Origin: Candidatus Woesearchaeota archaeon
GTDB lineage: Archaea > Nanobdellota > Nanobdellia > Woesearchaeales > JAZDKJ01
DNA: 64,000 nt
Assembly (NCBI GenBank): GCA_043803105.1
Contig: JAZDKJ010000008.1
Location: 96,001 to 160,000, forward strand
Direction of reading: 5' to 3'
The notes beneath the pieces were generated by a model that ran no database searches, was not told where the DNA came from, and saw only the letters and a list, made by a program, of their open reading frames with translations. Of the stretch, positions 1 through 64,000 are shown one piece after another. The translations under genes and the position numbers were made by a program. Every line of letters begins with the position of its first letter. Within the stretch, counting starts at the first letter, position 1.

Positions 1-11
1 TTGAGCTCTAT

Positions 12-506
12 ATGACCATTAATCCGGGGCTTACAATAATGGACGCAGTCATAGGGATGGAAGGAGCAGGGCCTGGCCAGGGCAAGCCAAAATACCTTGG
101 CATGGTGATAGCAGGGGATGATGCACTTGCAGTAGACCAAGAGGCAGCAAGGATAGTGGGACTGGAAAAAGCGCCGATGTTTGAGGTGGCAAAAGAAAGA
201 GGATTAGTTGCAACATATGAGGTAACTGGCGACAAAGTGGCAAGGCAAATGATTGAGCCAGCGGATGGTGTCATATCATCCCTAAGACACAGGCTCTTTG
301 ACATTCGCGCAGGCCTGACGCGCAGGATAACAAAGCCTGTGGTGGGAGATGAATGCACAGGATGCGAGGAATGCAAGAGGATATGTCCTGTGCATGCAAT
401 AAACGTTAAGAAGAAGGCAGAGATAGACTACAGCAAATGCATCAAATGCTTTTGCTGCTATGAGGTCTGCTCATATGATGCGATAAAGCTTCAGAGGTTC
501 AAATGA
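12..506 (+). CDS. DUF362-family protein with C-terminal 2x[4Fe-4S] ferredoxin domain (probably 5'-truncated by window edge)
   Basis: DAVIGMEGAGP...DALAVD DUF362-like motif; CTGCEECKRICP and CIKCFCCYEVC ferredoxin motifs. Confidence 0.8.
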   Translation: MTINPGLTIMDAVIGMEGAGPGQGKPKYLGMVIAGDDALAVDQEAARIVGLEKAPMFEVAKERGLVATYEVTGDKVARQMIEPADGVISSLRHRLFDIRAGLTRRITKPVVGDECTGCEECKRICPVHAINVKKKAEIDYSKCIKCFCCYEVCSYDAIKLQRFK

Positions 507-664
507 GATTGCTACAGATAGTATCATTGGTGCTTGCAGTTGTTATGGTGTTAGGGTTGACGCTTATGGCCCTAGGCAAAATAACACCACTCCAGTTCTG
601 GCTGACTGCAATAATCATTGCGCTGATTGCCTATGGGATTCTACCAAGGATTAAGAAACCCTAA
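503..664 (+). CDS. small two-TM membrane protein (53 aa, not in ORF track)
   Basis: ATG overlaps upstream TGA (ATGA); MRLLQIVSLVLAVVMVLGLTLMALGKITPLQFWLTAIIIALIAYGILPRIKKP. Confidence 0.65.
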   Translation: MRLLQIVSLVLAVVMVLGLTLMALGKITPLQFWLTAIIIALIAYGILPRIKKP

Positions 665-702
665 GGGAAACGTTTTAAAACATAATAGAAACAACACTGC
701 AA

Positions 703-1278
703 ATGGGGGAGCTTTTAACAATCTACAGGAACAACCTGTTTTTTGCAGCTGATAAAAAACTCAGGTCTGAAAAACAGGTTATTGAATATGTTGCGCTCGT
801 CGCCGCAAAATTTATCCCAATGGACAAGGATATGCTGTTGCAGGAATATGATTCCTTGCCTAAGAACTACAAGCGATTCATCAGATACCAAGACAAGTTG
901 GCAACATATTCTGCGGTAAAAGAGATTGCTGACCTTGCGCTCTTTATCATCGGCTCATTTCCCGATGAGAGGACAGTAAGCAAGACCGGCACTTCGCTTC
1001 AAGGGCATTTGAGGTTTGGCAAATTTCTGTATGAGCGGACCTTGTACTATGGGCAGGTTATCATGATAAACGGGGAGCAGATGCAAGTGTACAGCAAGAT
1101 GGCGGATAACTATAGGAAGATATCTCTTCTGATGTACAAAGTCAAGCAGAGCATAAACTACATTATCCCGTCTGTAACAATAGAGAGTCTTGATGAGATG
1201 ACTGTTGCGTTTGGCCAGGAATTTCCAGAGCAGTTGTTGGGGAAGAAGCCCGTAGGTTTATTGAGAGTCATAAAATAG
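703..1278 (+). CDS. hypothetical protein
   Basis: 191-aa ORF with upstream AT-rich TATA-like box; no motif recognised. Confidence 0.6.
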   Translation: MGELLTIYRNNLFFAADKKLRSEKQVIEYVALVAAKFIPMDKDMLLQEYDSLPKNYKRFIRYQDKLATYSAVKEIADLALFIIGSFPDERTVSKTGTSLQGHLRFGKFLYERTLYYGQVIMINGEQMQVYSKMADNYRKISLLMYKVKQSINYIIPSVTIESLDEMTVAFGQEFPEQLLGKKPVGLLRVIK

Positions 1279-1429
1279 TTATCTTTAAATAAATAACAAG
1301 CTTAACATTCTCCAATGAGCATTGGTTCGTTAATCATTTCTATCATCATTATTTAGTTAGGCCTCTCTCGGCCAGGGCAAAGCAGCATGATAGAAATATA
1401 TATAAAGCAAGCAGGAAGAACTGAGCACA

Positions 1430-4400
1430 ATGGAAAAGTCATACGATTTCAAGAGTGTTGAGGAAGAGGTAATGGAATTCTGGAAGAAAAGCAAGACTTA
1501 CCAGAATGCGAAGAAAAAGCTCAAGGGAAAAAAGCAATTCTATTTCCTTGACGGGCCACCCTACACCTCAGGAAGGGTGCACATAGGGACAGCATGGAAC
1601 AAGAGCCTAAAGGACACGATCCTTAGGTACAAGCGAATGCAGGGCTTTGATGCCTGGGATCGAGCAGGCTATGACATGCACGGAATGCCAACAGAGCAAG
1701 GGGTTGAAAGAGAGCTAGGAATAAAATTCAAAGAGGACATCCCGAAATTCGGAGTGGACAAGTTTGTCAAGGCCTGTAAAGAATTCTCGATAAGGAACAT
1801 GAACCTGATGAACAAGGACTTCCAGCGCCTGGGAGTTTGGATGGACTTTGAAAACGCATACCAGCCAATCGACCCAAAATATATAGAAGGTGAGTGGTGG
1901 CTGATAGCGCAGGCGCACAAGAACAAAAGGCTGTACGAAGGGGAAAAAACAATGCACTGGTGCGCAAAAGACGGCACAGCGCTTGCAAAACACGAACTTG
2001 AATACAAGCTGGTAACTGAAGACTCAATATTCATAAAGTTTCCAGTGGTGGGAAAGAACAAGGAGTTTCTCATAATCTGGACAACAACTCCATGGACAAT
2101 ACCCTTCAACTTAGGCGTGATGGTCAACCCAGAACTTGAGTATGTAAGGGCAAAGGTGGGGGATGAAGTATGGATCATAGCAAAAAGGCTTGTGGCAGCT
2201 GTGGTACAGTCAGTAGCAGACAAGCAATACAAGATAATTGAGGAGTTCACAGGAGACAAGCTTGCGGGAACAAAGTACATGCATCCTTTCTATGAGGAAA
2301 TAAGCGAATTCAAGGAGCTTGAAAAGAAGTCTGACAAATTATTCACTGTTGTATTGAGCTCAGAATATGTAGACCTTTCTGCAGGCTCTGGGTTAGTACA
2401 CATGGCGCCAGGATGCGGGCCAGAGGACTATGAGGTGGGCTATCGCGAGGGCATACCTCCATTTAACAACCTGACAGAATCAGGCATTTTCCCAAAAAGC
2501 ATGGGAAGATTTGCTGGCTTGAAAGCAAAAAAAGACGATGCACAATTCATCAAGGCATTAGAAGAAAAGGGCTACCTAATTGCAACCACGAAGGTGGAGC
2601 ACGATTATGCGCACTGCTGGCGATGCAAAAGCCCAGTCATATTCAGGACAACAAAACAATGGTTCTTCAAGGTGGAGGACATGATCCCTGAGATGAGAGA
2701 GCTAAACAAGAAAATCTATTGGATGCCTGACTATGCAGGAAGCAGGCAGTTTGACTCATGGCTCGCAAACTTGAGAGACAACGGGATAACAAGACAAAGG
2801 TTTTGGGGGACGCCATTGCCTGTATGGAGATGCGAGAAGTGCCAGAAATATGTTGTCATAGGTTCACTGAAAGAATTGCAGAAACATGCTGGAAAAATAC
2901 CTGAAGACCTACACAAGCCATGGATAGATGAGGTAGAGTGGAAATGCAAGTGCTCAGGAACGATGAAAAGAGTACCTGACATACTAGATGTATGGATAGA
3001 CGCGGGTTCGGCATCATGGAACTGCCTTGGGTTTCCGCAGAAAAAAGCACTGTTCAAGAAATTGTTCCCTGCAGACTTCATACTTGAAGGAATCGACCAG
3101 ATAAGGGGATGGTTCAACCTCTTGTTTGTTGCCTCCATGGTATCAATGCACAAACCATCATTCAAGGCAGTTTACATGCACGGGTTTGTCCAGGATTCAC
3201 AAGGAAGGAAGATGTCAAAATCTTTGGGCAACTATATATTACCGGAAGAGGTTGTCGGAAAATACGGCGCAGACACTCTACGGTTCTACATGATAGGAGG
3301 GACAAACCCTGGGCTTGACTTGAACTACAATTTCGAGGACATGCAAATAAAGTCAAGAAACATCTCAGTATTGTGGAACCTACATAACTTCCTGATTGAT
3401 TATGTGCATACGAACGGAATAAAACAACTAACTGGCAAGCCAAGCCTGTCAATAGAAGAGGAATACATCATCTCAAAATCAAACAATGCTGTAAAGAAAG
3501 CGACAGAGGCTATGGAGGCGTACAGGCTAAACGAAGTACCGTGGATAGTGGAAGGATTATTCCTCGAATTATCAAGGGGATATATCCAGATGGTAAGGGA
3601 GAAGTCTTCTTCAGGAACAGAAGAGGAGAAGATGGCTGTTGCCTACACAATCTATCGTGTGCTTTTTGATGCAATGAGACTGCTTTCGATAATCTGCCCG
3701 TTCATAACAGAAAAAATGTACCAGAACATCAAGCACGAATTCAAGCTAAATGAAAAGAGTATACATCATGAGAAATGGCCTGGCTATATTGAGAAGGAGA
3801 TAGACCAAGAACTGGAAGAGCAGATGGAAACAACACAGAACATAATACAAGCAGTGCTCAGGGCAAGAGAGCAGGCAAAACTAGGGGTAAGATGGCCACT
3901 AGCTGAGGCAATAATAATCACAAAGGACGCAAAAACCAAGGAAGCATCAGAACGGACAGAAGAGGTGCTAAGGAAAATAACAAACATCAAGAAAATAATT
4001 GTGAAGGAGAATTTTGAAGGAACCAAGGCAAGCATAAAGCCAGAATACAAAACCATAGGGCCAGAATTCGGTGCAATGGCACCAAGCATAATAGCCAAGA
4101 TACTGTCAGAAAGCCCGGAAACCGTAATAAGCCATATTGAGAAAGATGGAAGATTCATGCTAAAACTGGATGGAAAAGAGGTTGCAGTAAGAAAAGAGCA
4201 CCTGATAATAACAAGAACTGTACCAGAGCCATACATTGAAGCAGAATTCAAGAACGGAAGAATCTACATAAACACAAGGCTGAACAGGGAGCTTGAGGCT
4301 GAGGGATATGCAAGAGAGATAACCAGAAGGGTGCAGCAGTTAAGAAAGGAAGCGGGGCTAAATAAGACAGACACCATAACGCTTGAGATTGTTAGTGACG

Positions 4401-4555
4401 AAGCTATCAAGGAAATGATCTCAGGATGGCAGCAACATATCAAGGATAGGGTAGGTGCTTCGAAAGTTGAATTCTCAAAAACTGGTCAAAAGCACATCGC
4501 AGAGAAAAAGGAAAAGATAAGGGAGCATGAGATAGAAATATTCATCAGCAAATAG
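1430..4555 (+). CDS. ileS: isoleucyl-tRNA synthetase
   Basis: DGPPY, HIGT (HIGH-like), WTTTPWT, EGIDQIRGWF and KMSKS motifs; 1041 aa. Confidence 0.97.
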   Translation: MEKSYDFKSVEEEVMEFWKKSKTYQNAKKKLKGKKQFYFLDGPPYTSGRVHIGTAWNKSLKDTILRYKRMQGFDAWDRAGYDMHGMPTEQGVERELGIKFKEDIPKFGVDKFVKACKEFSIRNMNLMNKDFQRLGVWMDFENAYQPIDPKYIEGEWWLIAQAHKNKRLYEGEKTMHWCAKDGTALAKHELEYKLVTEDSIFIKFPVVGKNKEFLIIWTTTPWTIPFNLGVMVNPELEYVRAKVGDEVWIIAKRLVAAVVQSVADKQYKIIEEFTGDKLAGTKYMHPFYEEISEFKELEKKSDKLFTVVLSSEYVDLSAGSGLVHMAPGCGPEDYEVGYREGIPPFNNLTESGIFPKSMGRFAGLKAKKDDAQFIKALEEKGYLIATTKVEHDYAHCWRCKSPVIFRTTKQWFFKVEDMIPEMRELNKKIYWMPDYAGSRQFDSWLANLRDNGITRQRFWGTPLPVWRCEKCQKYVVIGSLKELQKHAGKIPEDLHKPWIDEVEWKCKCSGTMKRVPDILDVWIDAGSASWNCLGFPQKKALFKKLFPADFILEGIDQIRGWFNLLFVASMVSMHKPSFKAVYMHGFVQDSQGRKMSKSLGNYILPEEVVGKYGADTLRFYMIGGTNPGLDLNYNFEDMQIKSRNISVLWNLHNFLIDYVHTNGIKQLTGKPSLSIEEEYIISKSNNAVKKATEAMEAYRLNEVPWIVEGLFLELSRGYIQMVREKSSSGTEEEKMAVAYTIYRVLFDAMRLLSIICPFITEKMYQNIKHEFKLNEKSIHHEKWPGYIEKEIDQELEEQMETTQNIIQAVLRAREQAKLGVRWPLAEAIIITKDAKTKEASERTEEVLRKITNIKKIIVKENFEGTKASIKPEYKTIGPEFGAMAPSIIAKILSESPETVISHIEKDGRFMLKLDGKEVAVRKEHLIITRTVPEPYIEAEFKNGRIYINTRLNRELEAEGYAREITRRVQQLRKEAGLNKTDTITLEIVSDEAIKEMISGWQQHIKDRVGASKVEFSKTGQKHIAEKKEKIREHEIEIFISK

Positions 4556-4616
4556 GAGTTCTACAGCTTGCCAAAACAAATCCAGCGAAAACTATATAAA
4601 CTAAGCTTTGACAGGA

Positions 4617-5078
4617 ATGTCCATGAGGACAATAGCACTCTGGATTGCATTGCTTCTCATTCTAACGCCTTTATGCATGGCAATCGATATTCCTCCACTT
4701 GCCAGTGTTATGGAGGGCTACAACTCAAACATAGACAATGTGCCTGGCTTTGTAAAGAGCATAATAGGGACAGAACGGATCAATTGTCATATCTCGCTGG
4801 ATGACGGCAGCACACTAAACGTAATGGCAACAAGCTCTAAAGGAAAGCTTGAGAGCCTTGACTTTGGCGAGCTTGAGAATGCAACAATGATTGTGAAGAC
4901 AAGCGAGGCGACTATCAGCAAGATAACAAGCGCAGACAACCCCATAACTGAGCTGAAGAAAGCGCTCTCGGACAAAGAGATAACTTATGAGCCTCAAGGC
5001 TTTATGAAAAAAGTCAAGTGGGGATTTGTGTCATTTGCGCTCAAGTTCTCTGTATGGTTTGGGTTTAAGCGAAAATGA
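4617..5078 (+). CDS. secreted/membrane-anchored hypothetical protein
   Basis: N-terminal hydrophobic signal IALWIALLLILTPLCMA. Confidence 0.65.
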   Translation: MSMRTIALWIALLLILTPLCMAIDIPPLASVMEGYNSNIDNVPGFVKSIIGTERINCHISLDDGSTLNVMATSSKGKLESLDFGELENATMIVKTSEATISKITSADNPITELKKALSDKEITYEPQGFMKKVKWGFVSFALKFSVWFGFKRK

Positions 5079-5515
5079 AGAAAGTCTCAAGAGACACTCC
5101 GCTTGCAGAAATCACATTACGCAAGTACGAGAAGCCATTTGGATTGAAAGGAAGAGAACTGGTGAGAAAACTCTGCCTATCAATAGGATTATTACAGCCA
5201 GGAGACTCAAGAGACATAATCGTTGACATCTTCCATGTGCTGTTGAAAAGCAAGAAAGAGCTTACTTCCAAGGAGATAGAGGAGTTGGTGATTGCATCTA
5301 GGAAAAAGCACAAGCTGGCTTTGCATGGCATAGCATCATCAAATATCAGGAGGCAGCTAAAAAGGCTAAAAGACCTTTTCCTAATCGAGAGCGTAATGAA
5401 CAAGTACAGGATTACAGAAAAGGCAAGACTTCGGGAAATATTTGCGGAGAAGATCGAGAAGTATTACCTTCAGAGCATTGTCTCAAGAGTGAAGGAGTAT
5501 TTCGACCAATTCTAG
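5075..5515 (+). CDS. winged-HTH-like putative transcriptional regulator
   Basis: ELTSKEIEE...SSNIRRQLKRLKDLFLIE...YRI wHTH pattern; ATGA-coupled to upstream gene. Confidence 0.65.
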   Translation: MKKVSRDTPLAEITLRKYEKPFGLKGRELVRKLCLSIGLLQPGDSRDIIVDIFHVLLKSKKELTSKEIEELVIASRKKHKLALHGIASSNIRRQLKRLKDLFLIESVMNKYRITEKARLREIFAEKIEKYYLQSIVSRVKEYFDQF

Positions 5516-6368
5516 CGGCCTTGTCCATACCTGCGCTGTAGGCAAGGTCCAAGACAGTCTGGACATAGACATCCCAGTGATTATAGCCAAAGACAGCACC
5601 CTCAAGGCTGCCGTAAATCACGCTGTGCTGCGATAAGTAATTAGCAGCAGACATAATGCAATCAGCCATGTCATAGACATTATTGCCTACAAACCAGGTG
5701 TTAAGAGAGGTTGGAATAAACTGAGCATGACCTATGGCCGCGGCATGACTGGATTTCAAGGCCTTTGGATGAATCCTCTTTTTCATGGTGAATGTTGCCA
5801 AGCCTGCCAATTGCTTTGCTGCCCATTCTGCGCGATCATCCTCTGCAGTCCTGTAGAGTGAAACAAGCACACCTGCAGGCTCTAATTTTCCTGGATAGGC
5901 GCCAAATGAAGACTCGATGCCAATAACTGCCGAAGTCAGCTCCTTTGGAACTACGTATTCTTGAACTGACTTGTCCAGCCAATATGAATTATTATACATA
6001 AACCTGTGAATCTCTTTGCATTTTGTATCAAAACCTGTCCTTCTCTTGTAATCAGCGACTGAGGCTTCAAGTATCTGGGTTCTTTTCTCTGGAGACAATC
6101 GCTCATAAAATTTTCGGACACTTTCCTTTTTCTCGCTGGTTGGAAACAGATTGCTAATCTTTGGGTAAAACCTGGCATCTTTGACTACAGGACGGACGTC
6201 AATACCTTGCTCAGATAATTTCTCAACAAGAGAATCGACAGACCTATCACAGGAAGGATATTGTGATGTGCTGGTCCCTGTGGCAAGACCGAAGTTGGGG
6301 CTGAGCACACTAACTGCCAGTACCTTGATAGCACCGCTGACAAACTGCTTGCGAGTAAGATCATTCAT
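5412..6368 (-). CDS. MltB-like lytic murein transglycosylase (SLT_2) with Tat-like N-terminus
   Basis: IGIESSFG (catalytic Glu), SSHAAAIGHAQFIPTS, SAANYL and YNHWDVYVQTVLDLA match MltB family motifs; N-terminal TRKQF followed by hydrophobic stretch. Confidence 0.85.
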   Translation of the reverse strand: MNDLTRKQFVSGAIKVLAVSVLSPNFGLATGTSTSQYPSCDRSVDSLVEKLSEQGIDVRPVVKDARFYPKISNLFPTSEKKESVRKFYERLSPEKRTQILEASVADYKRRTGFDTKCKEIHRFMYNNSYWLDKSVQEYVVPKELTSAVIGIESSFGAYPGKLEPAGVLVSLYRTAEDDRAEWAAKQLAGLATFTMKKRIHPKALKSSHAAAIGHAQFIPTSLNTWFVGNNVYDMADCIMSAANYLSQHSVIYGSLEGAVFGYNHWDVYVQTVLDLAYSAGMDKAARIGRNTPSLLRQCSEGNTSRSSPQIFPEVLPFL

Positions 6369-6491
6369 GTCGCAGGCATTTGCACAGTGATTTATAAAGA
6401 TTACTATTTATAGTCTCTAAAAAGTAGTGATTATTTCAAGGCAGGGGGCTTTAACATCATTTTTAAATACCGGAATCAAGTAAGCAGCAAA

Positions 6492-7655
6492 ATGGGATAC
6501 GAACCGCAAGAGGATTCTTTTCTACTACAGAAATATGTAAAGAAATTTGCAAAGGGCGTTGTGCTTGACATGGGCACAGGGTCTGGAATACAGGCAAATG
6601 CTGCAGCAAGTAGGGCAAAAAAAGTTATTGCTGTGGATAAAGATAAAGAAGTGATAAAGCAATTAAATAAATCAAACACAAATAAGAAAATCACTTATCA
6701 CGAAAGCGATCTTTTTAGCTGCTTCAAAAAAGTGCATTGTGGCAGGTTTGACACCATAATATTCAATCCACCTTACCTGCCAAGGGAGGGGTCTGAAGAT
6801 TTGGCACTAGACGGAGGCAGGAAAGGTTAGGAGATTATTGAGAGGTTCTTGAACGCTGCAACAGGATTCCTAAAGCCTAAAGGCAAGATAATCATGGTAT
6901 TCTCATCACTGACAAATCAGGAGCGGATAAACAGGATAATCAAGGCAAACATGATGGAATACAAGCAACTTGAGGAGCAGCATATTTTCTTTGAGAGCAT
7001 TTATGTTTATTTGGCATACAAATCACAGCTTCTGAATCAACTCGAAGCAAAGGGAGTAAGAGCAATCAAATACCTTGCTCAAGGTAAAAGAGGAGTGGTC
7101 TACACAGGAGTATACAAAGGAACAAAGGTGGCAATCAAAACAAAAAAAGCTGGGAGCAAGGCAGAAGGAGCGATGGCAAACGAGGCAAGAATGCTTAAAG
7201 CAATAAACAAGCAAGGAATCGGGCCAAGGTTTAGATTTAGCGGAAAGGAATATCTTGTATATGAATTTGTGGAAGGTGAGTTCTTTATTGACTTTATTGG
7301 CCACAAGAAGAGAGCGCAGATTGTCAAGGTTATCAGAGAAATCTTTTCCCAGCTGTATAAACTTGACCAGATGCACATCAACAAGGAAGAGATGTCAAGG
7401 CCAAGAAAACACATAATAGTTGGAAACGATCGTGCAGTGCTAATAGACTTTGAAAGGGCAAGAAAGACAGAAAAGCCATCAAATGTAACACAGTTCTGCA
7501 GCTTCCTGATATCGAACTATATTGCGAGCACATTGAAAAAACAAGGAATAAACATCGATAGGGAGCGGCTTATCAGAGCAGCACAATCGTACAAGGAAAA
7601 GCTTGATAAGGGTTCATGGTCTTCTGTGCTGCATGAAATTGATGGAACAGCCTGA
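6492..7655 (+). pseudogene. HemK2/Mtq2-type protein methyltransferase fused to RIO/Bud32-like kinase, interrupted by one in-frame TAG (6828-6830)
   Basis: YEPQEDS, VLDMGTGSG and NPPY, then DGGRKG*EIIERFL continuing in the same frame; kinase motifs GKRGVV, VAIK, IDFE. Confidence 0.75.
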
Positions 7656-7872
7656 TCACGCAATAGAAATCCCGGTAAGAGCGAGCAGACAAATCAAAGA
7701 GCTTGGGCAATTTGTGGCAGAGATGCAGCAGCTTGCACCAAAGGCAGAAGATGTAATATTTGCCAAGGCAATGGACATCTTAGGCCAGGTTTCTGCAGGA
7801 GAATTTGCAGAGGCATTAGATTATGCAAAACTTCAATCAAAAAGTTTGGGATATAACCAAAAAGATTCCTAA
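7642..7872 (+). CDS. small hypothetical protein
   Basis: ORF between kinase and MGMT genes, overlapping both. Confidence 0.45.
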   Translation: MEQPDHAIEIPVRASRQIKELGQFVAEMQQLAPKAEDVIFAKAMDILGQVSAGEFAEALDYAKLQSKSLGYNQKDS

Positions 7873-8122
7873 AGGGAGAGTCAGCACTTACAAAGCGATA
7901 GCCCAGGCGCTAGGTACTAAAGCGTACAGGGCTGTTGGCAATGCTCTGAACAAAAACCCTTACGCTCCTATAGTTCCATGCCATCGGGTCATAAGGAGCG
8001 ATGGCCTAGTGGGAGGATTTGCATCAGGCAACAGAAGGAAGATGCAAATGCTAAAAACAGAGGGAATAAATATATCAAATGGCAGGATAGAATTGAAGAA
8101 GTATTTCTTAAAAATTCGCTGA
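7823..8122 (+). CDS. ogt: O6-methylguanine-DNA methyltransferase (C-terminal domain only)
   Basis: IPKGRVSTY, RAVGNAL and PCHRV active site. Confidence 0.9.
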   Translation: MQNFNQKVWDITKKIPKGRVSTYKAIAQALGTKAYRAVGNALNKNPYAPIVPCHRVIRSDGLVGGFASGNRRKMQMLKTEGINISNGRIELKKYFLKIR

Positions 8123-8140
8123 TATACCACCGCAGAAAAA

Positions 8141-9073
8141 CTATCTTGCCTTGGTGCCCTTCTTTTTCTTAATCTTCTTGATATCCTTCTCAAGGTCAAG
8201 CTCTTCAAGCAATTCCTTGTAACGGTTCCTAATGGTTACTTCTGTGACACCTGCAACATCTGCAACCTCTCTTTGGGTGCGTTTCTCGCCGTGAATCAGG
8301 GCAGAAACATACAAGGCAGCAGCGGCAATTCCGGTCGGACCCCTACCAGAGGTTAATTCTGCTTTTTGGGCCTGCTCGAGAATCTCAACAGACTTTGACT
8401 GGGTCTCAGCAGAAAGCTTGAGCGAAGAGGAAAACCTTGCAATATAATCAACAGGATTGGAAGGCAAAATGGTTATGCCAAGCTCTCGTGTTACAAAGCG
8501 ATAAGTCCTACCAATCTCCTTCTTCTCAATACCAGATGCCTCAGAGAGCTCATCTAAAGTCCTTGGCACTTCATGCCTTCTGCAGGCAGCATAAAGAGCT
8601 CCTGCGACAACAGATTCCATGGAACGGCCTCTAACAAGACCTCTTTGGACTGCAAGGGTGTAAATCCTCGCAGACTCTTCTTCAACAGACTTTGGAAGCT
8701 TAAGATAAGAGGAAGCTCTTTTTAACTCTGCCAAAGCGAGCTTGAGGTTTCTCTCAATTGCTGTGGAGATCCTATACTGCCATTTCCTTAGCCTGAAGAA
8801 CTTGTTCCTGTCCTTTGAGCCAAGCTGGTAAAAGTCAGCCTTTTGGCCAACCTCTGTGCCAAGGCCCTGGTCATACTGGGTATAGGTCATTGGGGCGCCT
8901 GTACGCCTTCTGGACTCATCACCCTCAGAATCAAACTCGCGCCACTCCTGGCCGAAGTCAACCATCTTGTCTTCAATAACCAGGCCGCAATCCTTGCAAA
9001 TAATCTCGCCTTTATCTCTATTCAGAAACAGATTGATACCACCGCATTCCGGACATTTCTTAACGTACTGCAT
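8141..9073 (-). CDS. tfb: transcription initiation factor IIB
   Basis: CPECG/CKDCG Zn ribbon, EWREF B-reader, cyclin repeats, GVTEVTIRNRYKEL. Confidence 0.97.
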   Translation of the reverse strand: MQYVKKCPECGGINLFLNRDKGEIICKDCGLVIEDKMVDFGQEWREFDSEGDESRRRTGAPMTYTQYDQGLGTEVGQKADFYQLGSKDRNKFFRLRKWQYRISTAIERNLKLALAELKRASSYLKLPKSVEEESARIYTLAVQRGLVRGRSMESVVAGALYAACRRHEVPRTLDELSEASGIEKKEIGRTYRFVTRELGITILPSNPVDYIARFSSSLKLSAETQSKSVEILEQAQKAELTSGRGPTGIAAAALYVSALIHGEKRTQREVADVAGVTEVTIRNRYKELLEELDLEKDIKKIKKKKGTKAR

Positions 9074-9260
9074 TTTCTAGTATGAGAACACGCTTTAAAC
9101 TCTCATACACCCCCCGAAAAATCGCTTTACTGTTAGTTAATGAATCGCAATGTTTAAAAATTGAATCTATAAGTTATATTTAAAGCTTTCCCCTCTGAGA
9201 ATTTGTCGACGGAGAAAAATAGCGAAAAATCTATAAAGGGCAGTCCTTCTGGAGAATTCG

Positions 9261-9434
9261 ATGGCAGGCAAAGAACTGTTGCCAAAAGAGCTTTACAAGA
9301 TCCTGGCATGCCCTATTGACAAAGCCAAACTAAGGTACACAAAGGACAAGAAGTTGCTAAGATGCAGCAAATGCGGGCATGTTTATGTCATCAAAGAAGG
9401 GATTCCTATACTTTTGCTACCCGGGATAAAATAG
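9261..9434 (+). CDS. trm112: Trm112-family methyltransferase activator (57 aa, not in ORF track)
   Basis: ILACPIDK...CSKCGHVYVIKEGIPILL. Confidence 0.88.
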   Translation: MAGKELLPKELYKILACPIDKAKLRYTKDKKLLRCSKCGHVYVIKEGIPILLLPGIK

Positions 9435-9502
9435 AATTTCTACCAAAAACTTCTTGTTCCAACCTAAAACTTTAAAATCAAGATATCAACAACCATGCTG
9501 TT

Positions 9503-9937
9503 ATGGATGGAACAATCGCAGCTGGCCTCCCAGTGCATGACATTCGCAGGCTTAAGTTCGGCAGTCCGGCTGAACTGGAACATCTTCTAAGGAAATATCC
9601 TCTGGATGAGAGTTTCATTGACTGGTTTAACGCAATGGGTGGCCATATAATATATTTCCATGATTGGCCTGCTGGCAAAGGATCTTGTGGTGCTTTCCGG
9701 CATATATTTCTCGGCGTTAGGGGTAAAGGGCAACTTGTTGACTTGGCATTTTGTCATGAGCTGTTACACGCAGCAGTTCCTGACCTGAGGCTTGGGGTGC
9801 TTGGTCAAATGTTTTGCCAAAAACCGAATGAACACTATGCTTACGAGCGTGTAATTGATGGTCTCGCCGAAGAATATGCCTGCAACAGGAATTATATTGG
9901 TTATGCAAAAGAAAAAATTGCCTCAGTTCTCAAATGA
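9503..9937 (+). CDS. hypothetical protein with HExxH zincin-like motif
   Basis: AFCHELLHA and downstream YERVID. Confidence 0.55.
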   Translation: MDGTIAAGLPVHDIRRLKFGSPAELEHLLRKYPLDESFIDWFNAMGGHIIYFHDWPAGKGSCGAFRHIFLGVRGKGQLVDLAFCHELLHAAVPDLRLGVLGQMFCQKPNEHYAYERVIDGLAEEYACNRNYIGYAKEKIASVLK

Positions 9938-9987
9938 ATCCTTGGTTCGAAACCTTTTTATAATCTACAGCAAGCGTTTTCTAGGAC

Positions 9988-10204
9988 GCCGCCGTGGCAC
10001 AACCTGGTACTGCGCCAGCCTTGAGAGCTGGTGGCCGAAAGGCTATCCCAGACAGCCTTTTTTGCTTCGCAAAAAAGCCTGGGGAAAGATTCCGGATATT
10101 CCGATGAGCGAGTCTTCCCGACATGCGTAAGAGCGAAATGGCTGGGGAAATTCAAATAGTCCAGAGGGAAAATCCTTCAGGATTTGAGTGTCTGGGCGGC
10201 GGCG
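9988..10204 (+). tRNA. tRNA-Ser(TGA) with two T-arm introns (~10052-10150 at 53/54; ~10157-10190 at 59/60)
   Basis: Acceptor GCCGCCG/CGGCGGC+G, anticodon arm CCAGC-CTTGAGA-GCTGG, long variable arm; T arm CCCAG-TTCAAAT-CTGGG restored after removing inserts. Confidence 0.88.
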
Positions 10205-10209
10205 TATTC

Positions 10210-11166
10210 TTATTCTGAACTAACTTTCTCAACCCTTAGCCCATCAAATTTCTTTGATTGAATCCTGTCAAGAAGACTGTCAAGAAAGTCAAGCATTGAC
10301 CTTGCGATGTCGGTCTGCGTCACGATACCTACGGGCTTATCTGCCTCAGAAACAAGAAACCTCCTGAAGTTGCGCTCAAGCATGAAATGATTTGCCTCAA
10401 AAAGCTGCAAGTGAGTGGGAATGGAAACAACAGGAGACTTCATGACATCCTGGACATTAAAGCGAGCAAGCCTGGAAACATCCTTTGCAATCTCGTTAAC
10501 AAAATCACGCTCAGTCAAGATACCGGTTATATGGCCTTCGTTCTTTGCAAGAATGCAGCTAACGTTACGGCTTGCCATCAAAAGCTGTGCTTCTAGAACA
10601 GATTCGGTCTGCTCAATGGTAAGAAGATCTGATGCCATAATCTTCCACATATGGACAGTATTAAGAGAGTCAATTATTGAATGAGTGGCGAACCTGTCCA
10701 ATGCCTTCACTATATCAGTCAGGGTTATTATTCCCACGAGGTTGCCGTCCTCAAGAATCGGAAGCTTCCTGAATTGTTGGTTAACCATGAAGCGGTGGGC
10801 ATCAAAGATTCTTGTTGAAGGCTCAGCGCATTTAGGCGCAGGGCTCATCAGATTGCTTACTTTCTCTTGAAGGGCCTGGTCAACTAATTGAAGCTTCTGC
10901 ACAAAATCCCTCTCAGTGAGAATCCCGGCAATACGATTGGCTCTTGTTACCACGACACAAGACAAGGGTTCTCTGCGCATTGTTGCAGCTGCCTGCCATA
11001 ATGAGTCATTGACATCAACAGTGATGACCTTCCTGGTCATGATATTATTAACTGGCTGAAATAGGATCCTGTTGATTTCCTCCTGAAGAAGGCGAAGATT
11101 TCTTTTTTCTGCCAAGTCCTTAAAAAACGACAAGAATCTCTTAAAGAAGCTCAATTGCTCCGCCAT
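10210..11166 (-). CDS. tandem CBS-domain protein
   Basis: Four CBS repeats (GILTERDF twice, GIITLTDI, GIVTQTDI). Confidence 0.9.
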   Translation of the reverse strand: MAEQLSFFKRFLSFFKDLAEKRNLRLLQEEINRILFQPVNNIMTRKVITVDVNDSLWQAAATMRREPLSCVVVTRANRIAGILTERDFVQKLQLVDQALQEKVSNLMSPAPKCAEPSTRIFDAHRFMVNQQFRKLPILEDGNLVGIITLTDIVKALDRFATHSIIDSLNTVHMWKIMASDLLTIEQTESVLEAQLLMASRNVSCILAKNEGHITGILTERDFVNEIAKDVSRLARFNVQDVMKSPVVSIPTHLQLFEANHFMLERNFRRFLVSEADKPVGIVTQTDIARSMLDFLDSLLDRIQSKKFDGLRVEKVSSE

Positions 11167-11257
11167 TCATGACTCTTTATGTGAGCAAATATTTAAACCT
11201 GCCTCAAAGAATGTTAGTGTAATCCTTTGGTACCACAATAGAATGTCAAATTAGAAT

Positions 11258-11659
11258 TCAGGCAAATTTCTTTACGGCAGTGCTACAGTAAGGGCAGTTG
11301 CTGGGCATGTTCTTCTCAACATTGATCTTGAACTGGTAAGCGCACTTCTGGCAGATGTATTTTACAGTGTTCTTGTCAATCCATTGCACTCTAACCAGGT
11401 CATCCATCTTCTGCTTGTGGATGCGCTGAAGATACTCGTCCTCGCGGTCCCAGCCAGCAGGGGAATCTTTCTTTGTATCCTTAGCAGCCTGGCTCTGGGC
11501 CTTGACCTCAGCGTGCACCTGTTCCCGCTGCTTGCGGTCATTGACACAGTTCTGGCAGACCATCTTCCTGTAGACAGGATCGAGAACAAGTTCGTCTGTT
11601 CTAACCTGCTTTCCACAAACCCTGCACTTTACCCTAATACTTTCCATTGACAAGGACAT
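11258..11659 (-). CDS. double Zn-ribbon hypothetical protein
   Basis: CRVC, CQNC, CQKC and CPYC. Confidence 0.7.
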   Translation of the reverse strand: MSLSMESIRVKCRVCGKQVRTDELVLDPVYRKMVCQNCVNDRKQREQVHAEVKAQSQAAKDTKKDSPAGWDREDEYLQRIHKQKMDDLVRVQWIDKNTVKYICQKCAYQFKINVEKNMPSNCPYCSTAVKKFA

Positions 11660-11728
11660 ATTTTGCCTTCATATTTAAATTTTGTTTTTTTGACAAGACT
11701 TTTAAACATTGAAGGTTACTTAAAGCAA

Positions 11729-13255
11729 ATGGAATATGATATCATATTTGTTGTTGGAGAACGATATTTTGATCATCCCTTATGCGGAACTGCCATCCTG
11801 AAGAGGCTTCTTGAGAAGGAAGGTTTTTCTGTGGGTTTGATCGAAATGCCTCAAAACGACACTGATATAGCAAAACTTGGCAAGCCCAGATTGTTCTTTG
11901 GAGTGAGTTCTGGAAGCATTGACTCAATGGTCAGAAACTATACTCCGCTAAAGAAAAGACGGGATGAAGACAAGAACCTTGATTATAATGAGAAAGTGCC
12001 TGATAGGGCAGTAATAGTGTACTGCAATTGGATCAAAAAGCACTACAAAGATTCTGTCATAGTGATAGGGGGAACCGAGGCAACTTTAAGGCGGTTTACC
12101 CATTATGATTACTGGGACAACAAACTAAGAAGGTCAATCTTGCTTGATTCGAGGGCAAACATCCTGGTTTTTGGCATGGCAGAAAAGCAGACAGTGGAAA
12201 TAGCCAAAAGGCTAAAGCAAGGAAAAGGGCTTGAAGGCATCGAAGGAACTTGTGGGCTGGGAAAACAAATGCCTGCAGGATTTATAGAGCTTGCAAGCCA
12301 TGAAGAGGTATTAAATTCAAAAGAAAAATTCTGTGATATGCAGAACCTTCTAACCAACAGAAAGAGCCTGGCACAAAAAGTAGGGCCTTCTTATGTGCTC
12401 CAATACAAATCTCCAAAATACAGTAGCAAAGACCTTGATGAATACTATGGAATGCAATTCTTACGGACCACTCCAAAGGAGCTCAGAGGCTTCCAGTTCA
12501 GCATAGTAACGCACAGGGGCTGCGTGGGAAACTGCAACTTCTGCTCACTAAAATTAACGCAAGGGGATAGGATAATCTCACGGTCAGAAGAATCAATACT
12601 GAAAGAGATCAAAGGACTTACAAAGCTGGCTTTCTTCAAGGGAAATGTGGATGACTTTACAGGTCCTAGCGCAGATATGTATGGTATGGACTGCAGTGGC
12701 TGCCAAGAAGGGGAATGCCTTAACTGCAACAGACTGGACAAAAGCAATGAAAGGCTGATAAACCTGCTCAGGAAGGCAAGGCAAATCCCTGGAATAAAAA
12801 AAGTGAACCTGAAAAGCGGAATAAGATTTGACTTGGCGAGCGCAGAACTTGTAAAAGAGCTGGCAGAGCACCACATATACGATTTCCTGCGCATAGCTCC
12901 AGAGCATGTAAACAAAGAAGTGCTAAGCTTAATGAACAAAGAAAAAGGCGACCTTGATAAGTTCATTAAAGAATTTAAGAAGGATGCTTCAACAAAAAAA
13001 CTGTCGTTTTATTTCATGACTGCACACCCTGGTTCAACAATCAAGGAAGCAAGGGAATTGGCAGAGAAGATGTGTTTCCTGGAGAACAGCGAGAGCGTGC
13101 AGGTGTTTACACCAACGCCTATGACTGTGTCAACATGCATGTACTATGCAGGAATGGAGCCAAAGACAAAGAAAAAGATCCACGTGCCTTACACTTATTC
13201 TGAGAAAAAAGAGCAGAAACGAGTTCTGATGAAAAATTATTCAAAGACCTTCTGA
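11729..13255 (+). CDS. YgiQ/UPF0313-family radical SAM protein
   Basis: YFDHP, LFFGVSSGSIDSMV, THRGCVGNCNFC, APEH, QVFTPTPMT. Confidence 0.9.
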   Translation: MEYDIIFVVGERYFDHPLCGTAILKRLLEKEGFSVGLIEMPQNDTDIAKLGKPRLFFGVSSGSIDSMVRNYTPLKKRRDEDKNLDYNEKVPDRAVIVYCNWIKKHYKDSVIVIGGTEATLRRFTHYDYWDNKLRRSILLDSRANILVFGMAEKQTVEIAKRLKQGKGLEGIEGTCGLGKQMPAGFIELASHEEVLNSKEKFCDMQNLLTNRKSLAQKVGPSYVLQYKSPKYSSKDLDEYYGMQFLRTTPKELRGFQFSIVTHRGCVGNCNFCSLKLTQGDRIISRSEESILKEIKGLTKLAFFKGNVDDFTGPSADMYGMDCSGCQEGECLNCNRLDKSNERLINLLRKARQIPGIKKVNLKSGIRFDLASAELVKELAEHHIYDFLRIAPEHVNKEVLSLMNKEKGDLDKFIKEFKKDASTKKLSFYFMTAHPGSTIKEARELAEKMCFLENSESVQVFTPTPMTVSTCMYYAGMEPKTKKKIHVPYTYSEKKEQKRVLMKNYSKTF

Positions 13256-13728
13256 ATTGCGAGTTCTGCAGGGACAGTCTCGTTAGTGCAGCCTGAGGCA
13301 CTCACAAAGACAGAGCAACCTTGAGTATTGTAAGTGGGTTCTCTCAAGGTGCAACCTGCAGCAATAGGGGTATCTTTTATCGCTTTCTCACATGCGTCGA
13401 AAGTCTGCCGTGCGTTATTGTAATCAATCAAGCTCCATCGCTTGGAGAACGCTAGGGCGACAGAGGGATTAATAGTCTCGTTAAAGGGCTGCAATCCATG
13501 ATATTTCCTCACCACGTTGTACATAGTGCAATTTCGCTCAGAACTTAGACGATATTGCGCTATGAATGTGGGTGGGGCAGCAGAGGTCTCAAAGGACCAT
13601 CCGTTAGGCAGGAGTTGTCTTATTTGCCCGACTTTTTCCTCCACTTCGCTTTGGCAGCCAATCGAGAGCTTCTGGTCTGTACAGCCAACCAATAAGATAC
13701 AAACAAACACAGCAAAGGCAGGTCTCAT
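13237..13728 (-). CDS. putative lipoprotein
   Basis: ILLVGC lipobox; Cys-rich. Confidence 0.6.
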   Translation of the reverse strand: MRPAFAVFVCILLVGCTDQKLSIGCQSEVEEKVGQIRQLLPNGWSFETSAAPPTFIAQYRLSSERNCTMYNVVRKYHGLQPFNETINPSVALAFSKRWSLIDYNNARQTFDACEKAIKDTPIAAGCTLREPTYNTQGCSVFVSASGCTNETVPAELAIQKVFE

Positions 13729-13943
13729 AGAGCAAGCTTTGTTGAAGATGTTTATAAATTTGTCGAAGCATTGAATATTTTATGTGGCATGGAAATGCGC
13801 CCTCGCCGCCTGATGTTTTCCAGGTTCGCAAAACTTGCTTCGGACGAGCTATTTTGCTTGAAATGAACCCTTGAAAACTGCGCAGTAGTAACATTCACGA
13901 AATGTTTATAAATACACAAGGCACAACATTTCTCGGTCACTAA

Positions 13944-16850
13944 ATGCAAGAGCTAATAATAAAGGTTGGAGGGAGTTCTGTAAGCACAGCCAAAAACATC
14001 TGGAATGTTGCAGGCCTGATTGCAAATGAATACCTAAGGAATCCCAACACTGGACTGACGGTTGTGGGCTCTGCCATAGGCACACCGCCTGGAAAAAAAC
14101 AACCCAAAGTAACTGACGTGTTGCTTAGGATTGCGAAAAACATCATTTCTGGCAGACAAAAAGAAGCAGTCGAGGATACAGAATACGTAACCAAACTACA
14201 TCTTAATGTAATAGACACATTGGATTTTGATACAGTCCTTGTGGAAGATAATCTGTCAAGCCTTGAATCGATAGTACATACTGCAATCGGCGAAGTCGAA
14301 AGTGGAAAACAAGTTGATGAATACATGCTGATGGATGCAACTGCAACCTTTGGAGAATTGACACTGAACCCTATTTTGGCTGCGGCTGTTCAAAGAAGGT
14401 TGGCAAACGACCTCAGTTCGATAGAAAAGCTCCTAGATCGAGGAACAAATCTCACTTCACAACAACAAAGACTGTACGAAAAGCTGAAATCCTGCGACGG
14501 CAGATATGTTCATGTTGTTGATCCAGCAAATTATGGGTTTGTGACTGACTCCAACTTCACTAAAGCAAAACTTTTGCCTCAGAGCCTTAATACAGAAATC
14601 GCAAAGCACCATATGAAATTGAGGCAAGGGCATCCTTACAAGGTGCTTTTTTATCCTGGTTTCATAGGTGGAGATGAAAAAGGCCACAGGACAACACTGG
14701 GAAGAGACGGTTCAAATGTGACAGCAGTAGCACTTGCAACTTCAATCAAAGCAAGCGAGATTATCATATACACTGACACAGACGGGGTTCTGGCAATACC
14801 TCCAACAGTCCTACCAAACGCACAAACAGTGAGGTTCCTTTCCTACAAAGAGGTTGTGAGCATGGCAGACTGGGGCGGAATGAAGGTAATGCAAGAGCCA
14901 GCACTTGAAATCCTGAACAGGAAGGGAGTAAACATTCCGATATATGTCAAAAACTCATTCAATCCAAAGGAGCCAGGCACATTAATCACGACAGCCTCAA
15001 CCGCGAGCCATACCCTGATGAAGGGAATCGGGGTGTTGAGGGACTTGAGCTACAGAGAATTTCCGGTTCAGACAGCGAGCGATCATGAGGCAATCGCCAG
15101 CATAATCAAGGGATACAAGGGAGCCAAAATAATCTGGGAAGAATTCTCTTCCAAAGGGAATCCAACGAGGGCAAAGTTCTTGGTTCAAAGAGATGCAAAG
15201 ATGGAAATGGACAAAGGACCAGAGTACTTTAGGGAAGCATTATACTGGCTAATAAAAAATCAGGTTTACAAAGGTAAATCAGTAAAGGGAGGATTCCATT
15301 ACCATGATGCATCACTTGTCACTGTGTTTGGCAAGGGAATTGGGAACTCTCACATTGAGATAGGAAAAATCCATGAAATATTGAGCAAGATTGAGCTTTC
15401 AGATAAACTTGAAGGCAAGGAATACATGTTCCCTGTCGAGGTCAAGGAGGATATGCTCCACCTTGTTGTGCGGGAGAAAGACACAAGCCCGGTTGCCAAT
15501 GGCATTTACAATGAGCTGAAAAAGATAAACATTGTGCTTTACGGTCTTGGCAAAGTAGGGCAAAGGTTTCTCGAACAAGCCATGTCAAGGTATCAACAGC
15601 TTGGAATCAACATTGTTGGGGTGGCTGACAGCCTTGGCGTGATCACCAAGCCTGATGGTCTGAGCATAAAAGAATTATCCATGATTAAGGGCATGAAGGC
15701 AGATGGCATAAAGCTTAAAGACATTTCAGTCGGTGAATACCTGCATAGACAAGAGGCTTTGGACCTTAGCAAGATTTTCAGATATGCCAAAGGCGACATG
15801 GTATTGATAGATGCGACTCCTGAGCCGCAAATGCTCTCAACGATTTCCCAGGCATTGAAATTGGGTGCTAGTGTCATATCAGTAAACAAGACTCCTTACG
15901 CAACAAAACCCCAGGCATGTAATGACAGGTCCACCAAACGCAAGATAAGAAAATTGTTCGAAGGTGTGCTGTCAGAAAGAGTTCTCAACCGCGGTACGGT
16001 AGGTGCAGACCTGGGCATACCTGGCACATTGTTAGGGGTTCTGGCCACAAACCCAGAATATGTGACTGTAAGAGGATGCATGAGTGCTACGTGCGGATAC
16101 ACAGCAGCTTCACTTAGTACAATGCGTTTTTCAGAAGCCATACAAAGTTCCATATCCAAGGGATATACAGAACCTACTCCTTTTGATGACTACTCAGGAA
16201 ATGATATACTTCGCAAGACCATAATACTGTGGAGAATGATTGCCAGCAAATATGGCCTTGACATGTTCAACATAGACATCAAGCATGAAAGCTTCATCGA
16301 GCCGATGATAAGGCTCTTTGAGAAGAAGGGAGGCAACCGAGCAGAATTTGCAGACATTAGCCAACTTGACGCAGTTCAATTTGTAGAAAAAATGAAGGTT
16401 TTAGATCGTTATTTTATAGAGCTCCAATCAGAGCTTGGAAAAGATTATGTGTTCAGATACGTTGCAGAAATAAGGTATAACCCTATGGCCTTGAACACTA
16501 TCGCCAACAAATATGAAATCTCAGTTGGATTAAAAAAATTACATAAGGACAGCATTCTTGGCGGGCTCGATGGACCTGAAAATCTGGTTGTATTTGGCGC
16601 AGGCGAAGAGCCGAAGAAGACTTATGGTCTTCAGCCAGGGCCTGGTGGAGGGCACGAGGTCACTGCAAGCGCGATAATGCACGACCTGGAAAAGATCATT
16701 GAAAGAGCCCGGGGAAGAAGAAAGGGGCAGGTTATCGAGGTATTCAAACAGAACGAAACAACAAAAACTCCTAAATACACTACTTTCTTTTTTAGCCATA
16801 CACAACAACGATTGAGGGATTATGTCTCGAAAGGGACACTGCATCCTTAA
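13944..16850 (+). CDS. divergent bifunctional aspartokinase/homoserine dehydrogenase (ThrA/MetL-like)
   Basis: KVGGSSV, TTLGRDGSN, YTDTDGV (AK); GLGKVG, SVNK, GYTEPTPFDDYSGNDILRK (HSDH). Confidence 0.85.
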   Translation: MQELIIKVGGSSVSTAKNIWNVAGLIANEYLRNPNTGLTVVGSAIGTPPGKKQPKVTDVLLRIAKNIISGRQKEAVEDTEYVTKLHLNVIDTLDFDTVLVEDNLSSLESIVHTAIGEVESGKQVDEYMLMDATATFGELTLNPILAAAVQRRLANDLSSIEKLLDRGTNLTSQQQRLYEKLKSCDGRYVHVVDPANYGFVTDSNFTKAKLLPQSLNTEIAKHHMKLRQGHPYKVLFYPGFIGGDEKGHRTTLGRDGSNVTAVALATSIKASEIIIYTDTDGVLAIPPTVLPNAQTVRFLSYKEVVSMADWGGMKVMQEPALEILNRKGVNIPIYVKNSFNPKEPGTLITTASTASHTLMKGIGVLRDLSYREFPVQTASDHEAIASIIKGYKGAKIIWEEFSSKGNPTRAKFLVQRDAKMEMDKGPEYFREALYWLIKNQVYKGKSVKGGFHYHDASLVTVFGKGIGNSHIEIGKIHEILSKIELSDKLEGKEYMFPVEVKEDMLHLVVREKDTSPVANGIYNELKKINIVLYGLGKVGQRFLEQAMSRYQQLGINIVGVADSLGVITKPDGLSIKELSMIKGMKADGIKLKDISVGEYLHRQEALDLSKIFRYAKGDMVLIDATPEPQMLSTISQALKLGASVISVNKTPYATKPQACNDRSTKRKIRKLFEGVLSERVLNRGTVGADLGIPGTLLGVLATNPEYVTVRGCMSATCGYTAASLSTMRFSEAIQSSISKGYTEPTPFDDYSGNDILRKTIILWRMIASKYGLDMFNIDIKHESFIEPMIRLFEKKGGNRAEFADISQLDAVQFVEKMKVLDRYFIELQSELGKDYVFRYVAEIRYNPMALNTIANKYEISVGLKKLHKDSILGGLDGPENLVVFGAGEEPKKTYGLQPGPGGGHEVTASAIMHDLEKIIERARGRRKGQVIEVFKQNETTKTPKYTTFFFSHTQQRLRDYVSKGTLHP

Positions 16851-16852
16851 TC

Positions 16853-17473
16853 TTGGCAAAGCTTCGAAAAGGATGTGCATACTTGAGAAAAAGTAGACTT
16901 GCAAGAAAATACAATGCAAGGCCCGCAATAGCTTTTGAACACCCTTACTGGGTTTTCTCTGTTGCGAAGCGTGTTGATATTCATGATAGTAACGAAAAAA
17001 CTCTTGTTAAGGATTTGAGCGACCTTATGACTGAAGCCAGGGATCTATATGGGTGGGTAGGGATAAGTTCTAACAACTTGATGTGGAATGCCACAAAGAT
17101 GCCAATCAGAGTAATCCAGGTGCTTGCTCCAGAAGGGGGAGACTACTTAACTCTTACGAATCCTGAGCTAAAGGAGATTTGTGGAGAGAAATTCGAATCG
17201 CATGAAGGTTGCGGTTCATTTCCCGGAAGAATGTATTGGGTACAAAGGTATCCCTATGTGCGCCTGGTTGGAATCCAACTTTATCATGCCAAATTCGAGC
17301 AAATAGAACTAATATACGGAGCAAAAGACGTGAAATTAGAGTGGCCAGAATGTTGTGTTAATGAAAAGCTCCAGCCAGTTCGTGTAGTGCAGCACGAATG
17401 CGATCATTTAGAAGCCATAGTCATACCTAAACTTGCTTATTCAATGAACAGGAACCAAAACAAATATAAATGA
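16853..17473 (+). CDS. def: peptide deformylase-like protein
   Basis: GWVGISSNN, NPEL, EGCGS and QHECDHL correspond to the PDF motifs; start uncertain. Confidence 0.8.
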   Translation: MAKLRKGCAYLRKSRLARKYNARPAIAFEHPYWVFSVAKRVDIHDSNEKTLVKDLSDLMTEARDLYGWVGISSNNLMWNATKMPIRVIQVLAPEGGDYLTLTNPELKEICGEKFESHEGCGSFPGRMYWVQRYPYVRLVGIQLYHAKFEQIELIYGAKDVKLEWPECCVNEKLQPVRVVQHECDHLEAIVIPKLAYSMNRNQNKYK

Positions 17474-17495
17474 ATTTGGAACCATCAAGACAGAT

Positions 17496-17701
17496 GCCCC
17501 GTTGGTGTAGCCCGGCGCAATGGAACTTCAGTTAGAGGTTCCATGCGGGAACAATCATTCGGCCCTCTCGAGGCCGAGACTCGGGTTCAAACAGCCTTTT
17601 TCCATAGGAAAAAGCCTGGGGAAAGGCTTTTTTGCCTTCGGCAAAAAAGTGTGTTTCAAAGGTTTCAAATGTGGGAGGGTTAGAAAATCCCGAACGGGGC
17701 A
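17496..17701 (+). tRNA. tRNA-Glu(CTC) with D-loop intron (~17517-17551) and T-loop intron (~17592-17687)
   Basis: Spliced sequence GCCCCGTTGGTGTAGCCCGGCCAATCATTCGGCCCTCTCGAGGCCGAGACTCGGGTTCAAATCCCGAACGGGGCA forms a cloverleaf. Confidence 0.92.
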
Positions 17702-17873
17702 TTAATTTCTTAACACCATATAACAGAATTCAACGAGTTCGCAACATATTTAAGGGGAAACTAGTTTTTATGTCAGCAAGCCGCGGTCGCATACTCACAG
17801 AACAAGTTCTGTGGTCGCGACCTTGTGTGGCAATCTTCAAGCTAAATAGCTTGATGGCAATAAGATCAATTTT

Positions 17874-18015
17874 GCCGCGGTCGCATAATCCGGTACGCGC
17901 TGGATTCCTCCGGAATCCGCTGGTGTCCCGTGCGCGGAACATTGCGGCAGTCTCGAACCAATGCAAGAGAACTGCTGTCCGTAAGGGCATCTCGGTTCAA
18001 ATCCGAGCCGCGGCG
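17874..18015 (+). tRNA. tRNA-Ser(CGA) with D-arm intron (~17896-17941) and ~12-nt anticodon-loop intron
   Basis: GCCGCGG/CCGCGGC+G acceptor, GCAGT/ACTGC anticodon stem, long variable arm, CTCGG-TTCAAAT-CCGAG. Confidence 0.88.
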
Positions 18016-18023
18016 TTTACACA

Positions 18024-18332
18024 ATGTATATCCCAAAGCGTTACGGCCAGAGCAAGATTGACAAGTGCCCTTTCTGCGGAAAACAGGCCATCGCACTTAA
18101 CAAGCAGAAGGTTCCAGTCTGTGAAGCGCACAAATGGAACAATCTGGATGAGATGAAATGCAGCTGCGGAAGCTACCTGGAGATGAAACATGGGAAATTT
18201 GGGGTATTCTTCGTTTGCTTCAAGTGTGGAAACAAGAACCTAAAGCAGGTGCTTGAGATAAATGAGCCCAAAGATAAGAGCAGCAGTCAGAATGAAATAA
18301 CTGTAAGGTCTGATGACCCAAGGTACTTCTAA
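18024..18332 (+). CDS. Zn-finger hypothetical protein
   Basis: CPFC, CEAH, CSC and CFKC with GKFGVFF (topoisomerase C4-finger-like). Confidence 0.7.
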   Translation: MYIPKRYGQSKIDKCPFCGKQAIALNKQKVPVCEAHKWNNLDEMKCSCGSYLEMKHGKFGVFFVCFKCGNKNLKQVLEINEPKDKSSSQNEITVRSDDPRYF

Positions 18333-18400
18333 AATAAAAAGATTTAAAAAGAGGGGTTTCCTCATATTAACAAAATTGATATTTTTGGGAGGTGAATAAA

Positions 18401-18766
18401 TTGGCAAAAGAGGTAAAAACAGCGAGTAGTAGCATGACACAGACAATAGGAGGCTGGGCATTCATCATCGGTGTCATCATTGCAGTAATTTCTGGATTTT
18501 TTATGCTCAGCGCAACGCTTGTCTCAGTACTTGTATTGCTGGGATTAATAGTCGGCTTCTTGAACATAACAGGCAAAGAGACAATGGGGTTTTTGATGGC
18601 AACCGTGTCTTTGGTAATTGTTAGCTATTTCGGAGGCCAAGCCTTAAGCGAAATCGCTTTTGTTGGCACGGTGCTTGCAGGCATCATGAATGCAATAATG
18701 ATATTTGTGGTACCAGCAACAATTGTCGTGGCCCTGAAGTCAATATTTGCAATGGCACACGATTAG
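18401..18766 (+). CDS. small multi-TM membrane protein
   Basis: GGAGGTGA SD before TTG; four hydrophobic segments; T-rich terminator after stop. Confidence 0.75.
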   Translation: MAKEVKTASSSMTQTIGGWAFIIGVIIAVISGFFMLSATLVSVLVLLGLIVGFLNITGKETMGFLMATVSLVIVSYFGGQALSEIAFVGTVLAGIMNAIMIFVVPATIVVALKSIFAMAHD

Positions 18767-18808
18767 GTTTTTTATTTTTTTTTATTTTAGAATTCTTTGA
18801 AGGCAAAT

Positions 18809-19465
18809 TTAGAATAGTCTGTTGGCAAAAGCACTGAATCTTGTATCCATCTGTATTTCGGTTGTTTTAGGTGCACCTTGCCTGTATCCAGATGCGAATA
18901 GGTCAACAACCAAATCAATAAATGGTTTTGGTTTTGCAGCCCATTTAGCGCTTTGCACATCTGCCTTTACCTGTATTATATAATCGAGACCTTTGTCTCC
19001 GAAAATGGCTCCGCTTAGCATTGCCTCGATGATATCAGCCTTCGTAACATTATAGTTCGCAGGGACACATCTCCTCCGTGTCATAACATCTGCAATACCT
19101 TGAACAATTCCTTCCTGCACTCCCTTAACAAAAGCCAGACTCACCGGATGATTATGGAAAGCGAAAGCTGCAATCGGCACCTGGGAGGCATACAAATTTG
19201 CCTTATCCCGGTTTAGATCCATCAACATCCAGACTGGATCCTTGGAGTTGCTAATGGTCCTCTTGAGGTACTCAAACTCCCTGTAACCAATATGAGAAGG
19301 AGGAGCACTGACATAGTGGCCTCCAAGAATTGGAAATCGAAATTCTGTGGTATCATAAGTACTTTCATAGTTGAATGAAGCATTCCTAAGTATTGTAACA
19401 AGAAGTTTAACATCTTTCCGTGAACAACGCATTTTCTTGGAAGTTGGAATTCGTTCGCCTATCAT
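18809..19465 (-). CDS. hypothetical protein
   Basis: 218-aa ORF; FHNHP reminiscent of JAB/MPN HxH but not confirmed. Confidence 0.55.
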   Translation of the reverse strand: MIGERIPTSKKMRCSRKDVKLLVTILRNASFNYESTYDTTEFRFPILGGHYVSAPPSHIGYREFEYLKRTISNSKDPVWMLMDLNRDKANLYASQVPIAAFAFHNHPVSLAFVKGVQEGIVQGIADVMTRRRCVPANYNVTKADIIEAMLSGAIFGDKGLDYIIQVKADVQSAKWAAKPKPFIDLVVDLFASGYRQGAPKTTEIQMDTRFSAFANRLF

Positions 19466-19634
19466 AACAGAACCTATTGTTCTCTGAGGATTTATAAAGA
19501 TTTGCCCACCAAAGCGCAGCTTGTGATGATGGTTGCTTTACCGAGACCTCGATTCTGACTTGGTCCTTTCATGTCTCAAGGCGCATCCCAAAAAAACGTC
19601 AGCTTTAAAAGAGGACAAGGCATTCTCCTTGTTA

Positions 19635-20288
19635 ATGATAAGCAAGGCTTTTTTGGATTGGAATGGGGTACTGCTAGCGGATGGTTCGGCTTGCTTTGAT
19701 ACTGACAACCATATGCTGAAAACATTTGGTGGTAACCTAGTCGATTTCAAGACCTTCAGAGACACTATAGTTATCCCTTCAATAGACTTCTACGTAATGC
19801 ATGGTTGCAATCGGGAACAATTGGAGAGAGATTCAAAAGAAGTTTCAAAGGTTTTTCATGCTTATTTTGAGAAAAGAGAATCGAAGTGCAGGACAAGGAA
19901 GGGGGCAAGGGAGGTTTTGTACTGGCTAAGGGAGAATTCAATCGAGACCATAATCGTGACGAATCACACTGTCGCAGGGCTTGAACTTCAACTATCAAGA
20001 CTTAAACTCAAAGAATACTTCTCCGCAGTTGAAGCCAATCCAGACGGAAATACGTCGATGCACACAACGAGCAAGCTGGAAAAGGTTTGCCGGCACTACA
20101 GCAGGAATGAGGGGGCATTGATCCTTGGAGATTCGCCCGAAGAAGTCAAAATTGGAAAAGAGCTAGGCATTCCAACTGTTGCAATAACCGGCGGATATTA
20201 TTCCACAAAGAGGCTTAGACAAAGCCAGCCTGATTACCTGATTAACAATTGGAAAGAACTGATTGGAGTAATAAAGGAAATCAGATAA
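19635..20288 (+). CDS. HAD-superfamily hydrolase (phosphoglycolate phosphatase-like)
   Basis: LDWNGVL motif I, VTN motif II, LGDSPEE motif IV. Confidence 0.85.
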   Translation: MISKAFLDWNGVLLADGSACFDTDNHMLKTFGGNLVDFKTFRDTIVIPSIDFYVMHGCNREQLERDSKEVSKVFHAYFEKRESKCRTRKGAREVLYWLRENSIETIIVTNHTVAGLELQLSRLKLKEYFSAVEANPDGNTSMHTTSKLEKVCRHYSRNEGALILGDSPEEVKIGKELGIPTVAITGGYYSTKRLRQSQPDYLINNWKELIGVIKEIR

Positions 20289-20352
20289 GAACCAGAGATA
20301 ATTTTTTTGATCTATTGCAGCTTTAGCACATAATCCTTTAAGGTTGAAGTTC

Positions 20353-21567
20353 TTAAGACAGAGCAATTCCTTCAAGATATTTTTCGCTTTTCAGGTCTAA
20401 TGAATAGAATGTCTTGTCATAGTTTGCGAAGTATGCCACATCTCCTTTCTGGAGTAGAAAGGCAGGATAGGATATCTTGCCAGTGTTGCTGATGGCCAAT
20501 TTGCCACTCTCCACATCATACAAAGTATCTCCATCCTCCAAAGAAAACAACCTGCCGCCAAGAGTAAGTAATGCGGCCGGAATGAACGGCACCAGTCCTT
20601 TCTCGAAATTTTCCAGAGGATATTCTATTTTTGAGAATGGCTTTCCTGGGTGGCGTAGGTCATAGCAGGTATGGTGGTCTCTTCCAAGCACCAATAATGG
20701 CAAATCTGTTCGATGGGTTTGGTGACTCCAAAATCTACAGCTGCTTATGCAGTCTGCTTGGGAGGAGAACCAGGATATGGTCATCAATTCATTGTTTATG
20801 TCTTTTTTTGGTACATACTTAGCGATGTATGGGGCAACTTGTTGCTCAAGTTCGACTGTTTCTTTAAATGGTCGGACTATCTTTTTTCCATCCCTGGAAA
20901 GATAGCTTACCTGTCCATCTATCTCAAAGTGCCCAGGTATTATTTTACAAGGCAGTTTTACTTCTCCGATTTCTTTGGAAAAACTTAGCAAAGTGTTACG
21001 GTCAGCCGATAGTGCGATTAGCTGGCCTTTGATTTCTTCAACACTGACTATTTCATTGTTGCTTACTAATTCTTTGCCTGACATCAGATCGACTGTCTTA
21101 TACTCTCTGCTAGATAAATGGAGGCTTTCTGCAAGAATTAGATGCTCTTCGGTGGCCAACCTGGCATTGCAGTCAGCCAAAGGACAGACCATAGTTTTGA
21201 TTGTCCCGTTAGGGTTGATTTTTATATACTCTTGCCTCTTTTTGACTCTGAAATAGTGTCCTGAGTCTGAATCCACTGTCCAGACAGTGTCTGGCAACCT
21301 GTAAGTTCCCTGCGATAAGTTGAACAGATTCCTGCTGTCATTTTTTGATTGGAAATATGGCATTCCTTTGATTATTATCGGTTTTGTTCTTACAGGTTCA
21401 CTAAATTTCGTGACTAGTCTTCCTTTTTCAAAAAGACTATAAACACTTTGGCGATCGACTCCTAGAAGATACGCAAAATCAGCGTCGTTCCAGAGCAGGA
21501 ATGCCTCTTGCGGTAATTGGAATAACTCTTTGACACCTTTTCCGATAAGGTTCTCAAGGTTTAGCAT
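20353..21567 (-). CDS. hypothetical protein (possible beta-rich fold)
   Basis: 404-aa ORF, no motif recognised. Confidence 0.6.
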   Translation of the reverse strand: MLNLENLIGKGVKELFQLPQEAFLLWNDADFAYLLGVDRQSVYSLFEKGRLVTKFSEPVRTKPIIIKGMPYFQSKNDSRNLFNLSQGTYRLPDTVWTVDSDSGHYFRVKKRQEYIKINPNGTIKTMVCPLADCNARLATEEHLILAESLHLSSREYKTVDLMSGKELVSNNEIVSVEEIKGQLIALSADRNTLLSFSKEIGEVKLPCKIIPGHFEIDGQVSYLSRDGKKIVRPFKETVELEQQVAPYIAKYVPKKDINNELMTISWFSSQADCISSCRFWSHQTHRTDLPLLVLGRDHHTCYDLRHPGKPFSKIEYPLENFEKGLVPFIPAALLTLGGRLFSLEDGDTLYDVESGKLAISNTGKISYPAFLLQKGDVAYFANYDKTFYSLDLKSEKYLEGIALS

Positions 21568-21675
21568 AGTCGAGAAGAGTGACCCTTTGTTTATATTGAT
21601 TATTGTGCTTTATTGCAGCTAACCGCAAGGTATCATGGCCAATGTGCTTGAGGCTGTCAGCTGATGAACAACCTG

Positions 21676-21699
21676 TAAAGAAAGAGTGGCGGTGCGGAG
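21676..21699 (-). repeat. degenerate copy of tRNA(CAT) 3' end and flank (att-like)
   Basis: TAAAGAAAGAGTGGCGGTGCGGAG vs 23503-23526 TAAAGAAAATGTGGCGGTGCCGAG (21/24). Confidence 0.7.
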
Positions 21700-21724
21700 T
21701 TCTATAACAAGTGCGATTTCAGGC

Positions 21725-23212
21725 CTAGCAATTCATCGTCCTCTGAGCAAATTTTTCAAAATGCAGACCATATATCGCTAATTCTATTGCGACAGGAACT
21801 GCCTTTATCTTTGTGAAGAAGGTCCTTGTCAACAGCCTCCAGTATAAGAACCTGGAATTGGAAAGAATGCCAATCTTCCAAAAGCTCTTGAAAAGCGCAT
21901 GAAGATCTCTTTTGGTGAATCTTGAACGCACAGTTGGTTTGTAATGCTTAATAAAAGTATTGATTCTTTGATAATAATTCTTGGGCGTGTAAATTGTGGA
22001 AATGATTTCCTTGTAACCCTGGATAAGTTTTGCTTCTTTCATTTTGGGCACAAAGTTAATGGTACCATCTGTGTTTTCTCCTGTTGCTGCATGCAGCAAT
22101 CTTCCCTCAGCCTTGAGCCTGTGCCAAAGCCTTGTCTGTGGAAGCACATTCAAAAGCCCGACCATGGCTGTCACTACACCAATCTCTTGAATGAACTTTA
22201 TCTGGGTTTTGAAAATATTTGAAGGATCGTTATCAAATCCGACAATAAAACCTGCTGCCACCTGCAAGCCATTCTGGTGTATTATCTTCACGGATTCAGA
22301 CAGATTTCTCAAGTTGTTCAGTTTGCCGCACTCCCTCAAGCTTTTTGCGCTTGGAGTCTCAATGCCAAGAAACACTGTACCAAAATTTGCCCTTGACATG
22401 AGCTGCATAAGCTCGAGGTCATCTGCAAGGTTAATACTGGCCTCAGCGGAAAGGGTAAAAGGATATTTACGGCTCTTCTGCCAGTCTATCAATAGGGGAA
22501 GCAATCTCTTCACCTTCTCCTTGTTACCAATGAAATTGTCATCAACAATGAAAACACGACCTCTCCAGCCATAATCAAAAATCTGCTGGAACTCCCTTAT
22601 GACCTGGTCTGGGTCTTTTGTCCGGGGGCTTCTGCCATTCATCACGACAATGTCACAGAATTCGCAATCAAAAGGGCAGCCCCTAGAATATTGTATCGGC
22701 ATGCTTGCATAGTCTTTCAGGCTTATCAAAGACCACATAGGCACAGGAGTTTTTCTTATATCAGGCCGTACCTTTGAGGAGTATACCTTTTTTGGAGTTC
22801 CTTTTTCAAGGTCATTCAAGAATCTTGGCAGGGTGACTTCTGCCTCGTTCAAAACAAAATGGTCCACATCCTTAAACCGCATATAGGTTGTTGTAAAGCA
22901 TGGGCCGCCAGCAACGATAGTCTTTCCAAGGGCTTTGCATCTCTTGATTATTTCCTTGACACTTTCAGTCTGAACAATCATTGCGCTAATCAATACCATG
23001 TCTGGCCAACTAAGCTGTTGGTCTGTCAGTTCGGATACATTCATATCCAGAAGCTTTTTCTCCCATCTTTTAGGAAGCATAGACGCCACTGTCAATAAAC
23101 CTAGTGGCGGAGAGGAAGCCTTTTTCTTGATAAAACCCAGAGCATGACCAAAACTCCAAAAGGTGTCAGGACACTTTGGATAGACCAGAAGAACTTTCAC
23201 CGCTTTTTTCAT
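21725..23212 (-). CDS. B12-binding radical SAM protein (DUF4070-type)
   Basis: PPLGLLTVA, SRGCPFDCEFC, VDDNFIGN, FLGIETP. Confidence 0.9.
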   Translation of the reverse strand: MKKAVKVLLVYPKCPDTFWSFGHALGFIKKKASSPPLGLLTVASMLPKRWEKKLLDMNVSELTDQQLSWPDMVLISAMIVQTESVKEIIKRCKALGKTIVAGGPCFTTTYMRFKDVDHFVLNEAEVTLPRFLNDLEKGTPKKVYSSKVRPDIRKTPVPMWSLISLKDYASMPIQYSRGCPFDCEFCDIVVMNGRSPRTKDPDQVIREFQQIFDYGWRGRVFIVDDNFIGNKEKVKRLLPLLIDWQKSRKYPFTLSAEASINLADDLELMQLMSRANFGTVFLGIETPSAKSLRECGKLNNLRNLSESVKIIHQNGLQVAAGFIVGFDNDPSNIFKTQIKFIQEIGVVTAMVGLLNVLPQTRLWHRLKAEGRLLHAATGENTDGTINFVPKMKEAKLIQGYKEIISTIYTPKNYYQRINTFIKHYKPTVRSRFTKRDLHALFKSFWKIGILSNSRFLYWRLLTRTFFTKIKAVPVAIELAIYGLHFEKFAQRTMNC

Positions 23213-23513
23213 CTATTGCAACTTTTGTTGGGGTTATATAAAGGTATTCTTTGACGAATGTTGGGCTCGTGATGTTATGTTCTTTTCCTGCGCAGGTTCC
23301 AAGCCCCTATCAATCCTGCGGCAATTGCAGCAAATCCTCCCAGTGCAAGAGTTACGGTCAGAAGAAGAAATTGTGATAGAACGTCCACCTTCAGCGTGGC
23401 AAAAGTTTCCTAAACACGTTGACAGGATTTCTTAAAGCAACACGTAGGTTATGGCATGTTCTCTTGTGCATTCGGAGGGGGTGTTTACCTGAGGTAAATA
23501 TATAAAGAAAATG

Positions 23514-23662
23514 TGGCGGTGCCGAGACTTCCGCATCCTTTTGGGATATTCGGACTCGGGACCTTTACGTCACCCATGGTTTAGCTTGAGTATATCATCG
23601 GCATCTGCCTCATCGCTCAAGAATATGAGCGTAACGCTATAACCAGGCTAAGCTACACCGCC
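23514..23662 (-). tRNA. tRNA with CAT anticodon (elongator Met or Ile2), canonical intron 23571-23623 and T-loop intron ~23528-23548
   Basis: Minus strand GGCGGTG/CACCGCC+A, TTACG-CTCATA|A-CGTAA, CCGAG/CTCGG T stem. Confidence 0.85.
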
Positions 23663-23819
23663 AGCTTTTTTTGTCCCAAAAAAACCTGGGAAAAGGGTTT
23701 TTGGCTGGTGCCAAAAACGCAGCCTCTACGGCTGCAAAAGTTGCCAGCTGACTTTTCAGCTGAGCAGCACCGCCAGCTTTTTTGCTGATGCAAAACTTAG
23801 ACCAGAGAACAACAGGACT

Positions 23820-24227
23820 TTATAAAAAACTAACTATTTTCTTCTGGTAATCCTGCATCTCACTGCCTTCATACTTCTGCTGTGGCCAGTGCTTCAAGCC
23901 ATCAGTTGAGAAACGAGGTATCACATGGAAGTGGAAGTGCGGGACAACCTGGCCTGCTGCCCTGAAATTGCTCTGTGAGACGCTGATGCCATCAGCCTGA
24001 GTAGATTTCTTCACTGCAATGGAGATTTTCTTCAGCACTGAAGCCAATTCTTTTAGCAAAGGCTCTGGGATATCAAGAATCGTCTCGAAATGCTGCTTTG
24101 GAATAATCAAGGTATGGCCTTTATTCACAGGGAAAAGGTCGAGGAATGCGACAACATGCTCGTTCTCGAAAACCCTACTGCTTGGGGCTTCACCCTTCGC
24201 AATCTTGCAGAAAATACAATCATTCAC
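23820..24227 (-). CDS. HIT-family nucleotide hydrolase
   Basis: CIFCKI, GHTLIIPK, HFHFHVIPR. Confidence 0.93.
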   Translation of the reverse strand: MNDCIFCKIAKGEAPSSRVFENEHVVAFLDLFPVNKGHTLIIPKQHFETILDIPEPLLKELASVLKKISIAVKKSTQADGISVSQSNFRAAGQVVPHFHFHVIPRFSTDGLKHWPQQKYEGSEMQDYQKKIVSFL

Positions 24228-24412
24228 TTTTTGCGCACCTTTGGATAAGGGTCAATAGTTCCCCACCACATCATGCAGTCAGTGCAGTAATAGCCCCAGA
24301 CACCGAGCTTCTTGACTGCCAATAGTTTCTTGCACTTAGGGCAGGGCCTGGAAATAAACTCGATTATCTCCTGCGATTCTTTGGATTCGCTTGGCTTTTG
24401 CATAAGCATCAC
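24224..24412 (-). CDS. small Zn-ribbon protein
   Basis: CPKC/CTDC; translationally coupled to both neighbours. Confidence 0.6.
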   Translation of the reverse strand: MMLMQKPSESKESQEIIEFISRPCPKCKKLLAVKKLGVWGYYCTDCMMWWGTIDPYPKVRKK

Positions 24413-24930
24413 AACTTAGACTTGACAGCCTTATCAGAAATTATTGCGCTGTTGCCTGAAGGGTCTTCTATTATCATCTTCAAAGAGTCCTGGCCCCACA
24501 TTACGCGCTGAAGCTTTTTCAGGAGATTCTTTGCCTTCTTTCTGTCTTCATCTTCCTCTGCGGTGTCGCGCAGCACCTCGATCTCGTGCTTGATGCGGTT
24601 CAGTATGCCTTCAACGTTGGTTACATAACCGTTAGAGGCAGGACCTGGGGTAATTGTGGTTATGTGGGGAATCTTCACAGTGGCCTGGCTGGATTTCACG
24701 ACGCGGATCGTAAGGTCCTGCTCACCTGAGATATCAATCGTGTACTTGCTTGGCTCGTGGGTCTCGACAGACTCGATATCAGCCTTGTGATACTTGCACT
24801 CGCTGCAGGTCATGGAGAAAATAAGGACTTTGCCGAAATAAGGCACTTCTTTTTCAGCTTCGGTAAGGCTTAATGCCAACGCTTTGCATATTGGGCATGG
24901 TTGACCGGTCAATTCGCTCATTTCAGGCAT
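24409..24930 (-). CDS. ZPR1 zinc-finger protein
   Basis: CPIC, VPYFG, CSEC, TNVEGIL, IIEDPSGNS. Confidence 0.92.
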   Translation of the reverse strand: MPEMSELTGQPCPICKALALSLTEAEKEVPYFGKVLIFSMTCSECKYHKADIESVETHEPSKYTIDISGEQDLTIRVVKSSQATVKIPHITTITPGPASNGYVTNVEGILNRIKHEIEVLRDTAEEDEDRKKAKNLLKKLQRVMWGQDSLKMIIEDPSGNSAIISDKAVKSKL

Positions 24931-24979
24931 GAAAAAAAAGAGAGAAGAAGGGTATATATTTTTTTTGGTATTGGAAAGG

Positions 24980-25390
24980 CTATTCGTCCTCCTTTCCATG
25001 TTCAGCCTTGTAGTCTTCCTTTATGTCTTCCATCTGCTTTGTCCTGTAGATGGTGGCAAACGAAGGAGTGACAACAATCCAATCCTCGCCAAAACCAGCG
25101 ATCTCACCCTCGATGGCATCACAAGTCTTCTTCAACTTGTTAATTGCCCTTTTCAACTCAATCAAGTCCTTGTCTTTCAATGGGCGAATGTTAATCAAAG
25201 CGATAGTCTGGCCTGCCCTTAATGCATCAAGGATCTCCTTTACATCCTCAAAATCCTTCATCATGAAGGGGCGCACAACTATCTTTGTTTTTGTCTCTTC
25301 TGATTCGGTCTCGATCTCAACATAACCTTCTTCAGAATCTGGCTTGTCTTTCTTGACCTTTGAGCTTAATCGCGAGAAAAATTTCCTCAT
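24980..25390 (-). CDS. sepF: cell division protein SepF (archaeal type)
   Basis: ILDALRAGQTIALINI...LKRAINKLKK...GEIAG..WIVVTPS. Confidence 0.85.
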   Translation of the reverse strand: MRKFFSRLSSKVKKDKPDSEEGYVEIETESEETKTKIVVRPFMMKDFEDVKEILDALRAGQTIALINIRPLKDKDLIELKRAINKLKKTCDAIEGEIAGFGEDWIVVTPSFATIYRTKQMEDIKEDYKAEHGKEDE

Positions 25391-25508
25391 CTTGGTTCCT
25401 CCATCGAGTAATCTATAAGAACTAACATCTTATGACAGATATATAAAACTTGCGTTTTTGACGTGGGCCACCTAAAACTTTTTATAATACTGCACCATCT
25501 CTACTATC

Positions 25509-27416
25509 ATGTCGAAAATAACCATTACAATAGATAATCACAAGCACAGCCTTGAATCAGGCATAACAGCAAAAGAGATAACGAAGGAACTCAAGCTTGA
25601 CAAGAGGATTCTTGCGGCAAAATTCAACGATGAGTTGATTGACCTTGCAGCAAAATTGGCGAAAGATGGCATTTTGTCTTTTGTCACATTCGATTCTCCT
25701 GAGGGAAAAGAGATATTCAGGCATTCAAGCGCACATATCTTGGCACAAGCAGTAACTTCGCTATATCCTGAGGCATTGCCGACAATCGGGCCTGCAGTTG
25801 AAGAGGGATTCTATTATGACTTTGACCTTGACAAGACGTTTGCTCCTGAGGACCTTGCAAAGATAGAAAAGAAAATGAAGGACATAATCAAGCAGAACCT
25901 CAAGATAGAGAGGGAGCAAATTCCAAAGAATGAAGCTCTCAAGCTGTTCAAGAATAACAAGTACAAACAAGAGATGATTGAGGAGCTAGACGAGCCGACG
26001 ATCACAGTGTATCAGCAGGGAGAATATGCAGAGTTCTGCAGGGGGCCGCACGTCCCTTCAACGGGCTATATTGGGGCGGTTAAGCTGACGAAGATAGCCG
26101 GAGCATACTGGAAAGGGGACAACAAGAACAAGATGCTCCAAAGGCTTTATGGAATAAGCTTCCCAAGCCAACAGGAGCTTGATGATCATGTAAAACGCAT
26201 AGAGGAAGCAGAGAAAAGAGACCACAGAAAGCTGGGAAAACAGCTGGACCTATTTTCAATGCATGATGAAGGGCCTGGATTCCCGTTCTTCCACCCAAGT
26301 GGGATGGTCATAATCAACCAGCTAAAGCAATTCTGGAGAGAAGAACATGCAAAGGCTGGCTATGACGAGATACAGACCCCTATTATACTCTCAAGAACAC
26401 TCTGGGAGCAAAGCGGGCATTGGGACCATTACAAGAACAGCATGTACTTTACCAAGATAGATGGATTGGATTTTGCAGTAAAGCCAATGAACTGCCCAGG
26501 CGGAATACTGGTTTACAAGGAACATCTGCATTCTTACAAAGAATTGCCGATGAGGCTTGCAGAGATGGGAATAGTGCATAGGCACGAGCTATCAGGTGTG
26601 CTTGCAGGTTTGTTCAGGGTAAGGACCTTTACTCAAGATGATGCTCACATCTTCATGACAGAAGAACAGATAAGAGAGGAAATAATCGGGGTAATAAACC
26701 TAGTTGACAAATTCTACAAGACCTTCAATTTTGACTATCAGGTGGAATTAAGCACTAGGCCAAAAGACAAGATGGGCACTGATGCGATGTGGGAGGTTGC
26801 AGAAAAAGGGCTTGAAGAAGCGCTGAAAACGAGAAAGATGAATTACAAGATAAACCCTGGGGACGGGGCTTTTTACGGGCCAAAAATCGACTTTCACATA
26901 AAGGACTGCATAGGAAGAACCTGGCAGTGCGCAACAATACAACTTGACTTCCAGATGCCTGAGAAATTTGACCTAACCTATGAAGGCCAGGATGGAAAGA
27001 AGCATCGGCCAGTGATGATACATAGGGTCATTTACGGAGCAATAGAAAGGTTCCTGGGAATACTCATAGAAAACTATGCAGGAAAATTCCCATTATGGCT
27101 GAGCCCTGTGCAGATAAGGATAATGACTGTCTCAGAAAAATTCAATGATCATGCAGAAGAGCTAAGAAAAAAGCTGCTGGAACAAGGATACAGGGTTGAG
27201 CTCGATGTGCGCTCGGAGAGCATACCTAAGAAAGTGAGGGATGCGCAGGCAATGAAGATACCATTGATGCTTACAATCGGAGAAAAGGAAGTAAGCAACA
27301 ATACTGTTGCGATAAGGACAGCTGACGGAAAAGTCTATTTTGGGATGCAGGTTGAAGAGTTTATCAGGAAAGCTGCTGATAATATTGCGAAAAGAGAGAA
27401 TGCGATAACCTTCTAG
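25509..27416 (+). CDS. thrS: threonyl-tRNA synthetase (bacterial-type, N-terminal TGS)
   Basis: HSSAH, GFYYD, CRGPH, KPMNCP, QDDAH, GAFYGPKID. Confidence 0.97.
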   Translation: MSKITITIDNHKHSLESGITAKEITKELKLDKRILAAKFNDELIDLAAKLAKDGILSFVTFDSPEGKEIFRHSSAHILAQAVTSLYPEALPTIGPAVEEGFYYDFDLDKTFAPEDLAKIEKKMKDIIKQNLKIEREQIPKNEALKLFKNNKYKQEMIEELDEPTITVYQQGEYAEFCRGPHVPSTGYIGAVKLTKIAGAYWKGDNKNKMLQRLYGISFPSQQELDDHVKRIEEAEKRDHRKLGKQLDLFSMHDEGPGFPFFHPSGMVIINQLKQFWREEHAKAGYDEIQTPIILSRTLWEQSGHWDHYKNSMYFTKIDGLDFAVKPMNCPGGILVYKEHLHSYKELPMRLAEMGIVHRHELSGVLAGLFRVRTFTQDDAHIFMTEEQIREEIIGVINLVDKFYKTFNFDYQVELSTRPKDKMGTDAMWEVAEKGLEEALKTRKMNYKINPGDGAFYGPKIDFHIKDCIGRTWQCATIQLDFQMPEKFDLTYEGQDGKKHRPVMIHRVIYGAIERFLGILIENYAGKFPLWLSPVQIRIMTVSEKFNDHAEELRKKLLEQGYRVELDVRSESIPKKVRDAQAMKIPLMLTIGEKEVSNNTVAIRTADGKVYFGMQVEEFIRKAADNIAKRENAITF

Positions 27417-28012
27417 ATGTTTTTATATTCCGGGTGATGCAGCAATCTGTCCATACCTTGCTCTTTCAAGAAAGCCAACGCTTGACGGTAATACATTTTA
27501 GGTCTTAATTGAGTGGGAGTGTCGGCTACAGATAGATATCTGATTTTATGCTCAAAAATATACTTAAGCAAGCTCTCAGCCTCTTTTTTATCGATCAGAC
27601 CTGATTGTATGAAAAGGCTAAATTCGGTGGTGGAAACCACAGTATGTTTTACGCGATTTTCAATCATGCTACGTATCACTTTACCCGTGTGAGCAAGGTC
27701 CTCCGGATAATCCCTCTTGAGCAGATCCTCAAGCTTGAGATATGACTTTGCCATTGTAGTCACTGTAGAGTTTGGTCCCAGGGGAAGAACTGCTTTGCTA
27801 AGATCCTTAAGTAAATCAACAGACTGAAGATAATTGTCTAAGCCGCTTCGCAGCACTTTATCTGTTATGGGCTTCATCAACCTGTATTCAGGCTTTTCAA
27901 AGCAAGCAGCTAACCTGGACTCAAGTTCAGCTGGAGAGCTGGTTCTCGCTTGTTCAAGAAATGGCGTATAGAAAAGATTGGACTTGAGTTCGTACCAACG
28001 GACATCTGGCAT
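27413..28012 (-). CDS. hypothetical protein
   Basis: 199-aa ORF. Confidence 0.55.
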   Translation of the reverse strand: MPDVRWYELKSNLFYTPFLEQARTSSPAELESRLAACFEKPEYRLMKPITDKVLRSGLDNYLQSVDLLKDLSKAVLPLGPNSTVTTMAKSYLKLEDLLKRDYPEDLAHTGKVIRSMIENRVKHTVVSTTEFSLFIQSGLIDKKEAESLLKYIFEHKIRYLSVADTPTQLRPKMYYRQALAFLKEQGMDRLLHHPEYKNI

Positions 28013-28096
28013 AGCGAAGGAAAATCACATAAACCTTTTAAAACTTAAGGTCGGCGCTCGAAAAAATTATATACAGGACCACTTTACCTACAGGAT

Positions 28097-28324
28097 GTGA
28101 GGGATTACATAATCGGTCTTCTGGAGCTGGCAAAAGAGGACAAGTGCAAAAGCTGCATAAGGATCCAGCAGGAGCTTAGGAGGGCATCAAAAGAGACTGA
28201 AGACAGCCTTCTGAAGGGCAAGATCAACTCAGCGTTGATTGACCATGACCTTCACTATTCGCTTGGATGCAAACCGTGCGAACCACAAGCAAGGATAAAG
28301 GAATTCTCAAAAAGACCATTGTAA
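28097..28324 (+). CDS. small hypothetical protein with CxxC pairs
   Basis: CKSC and CKPC, upstream of trxB. Confidence 0.45.
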   Translation: MRDYIIGLLELAKEDKCKSCIRIQQELRRASKETEDSLLKGKINSALIDHDLHYSLGCKPCEPQARIKEFSKRPL

Positions 28325-28371
28325 AGGTTCACAATAAGGTTTAAATAGGGATTAACCTAATCGCAAAAACA

Positions 28372-29280
28372 ATGTATGACCTAATAATAATCGGAGGAGG
28401 GCCTGCGGGGTTGAGTGCAGCAATCTATGCAGGAAGATATAAGCTCAAGGCACTTCTTTTAACCAAGATAATCGGCGGAATGATGAGCGAAGCGCACCTC
28501 ATAGAAAACTATCCTGGGGTAGAAAGCGTAACAGGAATGGACTTAGCTGAGAAAATGAAAAAACAGGTAGAACACCTTGGGGTGAAGATAGAGGAGGAAG
28601 AGGTTGTCAGGCTTGAAAAGACACCAAATGGATTCCTGGCAAACAAAAAGCATGAGGCAAAGTACATCCTCCTGGCATTGGGAACTGAAAGAAAGAAGCT
28701 AAACCTTGCAAAGGAAAAGGAGTTTGCAGGAAAGGGAGTATCTTACTGTGCAACATGCGATGCACCATTATTCAAGGACAAGGAGGTTGCTGTTGTAGGG
28801 GGAAAAGATTCTGCTGTAATGGCTGCTGAACTACTGGCAAGCTATGCGAGAAAAGTCTATGTGATATACAGGGGAGAACAACTTCAGGCCCAACCAGTTG
28901 CGAGGGAGAGACTGCTTGCAAACCCAAAGGTTGAGGCAATATACAAGGCAAACGTTTCTGACCTTCAAGGAAAATCCATGCTGGAATCAATCAAGCTTGA
29001 CAACGGAAGAGAAATCAAGGTGGACGGACTGTTTGTTGAGATCGGAAGCACGCCTTCTGTCATACTTGCAAAGGAACTAGGAATAAAGCTTGACCATGAT
29101 GATTGCATCACAGTTGACCAGCACCTGTGCACGAGTATGCCTCATGTGTACGCAGCAGGCGATATAACAAGCCACAACGCCAAATGGAGGCAGGTTGTCA
29201 TCGCGTGCGCTGAAGGGGCGCTTGCAGCAAGAAGCATATATGAAGATTTCAAGCGCAAGGCAACAAGCGAGCACGTATGA
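28372..29280 (+). CDS. trxB: thioredoxin-disulfide reductase
   Basis: GGGPAG, GVSYCATCD, VYAAGD. Confidence 0.92.
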   Translation: MYDLIIIGGGPAGLSAAIYAGRYKLKALLLTKIIGGMMSEAHLIENYPGVESVTGMDLAEKMKKQVEHLGVKIEEEEVVRLEKTPNGFLANKKHEAKYILLALGTERKKLNLAKEKEFAGKGVSYCATCDAPLFKDKEVAVVGGKDSAVMAAELLASYARKVYVIYRGEQLQAQPVARERLLANPKVEAIYKANVSDLQGKSMLESIKLDNGREIKVDGLFVEIGSTPSVILAKELGIKLDHDDCITVDQHLCTSMPHVYAAGDITSHNAKWRQVVIACAEGALAARSIYEDFKRKATSEHV

Positions 29281-29627
29281 AAGCGCAGACAATTCCCAAG
29301 GGATGCCCGATATGCAGTAGCGACGTAAAGGGAGATGAAACCCACAAGTACTACTGCAAAAAGTGCAATCTTCTGTTTGAAGCAAGGGACGTGCACAAAG
29401 AAGAGAAAAAACCCGAGGTTCAATCTGAGGTCTCAAAGCAACAGGAAAAGCCCAAGCAAGTTGTGCAAGCCAAAGAAGCAGGCCTTACGGCATCTTCACA
29501 ATCAAACAAGTATCATAAGAAAGGGTGCAGGTACATAAGGCAGATAGAAAACAAGAACCTTATATACTACAAGGACAAAAAGGAGGCAGAACGGCAGGGA
29601 CGAAGGCCGTGCAAATGCAACAAATGA
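29277..29627 (+). CDS. Zn-ribbon plus Ada-like metal-binding domain protein
   Basis: CPIC/CKKC; SNKYHKKGC...GRRPCKC. Confidence 0.7.
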   Translation: MKAQTIPKGCPICSSDVKGDETHKYYCKKCNLLFEARDVHKEEKKPEVQSEVSKQQEKPKQVVQAKEAGLTASSQSNKYHKKGCRYIRQIENKNLIYYKDKKEAERQGRRPCKCNK

Positions 29628-30139
29628 TGCAACACAAAAACCAGAGGGTAGGAGTGTTTGTGGACATACAGAATATGTACTACTCAGCAAAGCACCTCTA
29701 CAGCACAAAGCTCAACTACAAGGAATTATTGAGATTGGCATTGCAGCAAAGAAGCCTGATAAGGGCAATAGCCTACGTGATAAGGGCTGAGGTCAAGGAA
29801 GAAGAAACATTTTTTGATGCTCTCAAGAACCAGGGTTATGAGGTAAAGAGCAAAGACCTGCAGGTTTTCTATGGCGGGGCAAAAAAAGGGGATTGGGACA
29901 TAGGAATAGCAATGGACATGATAGAGCTTGCCCCAAAGCTTGACACATTAGTCCTTGTGAGTGGTGATGGAGACTTTGTGCCTCTTCTAAGGCATCTTAG
30001 ACATGCATTGGGATGCAGGGTTGAGGTAGTGGCGTTTGGCAGGAGCTCAGCAGCAAAGCTTATAGAGGAAGCGGATGATTTCTACGACTTAGACAAGCAC
30101 CAGTTTGTGCTAATAAAACCCAGGAAAGAACATGGATGA
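29624..30139 (+). CDS. NYN/LabA (DUF88) PIN-like nuclease domain protein
   Basis: VFVDIQN, KGDWD, LVSGDGDF. Confidence 0.88.
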   Translation: MMQHKNQRVGVFVDIQNMYYSAKHLYSTKLNYKELLRLALQQRSLIRAIAYVIRAEVKEEETFFDALKNQGYEVKSKDLQVFYGGAKKGDWDIGIAMDMIELAPKLDTLVLVSGDGDFVPLLRHLRHALGCRVEVVAFGRSSAAKLIEEADDFYDLDKHQFVLIKPRKEHG

Positions 30140-30395
30140 GATAAACTTTTGCCCGTTCTGCAGCGCTTCCCAACACAAGATATTCACAGTAAAGGAAGAC
30201 CAGTATTTCTGCAAGGAATGCAACAGGTTCTTCAAGGCAGACCATCTCTTTTACAACTGTCCTAAATGCAATTCAAAAAAGATAGTTGACTCAGACTTCC
30301 CAAGCCCTGACGGCCAGGTGGTTTTCCAGTGCCAGTCGTGCAAGAAAATGTTGTCAGCAAAAGACTTTTTTTCCAAGAGCCAGACCAGCTCTTAA
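30132..30395 (+). CDS. double Zn-ribbon small protein
   Basis: CPFC, CKEC, CPKC, CQSC. Confidence 0.7.
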   Translation: MDEINFCPFCSASQHKIFTVKEDQYFCKECNRFFKADHLFYNCPKCNSKKIVDSDFPSPDGQVVFQCQSCKKMLSAKDFFSKSQTSS

Positions 30396-30669
30396 GAGAC
30401 TCTGATAATTTAACCAAGGCTTCTATCAAATCCCGAATCCTCTCAGCTGTCTCTTCAAAGGCGCGGCTGCTGTTGAATACCTCCTGCACAGCTCGGACCT
30501 GTGATTATTAAGGGAAAAAGAAAAGATTTATAAATATGTTTTTCCAGAAATACACAAAAAAGAAGAGAAAACTGGTTTTTGATATTTTCCAGTTTTGTTC
30601 TATAGTGATTTCGGAGTAACAAAAAATACACAAAGGCTTAAATATAAGTTTTGCCAAAGGAGACTGCCC

Positions 30670-31170
30670 GTGGCTGTAACAAACGACAAGCTGTACAAGA
30701 CCATATCTGAATTGGTTGGCGAGGATGTGATTCCATTGGTTAAATTCCTAAGGAACAGGAAAAACATCTCGGAATTCAAGATAGCTGAAAAGATAAACAT
30801 CGAGGTAAACCAGACCAGGAACATGCTCTACAGGCTGCATGACCACAACTTGGTAACTTACCACAGGAAAAAAGACCGTATCAAGGGATGGTACATAAGC
30901 TACTGGACATTCAACATCAAAAGACTAAAACAGCTGGTGCATAGCCTTCAAAAACAGAAAATAACGCAACTCAAGGACAAACTGAAGAAAGAGGAAGAGA
31001 ACCAGAACTCCTATTTCATCTGCCCAAACCTGTGCGTGAGGCTGGACTTTGACCAATCAACAGACTTTGAGTTCAAGTGCCCTGAGTGCGGATCGCTCCT
31101 GGTGCATCAGGACAACACGAAAACAATAATCAACCTTAAGGAAAAAATAAAGGTGCTTGAAGCAGCTTAA
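30670..31170 (+). CDS. tfe: transcription factor E (TFIIE alpha)
   Basis: wHTH with TRNMLYRL and GWYISYW; Zn ribbon CPN..C, FKCPECGS. Confidence 0.9.
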   Translation: MAVTNDKLYKTISELVGEDVIPLVKFLRNRKNISEFKIAEKINIEVNQTRNMLYRLHDHNLVTYHRKKDRIKGWYISYWTFNIKRLKQLVHSLQKQKITQLKDKLKKEEENQNSYFICPNLCVRLDFDQSTDFEFKCPECGSLLVHQDNTKTIINLKEKIKVLEAA

Positions 31171-31400
31171 GAAACAAGTTCTTTTCTGTGCTCCATCTGG
31201 ACCAATGAAACAAGGGCCCTGACAATGGCAGCAATGCTTAGCAACATAACTGTGATATCCTCTACCTTAACTGGAATTCCAATATTGAACATTGCCTTGT
31301 TGTTGCCCAGATTAAACAAAGCAGATATGAAAATCAGTGCGAAAACAACCAGGATTACCAAAAGCAGATAGATGGTGCGCCTGTGATACTTGTGCAGCAT
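31167..31400 (-). CDS. small membrane protein
   Basis: Two hydrophobic segments. Confidence 0.55.
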   Translation of the reverse strand: MLHKYHRRTIYLLLVILVVFALIFISALFNLGNNKAMFNIGIPVKVEDITVMLLSIAAIVRALVSLVQMEHRKELVS

Positions 31401-31478
31401 TATGGGTGGGGGTCTCTTGAATTATTTAAAGGTAAGCACAAGAAGATATTTAAGGCTCGGACTCATTCTTTGCATGCG

Positions 31479-32522
31479 ATGAACTTTACAGAATCATTGT
31501 CCAGGAATAAGAGAGAGATAGACCATGAGCTGGAAAGATTCTTTGATGCACGGATGAAAAAAGCAAAGGGAATATCGCCTGAAGCATACGAGGCGTTCCA
31601 AATACTAAAGGAGTTCAACCTCAGGGGAGGCAAGCGTATAAGACCAATGCTAACCATATCCAGCTACAGAGGATTTGGCGGAAAGAACAAGGAGATAACA
31701 AGGGCTGCGCTTGCGGTTGAGTTGATGGAGTCATTCCTTCTAATACACGATGACATCATGGACAAGGACGCGATGCGAAGGGGCGGGCCAACTGTGCACA
31801 AAATCTATGAGACAAAATTCAAGGGTGCAGAGCATTATGGCAACTCGCTAGCCATAGTGGTGGGAGATATAGCATCTGCATTAGGAAGCGAGGCAATTGC
31901 GGAAACTGGGTTTGACGCAAGACGCAGGATTGAGGCAATAGAGAAATTCAACAAGGTAATAATCAACACATGCTTTGGCCAGATACTGGACCTAAAGTCA
32001 GAGATGTGCTATCCGAAGGAAAGAGACATTGTGCAGATACATACGCTGAAGACTGCAATCTACACAATAGAAGGGCCGCTTCACATAGGAGCAATCCTTG
32101 CAGGGGCAAGCAGGGAACAGCTCAGGCAACTGACCAGGTTTGCAATACCGCTTGGAAAGGCATTCCAGCTAAAGGATGACATACTTGGGGTTTTTGGGAG
32201 CGCAAAGAGGATAGGAAAGCCTGTTGGAAGCGACATAAGGCAAGGGAAGAGGACTTTGTTAATACTTAAGGCAATGGAAAAAGGCAACGAAGAAGACAGA
32301 AAGTTACTGAAAAGATGCCTTGGAAAAAAATCGCTAAGCTCAAGGGAGATAAACAAAGTAAGGATAATTTTACGGTCCACAGGGTCACTGCAATACTCTG
32401 AACAGTTGGTGAAGGAGAATATATCACTGGCAAAATCTGCACTCAACGAGATAAGAATGGAGAAAGAGAGCAAGGAGTTCTTGAAAGGAATAGCTGATTA
32501 TGTGATGGAGAGAGACAAGTGA
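31479..32522 (+). CDS. polyprenyl diphosphate synthase (GGPP synthase-like)
   Basis: GGKRIRP, LIHDDIMDKDAMRRG, FQLKDDILG. Confidence 0.92.
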   Translation: MNFTESLSRNKREIDHELERFFDARMKKAKGISPEAYEAFQILKEFNLRGGKRIRPMLTISSYRGFGGKNKEITRAALAVELMESFLLIHDDIMDKDAMRRGGPTVHKIYETKFKGAEHYGNSLAIVVGDIASALGSEAIAETGFDARRRIEAIEKFNKVIINTCFGQILDLKSEMCYPKERDIVQIHTLKTAIYTIEGPLHIGAILAGASREQLRQLTRFAIPLGKAFQLKDDILGVFGSAKRIGKPVGSDIRQGKRTLLILKAMEKGNEEDRKLLKRCLGKKSLSSREINKVRIILRSTGSLQYSEQLVKENISLAKSALNEIRMEKESKEFLKGIADYVMERDK

Positions 32523-33352
32523 TAATTGTTGCAAAACACGCCGGCTTCTGTTCAGGAGTCAAAAGAGCAGTAAGCACAGCATTTTCTGTAGCGGACCATA
32601 ATAAAGAGAGCAGGATATTCACGTATGGAGAGCTCATCCACAATCCGCAGGTGCTAAAGCAGCTAAAAGACAAGAAAGTCAAGATTACAAAAAGCCTAAC
32701 TGGGTTAAAAAAAGGTGATATCCTAATAATCAGGTCACACGGGGCAAGCCCTGAAGTGTACAGGAAAGCGAGAGAAAAAGGGCTTAGGGTTATCGATGCA
32801 ACATGCCCCTTTGTCAAGGTGGCACATGAAAAGATACAAATGCTTGAGAAAGAGGGATTTCTGCCATTAATTGTTGGAGAGGCAAAGCACCCGGAAGTGA
32901 TGGCTTTAAGAAAATTTGTGAGAAAGGCAATAGTTGTGGCTGACGCAAGCAAGGTACCTCTAAGCATCAAAGGTAAGAGAATAGGGGTTATTTCGCAGAC
33001 AACTCAACCAGTAGAGAATTTCAATACAGTGACTGAAGAAGCAAGAAAGCTTGCCAAGGAAATCAAAGTCTTCAACACAATATGCAGCGCAACAACAATA
33101 AGGCAGGAAGAGGCAAAAAGGCTTGCAGGAAAGGTAGACATCATGATTGTTGTGGGAGGATATTCAAGCGCAAACACAAAGAAGCTTGCTGAGCTGTGCA
33201 GCAGGATAGTTGAAACACATCAGATAGAAACAGCAGAAGAACTCAAGATTAGCTGGCTCAAAGGAAAAAAGAGAATAGGAATAACAGCAGGGGCTTCAAC
33301 TCCAAGCGAAGCAATACAGGATGTTGAAAGTGCAATCAGGAGTTCTGCTTAA
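32519..33352 (+). CDS. ispH: 4-hydroxy-3-methylbut-2-enyl diphosphate reductase
   Basis: GFCSGVKRA, IHN, SHG, DATCPFV, HPEV, TICSAT, ITAGASTP. Confidence 0.95.
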   Translation: MIIVAKHAGFCSGVKRAVSTAFSVADHNKESRIFTYGELIHNPQVLKQLKDKKVKITKSLTGLKKGDILIIRSHGASPEVYRKAREKGLRVIDATCPFVKVAHEKIQMLEKEGFLPLIVGEAKHPEVMALRKFVRKAIVVADASKVPLSIKGKRIGVISQTTQPVENFNTVTEEARKLAKEIKVFNTICSATTIRQEEAKRLAGKVDIMIVVGGYSSANTKKLAELCSRIVETHQIETAEELKISWLKGKKRIGITAGASTPSEAIQDVESAIRSSA

Positions 33353-33353
33353 G

Positions 33354-33581
33354 CTACTTCTCTACGGATAATTGGTATGTTTTCTCGATGCCTGCCATAT
33401 AACGTTCTCCTACTGCTATGAGATCGTTCAAGCATTGATTGCCTGGAGCCTGTAGTTCCAGATATTTTGTTAATGCTTCTGACTCAGGCATTGTCGATGC
33501 TACTCGCTCCACAGTTACCTTACTTGCCTTCAGCAAAGCCATGTGTTGCTTGGCTAATTCCATCAATTGTTCAAATTCCAT
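33354..33581 (-). CDS. small hypothetical protein
   Basis: GAGGTG SD upstream of MEFEQ. Confidence 0.5.
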   Translation of the reverse strand: MEFEQLMELAKQHMALLKASKVTVERVASTMPESEALTKYLELQAPGNQCLNDLIAVGERYMAGIEKTYQLSVEK

Positions 33582-33671
33582 TGAAAACACCTCAGGAATT
33601 ACAGTGTTTCTGAGGAATAAAATAGTTGACAAAGAAAAACTGAAGGTTTTACGAGTTAGCTGAAAATATTC

Positions 33672-34028
33672 TCAAGACTTAGACAATGTCAGCTGTTCCA
33701 TCTGTTTCTTTGCAGCTTCTACTGCAGGACCATAAGGAACTACTGTAGGGTCTTTCTTGTGCTGTTCATACAACTTAACCACTTGATAAACAAAGCCTTT
33801 GAGCTCAGCAATCTTCACTTTTCCTATAGCGTCGGTAAGTTTATTGAGATTCATTTCCATGCTCGTTATAACATCATCTACACTAGAAACTTCATTGCAT
33901 GTATTGTCGGATTTTGACCTCTCGTTTGCTTCTATTTCCCTTGCTTTATCAAGATAACACTTGACAGCGTTGTGAGTAACCTTTGTACGGTCGAGCAAAG
34001 CTTTTATCTTGTCAGCAGTTTCATACAT
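33672..34028 (-). CDS. hypothetical helical protein
   Basis: GGAGG SD upstream; coiled-coil-like. Confidence 0.6.
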   Translation of the reverse strand: MYETADKIKALLDRTKVTHNAVKCYLDKAREIEANERSKSDNTCNEVSSVDDVITSMEMNLNKLTDAIGKVKIAELKGFVYQVVKLYEQHKKDPTVVPYGPAVEAAKKQMEQLTLSKS

Positions 34029-34151
34029 TGTTATTCGCCTCCGAAATATGTTACTATGTAGTAGTAACGCTAGTATTTAAGGCTTTCTATTGATTTTCTG
34101 AAAGATTTTCAGGCTTAAAAAGATGACTTTTGAATACAGAATCAAGAATGG

Positions 34152-34853
34152 CTATTTACCAAAACGCCTGTCTCTTTGCTTGTACTCTTCAATAACCTTA
34201 ATCAGGTCTTCCTTCTCAAACTCAGGCCACATCTTCTCAAGAAAGAACCATTCTGAATAGCTTGCCTGCCAGATAAGAAAGTTAGATGTGCGTTTTTCCC
34301 CTCCTGTGCGGATTATTAGGTCAGGCTCGTCAGGTGTGTAAAGATTTTCCTTGAAGGTCTCCTCGTTAATAGCATCAACGTCAAGCTTTCCAGACTTTAT
34401 CTGCTCTGCAATCTTCTTGACAGCATCAATAACCTCTGAACGGCCACCATAACCCATTGCAAAATTGATTATGGAACCATCATAGCCTTTGGTCTGTTGC
34501 ATGAGTGAATGCATCTGTTCCTGTATGTCTTGCGGGAACATGTTAAGCCTGCCTATGAAATTGATCCTTATCATGTTCTTATGCAGCCTCTCATCATCCT
34601 TTATGCGATCGAACTCTGAGCGAAAAAGGTTCATCAGGTAATCAAACTCCTCTTTAGGCCGGCTGAAATTCTCAACAGAGAAGGTGTACAAAGTGAGCTC
34701 TTTGATGCCCAGGTCTGCACACCAATCAAGCAGCTTCTCCACTTTCTGTGCTCCCCATTCATGGCCTTTCCAGGGCTTCATCATCAGGCGCCTTGAAAAG
34801 CGCCTGTTGCCGTCAAGGATTATCGCAATGTGCTTTGGTACTTTGGATGTCAT
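34152..34853 (-). CDS. uppS: cis-prenyltransferase (undecaprenyl-PP synthase family)
   Basis: HIAIILDGNRR, FSVENFSR, YGGR, PDLIIRTGGEKRTSNFLIWQ. Confidence 0.95.
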   Translation of the reverse strand: MTSKVPKHIAIILDGNRRFSRRLMMKPWKGHEWGAQKVEKLLDWCADLGIKELTLYTFSVENFSRPKEEFDYLMNLFRSEFDRIKDDERLHKNMIRINFIGRLNMFPQDIQEQMHSLMQQTKGYDGSIINFAMGYGGRSEVIDAVKKIAEQIKSGKLDVDAINEETFKENLYTPDEPDLIIRTGGEKRTSNFLIWQASYSEWFFLEKMWPEFEKEDLIKVIEEYKQRDRRFGK

Positions 34854-34899
34854 TCTAACAAGGTTAGTGATAAGTAAATGGTTTAAAAACTTTACGGAA

Positions 34900-36069
34900 T
34901 CACGGCTTAGAAAATTCTTGGTCAATTACGCAGCATTCGTTCTCAAGGGTTGCAAGGAGCTGTTTCCTTAAATTCGCGGCAAGAGCTTCAGGTGGAATAA
35001 CACCAGGCTCCTTAACCTTGGGAATAATCCCTGCAAAGGCTGCTGCTGCCAAGCCAGTCGGATATGATATATAGGTTGCACCTGGAAATTTTTTTGATAT
35101 AAACTTCAGGTCTGGGAACTTTGCCACAACCTTGACTTTAATTGGTTTTCCTGAATCTTTTCCAACTATTTCCATAACGCATAGGTAGACACCGTTCTCA
35201 ACAAGGCCTTTTTTCATAAGTGAAAGCATTTCTTTTGGGGTTGGAACAGGTGGTATAATCTTTGAAAAGAAGTCCAGAGGGACAATCTTCTTGCCATTGA
35301 CAGACACAGGCTTTTCGCTGAACAAACCGCACCTGAAGAAGGTGTTGGCAGTGTCTATGTCAGTTCCTGATGCCTTAAAGCTACAGTGCTTAAGCTTAAT
35401 GTACCTGGGAATGGTGCAGACCTCATCACCATAAAGAAGAAAGGCAAACCTGCTGCAGTAAGGTGCAGGATAACAATATTCTTCAGGATCATCAAAGGTT
35501 TTTTTGTACAAATATTTTCCGTTGCCGTAAATAGGCGGATTGTCAGTGAGGGTGTCAAAGGCTGCTTCCTTGGACCAGGCAGAAACCAGCACTGCTGCCT
35601 GCTGGTCTTCAAAAGAGTAGAATTTTACAGAATCCACAGAATCAAGCCTGTCAGCCACGTCTTTGACGAGAAGGTTTGTTATCCCTGGCGCAATACCTGT
35701 GCAAAACAGCCCAACCAGACCTTGCTTTCTAAAGGCCTTATCGTACTTCAACTGTTCAGGTGGGTTATGCATCAAGGCTAAATCCTGATAGTTGGCATTT
35801 GCCTTCAAAGCAGCCTGCATAAGAGAATCGTTAAAGAAATTACAGCATGCATTGATAATCAGGTCATAACCCTTGGCAAGCTTGGCAATCTGATTAGTGT
35901 TGGCAGCGTCTGCAGTCACAAGATGAATCTTATTGTGCGGGGCTATAAACTGCCTGTCCCTCTTAATATTGTTCGAGGCAATCTTAATCTCTGAAACATG
36001 TGAGTCATGCGCAAGAAGCTTTGACATGACAGAGGAGACACCACCCATGCCGACGATAAATATCTTCAT
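34900..36069 (-). CDS. saccharopine dehydrogenase-family oxidoreductase (carboxy(nor)spermidine dehydrogenase-like)
   Basis: VGMGGV Rossmann, ANYQDLA, TGIAPGITN. Confidence 0.8.
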   Translation of the reverse strand: MKIFIVGMGGVSSVMSKLLAHDSHVSEIKIASNNIKRDRQFIAPHNKIHLVTADAANTNQIAKLAKGYDLIINACCNFFNDSLMQAALKANANYQDLALMHNPPEQLKYDKAFRKQGLVGLFCTGIAPGITNLLVKDVADRLDSVDSVKFYSFEDQQAAVLVSAWSKEAAFDTLTDNPPIYGNGKYLYKKTFDDPEEYCYPAPYCSRFAFLLYGDEVCTIPRYIKLKHCSFKASGTDIDTANTFFRCGLFSEKPVSVNGKKIVPLDFFSKIIPPVPTPKEMLSLMKKGLVENGVYLCVMEIVGKDSGKPIKVKVVAKFPDLKFISKKFPGATYISYPTGLAAAAFAGIIPKVKEPGVIPPEALAANLRKQLLATLENECCVIDQEFSKP

Positions 36070-36157
36070 CTGTAAGATGGCTCAAAAATCCTACTATAAA
36101 TAGGTTTCGTCGGTGAGAATCGCAAAATATAAGAGGAGGAACCAGTTAGGTCTTGTC

Positions 36158-36601
36158 ATGAAGCAAAAAAACTACTATATCATAATGGCTTCGATAGCGC
36201 TAATTGCAGTCATAGTTTCAATCACAGCAGAAATAGAGCACGTTACACAGCAAAGTTCTCTGCAAGGCTTCTGCAACGCTTTTGGGAAGAGCAGCTGCCA
36301 GACAGTCCAAGACAGTGTCTACGGAAAAATCTTTGGGATGGACACAGCGATTTATGGAATAGTTGGCTTTAGTTTGCTCTTGATTGTGTCAGCATTGTTC
36401 TATTTTACAAAGAAGAAGCTTTTCCAAAACCTAACGATTATAGGCACTTTGATCGGAGGATTAATGGCACTTCGCTTCCTGTATCTGCAGGCATTTGTGC
36501 TGCACCTTTTCTGCATCTTCTGCGTTGTTGTTGACACGCTCGGAGTCATACTGCTAGGAATAGGAATATTCCTAGCAGCAAAGACTATGAAAAAACGCTG
36601 A
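36158..36601 (+). CDS. vitamin K epoxide reductase (VKOR) family
   Basis: C...SCQTVQDSVYGKIFG; CIFC. Confidence 0.88.
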   Translation: MKQKNYYIIMASIALIAVIVSITAEIEHVTQQSSLQGFCNAFGKSSCQTVQDSVYGKIFGMDTAIYGIVGFSLLLIVSALFYFTKKKLFQNLTIIGTLIGGLMALRFLYLQAFVLHLFCIFCVVVDTLGVILLGIGIFLAAKTMKKR

Positions 36602-36657
36602 TGCAATCTCTCAAACAGAAACAAATATAAATCAAATACTAACTTGTTCTCGGTAAT

Positions 36658-36913
36658 GCCCCGTTGGTGTAGTCCGGTGACGGTCTTGTCCGTCAACACC
36701 GAAGGCGGCTCCTAGTGACTTCGTCACCGGAGCCCCCTGTGTTATTGGCGGCACGTCAGGACAATCAATCATCCGGCACTTTCGATGCCGGGACTCGGGT
36801 TCAAAGAGCTTTTTTCCATGGGAAAAAACCTCGGAAAAGGCTTTTTGGCTTCGCCAAAAAGTTTGTTTCAAGGAGTTCAATTGTGGAAAAACTAGAAAAT
36901 CCCGAACGGGGCA
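36658..36913 (+). tRNA. tRNA-Glu(TTC) with D-loop intron (~36679-36765) and T-loop intron (~36806-36899)
   Basis: Spliced sequence GCCCCGTTGGTGTAGTCCGGTCAATCATCCGGCACTTTCGATGCCGGGACTCGGGTTCAAATCCCGAACGGGGCA. Confidence 0.92.
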
Positions 36914-37012
36914 TTTTTTCTCCATTGGTGTCTACAAATAAATTATCGTTTGAATCAAAAAATGACAAGAAGGTCCGCACATGGTTTTCAATGGTTCACT
37001 ACAAAATTCAAA

Positions 37013-37993
37013 CTATTTTTTCAAGAACTCATGAGACTTAATTCCCTTAAATTTGGACAGGTAGCCACGAAAGTCACCAGGTATTTTTGTTGAGTCATCA
37101 TAAGTGTACATTTTGACCTTTAACGCTTCAAAAGAGCATTCTGCTATTCGTGCACCATCAAGATTCAAAACGTCTCTTATATGTGAATCGGTTAAATTGA
37201 GCCTATGGATTCTGGCGTCACCCAAGTCGAGGTGTTTGGTTCTTAGCCCTTTCATATTCAATTCTACACATGTAATATCCGAAAAATCTGCATTTTCCTT
37301 TATTACCATGTTCTGCATGTAGGCAGTCCCACCTATTTTCATGAGCTGGCAAAAGGCACTGCCAATTCTGGCGCCAGTCATGTATGCGTTACCTTTGATA
37401 CGAATACCGTATAGGCAAAGTTCATTTTCAACCTTGGCTTTCGAGGCAATAAGATCTCCTTTTAATTTGCAATCTGACAAGTCAAGCCCATAGGGTGAAT
37501 AGGACGGTAATTCATAATCATCAAGTAGTTTGTGCCTTGGATTTACAATATTAATCTTGGGAAGTTTCGGGTTGTTCCTCCTGAAGCGCTGCAACTTGGG
37601 AACATAAGTATCTATTTTCACATGCATTTGATCAAAATTAATCACACTGAAATCATATTCTTCTGTCCCAATACTTCTCTCATATTTTAGGTCATACCTC
37701 TGCTTGCCTTCAACCAGAAGGGCTTCTGATGAGATAAGCTTACCATCCAGGTCGAAGGAATCCCAAACTGTAATGTGATGCCCAGCCTTAACCTGGTCCC
37801 CCTGGATAATATGACCGCTTGTTTCTAGAAGCGAATCATCGAAAATGCGTGCCTCAATAGACTCTATAGCTTCTGGACGCAGGTTTTGCGGGCTGCCAAT
37901 TATGTCAAAGAGTCTTTTATCCCTATGCGAAAAGGAGCGCCGCTTAAATATTGATTTGAAGCCTTCCTTTGACAATTTGTTGTACATAGCCAA
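37013..37993 (-). CDS. hypothetical protein with C-terminal pentapeptide/beta-helix-like repeats
   Basis: Periodic repeats LCLYGIRIKG, AYMTGARIGS, AYMQNMVIKE, LDLGDARIHR, LNLDGARIAE. Confidence 0.7.
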   Translation of the reverse strand: MAMYNKLSKEGFKSIFKRRSFSHRDKRLFDIIGSPQNLRPEAIESIEARIFDDSLLETSGHIIQGDQVKAGHHITVWDSFDLDGKLISSEALLVEGKQRYDLKYERSIGTEEYDFSVINFDQMHVKIDTYVPKLQRFRRNNPKLPKINIVNPRHKLLDDYELPSYSPYGLDLSDCKLKGDLIASKAKVENELCLYGIRIKGNAYMTGARIGSAFCQLMKIGGTAYMQNMVIKENADFSDITCVELNMKGLRTKHLDLGDARIHRLNLTDSHIRDVLNLDGARIAECSFEALKVKMYTYDDSTKIPGDFRGYLSKFKGIKSHEFLKK

Positions 37994-38045
37994 AGTGAAT
38001 ACATAAAGAACATAAAAAGGTTTCCGGTATGAAGCAAACTACTCT

Positions 38046-38093
38046 AATGCCCTAAATCTTCACAAAAAGGTCTTATGACCGAACGGGGCACTT
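38046..38093 (+). repeat. cassette boundary site 1
   Basis: AATGCCCTAAATCTTCACAAAAAGGTCTTATGACCGAACGGGGCACTT. Confidence 0.85.
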
Positions 38094-38656
38094 CACATCT
38101 CTTCCAGAATGTTCTTTTTGTGAAATGCAACCTTATTTGCCTTGAGGATCTCTTCAAAACTCAGTGAATTCTGAATAGGAATTTTTGCTGCTCCACTGCT
38201 GATACGCTCACCACCTATTTCCTTTAGGACTCCGTTAGATCCCCTCCCTGCGAGGATGTAGTTGAACCGGATCTTTTCGGAGTGTGTCAGGCCGTTGAGG
38301 CTCCACGAGAACAGGGTGTAGGATTTGAACCCCAGATTCTCGCAAAAGTGCTTTCCGCTCAGCACACTGATCCCTTCGAGGAACAATCCTGTTCTTGCGA
38401 AGAAACCTGGTGAAAAAAGCTCTTTCAGCAATATCTGTTTTACGTCTAGATTTTGATGGAGAATTTTTTTCAGACCTATTTTGATATTTTGGGCCTTGTC
38501 GAGCCTCTCGCGGAGCGACCCTTCAAGGAATATGACCAACACATCGATGTCCCCCGGAGACAGCTTCCCCTTTACCGATGACCCATACAGGACAATGTCA
38601 AATACGCCTGTGGGACCTATTTCAGACTCTAAGTGCTTTCTTAAGATGTTCAGCAT
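38093..38656 (-). CDS. MNT nucleotidyltransferase (antitoxin-like) with C-terminal extension
   Basis: VLYGSSVKG...DIDVLVI. Confidence 0.85.
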   Translation of the reverse strand: MLNILRKHLESEIGPTGVFDIVLYGSSVKGKLSPGDIDVLVIFLEGSLRERLDKAQNIKIGLKKILHQNLDVKQILLKELFSPGFFARTGLFLEGISVLSGKHFCENLGFKSYTLFSWSLNGLTHSEKIRFNYILAGRGSNGVLKEIGGERISSGAAKIPIQNSLSFEEILKANKVAFHKKNILEEM

Positions 38657-38960
38657 CTTCCTTCAGTAGTTCTGCAGATTCCTTGTCCATCCTTTTTGTA
38701 TAGCTTTCTTGATAGTATGGGAAATCGCGGTCAGCAATCCTGTACATCTCAGGATATTTTTCTTCCAGGACTCTGAAACGGTTGGAGTGCGAGGAGGGGG
38801 CTTCTCCCTCTTTTCTCAGAAGGAAGAGGTCGCAGAGTGCCGCGATAGCTTTGAAAAAGAGTGTTGTCGCTGAGTTGTATTTTTGCTTCTTGAAGGCATC
38901 AAGCCCGAATTCGTAATATTCCCTGAAATTCTCAATGAGAATTTTCTCCTTTTCCTCCAT
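38622..38960 (-). CDS. HEPN-domain protein
   Basis: KYNSATTLFFKAIAALC...SSHSNRF; paired with MNT. Confidence 0.75.
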   Translation of the reverse strand: MEEKEKILIENFREYYEFGLDAFKKQKYNSATTLFFKAIAALCDLFLLRKEGEAPSSHSNRFRVLEEKYPEMYRIADRDFPYYQESYTKRMDKESAELLKEDAEHLKKALRV

Positions 38961-38961
38961 T

Positions 38962-39071
38962 TTGTATAATACAACAGTAGACAACTATTTAAGCCTTTTG
39001 GTTGTACTATACAATTTGTTGTATTATACAATTAATAAGTGCAAGAATCGATTTTATGTTGTATCATATAA
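38962..39071. promoter_or_regulatory. four palindromic operator-like boxes TTGTA-N3-TA(C/T)AA
   Basis: 38962-38974, 39002-39014, 39019-39031 and 39059-39071, directly upstream of HEPN-MNT. Confidence 0.65.
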
Positions 39072-39085
39072 CATCTGTCCACATC

Positions 39086-39130
39086 AATGTGTGAATTTTC
39101 ACAAAAAGACGTAATACCTAACTGGGCAAT
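39086..39130 (+). repeat. cassette boundary site 2 (degenerate)
   Basis: AATGTGTGAATTTTCACAAAAAGACGTAATACCTAACTGGGCAAT. Confidence 0.65.
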
Positions 39131-39313
39131 TTTTTTGTCTCTTAAAAGTAGTTATAAAATGAAAGATTTTTATATTAGAGCGTCTTATGAGATAACTAGA
39201 ACCACTAGTGTGGAAATAAGGCATATAAACTGGAAAAAGAGTTCAGGTAGCTTTTGACAAAAATCCATTTATATATAAATGTTGTAAATAATAGGCGATA
39301 GGAAGGACAAAGA

Positions 39314-40714
39314 ATGAACACACAATATATTAATCAACATACAAACAGTAACCAAAAAATTGATAACAAAGAGGAATTTGAAATTTTGCTGATTGATCCA
39401 GGAATTCAACTCAAAACGAGATCTAATGTAAAATATGTTAATAGGGGACTACTAAGTATAGCTACTTTTTTGAGAAGCAAGGGATTTAGAACAAATTATT
39501 TTTCACTTGATTATTATATTAACGCGGGAATGAATGAGGAGCAGGTTTTTTCTGAAATAGAAAAAATCATTAAGGAAAAAGATGTAAAAATATCGGCTAT
39601 AAGCAATCTCTTTATAGCTGAAACTGACAATGTTCTAAGAATCGCCAAATTTATTAAAGAAAGATTTCCAGAGAATATCACTGTAATCGGCGGATATAAT
39701 CCTACTATTACAAATCAGGAATTAATAAAAAGAGAGGAAATAGATTTTATTATAAGGGGCGAGGGAGAATGGGCGTTGCTTGACCTAGTATCTGCAATAA
39801 AGAATGGAGTGTCAACCAAAGACATTGCCGGATTAGTAACAAAGGAGCATATTGGGGCCGAAAGAAAACACGGCGACCTTAGAGAGCTTCCACCTATTGA
39901 TTACTCAATTTTACCGAGAGCATACTTACTAAGCGATAATCCACCGCGCGTAAATCTTGAAATAAGTCGCGGATGTTATCATAACTGTACCTTTTGCAGC
40001 GTGAGTCAATTTTGGCACGAGACGATACGCTCTCACAACCCGGACAAGTTAATTCATGAATTTGAGGAACTCAAAAAAATAGGTTATAAGGGGTCAATAA
40101 GTCTTGAAGAGTCTATGGTAAATCTTAAATCAGAGAAGATAAAAGAGTTTCTCAGTAATGCGAAGAGATTCAAAGACGAATTTGAATTTGATTTTATTGC
40201 TTCGAGATATGACTTTGTTGATGACGAAAGCATAAGTCTTTTGGATGAGATTGGTTTTCAAAACTTGATGCTGGGTCTTGAATCAGCCTCTAAGAAAGTT
40301 TTAGACAAAATAAACAAACATATAGACTTAGAAGCGTTCATAGAGACTTGCAAGATCGTTAAACAACATAAAATAAGATTGAATGTCTATATGATAGTGG
40401 GACTCCCAGGTGAAACAAAAGAAACGAACAAAGAAACCTACGAGTTTCTGACTAAGATGATGAATGAAGAACTAATAGACACTGTTTTCCCATGCTATTT
40501 TCAACCTTACCATGGCACCAGAGCAAGGGAAGATATAAAAGAGTTTGGAGGAAAAATCTTGGCTGATGAAAAAGACTATTTCAAGTGGTTAATGCGTGAT
40601 GAACCATTGGTAGAGTATGAAGGATTAAATAAGAAAGAGTTAAAGGAAATGATGAACAAGATGTTGTATCTTAACAAAGAAGTGAAAAATCCAGTTATTG
40701 ATAAATTAATGTAG
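39314..40714 (+). CDS. B12-binding radical SAM protein (AT-rich)
   Basis: GLLSIA, VIGGYNPT, GEGE, SRGCYHNCTFC, GLES, GLPGET. Confidence 0.9.
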   Translation: MNTQYINQHTNSNQKIDNKEEFEILLIDPGIQLKTRSNVKYVNRGLLSIATFLRSKGFRTNYFSLDYYINAGMNEEQVFSEIEKIIKEKDVKISAISNLFIAETDNVLRIAKFIKERFPENITVIGGYNPTITNQELIKREEIDFIIRGEGEWALLDLVSAIKNGVSTKDIAGLVTKEHIGAERKHGDLRELPPIDYSILPRAYLLSDNPPRVNLEISRGCYHNCTFCSVSQFWHETIRSHNPDKLIHEFEELKKIGYKGSISLEESMVNLKSEKIKEFLSNAKRFKDEFEFDFIASRYDFVDDESISLLDEIGFQNLMLGLESASKKVLDKINKHIDLEAFIETCKIVKQHKIRLNVYMIVGLPGETKETNKETYEFLTKMMNEELIDTVFPCYFQPYHGTRAREDIKEFGGKILADEKDYFKWLMRDEPLVEYEGLNKKELKEMMNKMLYLNKEVKNPVIDKLM

Positions 40715-40726
40715 GAAAACAATCTA

Positions 40727-40832
40727 ATGCTCAAAATTCAAAAACTACAATCGAGTTATGGAAATCCTCTACGGGATTGATATTGAAATAGGAACTATCA
40801 AAGCGATTGTTAACCCCAATGGGAGCGGTAAT
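40727..40832 (+). pseudogene. frameshifted 5' fragment of an ABC transporter ATPase
   Basis: MLKIQKLQSSYG, then in another frame EILYGIDIEIGTIKAIVNPNGSG (Walker A-like). Confidence 0.6.
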
Positions 40833-40923
40833 TCCACAATTCTTAGGAGTGGTGCATGAAAGAAAGAGTCCTTGTAGAACCTTAAAAAGATTTCAATTCC
40901 CAACTTGTTTTTATGGTTACAAT

Positions 40924-40970
40924 AATGCCCCAATTATTCACAAAAAGGTATTATGACCGAACGGGGCACT
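40924..40970 (+). repeat. cassette boundary site 3
   Basis: AATGCCCCAATTATTCACAAAAAGGTATTATGACCGAACGGGGCACT. Confidence 0.85.
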
Positions 40971-41027
40971 TATTTTTCTCGAAACGATTAGCAATGTTTA
41001 TATAGAAATAAATGTTATGGTGTCATA

Positions 41028-41237
41028 ATGACCACGAAGTATACAATAATAATTGAGAAGGATGAGGATGGCTGGCTAGTGTCTGAGGTAGTGGGTTTGC
41101 CGGGTTGCCATACTCAGGCTAAAACCATTGAGGAGCTTTTAAAGAGAACAAAGGAAGCAATAAAGGCATATCTGGAAGATGAAGACACACCTGAGATTTC
41201 TGGAGAGTTTGTAGGAGTGCAGCAAATAGAGGTGTAG
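41028..41237 (+). CDS. hicB: HicB-family antitoxin
   Basis: YTIIIEKDEDG...LPGCHTQAKTIEE...KEAI. Confidence 0.9.
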   Translation: MTTKYTIIIEKDEDGWLVSEVVGLPGCHTQAKTIEELLKRTKEAIKAYLEDEDTPEISGEFVGVQQIEV

Positions 41238-41240
41238 TTC

Positions 41241-41474
41241 GTGAACAAACTGCCTAAGCTGACAGGCAAAGAATTGGGCAAAATTATTGAACGGTTTGGT
41301 TTTACCTACAGCCACACGACTGGAAGCCATATGGTTTACAAGCATCTTGATGGAAGGAAAACAACAATACCCCATCATTCAGGCGAAGAGATTGGCCCTG
41401 GGCTTTTGAACAAGATTATAAAGAGAGATTTGCAGATAACAAGAGAGAAATTTATTTCTAAGGTGGATGAATAA
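41241..41474 (+). CDS. hicA: HicA-family toxin
   Basis: GF...GSHMVYKH.DGRKTTIPHH. Confidence 0.9.
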   Translation: MNKLPKLTGKELGKIIERFGFTYSHTTGSHMVYKHLDGRKTTIPHHSGEEIGPGLLNKIIKRDLQITREKFISKVDE

Positions 41475-41493
41475 AAATCCCGAACGGGGCACT
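41474..41493 (+). repeat. terminal attR-like copy of tRNA-Glu 3' end
   Basis: AAAATCCCGAACGGGGCA identical to 36896-36913, including intron-terminal AAAA. Confidence 0.85.
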
Positions 41494-41624
41494 TTCTTTT
41501 CTCGTAATATTTGAACCATAATTTTGACGTGCATTAACCTTTTGCTCAAGTGATATTCTATAATAGTTATCTTGCAGAAGCGAAATTGTTATCAATAAGA
41601 AGTAACTACCTACACCACGCTAAA

Positions 41625-43178
41625 ATGGCAAAGGATATCGCAAACAACCTTGGCGCTGCGTTGACACAGCTGGGCATCGAAGATAAGTTTCTTTCCAATG
41701 GCGAGCTAACCAGCTTTCCGCTCGTTGACAGGGGGAGAATTGCGAACGGCATCATAGAAGAGAAACTAGGATCTGGAAAATGGACTACAGTAGTCCACCT
41801 CTTATTTGGCAGCAACGCACATGCCCATGCACTCTATGAAGGAGACTACGAGCAGCTGAAAAAAGACATTTTGCAGTCTGCGCTAAGCAGCAGCAGAGAA
41901 TATTATGACATGGACAAGGTGGCCAAGGACCTGGCAGACAGCAAAGAGTTTGACCTGTTGTTTAAGATTGCCTGTAGTATCCCAATCAATTATGATGAAT
42001 TCAACAAACTTACTTACCACTTTCCAAAAGGATTTTTTGATGGCCAAAACTTGCAAATGTTGCACAATGTGGCAGGGAAAAAAGCATTAGAAGAAAATAA
42101 GCCTGACTCTGCTGCTTATCACTTCACAGAAAGCGGCGACAAAGAGAATCTGAAGGCTGCTTTTGAAGCGATGCTGACGCATTCAGCTCAAAGACATACG
42201 GACAGTCTGGAAAAGATTGCACTTTTTTTCCCAAAAGAACAAGCAGAAATGCTAAAGAGAATTATCCTCTCGACTTGCTCAGAAAAAAGTGGTACGGTAA
42301 GTGCCCTCAAACTCTATTGGAAGTATGTGGGGACAAATTTAACCCTTCCTGAACATGATGTAAACAAGCTTTATTCCAATGCTGCTTCTGAAGCAGTTAG
42401 ATTTGACGTGACCAGACTGCCCTTTTTGAAGGATGCTAGACTATGCTTGCTGTGGGCAAAAAAGCATGCCAAATCAGAACCACAGGCATCATACAGAATA
42501 TTCAATGCTCTGGGTTATAAAGGCAAAGAAGTTCAAACTGCTGTTCTTTCAGGCCTTGAAATTGAAAGGTACCAGCATGAAGACCAGGTTCTCACACCGC
42601 AAGACATTCAAAAGGAACATTTAGAATCAGCGTATAAACTTGCTTCATTCAAAGTTAAGGTTGTGATTGCAAAACATCAAAAGAATAACAGAAGACTGCA
42701 AAAGTTGAGCAAGCAGGCAGAACAAAAAGAGGACTTGAGGGAAGCCTATTGGTTGTGGACTGCTGGCAATGGCAACTTTGAAAGCAAATACCTTACCAAC
42801 ATTAGGAAACGGCTCATCGAAAAGGAGATAAAAAAAGGTTCTTGTTGGATGTCCTTTATAGAAAAGAATGACAGGCCTGGCAAGCTGCAGGCTTATGATG
42901 CTCTCATGCAGGAACGCCAACAGCAGAGATATCGGTTTGTTGAAGTTGCTTACGAACTGGCAAGAAGTTTGTCAGACCAAGAAAGAATGCAAAGAGCACG
43001 CGAGCAAATGGTAAATTTGAACGCTCAGCGAGCCCTGGAAGCATTTGTTAAGGATAAAAAGGAGCCAGACAAAACTGGAATTGAATATCTTGTAAATGTC
43101 ATGGCACAACGGTTTAAGGTGGAAGCGCCAACCCTTGCAAGAATAGTAGAAAAATATGCTTCAGGCTTGTCAATTTGA
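41625..43178 (+). CDS. large alpha-helical hypothetical protein
   Basis: Long ORF with TPR-like helical character. Confidence 0.65.
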   Translation: MAKDIANNLGAALTQLGIEDKFLSNGELTSFPLVDRGRIANGIIEEKLGSGKWTTVVHLLFGSNAHAHALYEGDYEQLKKDILQSALSSSREYYDMDKVAKDLADSKEFDLLFKIACSIPINYDEFNKLTYHFPKGFFDGQNLQMLHNVAGKKALEENKPDSAAYHFTESGDKENLKAAFEAMLTHSAQRHTDSLEKIALFFPKEQAEMLKRIILSTCSEKSGTVSALKLYWKYVGTNLTLPEHDVNKLYSNAASEAVRFDVTRLPFLKDARLCLLWAKKHAKSEPQASYRIFNALGYKGKEVQTAVLSGLEIERYQHEDQVLTPQDIQKEHLESAYKLASFKVKVVIAKHQKNNRRLQKLSKQAEQKEDLREAYWLWTAGNGNFESKYLTNIRKRLIEKEIKKGSCWMSFIEKNDRPGKLQAYDALMQERQQQRYRFVEVAYELARSLSDQERMQRAREQMVNLNAQRALEAFVKDKKEPDKTGIEYLVNVMAQRFKVEAPTLARIVEKYASGLSI

Positions 43179-43187
43179 ATTCTTGAC

Positions 43188-45311
43188 TTAGGCGGTGGGG
43201 TTTTCCTGCAGCACCTTAATTACATCCTGCTCCTTCGAGATAGGGTAATATTGCAATGGATTGATAGACCTTGGGAAGAGGGTGCCTACACCGAGCGGCT
43301 TGATGTCTTTATACATCTCGGTAAATCGCTCTTGTATTACTTTGGGCTCAAGGCTTGTTTTTTCAGTCCAATAATCGATTCTTTCCAACAGAAAATAATT
43401 CCTGGAAGCAACAAAGAAAAACTCCGCAACAATCTCCCCCTTGATCACCTTCTCGAGACTTGTGCTAAGGGTCTGCCATTTTTCTTGACTGTAGCTTTTC
43501 CCAAGTGCACTCTGCCAGAGGTTCCTGATATATTTCTTCGCATGGAATGCACCCAGGCCAATTGACTCGCCTGCCACATGGAGGAATCCATCCCGCTGAG
43601 TGCAGGCGAACCTGCAACCTTCATTGGAGCTTGGATCCTGAGCATAGACATCAGGCTGGTTTAGTGCCTGGTAGAAAGCAGACAAAGCCTCGCGTTTGGT
43701 CACATGATGGTGGTCCAATTTTTTAATCAGGACTACCCTGGCATCACCTTTGGAGAGCACCCTGACCAGCGAACCTTTGCATTTATCAGCAGCCTTAACA
43801 AGATCCTCTGTCTGGCAGTCAAGCTCGCGTGCTATCTGTTGCGGGGCGAAAGGGGAATAACCCTTAATCATTTCAAAAATAAAGTCAACAGACTGCTTGG
43901 AAAAAGTTTTTGGCGAGGTTGTTTGAGCCCAATTGCCAATAAGCGGCTCAATGCCAGATGCGTTAGCGGGAATACCATCTCGGAGAAATCTGGTGATGAT
44001 ATCTTCATAGAAATAGTCTCCGTTCATTGCATACTGGCTCAGGGATTGATATATACCTATAAGGGCATCCATCTCCATGTCCTTTGGCATCAGCATGGCA
44101 ATCTGACTCTTGCCATCAGTGTATTTGGCAGAGTAGACTGTAATACGCTCGTCAAAGCATTCCTTCATGACATTAATCACTGAAGTCAAATCACCTGGGC
44201 CTGTGCCTTTGCCAAGTTTCTCACAAAGGATTTTGATTGGAAGGGCCTTTTTGACCTGAAGCTCATAGTCTATTTTCTCCAAACCCCCAGTTATTTTATC
44301 GTTTGGGTCAAGGGAGCATAAGGCTCGGATCATTGTCTCTGCAAATTTTTCGGAAACTGGATAGGTTGTGTTGAACCTGGCGATTGCTGCTTGCAGGCTT
44401 GTAGGATACTCATACTCAAACTCTTGAATGGGCGGAGCATTTTTCACAATCTCAGACAATTTAGGAGCAGGCTTAGGAACCTCAACAGACTTTTGTGGCG
44501 CTTCCAATGCATTCAACCTGTCTGACAAATCTGGAACCGGGCCATGCTCTGGTTCTGAGTCTTTGGCCAAGGGAGTATCCTGCGTCTTTTCCAGAAAAGG
44601 TTTGTTTATCTTAGCGATTCTGTTTTGCATCTCACGCAGATATATACCTGCAAGATCTTCAATTTTCATATCTTGGGGAATGAGCATAGCCACTCGCCTG
44701 GGTCCTGTAGAGCCCGGCGCAGCATACACAGTTATCCGTTTGTCTTCGCAATGCTTCATAATATTAATCAAAGAAGCAGGATCGCTTTCGCCTTTACTGT
44801 CGGCAATGTACCTGGATAGCAATGTGATGGGCAAAGGCCTCTTAGCCTGCAGTTCATAATCTATTTTTTCAAGACCTTCTGCTATGCAGCCATCAAGGTC
44901 AAGGCGGCAGACTGCACGAATCATGGTCTCGGCAAATCTTTCATCAACACCGTATAGGATATTGAAACGGTCAATTGCATCTTGGACACCTACAGGGTAA
45001 ATATATGCCAATTCCTCCGTAGGCTGCAAATCGATGTTCAAATGGTTGGCCACTTCTCGGATTGTTTCACGCTCGGAATGCGCAGGATGTTCTTTGTCCC
45101 CTCCCAAAGGAGGAGGATTCAAAATCTGTTCTAGAAGAGATTTCTTTTCAATGACCCTGCGGAGGAGCATTATTCTGCGCCGGAGATATGATTTCTCATC
45201 AGGTGATTCGGCTGAGGCAGAGAGCTTGTCAAGCCTTCTTGGTATGAAGGTGAGATAGTGCTGTGTCTCCTTAAAGACTGAATCTATCTGTTCTTTGAAT
45301 TCGGGTCTCAT
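43188..45311 (-). CDS. hypothetical protein with an internally duplicated ~125-aa domain
   Basis: FAETMIRA.C.LD....GLEKIDYELQ...ERITVY-like block occurs twice. Confidence 0.75.
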   Translation of the reverse strand: MRPEFKEQIDSVFKETQHYLTFIPRRLDKLSASAESPDEKSYLRRRIMLLRRVIEKKSLLEQILNPPPLGGDKEHPAHSERETIREVANHLNIDLQPTEELAYIYPVGVQDAIDRFNILYGVDERFAETMIRAVCRLDLDGCIAEGLEKIDYELQAKRPLPITLLSRYIADSKGESDPASLINIMKHCEDKRITVYAAPGSTGPRRVAMLIPQDMKIEDLAGIYLREMQNRIAKINKPFLEKTQDTPLAKDSEPEHGPVPDLSDRLNALEAPQKSVEVPKPAPKLSEIVKNAPPIQEFEYEYPTSLQAAIARFNTTYPVSEKFAETMIRALCSLDPNDKITGGLEKIDYELQVKKALPIKILCEKLGKGTGPGDLTSVINVMKECFDERITVYSAKYTDGKSQIAMLMPKDMEMDALIGIYQSLSQYAMNGDYFYEDIITRFLRDGIPANASGIEPLIGNWAQTTSPKTFSKQSVDFIFEMIKGYSPFAPQQIARELDCQTEDLVKAADKCKGSLVRVLSKGDARVVLIKKLDHHHVTKREALSAFYQALNQPDVYAQDPSSNEGCRFACTQRDGFLHVAGESIGLGAFHAKKYIRNLWQSALGKSYSQEKWQTLSTSLEKVIKGEIVAEFFFVASRNYFLLERIDYWTEKTSLEPKVIQERFTEMYKDIKPLGVGTLFPRSINPLQYYPISKEQDVIKVLQENPTA

Positions 45312-45443
45312 AATCCAGCCCCCAAGAAGACTTGAGGATTTTGCACCTCTCAACACATGTTGTGCTGGGCTGATTTAAAAAGTTTTCGAGGATTAATCAT
45401 AGAGCTTGCTTTCTCCTGCTTGTCATTGGCAGTATTCCGGGAA

Positions 45444-46478
45444 TCACTGAACAATGGTGCGCTCATCGTGACGCTCCAAAGGCCATAGAGACCTATAGCT
45501 CTGAACAGATTCAAATCTCGGCATACCTCTATGGATTTCTGTGAATATTTCTCTTGCATTGAGATAGTATTCCAGATCCTGCAGGGGCAAGGGACTTTTG
45601 GCGCTTGTAGGCTGGTAATTAGGTCCTGTCGGCGCAATTGAGATAACATCCTTTAGCAAGAAAAATCCTTTTTTCATTTCTGGGAGTTCGTCAATTCCAA
45701 AGATATACAGATAATTTGTCTCCATTCCTGACTCCCTAGCGCTTCCCAGTATACTTCGTATTTCTTCTAAAGTGATTCTACCTTTTTCTCTGGGCATTAC
45801 TTTTGTCCTATTTGTGAAACACTCAACAGTAAAAGCAAGGATAACATCTCCATAAGTCGAAAGCTCCTTTAGTGAGTTTCTGCTCCGTAATTCATGAGAG
45901 GCAACATAGAATTTACCGCGAAAATTTCTTTTAATCGCTTCTTCAATATATCCTTCAAATAGTTTCAGGGCATCGCTCTCATTTCCAGCACAACTTGTAA
46001 GAACAGAGATTTGCCTCAGGTGCTCGAGATTACGCAATTCGTAATCCTGCATGACCTTACCAAACAACTGCTGTTTGGATAATTGAATTGAGTATCTGCT
46101 GTTTCCACGTTTAGCTGTATCCTCACAAAATAAACATTTCTGATCACAAGCCTCCATAAAAGTTGAATTGATAACCAGAATATCCTTGCCACGAAAATAA
46201 TATGGTTCTCCTAAGTCTTCCATAATAGAGTCCACAGTAAATCCCGTCTCACTACCCTTATAATAGACAATGTTTTGCTGTACCTGATATGGACTATTCT
46301 TATTATTCCAGAAGGGTTTATCATGGCGAGTTTTATCTGGAGCTGTAAAAAAAGCCTTCAATTTGAAAATAGTTCCGTCCAAACTTGTGGAAAGTCCTAC
46401 TCGCATTATGTTCAACAGGTGTAAAGACGCAAGGGGCTCATTATACTTCATAGCGAGTGCTGCCAACTCATCAGTCAT
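45444..46478 (-). CDS. radical SAM protein
   Basis: CDQKCLFC (CxxxCxxC). Confidence 0.75.
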   Translation of the reverse strand: MTDELAALAMKYNEPLASLHLLNIMRVGLSTSLDGTIFKLKAFFTAPDKTRHDKPFWNNKNSPYQVQQNIVYYKGSETGFTVDSIMEDLGEPYYFRGKDILVINSTFMEACDQKCLFCEDTAKRGNSRYSIQLSKQQLFGKVMQDYELRNLEHLRQISVLTSCAGNESDALKLFEGYIEEAIKRNFRGKFYVASHELRSRNSLKELSTYGDVILAFTVECFTNRTKVMPREKGRITLEEIRSILGSARESGMETNYLYIFGIDELPEMKKGFFLLKDVISIAPTGPNYQPTSAKSPLPLQDLEYYLNAREIFTEIHRGMPRFESVQSYRSLWPLERHDERTIVQ

Positions 46479-46515
46479 AAGACAAAGAATGGCTATAACA
46501 CTTTTAAAGTTTGCC

Positions 46516-46965
46516 TCAAGCAGGACTCGATATTTCAACAACCTTTATCTTGAAGGTAAGGTGCTTGCCTGCCAAGGGATGGTTAAGATCAATGGTGATA
46601 ATCTTGTCGTCTACATCAGTGATAAGCGCAGGAAACTTCTGACCCGTGTTTGTGGAAATTGCAAGCATCATACCTGGCTTGATCTCTTGTTCGCTTGGAA
46701 GACGCTCCCTAGGCACCTGCTTGATAAGTTTTGCGTCATGATCTCCATATGCCTCAATGGTAGGGATGTGAACAGTCTTTTCCTCTTGAAGCTTCATGCC
46801 AAGCACAGCCTGGTCAAAGCCCTTAATCATCATGCCTGCACCAACCTCAAACTCAAGAGGCTGGCCATGCTGAGCGGAGCTGTCAAAGACAGAGCCATCA
46901 TCAAAAGTGCCAGTATAGTCAACCTTTATTGTATCTCCTTTTCTTACGCGTGGTTGATTTGCCAT
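46516..46965 (-). CDS. FKBP-type peptidyl-prolyl isomerase (SlyD-like)
   Basis: VDYTGTFDDGSVFDSS, EAYG, DLNHPLAGK. Confidence 0.93.
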   Translation of the reverse strand: MANQPRVRKGDTIKVDYTGTFDDGSVFDSSAQHGQPLEFEVGAGMMIKGFDQAVLGMKLQEEKTVHIPTIEAYGDHDAKLIKQVPRERLPSEQEIKPGMMLAISTNTGQKFPALITDVDDKIITIDLNHPLAGKHLTFKIKVVEISSPA

Positions 46966-47173
46966 AATCCTGTAGGGCTTTGCCTTGATTTATAAATGTT
47001 TTGGGGTCACTCAAGCTCCTGAGAAGCATGTATAAGATGCAGGACAACCTCAAAAAGATTGACCACCACAAGCTTAATAAAGCGCTCAGGTCTTCCTTAA
47101 AGCATGAAGACTTACAGGGAAGTATTCTCACCATAATTCTGTTTGACAGTCTTCATTTTACAGGGTGATTCTG

Positions 47174-48145
47174 ATGAAGAAAATAATGCACTACAAGGAT
47201 ATCAAGCCAAGAATGGACATGTCAAGGTTTGCTGAGGTAAAGGGCTATGATTTTGAGAAGGAGTTTGACTTTTCCAAGTTCCTTTCTTCATACTCGACAA
47301 CAGGATTCCAGGCGACAGCAGTCAGCCAAGCGATAGCGGTAATTAACCTGATGAGGAAAGAAAAAGCTACAATCTTCTTTGCGTACACTTCCAACATGGT
47401 GAGCAGCGGAATACGAGAGATAATCAAATACCTTGTAAAGAACAAGATGGTTGATGTTTTGGTAACCTCAGCAGGAGGGATAGAAGAAGACATAATGAAA
47501 TGCTTAAGGCCATTTCACATAGGTAGCTTTGACATACCTGGAAAATACCTTCTCGAAAGGGGAGTGCACAGGACAGGAAACCTGCTTGTGCCAACAGACT
47601 GCTACACATACCTTGAGGAATTCATGGAACAGGTGTTCAAGAACCTGGAAGGAAAGACAGTGTGCACAACAGAACTGATAATGGAAATGGGAAAATTGGT
47701 CAATGACGAAAGCTCTATCCTTTACTGGGCTAACAAGAACAACATACCGGTTTTCTGCCCAGGGATAACTGACGGCTCGATAGGGGACCTCATCTTCTTT
47801 GAGAAACAGAGAAACAGCAAATTTGTCCTTGACGTTGCAGAGGACATGACGCGGATAGTCAAAATAGTGCTTGACAGCCAGAAGACAGGGGCGATAATCC
47901 TTGGAGGCGGCATAGCAAAGCACTTCACGCTTAACGCAAACGTATTCAGGGATGGATTCGATTATGCAGTCTATGTAAACACTGCGCAAGAGTTTGACGG
48001 GTCTGATTCAGGGGCACGGGTTGATGAAGCAATAACGTGGGCGAAAGTGAAACCGAATGCTCCCAACGCAAAGGTGTTTGCTGATGCCACGATAGTTTTT
48101 CCGCTGATTGTGGCAGGAAGCTTTGCCAAAACCGATGCCAAATAG
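47174..48145 (+). CDS. dhs: deoxyhypusine synthase
   Basis: TGFQAT, YTSNMVSSG, AGGIEED, DGSDSGA, EAITWAK, DATIVFP. Confidence 0.93.
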   Translation: MKKIMHYKDIKPRMDMSRFAEVKGYDFEKEFDFSKFLSSYSTTGFQATAVSQAIAVINLMRKEKATIFFAYTSNMVSSGIREIIKYLVKNKMVDVLVTSAGGIEEDIMKCLRPFHIGSFDIPGKYLLERGVHRTGNLLVPTDCYTYLEEFMEQVFKNLEGKTVCTTELIMEMGKLVNDESSILYWANKNNIPVFCPGITDGSIGDLIFFEKQRNSKFVLDVAEDMTRIVKIVLDSQKTGAIILGGGIAKHFTLNANVFRDGFDYAVYVNTAQEFDGSDSGARVDEAITWAKVKPNAPNAKVFADATIVFPLIVAGSFAKTDAK

Positions 48146-48333
48146 GCTTATTTCACATTAAGTGTTTTGCAGAAAGGGCTGTCATCTCCCAGGTTGGAAT
48201 AATGAGCCTGGTTGTCACCTGAATTTCCTAAAGCTTATGTTTTGACTAGGAAGGTGTCAGAAAAATCCTTGCAATCTATCCACCTATAATTGATGTCGTA
48301 CGCAGACAGAAAGCAGACCAGCGCAATTAACAA

Positions 48334-49023
48334 TCATCCAGATGTCTTTTCGATAGGAGGCGTTGCCTTCTTTTTTATTACCAACATAAAGTTGAACCCC
48401 AAATACTTTGTTAGTAAAAACCTGCTTAGGGATTCTTCTATCCTTGAATTGAATCTGAAAGGTAGGTATGCTACATACCCAGAATACAAAACATCAGCAT
48501 TGCTTAGCCTCTTTGCGTATTTTGGTAAAAAAATATATTTGTGTTTTCCTTCCTTGACTTTTAAGTGGAGCTTTTCAGCAAGCCACATTACTGGGGCCCA
48601 CAATGGGTTTGGGGTGCTTAAGAAAGCTAACCCCCTATTTTTCAAAACTCTTATTACCTCATTCATTACCTTTAATGGGTCACCAACATGTTCGAGTATG
48701 TCCATTGAAACAACAAAGTCAAAGCTTTCTGCCTTAAACATAAGGTGCTCTGCATCCCCCACCAGTAGATGGGCTTTTTTTACCTTGTTCCTTGCAACCC
48801 CGACCATGTTTTTTGATAAATCAATTCCATAAGCTTCTTTGAACATGGGCTCAGTCTTTTTTATCAGCTCTCCAGTTCCCACCCCAATTTCTAGCATCCT
48901 GTTTTTGTTTACCTTGTACTTGTCTATTAACGATAGAATTTTGTTTGTTGCCTTGATCATATACCCGTTGAATCTTTCCTTGTCATATACCAAGGCGTTT
49001 TTTTCCAAGAAGTCTTCTTCCAT
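48334..49023 (-). CDS. class I SAM-dependent methyltransferase
   Basis: LEIGVGTG, GIDLS, GDAEHL, LEHV, STPN. Confidence 0.88.
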   Translation of the reverse strand: MEEDFLEKNALVYDKERFNGYMIKATNKILSLIDKYKVNKNRMLEIGVGTGELIKKTEPMFKEAYGIDLSKNMVGVARNKVKKAHLLVGDAEHLMFKAESFDFVVSMDILEHVGDPLKVMNEVIRVLKNRGLAFLSTPNPLWAPVMWLAEKLHLKVKEGKHKYIFLPKYAKRLSNADVLYSGYVAYLPFRFNSRIEESLSRFLLTKYLGFNFMLVIKKKATPPIEKTSG

Positions 49024-49024
49024 G

Positions 49025-50422
49025 TTATCCCCTTGTTATTTTTAGCAGTGCCCAAAAGCCCACTATTGTTTTTTTCAGGTCATAGATTGATTTTATCCTC
49101 GATATCCTCTCAAGTGCGTATTTCGGCCTGTAGTAGAATTTTTTGTACGCCCATTTCATGTATTTCTCTAATTCGTCGTTTGATAGGTGTTCTGTTTCTA
49201 TTACTGTTGCCTGTGACTGGTCTAGCGCAGACCATTCCCTTGTAAGTATCAGCTTGCGCCTATTGAAGTCTTCGAATATTTTTGTGCCCGGGTACGGTGT
49301 TAGTATGTTGAAGCTCACAAGTGTTGGGTTAACCTTTTTTGCAAATTCCACTGTCCTCCTTATTGTCTCTGCAGATTCCATTGGTGCTCCGAACATGAAA
49401 TGCGCTACAGTCTCTATGTTATATTTGTGTGCTAGCTTGAATGCGTTTTCTATTTGTTCTAGCTTTATTCCTTTTTTGTAGTAATCAAGTATTTCCTGGC
49501 AGCCTGATTCTACTCCGAATAAAATAGTGCGACAGCCAGCTTTTTTCATCAGCCAAATTACTTCATCATCGATTGTGTCTACCCTTGAGCTGCACACCCA
49601 CTTCAGGTTGAGTTTTTCCCCTGTTATGCGTTTCATAAGTTCAATGGTTCTTTTGCGGTTTAATGCAAATGTTTCGTCGTTGAAAATAACCTCGTTGATG
49701 CCCACTGACTTTATAAATTTCAGCTCTTCTACTATCCTTTTTGGGGACTTGTAGCGTACTTTTTTTCCGTTCATTAATCCAGCGTTGCAGAACGTGCATG
49801 GGTAGGGGCATCCCCTGCTTGACTCCACCACTGTGAATAGTCTGTTTTTTACAAATGGTGCCCTGTAAACTGGTTTTAGTAAGTCATGTGTTGGTAATGG
49901 TAGCTTGTCCAGATCTTCCAGGAGTTTTTCCTTGCCGTAGTATGATATTTCTTTGCCTTTTCTCTTCCACACGCCTTTTATTCTGGTTTCATTTGCATAG
50001 AGTTTTATGAGTGCTGTTTCTGGCTCTCCTTCAATGATGTAGTCAACATTCTGGTATTTCTTCAGTATATTTTCTGCTTCTGCGCTTGCAAAAGAGCCTA
50101 TGAACACAACCTTGAAGTCGTATACTTTTTTAATTTCATCTAGTGTCTCTATCTCTTTTTCTAGCAGCGTTGGCAATGGCTCTGAGATTGCCAGGTCTGG
50201 TCTTATTTCTATGAATCTTTTTTTGAACTCTTTCTCTTTTATGCCCTCGTTATCCCCGTCCAGGAACCAGGTGTTTGAGTAGGTCCTTGCAACTCCAGCT
50301 ATCGTGATTAGCTTGACAGGGGGCCATTTCTCACCGCCTTTGGATGAGCCGCCGCACCTTCCTATTCTTGCAAAGTTCTTGTCCGAAGGAATAGTGTAAA
50401 CTAGAGTTTTCTTGAAGACCAT
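49025..50422 (-). CDS. B12-binding radical SAM protein (HpnJ-like)
   Basis: GEPE, SSRGCPYPCTFC, FGVESG, LTPYPGT. Confidence 0.9.
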   Translation of the reverse strand: MVFKKTLVYTIPSDKNFARIGRCGGSSKGGEKWPPVKLITIAGVARTYSNTWFLDGDNEGIKEKEFKKRFIEIRPDLAISEPLPTLLEKEIETLDEIKKVYDFKVVFIGSFASAEAENILKKYQNVDYIIEGEPETALIKLYANETRIKGVWKRKGKEISYYGKEKLLEDLDKLPLPTHDLLKPVYRAPFVKNRLFTVVESSRGCPYPCTFCNAGLMNGKKVRYKSPKRIVEELKFIKSVGINEVIFNDETFALNRKRTIELMKRITGEKLNLKWVCSSRVDTIDDEVIWLMKKAGCRTILFGVESGCQEILDYYKKGIKLEQIENAFKLAHKYNIETVAHFMFGAPMESAETIRRTVEFAKKVNPTLVSFNILTPYPGTKIFEDFNRRKLILTREWSALDQSQATVIETEHLSNDELEKYMKWAYKKFYYRPKYALERISRIKSIYDLKKTIVGFWALLKITRG

Positions 50423-50644
50423 CGCATACCCCTTGAGTATTCTGCTTGTGTGGCTAGTTCTTAAACATTTCTAAAACCCCGGAAAAATTTCAAAGGACAC
50501 ACCATATTCGATAATTTGGGATCATCCTTGTGGGGTTCAACACAATCGACTAATTATCCTCAAAAACCTAAAACATTGTACGGTGCCACATCAGTAAGTT
50601 TTTATAGTTGAAAACAAGGACCCTGAATCTGAGGTGGTATAAGA

Positions 50645-50950
50645 ATGGGCATGAAATCTGAGTTCATGGACTTCTTGAAGGAATACAAGGTCGTTGCCTT
50701 GGCAATTGCTTTCATAATAGGCGTTGCCGCCACATCTTTGATAAAATCGCTTGTGGATAGCATAATAATGCCGATAATCACGCCATTCATACCTGGAGGG
50801 GCATGGGAGACAGCAACCTTTTCTTTTGGGCCGATTGTCATAGGATGGGGTTCTTTCCTTGGCGAACTGATAAACTTTGTAATCATCGCATTTGTTGTTT
50901 TTGTGATCGCAAAGAAGGTCATGAAAGAAGGCAAAGTTACCAAGAAGTGA
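50645..50950 (+). CDS. mscL: large-conductance mechanosensitive channel
   Basis: EFMDFL...VVALAIAFIIG...SLVDSIIMP...GSFLGELINFVIIAF. Confidence 0.9.
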   Translation: MGMKSEFMDFLKEYKVVALAIAFIIGVAATSLIKSLVDSIIMPIITPFIPGGAWETATFSFGPIVIGWGSFLGELINFVIIAFVVFVIAKKVMKEGKVTKK

Positions 50951-50952
50951 AA

Positions 50953-51318
50953 TTATTTTTTTTTCTTGTACCAACCTAAGGCAAAGAGGATTCCTATAAG
51001 AAAGGCTGGCCCGGCAATGGTTACAGACCATGAAAGCATGTACCATTCAAACTGGGGATTCATGAGCAACATGACAATGTAGAAGAGACCTGCCAGCATA
51101 AAAGCAATTGCTCCCACAATCTCATACTTCCAGGAAACGATAAGGATAGCGAGCAGGAACAAGGTCGGAATATTGTGCATAAACAATCCAAGCACAATTT
51201 GCCAGAAGCTCAATCCTGGAGAAAAAACATCCAATGAGAACATTGCCAGAAATAGAATAAATACTATTGACAAGATTCTTGGGGTCCAGTAAAGGTATTT
51301 GCTGACTTTAGGCTTCAT
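50953..51318 (-). CDS. membrane protein
   Basis: WTPRILSI...FSLDVF...HNIP; four TM segments. Confidence 0.75.
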   Translation of the reverse strand: MKPKVSKYLYWTPRILSIVFILFLAMFSLDVFSPGLSFWQIVLGLFMHNIPTLFLLAILIVSWKYEIVGAIAFMLAGLFYIVMLLMNPQFEWYMLSWSVTIAGPAFLIGILFALGWYKKKK

Positions 51319-51410
51319 ACATGCGTATTGCAGGGCTGGGTTTAAATAAATTGTTATTTGTTGGTTGCGTACACAAAATAATATAAGTTACACCTCATTT
51401 CTCCAAGAAC

Positions 51411-51740
51411 ATGGAAAATATCTATATGACTGTAAAAAGCGCCCTGGAGGCAAGAGATGGATTATTGTACAAATCGATTGTCTCAGGGCAGGATTTTCTG
51501 CATTATGATGCTGAATGCCTGCTTCAATACATAGCCGAACAAATATTACGGAATGGGAAAAAATATGTTGTGTTCAGAAATAATATCCCTTCCGAGGAAA
51601 CAGCATTAAGAGAGACTCTTGACGACTTAGTTCGTGGCCACAATATGGCACTGAAATTGGGATGTAAAGGAGAGGTTAAGGGACGAAAAGAGGCAAGAAG
51701 AGTCCTAAAAATGGCATCTTGTTACAAACACAAGGTCTGA
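51411..51740 (+). CDS. hypothetical protein
   Basis: 109-aa ORF with upstream TATA-like box. Confidence 0.5.
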   Translation: MENIYMTVKSALEARDGLLYKSIVSGQDFLHYDAECLLQYIAEQILRNGKKYVVFRNNIPSEETALRETLDDLVRGHNMALKLGCKGEVKGRKEARRVLKMASCYKHKV

Positions 51741-51767
51741 TTATTTTTCTCGAAGGTTATGGCACAA

Positions 51768-52580
51768 TCATAACTTTGATAACAGCACCTTTCCAAGTTC
51801 AGGAGTAGAGGCAGCAATAATAGAATACATTGCATCAAAATCGTATTTTACTCTGTCTAACGGATTTGCGTTTAAATCTGTCAAGAAACCCCCTGCTTCT
51901 TTGATCAACAAATAGCCTGCTCCAAGCTCATGGGCTTTTTGTGAAGGACTTAGATAAGCGTCAAATAAACCACTACTCACTCCGGCCAAATGCAAAGCTG
52001 CAGAGCCAAAATCCTTTACCCAGGAATCCGGATAAATTTTTAGCAATTTTGAAATTTCGCCAGCACCTGCATAGTGATCAATAATCACTAATGTTCTCCT
52101 ATCAAGATTTTTTCTGCCAGATGTGGTTACTCTCAAACCATTCAAATAGCATCCGCCATCTCTTACTGCATGCCATAAATTTTTGGAATTATGCTCTATT
52201 ATGCCACCTACCAGCGCATCTTCGAACTTTGGTTCAAGCGAATCAAATATAGTAACAACCGTGCAGTATGGCAGCATGCCCCTACCTCGGTGATAATTAT
52301 CTGTTCCATCTATGTCATCAAAGGTAATTGTGTATTTGGGGTTTTTAGTAAGTTCGATGCGTCCAGACTCTTCGCTGTAAAGCACCGCCGGAATTCTTTG
52401 TTCTTCAAGAAATCTTGCTAAGGTTTTAGAAACAGCCATATCCCCTTTGGTGGAGATATCTGTAACATGTGCATCATGGACTTCATTGATACCTTGGTCA
52501 CTAAGGGCTTCCAATACGGAATGTGCTTTTTGCAAACCATTTTTGCAAAGTTGCGTCAATTGTTCAGTATTCCAATCCAT
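51768..52580 (-). CDS. inositol monophosphatase/FBPase family
   Basis: SEESG, DDIDGTDNY, FGSAALHL, AGYLLIKEAGG. Confidence 0.88.
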   Translation of the reverse strand: MDWNTEQLTQLCKNGLQKAHSVLEALSDQGINEVHDAHVTDISTKGDMAVSKTLARFLEEQRIPAVLYSEESGRIELTKNPKYTITFDDIDGTDNYHRGRGMLPYCTVVTIFDSLEPKFEDALVGGIIEHNSKNLWHAVRDGGCYLNGLRVTTSGRKNLDRRTLVIIDHYAGAGEISKLLKIYPDSWVKDFGSAALHLAGVSSGLFDAYLSPSQKAHELGAGYLLIKEAGGFLTDLNANPLDRVKYDFDAMYSIIAASTPELGKVLLSKL

Positions 52581-52687
52581 AACCTAAAAGAATTCAATAA
52601 ACTACTTAAGTCTTTTCCGAACCCGTTTATTGCTTCAAAAGAGCGACAGTAATACTTTAAAAACAAGAATATAATGGCAAATAAAGA

Positions 52688-52954
52688 TTACATCTCCAAA
52701 TAGAAAGTTTTCTGATCCTTAGAAGTAATTTTTATGCCTTGAAATAGATGTTCATAAGGCTTTCCGCTCTCCAACTTTACCGAAAACATGCCATCCTTAA
52801 TGAATCGTCCTGTCCAATATCGAAGTTCGTTTCCAGAAAGTTCAATACTGAGGTACTTAATGATTAATCGATTTGTTCCGTTCCTGTTACCACTCTGGCT
52901 AGAGATAAATGTTATGCTATGCTTTCCATCAACTAGTTCATAGGTATTAGCCAT
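52688..52954 (-). CDS. hypothetical protein
   Basis: AGGTGA SD upstream; 88 aa. Confidence 0.5.
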   Translation of the reverse strand: MANTYELVDGKHSITFISSQSGNRNGTNRLIIKYLSIELSGNELRYWTGRFIKDGMFSVKLESGKPYEHLFQGIKITSKDQKTFYLEM

Positions 52955-53086
52955 TTATATCACCTTTGCTTATCACATGAGTATCATAATTAAATCTTTC
53001 TATTCTAAGGCTGGCGTCAAATTCTTAGGGTCTTTGAGAGCCAAACCTAGAAAGGTTTTTAAAACAAAGCACTTTTGCAGTCCCAA

Positions 53087-53188
53087 ATGAAAAGAAGCTC
53101 GAGACGCTGGAAGAAGAAGCGGCAGATGCGCTGGAAATGGCAGAGAAAGCGCATGAATAAAGAGAAAAGGCGAAGGGCAGCCAAGTAG
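53087..53188 (+). CDS. rpl41e: ribosomal protein eL41 (eS32), 33 aa, not in ORF track
   Basis: MKRSSRRWKKKRQMRWKWQRKRMNKEKRRRAAK, the archaeal long form containing the MRWKW core. Confidence 0.88.
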   Translation: MKRSSRRWKKKRQMRWKWQRKRMNKEKRRRAAK

Positions 53189-53257
53189 ACCTAGTTTCTA
53201 GAACAATTGCATTGCACATCAGAAATACTTTTAAAAGCTGGAGGAACAACATCTGGA

Positions 53258-53809
53258 ATGAACACCGAACAAATAAACAGGACATTAGAAGAAGAATTTA
53301 GAGCACGAAACAGCGGCAACGGACGATTTTTCATGCCTGAGCAAATCTTTTGTAGGGCATACTTCACCATATCACCACAAGAAAAACCAGTGAAACTGGA
53401 CACAGGGATATGCGGCCTTGTGCAAATAGTTGATGGTTCAAAATCAAACAGAAAAACGAACAACCAATGCAATCTGCTGGTTATACAGCAACAATATGCA
53501 CCTATAACAGACAGGTTTGTCGGGACTGACTTTGATATCGAGCGGTATTCAAGCAACTGGCACAAGCAGCTCGGAGCAGCTGAATGCGTGCTGGCAATAT
53601 GGCCAGGAAAAGAGTTAAGAACTCATGGGAATCTGCTGGTGAGGACCGACAAAAACCAGGTGACCGACGTTGCAGCAAACTTCACAACAAAGCAATTGTG
53701 CGGAAAGGGTTGCGAGGATGATATCAATGCACTACCTGGAATGCCCATACACTATGCAATCCCTGCAGTTGTTGAGATCTATCTGAAATGTGTCAATGGG
53801 CATAAGTGA
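53258..53809 (+). CDS. hypothetical protein
   Basis: ORF downstream of eL41. Confidence 0.5.
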   Translation: MNTEQINRTLEEEFRARNSGNGRFFMPEQIFCRAYFTISPQEKPVKLDTGICGLVQIVDGSKSNRKTNNQCNLLVIQQQYAPITDRFVGTDFDIERYSSNWHKQLGAAECVLAIWPGKELRTHGNLLVRTDKNQVTDVAANFTTKQLCGKGCEDDINALPGMPIHYAIPAVVEIYLKCVNGHK

Positions 53810-54048
53810 AACTGATTAAATCATAAAATCTAATGTTTTTTCTTCCGCAAAATTTATTAAGTTGAGGCACTATTTTGTACGTAAACGGACAGGGAATTTA
53901 GTGATTTCTTGGTTGTTGAGATATTTAAAGTGCTTTCACACGGTATTTCCCCGATAGATTTATAAATAACCCATAAATCCAAAGTGATGCTTCGAAATCG
54001 CCTCCATTTTTCTTGTCAACGTGACTACTCAAATCGAATTTGAGTACG

Positions 54049-54082
54049 AGAGAGTAACTCTGAATTGTGCTTGAGAGCCAAT
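54049..54082 (+). other. 5' strand of 16S pre-rRNA processing stem
   Basis: AGAGAGTAACTCTGAATTGTGCTTGAGA pairs with TCTCAAGAAGTTTAGGGTTACTCTCT (~56592-56617), with bulges (BHB-like). Confidence 0.75.
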
Positions 54083-54830
54083 TTCCAATTGCGACCGAAA
54101 AATAATACCCGTTGATCCTGCGGGAGGTTGCTGCTATTAGGGTTCGACTAAGCCATGCAAGTCCTGGCCTCGCAAGAGACCGGCAAACTGCTCAGTAACA
54201 CGTTGATAACCTACCTTAAGGTTCGGGATAACCTTGGAAAACTGAGGACAACACCGGATATGGGTTAAATTCTGGAACGATTTTACCTTGAAACGCAAGG
54301 CCTTAAGATGGGTCAGCGGCGGATTAGGTAGTTGGTGGGGTAACGGCCCACCAAGCCGAAGATCCGTAGGGGCCATGAAAGTGGGAGCCCCGAGAAGGAC
54401 ACTGAGATACAGGTCCTAGCCCCACGGGGTGCAGCAGGCGCGAAAATTCTACAATGCACGAAAGTGTGATAGAGGAACCCTAAGTGCTTTACTTTGTAAG
54501 GCTTTTGCCAAGTGTAAAAAGCTTGGCGAATAAGTGGTGGGCAAGACTGGTGCCAGCCGCCGCGGTAACACCAGCGCCACTAGTGGGAGCCACATTTATT
54601 TGGCCTAAAGCGTTCGTAGCCGGTTCAGTAAATCCTTTGTGAAATCATTGCGCTTAACGCAATGGCTGGCGAAGGACACTTCTGAACTAGGAACCGGGAG
54701 GAGTCAGAGGTATGGGTAGGGGAGCGGTAAAATGCTATAATCCTGCTTAGACCACCTGTGGCGTAGGCGTCTGACTAGAACGGATTCGACGGTGAGGGAC
54801 GAAAGCTAGGGGAGCGATCCGGATTAGATA

Positions 54831-54982
54831 CAGCTTTTTTTGGTCGAGCGAACCTCGACACAAAAAAACCTGGGAAAATGTATACACTCAAGTGCCATCT
54901 TCGATGGCACGGACTAGTAGATCGCAAAAATCTGCTGCTAGTCGAGAAAACCAGGTTCATCATCATAAAAAGCTGCTAATGA
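54831..54982 (+). other. 16S intron 1 (~E. coli 793/794), ORF-less, structured
   Basis: Splits GGATTAGATA|CCCGAGTAGTCC; terminal stem CAGCTTTTT/AAAAAGCTG. Confidence 0.88.
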
Positions 54983-55068
54983 CCCGAGTAGTCCTAGCTG
55001 TAAACGCTGTGAGTTAGGTGTTGCGTATTCCTCGTGAATACGCAGTGTCGTAGTGAAGACGTTAAACT

Positions 55069-55100
<32 letters not shown>

Positions 55101-55133
55101 TGCTGAAGAGCGGAAAGTTTCTTCGGACAGTAT
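55101..55133 (+). other. 16S intron 2 (~908), short hairpin
   Basis: Splits GACTGAA|ACTTAAAGGAATT. Confidence 0.85.
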
Positions 55134-55298
55134 ACTTAAAGGAATTGGCGGGGGAGCACTACAAGGGGTGCGGCGTGCGGTTTAATCTAACTCAACGCAG
55201 AGAATCTCACCAGGAGCGACGGCAGAATGAAAGTCAGTCTTAAGGGCTTACTTGACGAGCCGAGAGGTAGTGCATGGCCGTCGTCAGCTCGTGCCGTG

Positions 55299-55326
55299 TA
55301 ACTTTTGGAACACAAAAGTTCGGCAA
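55299..55326 (+). other. 16S intron 3 (~1079), short hairpin
   Basis: Splits GTGCCGTG|AGGTGTCC; AACTTTTG/CAAAAGTT stem. Confidence 0.85.
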
Positions 55327-55623
55327 AGGTGTCCTGTTAAGTCAGGCAACGAGCGAGACCTGTGCTCATACTTGCCAGCAACTCAGCAATGAGGATTGGG
55401 TACATTATGAGAACTGCCCTGGAAACAGGGAGGAAGGCGCAGGCTACGGTAGGTCTGTATGCTCCGAATCTTCTGGGCAACACGCGCGCAACAATGGTAG
55501 GGACAATGGGATACAACTCCGAAAGGAGAAGTTAAACCTCTAAACCCTACCCTAGTACAGATCGAGGATTGTAACTCATCCTCGTGACGCTGGAATCCCT
55601 AGTAATCGGGTGTTATCATCGCC

Positions 55624-56448
<825 letters not shown>

Positions 56449-56536
56449 GCCCGTCAAACCACTCGAGCAGGGTTTAGGTGAGCATCAATTTTTTGATTGC
56501 TGCGAATCTAAGCCCAGTGAGATGGGTTAAGTCGTC

Positions 56537-56579
<43 letters not shown>

Positions 56580-56630
56580 TTTTTATTATTGTCTCAAGAA
56601 GTTTAGGGTTACTCTCTTTTCATTATCACA

Positions 56631-56778
56631 GGGCCCGTAGCTCAGCGGTACTTTTCGCGCGAAAGAGCACCGCCCCTGCACACGCTGGAACCCAGTTCTG
56701 CTGGGTCCAAACCGGCGTTTGGACAGGCGGTGGCCTCGGGTTCAAACAGCAGATTGCTGGAAAATCCCGACGGGTCCA
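56631..56778 (+). tRNA. tRNA-Ala(TGC) in the ITS with three introns (~56651-56664, 56681-56724, 56747-56764)
   Basis: GGGCCCG/CGGGTCC+A, GCTC/GAGC, CCGCC/GGCGG, TCGGG-TTCAAAT-CCCGA. Confidence 0.88.
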
Positions 56779-58837
56779 TTCAAACTCACACACAAATGAG
56801 AAACAAAGTCCACATGTGAAACATGCGGACTGGCTGGCTTAGATTTAACAATCAATGATGCCGTGCACTGTAAACAATTGGAAATCAAAGCTATTAGGTG
56901 GATGACTTGGTTCTGAACGCTGATGAAGGATGTGACAAGCAGCATTATGCTCCGGCGAACCGCATGTAGGTTTTGAACCGGAGATTTCCGAATCTGACTT
57001 CAGCATAGAATCCGTAAGGATGGGGAACGCAGGGAATTGAAACATCTTAGTACCTGCAGGAAAAGAAATCAATCGAGATGCCGTTATTATCAGCGAGAGA
57101 AAGCGGCGTAAGGCAAACTGAATCCCGCCAGGTAACTGGAGGGAGATGTGGTGTTATAAGACCACTGGTATTCCAAGCTGGGGAACTCGAAGTTCCTTGG
57201 AACAGGACGCTGTAGAGGGTGACAGCCCCGTACAGGCAACTCAGCTGGATTAAGGTGGTATCTTGAGTACTGTTTACTTGATACTAAACAGGAATTTGGG
57301 AGTCATCAACTTCCAACCTTAAATACGTTCAGAGTCCGATAGCGCACAAGTACCGTGAGGGAAAGTTGAAAAGAACCCTTGACAGGGAGTTAAAAGATCC
57401 TGAAACCTAATAGCGATAGTGGGGTACTGCTCTTAGGAGTTGTACCGTGCGTTTTGAATAACGTACCAGGGAGTTTATTTATGTGGCGAGGATAAGTCTA
57501 ACGACGGATCCAAAGCGAAAGCAACAAGCTCGCAAGCAATCAGGAGCGCCGTATGAAAGTGCGGGGAGTCACATGAATATGACCCGAAGCCAGATGAACT
57601 AGCCGTGGGTAAGGTGAAGCGCGGGTAAAACTGCGTGGAGGCCTGCAGAGGTTCTACGAGCAAGTGTTCTTCTAACCTGTGGCTAGGGGTGAAAAGCCAA
57701 TCGAATCTGGTGATAGCTGGTTCCTGCCGAAGTTGGCCGCAGTCAAGCCTCAGATGAGGGTGCGGTATTTGTAGAGGTACGGATTAGGGATTTAGGGCTC
57801 GAAAGGGCTCGGTCTCTCGTCCAACTCCAAATGATACCGCCCCGTAGACGCTGAGAGACGGGGGTCCGGGGTAAGCTTGGATCCCGAAAGGGGAACAACC
57901 CAGACTGCAGTTAAGGCCCCAAAATACTGACTAAGTGTGAAAGGGTGAAGAGTGTCCTAAGCCTAAGACAGCGAGGAGGTTGGCTCAGAAGCAGCCACCC
58001 TTTAAAAAGTGCGTAACAGCTTACTCGTCAAGGTTTAGGGCCTTGAAGATGGACGGGACTAAGTCAGTTGCCGATACTGCAGACATTCTTCGGAATTGTG
58101 ATAGGCAGGCGTTCTGTTTGGGAAGAATCATTTCCACAAGGAGATGAGGACCGAACAGAAATGAAAATCCTGGTAAAAGTAGGAACAGAGTAGAGTAAGA
58201 ACCTCTACCGCCGAAAGGGCAAGGGTTCCTTGACAATGCAGATCAGTCAAGGGTTAGTTGATCCTAACTAATTTCCTAATAGGAAACCATGAGGAAAGGG
58301 AAACCGGTTAATATTCCGGTACTGTCCGAGTATGCGCGGCAACGCAAGCCATGTTTCCGACGCTTCCGGTTAGGCCAACACAGCTCGTCTGCTGTGCTAA
58401 CCAACATATATCAAGGGAGTATTGTCATGATGAGAACTTGATAAAAGGAGGGAATGGTCTCTCGTATGAGGGATTTGGTCGAGACCAGGAGCCCGTGAAA
58501 AGGGAATGTGGAAAAATCTTGGATAATCATACCCAGAACCAGCACAGGTGCCCCTAGGTAAGTAGCCTAAGGCGTGAAGGTGTAATCTAACTGAGGGAAC
58601 TCGGCAAATTAGCCCCGTGCCTTCGGTATAAGGGGTCCCTGCCACGGTGTCTGTATAGATGCCATGACAGGGCGCAGTAACAAGGTAGGTCCGACTGTTT
58701 AACAAAAACGTAACTGTCTGCCAGCCCGCAAGGGTGAGTATAGGCGGTGACGTCTGCCCAGTGCCAGTACTTGAAATTTGGGTTCAACCAATATAAGAGC
58801 TGGTAAACGGCGGGAGTAACTATAACTCTCTTAAGGT

Positions 58838-59128
58838 AAGCACAAAGTTGCCTTAACAAAATTTGGCTAAATGCTGGAAAGTCTTGTAGAAGCAGAATAG
58901 GATAACATTGTGGCAACATAATGTCGAACCCTGAAAATTTCTGTGGAAAGACAATCAGCAGGAAAGATTTCTCAAATCGAGAAAAATCCTCAGAGACTAT
59001 ACGCCAAACGCTTCCGATGGGAGCGAAGATATAGTCCGACCCTACAAGCGATTGTAGGAGACGCAGCAGAAATGTGCGTCCGCCATTTAAAATGGTCAGT
59101 ACCTGAAAACAGGGAAGCAACAGACGTG
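58838..59128 (+). mobile_element. ORF-less group I intron in 23S (~L1931)
   Basis: AAGGT|...G|AGCGAAAT; P1 TTAAGGT/GCCTTAA; AAATGCTGGAAA (P), AATCAGCAGG (Q), TCAGAGACTATA (R), AAGATATAGTCC (S). Confidence 0.92.
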
Positions 59129-59459
59129 AGCGAAATGCCTTGTCGTTTGAATGACGACCCGCATGAAGGGCGTAACGAGATCTACACTGTCCCCAGTTAG
59201 AATCCTCCGAAAACTCTTTTCCGGTGCAAAAGCCGGAGATTTCCAGTGGGAAGTGAAGACCCCGTGAAACTTTACTGTAGCCTGTAGCTGTGATACGAGT
59301 TTTGCTGTATAGCGTAAGTGGGAGTCGCCAAAGCTGAGACGCCAGTCTTAGTGTAGACGAAAGTGTAACACCACTCTGTGGAACTTGTATTGCTTACTTG
59401 GAAACAAAGACAACTACTGGTGGACAGTTTGGCTGGGGTGGCACCCTGTTGAAAAGATA

Positions 59460-59502
59460 ACTAGGTCTCACTTCTCAACAGCAGTGAGACCCAGACTTTA
59501 GA
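59460..59502 (+). other. 23S short hairpin intron (~2270)
   Basis: Splits GAAAAGATA|TCAACAGGG; GGTCTCAC/GTGAGACC stem. Confidence 0.8.
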
Positions 59503-59709
59503 TCAACAGGGCCCAACGGTTGGCTCAACCCGGTCAGAAATCGGGTGTGGAGTGCAAGAGCAAAAGCCAGCCTGATTGGATTTTGACCAATAAAAAATCC
59601 AAACGCGAAAGCGTGGTCTAGCGAACCTCAATGCCTCCTTGATTGGGGCTTGAGATGACAGAAAAGTTACTCCGGGGATAACAGAGTTGTCGCGCCCGAG
59701 AGCTCACAT

Positions 59710-59734
59710 GCGCCATTAAAGCGCACGAGCAGAT
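59710..59734 (+). other. 23S short intron (~2478)
   Basis: Splits AGAGCTCACAT|CGACGG; TGCGC/GCGCA stem. Confidence 0.75.
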
Positions 59735-60225
59735 CGACGGCGCGGCTTGCTACATCGATGTCGGCTCTTCCTATCCTGGCCGTGCAGCAGCGGCCAAGGG
59801 TGGGGGTGTTCACCCATTAAAAGGGATCGTGAGCTGGGTTCAGAACGCTGTGAGGCAGTTTGTTTGATATCTACTGGATGTGTTGCGTGTCTGAGGGGAA
59901 GGACCACTTAGTACGAGAGGAACGGTGGCTCGACGCCTCTGGTCTAACGGTTATCCGGCAGGGTACGCCGTGCAGCTACGCGTTACGGGGATAAGTGCTG
60001 AAAGCATCTAAGCACGAAGCCCTCCTCGAAAAGAGACACGAGGACTCCCATAGAAGATGGGGTTGATGGGACGGGGATGTACGCACCAAGCTTCGGCGAG
60101 GTGTTCAGTCCGCCGTTACCAATTGTCCGTACTACACAGTCTAGTCTTTTCGCGACGTCTTTGCTTCCTCTGTACGGTCTTCCTTGATACTTTTCTTATC
60201 ATCGAAGACGAACTAGCGAGAGCGT

Positions 60226-60329
60226 TGCTGTGTTGCCTTGGAGCAAAATCAGATTTTGACCCGATTCATGCAGGGTCAAAATCGCAATATCTCGGACCGG
60301 AGGGAGAACAAAATCTCCGCAACACAGCA
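60226..60329 (-). repeat. structured repeat, copy 1
   Basis: 53-bp core 60236-60288 is the exact reverse complement of 63502-63554. Confidence 0.9.
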
Positions 60330-60452
60330 GGAAAAGGATTTCTATGAGAACTAATAATTCTTCTATTCTTCTCGAAAAATATTTCTTAGAACTAAAAAAT
60401 CTCCAAACTGCCTCACAGAACGTTAATTAAGGAGAAACGCAGCTCACAATCC

Positions 60453-60863
60453 ATGGGTCGCGACTTCAAGAAGCTGGAGATCTGGACGCAGGCGTACAAC
60501 CTCGTCATGGACATCTATCCGCTGCTGGAATCGTATCCGGAGTACGAGCACCGGAACATCGTCGACCAGATCCGGCGCGCAGTCACGAGCTTGCCGATGA
60601 ACATCGCCGAAGGCGCTGGCTCGCACTCGAACAAAGTCTTCTTGACCTATCTCGGCTACGCCTACAAGTCTGCGAAGGAATTGGACGTTTTGCTTCTCCT
60701 CTCGCGGGATCTCGGCTATCTCGCCGAGGACGTCTACGACTTCCTCCAGAAGAAGCTCGAGGAGTTCAAAGCGAGATTGTACAAGTTCATGATGAAGGTC
60801 GAGCAGGAAGTTGTCGAAGGACAGCAATCGAAAGCTAAAAATCTTTATAAACACGCGTTCTAA
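60453..60863 (+). CDS. four-helix bundle protein (23S rRNA IVP/S23 family)
   Basis: FKKLEIW...DQIRRAVTSLPMNIAEG...SAKELD. Confidence 0.9.
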   Translation: MGRDFKKLEIWTQAYNLVMDIYPLLESYPEYEHRNIVDQIRRAVTSLPMNIAEGAGSHSNKVFLTYLGYAYKSAKELDVLLLLSRDLGYLAEDVYDFLQKKLEEFKARLYKFMMKVEQEVVEGQQSKAKNLYKHAF

Positions 60864-60907
60864 AATTGCTCCTGATGTTTTACGAGAACAGTTCGAGGTT
60901 GCCATAG

Positions 60908-62392
60908 ATGGAGCTCGACGAAGCGATGCAGATACTTGTCAATCTCGGCTTGCCGGAGGCCTACGACCCGAAGAGTTGGCATTGGGTCGTCGATGAGAAG
61001 ACGGGGTGGTTCGTCCATAAACATCGGCCTGGGAATGTAGAGATGGAGCACATCCGTTTCATCCGTGAGAAGCTCTCTTCCGAGGAACGAAATAAACTTG
61101 ATGAAGCGCTTTTCGTTCTAGTCCATGAGTGGCGAGATATCAAGCACGATGATTATCGGCGTGCAGTCGGCGCGATAGAACTCTTCTTTGGTCAACGTGG
61201 TGAACCAACATTCATCAAAAACGATGAGAACCAATTGATTGAGGTCGTAATGAAAAAAGTCATCGACATAAATCTTCCCGGCACAGGCATACAAGGATTG
61301 CTTATATTGGAAGATGGCGGTGTGTTTTCTCGTTACGCAATAGCTCGTGGTGAGATACGAATATCCGCACTCAAGATTGCTTTGAACAGGGGGTTGGGCG
61401 GTCATTTCAATGTCATAGGACGTTCAGTTATGGGATTGAACTATGATCACGAGAAAACGACCGATTACGGAAAGATTGTATCTAAAGTTTCCGACGCGAT
61501 GTACTCGACAGGCTTAGTGGTGGTTTTTGATACTGACATAGTTTTACGTCATATGCTTGAATATGGGGGGAGAATAAACATTATGAATTTGTATCCTCCC
61601 AGCGATGACCACTATAATCTTTACCCCTCCACGTGGAAAGAATTGGATTATGCATGCGATAATGGAGGTTATGATGTTCGTTATGACACGGAGGTGATGT
61701 ATAGATTACCTGTTGAATCATTTAAAGGAATAGTTCTGAGCATGGGGAAGCTCATGATTCCACCCGGGCAATTACCTAAAGTTGAACAAATAGACAGATT
61801 GTTTCGATTGATTATCGAAGATTTCAAACCATGTTGTACTCTCATAAGTGCCATGATACAGGATTACGAGCGACTAGGTAAACAAATCAAGAATGGTCCA
61901 TCACGCTATGAATTCTACGATCACCATGTGACCGAAGAAGACTCAATCAGGTTTATGTTCTATGAATCTGTTTCTAAATCAATACACGAATATTTTCTAA
62001 CGTTTCAATATTATCCTGATTGGTTTCCAGGTGTCGTGGAAAGAAGGAGGCTCTCTTATGAAAAGCTGGAGGAGTACTTGGTGGCCAACAATAACCTCCG
62101 AAAAGAATATAATATTTACAAGCTTGTCAAGCAATTCAACGCGCTAGAATTAGAGCTGTATAATAATCGCATTCTCCGATCGGGCCCCGGAAGAATAGAC
62201 TCCGTATTAACGGATGACATAACTGCCGAGGATGATCCGGAGATCGTGAATTTTTGGCTGCAAAAAATGGTCTCCGCCATGCTCGATAATGCGAAAGGCA
62301 ATCTAAAAAAAATATTCCCTATCTACGATATAAACGGCAACTTGCTCTGGCCGAAGCGCATACCCTATGAAGAGATTCGCCATCAAAAATGA
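60908..62392 (+). CDS. hypothetical protein
   Basis: 494-aa ORF, GAGGT SD; C-terminal PIYDINGNLLWP. Confidence 0.65.
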   Translation: MELDEAMQILVNLGLPEAYDPKSWHWVVDEKTGWFVHKHRPGNVEMEHIRFIREKLSSEERNKLDEALFVLVHEWRDIKHDDYRRAVGAIELFFGQRGEPTFIKNDENQLIEVVMKKVIDINLPGTGIQGLLILEDGGVFSRYAIARGEIRISALKIALNRGLGGHFNVIGRSVMGLNYDHEKTTDYGKIVSKVSDAMYSTGLVVVFDTDIVLRHMLEYGGRINIMNLYPPSDDHYNLYPSTWKELDYACDNGGYDVRYDTEVMYRLPVESFKGIVLSMGKLMIPPGQLPKVEQIDRLFRLIIEDFKPCCTLISAMIQDYERLGKQIKNGPSRYEFYDHHVTEEDSIRFMFYESVSKSIHEYFLTFQYYPDWFPGVVERRRLSYEKLEEYLVANNNLRKEYNIYKLVKQFNALELELYNNRILRSGPGRIDSVLTDDITAEDDPEIVNFWLQKMVSAMLDNAKGNLKKIFPIYDINGNLLWPKRIPYEEIRHQK

Positions 62393-62443
62393 AGGGCTCG
62401 TTGACTGCTATATTTTTAAAGGAACACTCGTTCTTTTTTTGTC

Positions 62444-63439
62444 ATGATCGTCCTCGGGATCGAAACGACCGCGCACACGTTCGGCGTGGCGCTGCTCGAC
62501 GTGAAGAGCTTCTCAGAGAAGAGGGTGCTCTGCAACCTCCGCGACCTCTATACGACAGAGAAGGGTGGCCTGATCCCGAACAAGCTCGCGGAGCACCACG
62601 AGGAGGTCTGCGACGGCCTGTTGAAGAAGGCGTTCGAGCAGACTGGTTTGTCGATGAAGGACGTCGACCTAATCGCGCTCAGTAACGCTCCGGGGCTTGG
62701 TCACGCGCTGAAGGTCGGTTCCTTGTTCGCTCGGAGCTTGGCTTTAGTTCATAAAAAACCGATAATTGGAGTTAATCATTGTATCGCTCATCTTGAGGTC
62801 GCTTCCTTGGTCACCGACGCGAAAGATCCCGTCCTCTTGTATTGTTCCGGCGCGAACACGCAGGTGATCGCGTACGACGGCGGCAAATATAGGATTTTTG
62901 GCGAGACTCTCGATACCGGCATCGGGAATTTCCTCGACACGTTCGCCCGGGATCTCGAGCTCGGATTCCCTGGCGGGCCGAAAATAGAGAAACTTGCCCT
63001 CGACGGCAAAAAGTACATTCCTTTGCCGTATAGTGTGAAGGGGATGGACGTCGCGTTCTCAGGGATATTGACGCATCTCGAGCGGAAGCTCATCGGCAAG
63101 GAGAAGAACGAGGATATTTGCTTCTCTGTCCAGGAGACCGTCTTCGCGATGCTCGTCGAAGTGGCGGAGCGCGCGATGGCGCACTGCGACAAAAAGGAGC
63201 TCGTCCTCGGCGGCGGCGTTGCGTGCAACAAGCGGCTCCAGGAGATGTGCCGCCTCATGTGCGACGCGCGCGGCGCGACGTGCTATGTGCCCGCGAACGA
63301 GTTCCTCGTCGACAATGCGGCGATGATTGCCTGGACTGGCTGGGTGATGCACGTCAAAGGAGGAATTTCTCACGACGCTGCGTCGCTCGAGATCCTGCCG
63401 TACGAGCGGACGGATGACGTTGACGTGACGTGGCGCTAG
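62444..63439 (+). CDS. kae1: tRNA N6-threonylcarbamoyladenosine synthase Kae1
   Basis: LGIETTAHT, VNHCIAH, SGANTQ, GETLD, GGVACN, DNAAMIA. Confidence 0.95.
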   Translation: MIVLGIETTAHTFGVALLDVKSFSEKRVLCNLRDLYTTEKGGLIPNKLAEHHEEVCDGLLKKAFEQTGLSMKDVDLIALSNAPGLGHALKVGSLFARSLALVHKKPIIGVNHCIAHLEVASLVTDAKDPVLLYCSGANTQVIAYDGGKYRIFGETLDTGIGNFLDTFARDLELGFPGGPKIEKLALDGKKYIPLPYSVKGMDVAFSGILTHLERKLIGKEKNEDICFSVQETVFAMLVEVAERAMAHCDKKELVLGGGVACNKRLQEMCRLMCDARGATCYVPANEFLVDNAAMIAWTGWVMHVKGGISHDAASLEILPYERTDDVDVTWR

Positions 63440-63462
63440 TTCTTGCGCGTTCTTTCTCTGTT

Positions 63463-63563
63463 CTGGCGTCACGGAGACTTACTGCTCCTTCGTCGCAGCA
63501 AATTGCGATTTTGACCCTGCATGAATCGGGTCAAAATCTGATTTTGCTCCAAGGTGACGCCAG
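63463..63563 (+). repeat. structured repeat, copy 2
   Basis: Same core as copy 1 in inverted orientation; outer stem CTGGCGTCAC/GTGACGCCAG. Confidence 0.9.
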
Positions 63564-63573
63564 TGAATGGTGT

Positions 63574-63819
63574 TCATGTCTGTTTCGGGAGGTCGCGTTC
63601 TTCCCTGAACGTCCCGACGGGCGTGTAGATGGTCACTTCTCGCGGCGTGTAGTTTGTTCCTCTGCGTTCGAGCAGGACATCGAGGCCACCGTTCGGGTTC
63701 TTGGCGCCGCGGACCATGACGAGCAGGCCTCCACCGTCGTCCATCGAGATGTCGTACTGTGCGTGGCGCAGATAGTCGATAATCATCGGGAGCAACGTCC
63801 CGGGCTTCTTTTCAGTCAT
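63574..63819 (-). CDS. small hypothetical protein
   Basis: MTEKKPG with GGAG SD; codon usage matches neighbours. Confidence 0.55.
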   Translation of the reverse strand: MTEKKPGTLLPMIIDYLRHAQYDISMDDGGGLLVMVRGAKNPNGGLDVLLERRGTNYTPREVTIYTPVGTFREERDLPKQT

Positions 63820-64000
63820 GGTTTTCTCTCCGCGGAAAGCCGCTTCCCTTGCTCGGCAGAACTCCTTAATATGCGTTCGCGAGAAAATCTCGGGAGTATT
63901 TCGAGAAAAAGAACGAATATTTATTATCACTAGAGATTATTCGAGAACGTTCTTTCTTCTTCCGTTCCTTCTCTCTAATCCATCTTCTTGATTCGCGCGA

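Follow-up and report, generated by a model that had tools for sequence, protein, structure and literature searches.

The stretch of DNA analysed here (the window, 64 kb of the Candidatus Woesearchaeota genome G000, which is 1.56 Mb long, 96.5% complete and has a GC content of 0.435) raises the question of how four small modules came to stand in a row behind one tRNA-Glu(TTC) gene, each closed by a copy of that gene's 3′-end. A preliminary description had taken the row for an integron-like array of gene cassettes. We find in it no new integron-like machine but a further, clear case of a mode of island growth already known: four small integrative modules, none of them autonomous, probably accumulated one behind the other (tandem accretion), with the 3′ exon of tRNA-Glu(TTC) as their target.

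The anchor of the row is a tRNA gene (36658..36913, plus strand) whose last 12-18 nt form the attachment core on the attL side. ARAGORN returned no tRNA from the unmodified 64-kb window, and an Rfam E-value search of 36000-42000 gave a single sub-threshold miRNA-like match, inside the T-loop intron. The gene is interrupted by two non-canonical introns, one of ~89 nt in the D region (from about 36676/83 to 36764/71) and one of ~90 nt in the T loop (from about 36803/6 to 36895/9). When the two segments were cut out in silico, ARAGORN reported a full-length tRNA-Glu(ttc) in 114 of 2,620 and in 245 of 5,446 boundary combinations, and no other identity in either set; the gene is genuine although standard finders overlook it. 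A second tRNA-Glu gene (CTC; 17496..17701, plus strand) has homologous introns and ends in the same 16 nt; no insert lies downstream of it, and it stands as an unoccupied look-alike target. Fragments of the tRNA-Glu introns are also present at four further locations in G000 and at one in G001, the sole genome of the same genus that was compared.

The copies of the tRNA 3′-end are more frequent than chance allows. The 12-mer CCGAACGGGGCA occurs five times in the window against 0.09 expected, a count of at least five being reached in none of 100 shuffles, and these five are also all of its occurrences in the G000 genome. They lie on the plus strand of the window's contig (17690, 36902, 38079, 40957 and 41480), confined to the 3′-ends of the two tRNA-Glu genes and to three junctions. 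The internal sites s1 (38046..38090) and s3 (40924..40968), both on the plus strand, are intact, each joining a conserved 33-nt element arm to a perfect 12-nt tRNA core, and their surroundings (38040-38093 and 40918-40971, repeat family D1) are 89% identical over 54 nt. Site s2 (~39086-39128, plus strand; repeat families D3 and D4) is decayed, with two mismatches in its core. The row ends in a plain direct repeat of the tRNA 3′ exon (s4, 41474..41491, plus strand), which is identical to 36896-36913 over exactly 18 nt and carries no conserved arm. The repeat and shuffle analysis bears out what had been noticed in the sequence, namely module-end copies of the tRNA 3′-end, an 18-bp terminal duplicate and internal sites of ~45 bp. 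The terminal repeat of the row in G043, a genome of another family described below, lacks the arm as well; under accretion, the modules that these two repeats close need another site or another history.

A site model was built from nine aligned copies in G000 and G001, across all of which the 33-nt arm is conserved; s2 scores E=1.4e-6 but is itself among the nine sequences from which the model was made. When the motif was taken to the whole genome and to relatives, copies were recovered in G001 and G043, and in G000 only three passed, all within the array. An arm 21-mer allowing up to three mismatches matched the G000 genome twice, never in an intron. All site copies are co-oriented with the tRNA and the cargo genes run both ways; this constant orientation fits a DNA site and not a transcript signal. 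Between sites, no conservation extends rightward beyond the core. A T-rich tract follows the core at the tRNA, s2, s3 and s4, as expected if the element must provide the tRNA's terminator; it is absent at s1, where the 3′-end of the nucleotidyltransferase gene directly adjoins the core. A resemblance of the stretch upstream of the tRNA to the left flank of s3 (D10, 73% over 26 nt) was set aside as chance, the flanks of the other sites being compared by eye. The left end of the site, first read as tRNA 5′ context, can equally well be an inverted copy of the right end of the same site. Because the junction copies are present in three independent assemblies, they are unlikely to be assembly artefacts.

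The modules are 0.5-1.8 kb in size and carry one gene or one toxin-antitoxin pair each, in mixed orientation (modules 1 and 2 on the minus strand, modules 3 and 4 on the plus strand). Module 1 (36914..38045, GC 0.394) holds a 326-aa pentapeptide-repeat-like ORF (37013-37993, minus strand), first labelled a beta-helix protein; a sub-threshold Pfam match to Pentapeptide_3 (E=0.007) and weak Atlas leads are all that speaks to its fold, and no homologue was found at the same position in G001 or G043. Module 2 encodes a 187-aa MNT-type nucleotidyltransferase (38093..38656, minus strand; PF01909, E=1.3e-5) and a small partner (38622..38984, minus strand) for which the ATG at the ninth residue of the listed ORF is the likely start. 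The name HEPN given earlier to this partner is retained as a lead only: it has no match in Pfam, NCBIfam or the PDB, and the sole pointer to HEPN is its placement by language-model features with HEPN/PaREP1 clusters at 0.92-0.94. Upstream of the pair, four copies of a 15-nt palindromic word (38960..39071; repeat families D2, I12 and I13), conserved in G001, likely form its operator or promoter region. Module 3 encodes a 466-aa B12-binding radical SAM enzyme (39314..40714, plus strand; B12-binding 4e-14, Radical_SAM 5e-24) and has a GC content of 0.337 against 0.435 for the genome. Module 4 is a HicBA toxin-antitoxin pair, with HicB at 41028-41237 (Pfam 1e-7) and HicA at 41241-41474 (Pfam 2.5e-16), both on the plus strand. 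The earlier labels MNT, B12 radical SAM and HicAB stand. A Pfam scan of the six cargo ORFs of the window found no integrase and no transfer genes and, together with the anatomy, upholds the view that a row of small modules, mutually unrelated and without recombinases, is anchored at the tRNA and has one kind of site in common.

Comparison with G001 shows that the row has changed in units bounded by the sites. G001 has six good copies of the site family, which bound modules: behind a tRNA-Glu 3′-end come a 705-aa ORF as first module, a site, the MNT pair and a second site; the radical SAM gene lies between two further sites and is followed by an AAA_14/DUF4143 gene in place of HicBA. The MNT pair and the radical SAM gene are common to both genomes and their neighbouring modules differ, so that the site recurs among relatives with different modules and not within a fixed gene order. 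The homology blocks (38047-39040 at 77% and 39374-40736 at 75% DNA identity; 74.6%, 85.7% and 70.6% amino acid identity for the nucleotidyltransferase, its partner and the radical SAM enzyme) begin exactly at s1 and break exactly at the sites. The left flank of s2 aligns with G001 contig C149 and the right flank with contig C1, which implies that G001 has extra DNA exactly at s2. Site s3 is intact in G000, whereas its G001 counterpart is decayed. The contigs that make up the G001 array are interrupted at the sites or close to them, and no terminal or mutual overlaps and no circular contigs were found among the site-bearing contigs of G001. With the queries used, neither of the genes flanking the window's array, a VKOR gene (36113-36601) and a 542-aa ORF (41550-43178), turned up in G001 or G043. 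We also considered a hidden shared recombinase in the first-module position and rejected it, the 326-, 705- and 318-aa ORFs of the three genomes not being detectably related.

Outside the genus, one genome carries a comparable row. In G043, a tRNA-Glu(CTC)-like gene is followed by a 318-aa ORF, a site, a P-type ATPase gene, ArsR, an MNT pair and a plain repeat, cargo that is unrelated to that of the window. Its site is 82% identical over 56 nt, and its core, CCGCTCGGGGCA, matches G043's own tRNA-Glu; this core exists in exactly three copies in 2.7 Mb, within 5.4 kb and on one strand. The site core in G043 is adapted to the host tRNA. Among 149 other genomes of the order, the site model gave 13 weak matches at E<=0.01, and among the 10 inspected G043 alone looks real. 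The arm pattern, allowing one mismatch at most, was run on 400 other genomes of the order; exact matches outside the genus fell in G043, G136, G084, G305 and G182, and those in G136, G084 and G305 were treated as chance, lying inside ORFs of 788, 745 and 272 aa. All 28 one-mismatch matches inspected, from about 107 listed, lacked the site's flanks. Among the matches inspected, the site is found outside the genus in one genome, 1 of 149 by the model and 1 of 399 by the arm pattern. Public genome contigs searched with 17 specified bases yielded 48 stretches, one of which bears two copies, on a 3.7-kb contig of a Candidatus Woesearchaeota metagenome-assembled genome (L048); the other 47 are single matches, mostly in bacterial records, and their number is about that of chance by a rough estimate. 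Metagenome contigs searched with 19 specified bases gave six stretches, none with the site's flanks and five sharing one unrelated conserved sequence, and viral contigs contained no match to the core plus arm end.

A candidate for the enzyme comes from a 5-kb contig of G001, C190, on which a perfect-core site lies ~720 bp upstream of a gene for a 289-aa tyrosine recombinase, a plain member of PF00589 that bears a SHOCT-like tail. The contig stops short of the far boundary of the element to which the recombinase would belong, and the link consists of this one contig of one metagenome-assembled genome. A PF00589 search of the whole G000 genome gave four matches, none on the window's contig (C8), and the best G000 match to the candidate is an Xer-like gene of 25% identity; no close homologue was found in G000 or in G043. 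Relatives at E<=1e-25 are sporadic, occurring in 38 of 400 other genomes of the order, with 29-40% identity among the matches listed, and one of them adjoins a tRNA-Glu(ttc) gene; a search of viral contigs with the candidate yielded a single distant relative (32% identity over 78 residues). With a recombinase beside a G001 site and no close homologue in G000, action of the candidate in trans on the array is plausible, and the earlier suggestion of mobilisation in trans keeps that standing.

We therefore best read the modules as cis-mobilizable-like and each junction as an element arm joined to a tRNA core. A module would arrive as a circle with one attachment site, consisting of an arm of ~33 nt, a 12-nt core equal to the tRNA 3′-end and a T-rich stretch. 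A tyrosine recombinase provided in trans would cross the core of the circle with that of the tRNA, so that the tRNA is restored and arm plus core mark the distal end of the insert. Repeated integration, together with recombination between sites in the row, would then add, remove and swap modules. What is inferred here is which enzyme acts, that circles are formed and in what order the steps took place. Several features expected of accretion are seen: an intact tRNA stands at one end, direct repeats of its 3′-end bound the units, an element-derived arm is shared beside the repeats in G000, G001 and G043, and the units lack integrase and transfer genes. The modules of G000 and G001 also differ at the far end of the row, an observation at odds with a strict model of insertion next to the tRNA. 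Other points that weigh against the accretion reading are the lack of conservation to the right of the core, the contrast between the intact s3 and its decayed G001 counterpart, the absence of a close homologue of the candidate recombinase from G000 and G043, and the rarity of the site outside the genus.

A bolder reading, tentative and on balance unlikely, is that the 45-bp site and the SHOCT-tailed recombinase form a dedicated Woesearchaeota platform for cassette exchange, acting on double-stranded DNA at the tRNA-Glu 3′ exon, in which any site of the row can gain or lose single-gene cassettes. If so, DPANN archaea would have evolved on their own a counterpart in function to the integron, one that passes from family to family and whose core is fitted to the tRNA of each host.

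The age of the internal sites bears on whether the row was instead a composite island that integrated once, through the perfect outer repeats, with the 45-bp sites, now inactive, left over from accretion at an earlier time or in another place. The outer repeats match over 18 nt against a 12-nt internal core, the row of G043 is laid out likewise, with an arm-bearing site inside and a plain repeat at its end, s2 is decayed, and no cognate recombinase was found in G000. The cores of s1 and s3 are nevertheless perfect, G001 differs at both ends of the array and inside it, and the shared middle modules, at 75-77% DNA identity, show a divergence comparable to that of the few core genes matched in the flanks of the two genomes (69-75%). 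This core-like divergence, together with the differences at the ends and inside, argues that events at the sites went on after the two species split, and a single composite integration seems improbable.

Integron membership turns on how the site folds and what reads the cassettes. attC sites are imperfect palindromes that fold as single strands and conserve R″/R′ core sites of the form GTTRRRY; a neighbouring IntI is not required for a CALIN, and integron cassettes are co-oriented, mostly promoterless and read from Pc. The TGCCC/GGGCA ends of the 45-bp site can pair, as the preliminary description said in calling these sites hairpins, and the inverted ends are conserved across families, which the accretion model does not account for. 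Their folds as DNA are weak (-0.9 to -6 kcal/mol, z +1.0 to -1.7), pairing and covariation of the 5-pair stem are no better than in shuffled columns (pairing at least equal to that observed in 254 of 500 shuffles), and no GTTRRRY-type word was seen when the site ends were read by eye. A true integron analogue, in which a dedicated recombinase acts on a site folded as a single strand, cassettes enter and leave at any site and the tRNA 3′-end serves as attI, would fit the one site per small cassette, the toxin-antitoxin-rich cargo and the G000/G001 differences at internal and distal sites. We consider it very improbable given the folding results, the absence of a recombinase gene from the window's contig, the mixed gene orientation and the plain recombinase beside the G001 site. 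Integrons and CALINs are reported also in Archaea (PMC9668308), and the array resembles them in its small cassettes with one site each, the frequent lack of a nearby integrase and common toxin-antitoxin cargo; unlike them, it has no IntI, attC-type fold, attI, Pc promoter or common orientation, is anchored at a tRNA and shares the tRNA core. Neither an integron integrase nor attC features were found and the modules are not co-oriented, so that the term integron-like does not hold as a class assignment. The most fitting reading of the 45-bp site is that integration at a tRNA site left it as an ordinary junction of double-stranded DNA, in which an element arm meets the tRNA core.

That the duplications were made by small intron-like insertion elements, the 45-bp unit itself belonging to these elements or serving as an RNA signal derived from a tRNA, is hardly credible: the tRNA genes of G000 are full of mobile-looking introns and pieces of the tRNA-Glu introns recur elsewhere, but the arm occurs nowhere else in the genome, introns included, the enclosed units are protein-coding cargo, the sites keep the tRNA orientation whatever the gene direction, and a tyrosine recombinase gene lies beside one of them.

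Tandem accretion has close parallels. CIMEs are units bounded by attachment sites that stack by tandem accretion at the sites of ICEs or IMEs, for example in the Streptococcus ICESt1/ICESt3 family. Like CIMEs, the units of the array carry neither integrase nor transfer genes, share a single chromosomal site at which they stack, and are presumed to be moved by the recombinase of a related element; they differ in being far smaller and in their DPANN host and their target, a 14-18-nt 3′ exon behind a T-loop intron, and their mobilisation is presumed from sequence. Archaeal viruses and plasmids integrate at tRNA genes by way of SSV-type and pNOB8-type integrases. In Caldiarchaeum, a tRNA is reported to be disrupted by a mobile element (PMC3293823). 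All these cases share with the window a tyrosine-recombinase element at an archaeal tRNA gene and partial tRNA copies left behind, but the known elements are single insertions with their own integrase, and here cargo-only units with a compact 45-bp site are stacked. The ssrA islands of Dehalococcoides stand in tandem with a conserved motif just 5′ of each direct repeat. They share with the window a row 3′ of a small RNA gene, a 3′-end repeat for each unit (20 bp in Dehalococcoides), an element-derived motif 5′ of the repeat, strain-specific content and some units without an integration module. They differ in their serine recombinase (DsiB; the candidate here is a tyrosine recombinase), their bacterial host, their tmRNA gene target and their size of many kb, usually with an integration module (PMC3146451).

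The array bears on the idea that tRNA introns shield tRNA genes from integrating elements, since here the target persists as a 14-18-nt 3′ exon immediately behind the T-loop intron. The genomes of DPANN archaea are very small, and the ways in which these archaea gain accessory and defence genes are little understood. The array offers a concrete route, in which single genes and toxin-antitoxin pairs enter a tRNA gene as recombinase-less cassettes, through a site family common to different Woesearchaeota families, and the 45-bp site with the candidate 289-aa recombinase makes a small, testable recombination system.

The four modules behind tRNA-Glu(TTC) (window 36658-36913) are bounded by copies of that gene's 3' end, and on this point the preliminary description is confirmed. 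Five copies of the 12-mer CCGAACGGGGCA are present in the window, where 0.09 would be expected: at the ends of two tRNA-Glu genes and at 38079, 40957 and 41480. All lie on one strand, and the whole genome (G000, 1.56 Mb, 96.5% complete; the window is G000:C8:96001-160000) has no others. The copies at 38046 and 40924 lie within a 54-nt unit (89% identical between the two) containing a 45-bp site, in which a conserved 33-nt arm is followed by a 12-nt core equal to the tRNA end; a decayed copy lies at 39086-39128. The terminal repeat (41474-41491) matches 36896-36913 over exactly 18 nt, and the identity stops there. A 21-nt word of the arm is confined in this genome to the sites at 38046 and 40924, with up to three mismatches allowed. 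The sites always take the orientation of the tRNA while the cargo genes point both ways, which favours a DNA site whose polarity the tRNA dictates over a transcript signal. The proposal that the sites are hairpins was not supported: the TGCCC and GGGCA ends are able to pair, but folding of the single-stranded DNA is weak (-0.9 to -6 kcal/mol, z from +1.0 to -1.7), and for the five-pair stem in nine aligned copies the observed pairing was reached in 254 of 500 column shuffles, with no excess covariation. As for the inverted core TCACAA-N7-TTATGA, both words are present, but they are complementary at only five of six positions, and at fewer in other copies.

Two non-canonical introns interrupt the tRNA gene, one within the D region and the other within the T-loop. 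ARAGORN called no tRNA in the window as it stands, and an Rfam search recognized none at this locus; with two segments cut out in silico, 114 of 2,620 boundary combinations yielded an ARAGORN call of full-length tRNA-Glu(ttc), and in a second set 245 of 5,446 did, no other identity being called in either set. The 3' exon is just ~14 to 18 nt long, the splice points being approximate. A tRNA-Glu (CTC) gene at 17496-17701 has introns homologous to these (84% identity), the T-loop intron included, and ends in the same 16 nt; no insert lies behind it, and it is seemingly an equivalent target left unoccupied. Pieces of the introns (36676-36771 and 36803-36899) turn up at four further loci of this genome with 81 to 94% identity (C6:403710-403772, C6:187267-187308, C6:371782-371813 and C7:30614-30646) and once in the same-genus genome G001 (C14:10979-11018, 98% over 40 nt), there flanked by a 17-nt direct repeat. 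The introns look like a mobile repeat family.

The cargo lies on mixed strands. On the minus strand are a 326-aa ORF that gives a weak pentapeptide signal and, as the second module, the gene of an MNT nucleotidyltransferase overlapping that of a small partner; on the plus strand are a B12-binding radical SAM gene, in a module of 0.337 GC versus 0.435 for the genome, and then HicB and HicA. The second module had been read as HEPN-MNT, of which the MNT half stands; the partner has no Pfam, NCBIfam or PDB match, and its HEPN-like character is a lead from language-model features alone. Upstream of the MNT pair (38960-39071), a 15-nt palindromic word (TGTTGTATTATACAA-like) occurs four times; these copies, kept in G001, are probably the operator of the toxin-antitoxin operon. 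Elsewhere in the window, a second B12/radical-SAM-like ORF (49028-50470, minus strand) shares 25% identity with the counterpart of the cassette gene in G001. Directly past the array lie ORFs of 542 aa (41550-43178, plus strand) and 722 aa (43188-45356, minus strand), neither with a Pfam match; no counterpart of the former was found in G001 or in G043, a genome of another family in the same order. The variable region may extend beyond the last repeat.

Comparison within the genus rests on one genome, G001, which is 84% complete and in about 240 contigs. Its contig C149 runs from a tRNA-Glu 3' end through an unrelated 705-aa ORF, a site, homologues of the MNT pair and a second site to the contig end, and C1, whose first bases contain the end of an unrelated ORF and a site, continues with the radical SAM homologue and a further site to an AAA_14/DUF4143 gene, which occupies the HicBA position of the window. 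Homology to the window falls in two blocks, 38047-39040 (77%) and 39374-40736 (75%), the first opening at the first base of the site there; the products of the MNT pair and the radical SAM gene are 74.6%, 85.7% and 70.6% identical. The middle two modules are therefore common to both genomes, with divergence within the 69 to 75% range of the few flanking core-gene matches, and the differences concern the first, the last and one internal position, all with breakpoints at sites. The internal one is the decayed site at 39086-39128, whose left flank aligns with C149 and right flank with C1, indicating that G001 carries extra DNA exactly there. Further G001 copies lie on C190, on C206 beside a trypsin-like protease gene and, decayed, on C209 beside an MNT-HEPN-WYL cluster.

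Nine site copies served to build a sequence-only model, with which 149 other genomes of the order were searched, and the arm pattern was applied to 399; together the two gave one convincing extra case, in G043. Exact arm-pattern matches in G136, G084 and G305 were taken as chance, since they fall inside long ORFs, and public genome, metagenome and viral collections scanned with the site yielded no further case. The counts from the arm pattern and from the recombinase search described below take in the unpublished genomes G182, G335, G370 and G315, on which none of the conclusions depends. In G043, a tRNA-Glu(CTC)-like gene with a T-loop intron, recognized by eye and typed as Glu(ctc) in 18 of the 35 full-length calls that ARAGORN made after segment removal, is followed by a 318-aa ORF, a site, a P-type ATPase, an ArsR regulator, an MNT pair and a plain tRNA-end repeat, cargo unrelated to that of the window. 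The site is 82% identical over 56 nt to the one at 40924-40968. Its core, CCGCTCGGGGCA, is that genome's own tRNA end; the 2.7 Mb of sequence contain exactly three copies of it, clustered on one strand within 5.4 kb. An arm that is conserved, a core that follows the host tRNA and cargo that varies freely make the unit look like an attachment site. At the same locus (L117, G043:C21), the first 12 nt of the tRNA gene appear again ~100 bp upstream of the true 5' end (~14093-14082, minus strand), so the 5' end of the tRNA has been duplicated too.

The search of G000 found no tyrosine recombinase on the window's contig; the genome has four elsewhere, three of 429 to 451 aa and one of 278 aa, taken from its size to be Xer-like. 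A reasonable candidate enzyme comes from G001, in which the gene of a 289-aa PF00589 recombinase, its tail SHOCT-like, lies on C190 ~720 bp downstream of a perfect-core site, with a 164-aa ORF in between; this association was seen once. No close homologue of it exists in G000, where the 278-aa gene matches best at 25% identity, and none was found in G043. Of 400 other genomes of the order, 38 have relatives (E<=1e-25; 29 to 40% identity for the matches listed), a sporadic spread typical of mobile elements, and one relative adjoins a tRNA-Glu(ttc). At L168 (G219:C3:591131-594853), an intron-less tRNA-Glu(ttc) has a relative of the G001 recombinase on one side and, on the other, an ORF that is integrase-like by eye. 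Separately, G000:C7:30500-32900 holds an intron-bearing tRNA gene, apparent partial 3'-end copies (by eye) and a 451-aa tyrosine recombinase gene, probably a separate integrase-bearing element integrated in the same genome.

From the observed anatomy, the conservation of the site, its host-matched core and the breakpoints at sites, we infer the circles, enzyme, position of strand exchange and order of events as follows. Each module would derive from a small integrative circle, either as what is left of it or as a naturally occurring form with cargo alone. The attachment site of such a circle would have comprised the 33-nt arm, the 12-nt tRNA core and a T-rich stretch, in that order. Crossover in the core with the tRNA 3' exon would rebuild the tRNA, give it the T-tract and leave arm plus core at the distal end of the insert. 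Since GACCG in the sites stands against TCCCG in the tRNA T-stem, this crossover would have to fall within the 12 identical nt. In the window, a T-rich tract comes after the core at the tRNA, at 39086-39128, at 40924-40968 and at the terminal repeat, but not at 38046-38090. Repeated integration would pile up modules, and recombination between sites, as the comparison at 39086-39128 suggests, may delete or insert internal ones. For the plain repeats that end the arrays of G000 and G043, either an element whose tRNA-like site was different and longer, or a history of their own, would have to be assumed.

The array was at first called integron-like. Archaeal integrons are defined by IntI and attC (PMC9668308); the array has neither and is thus not an integron. 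It is likely that it arose by tandem accretion of integrative elements and of those derivatives of theirs that lack a recombinase (CIMEs). In the layout of repeats and motif it comes especially near the Dehalococcoides ssrA islands, for which the published description (PMC3146451) reports a conserved element-derived motif before each 20-bp RNA-gene-end repeat and the lack of the integration module in some units. The literature searched, with supplements that might hold such annotations lying outside it, yielded no report of such arrays in Woesearchaeota. The feature is real, well delimited and of an already known type; what is unusual about it is the very small size of the cassettes, a compact 45-bp site common to different families with its core matched to the host, and a target that is a very short 3' exon preceded by a T-loop intron.
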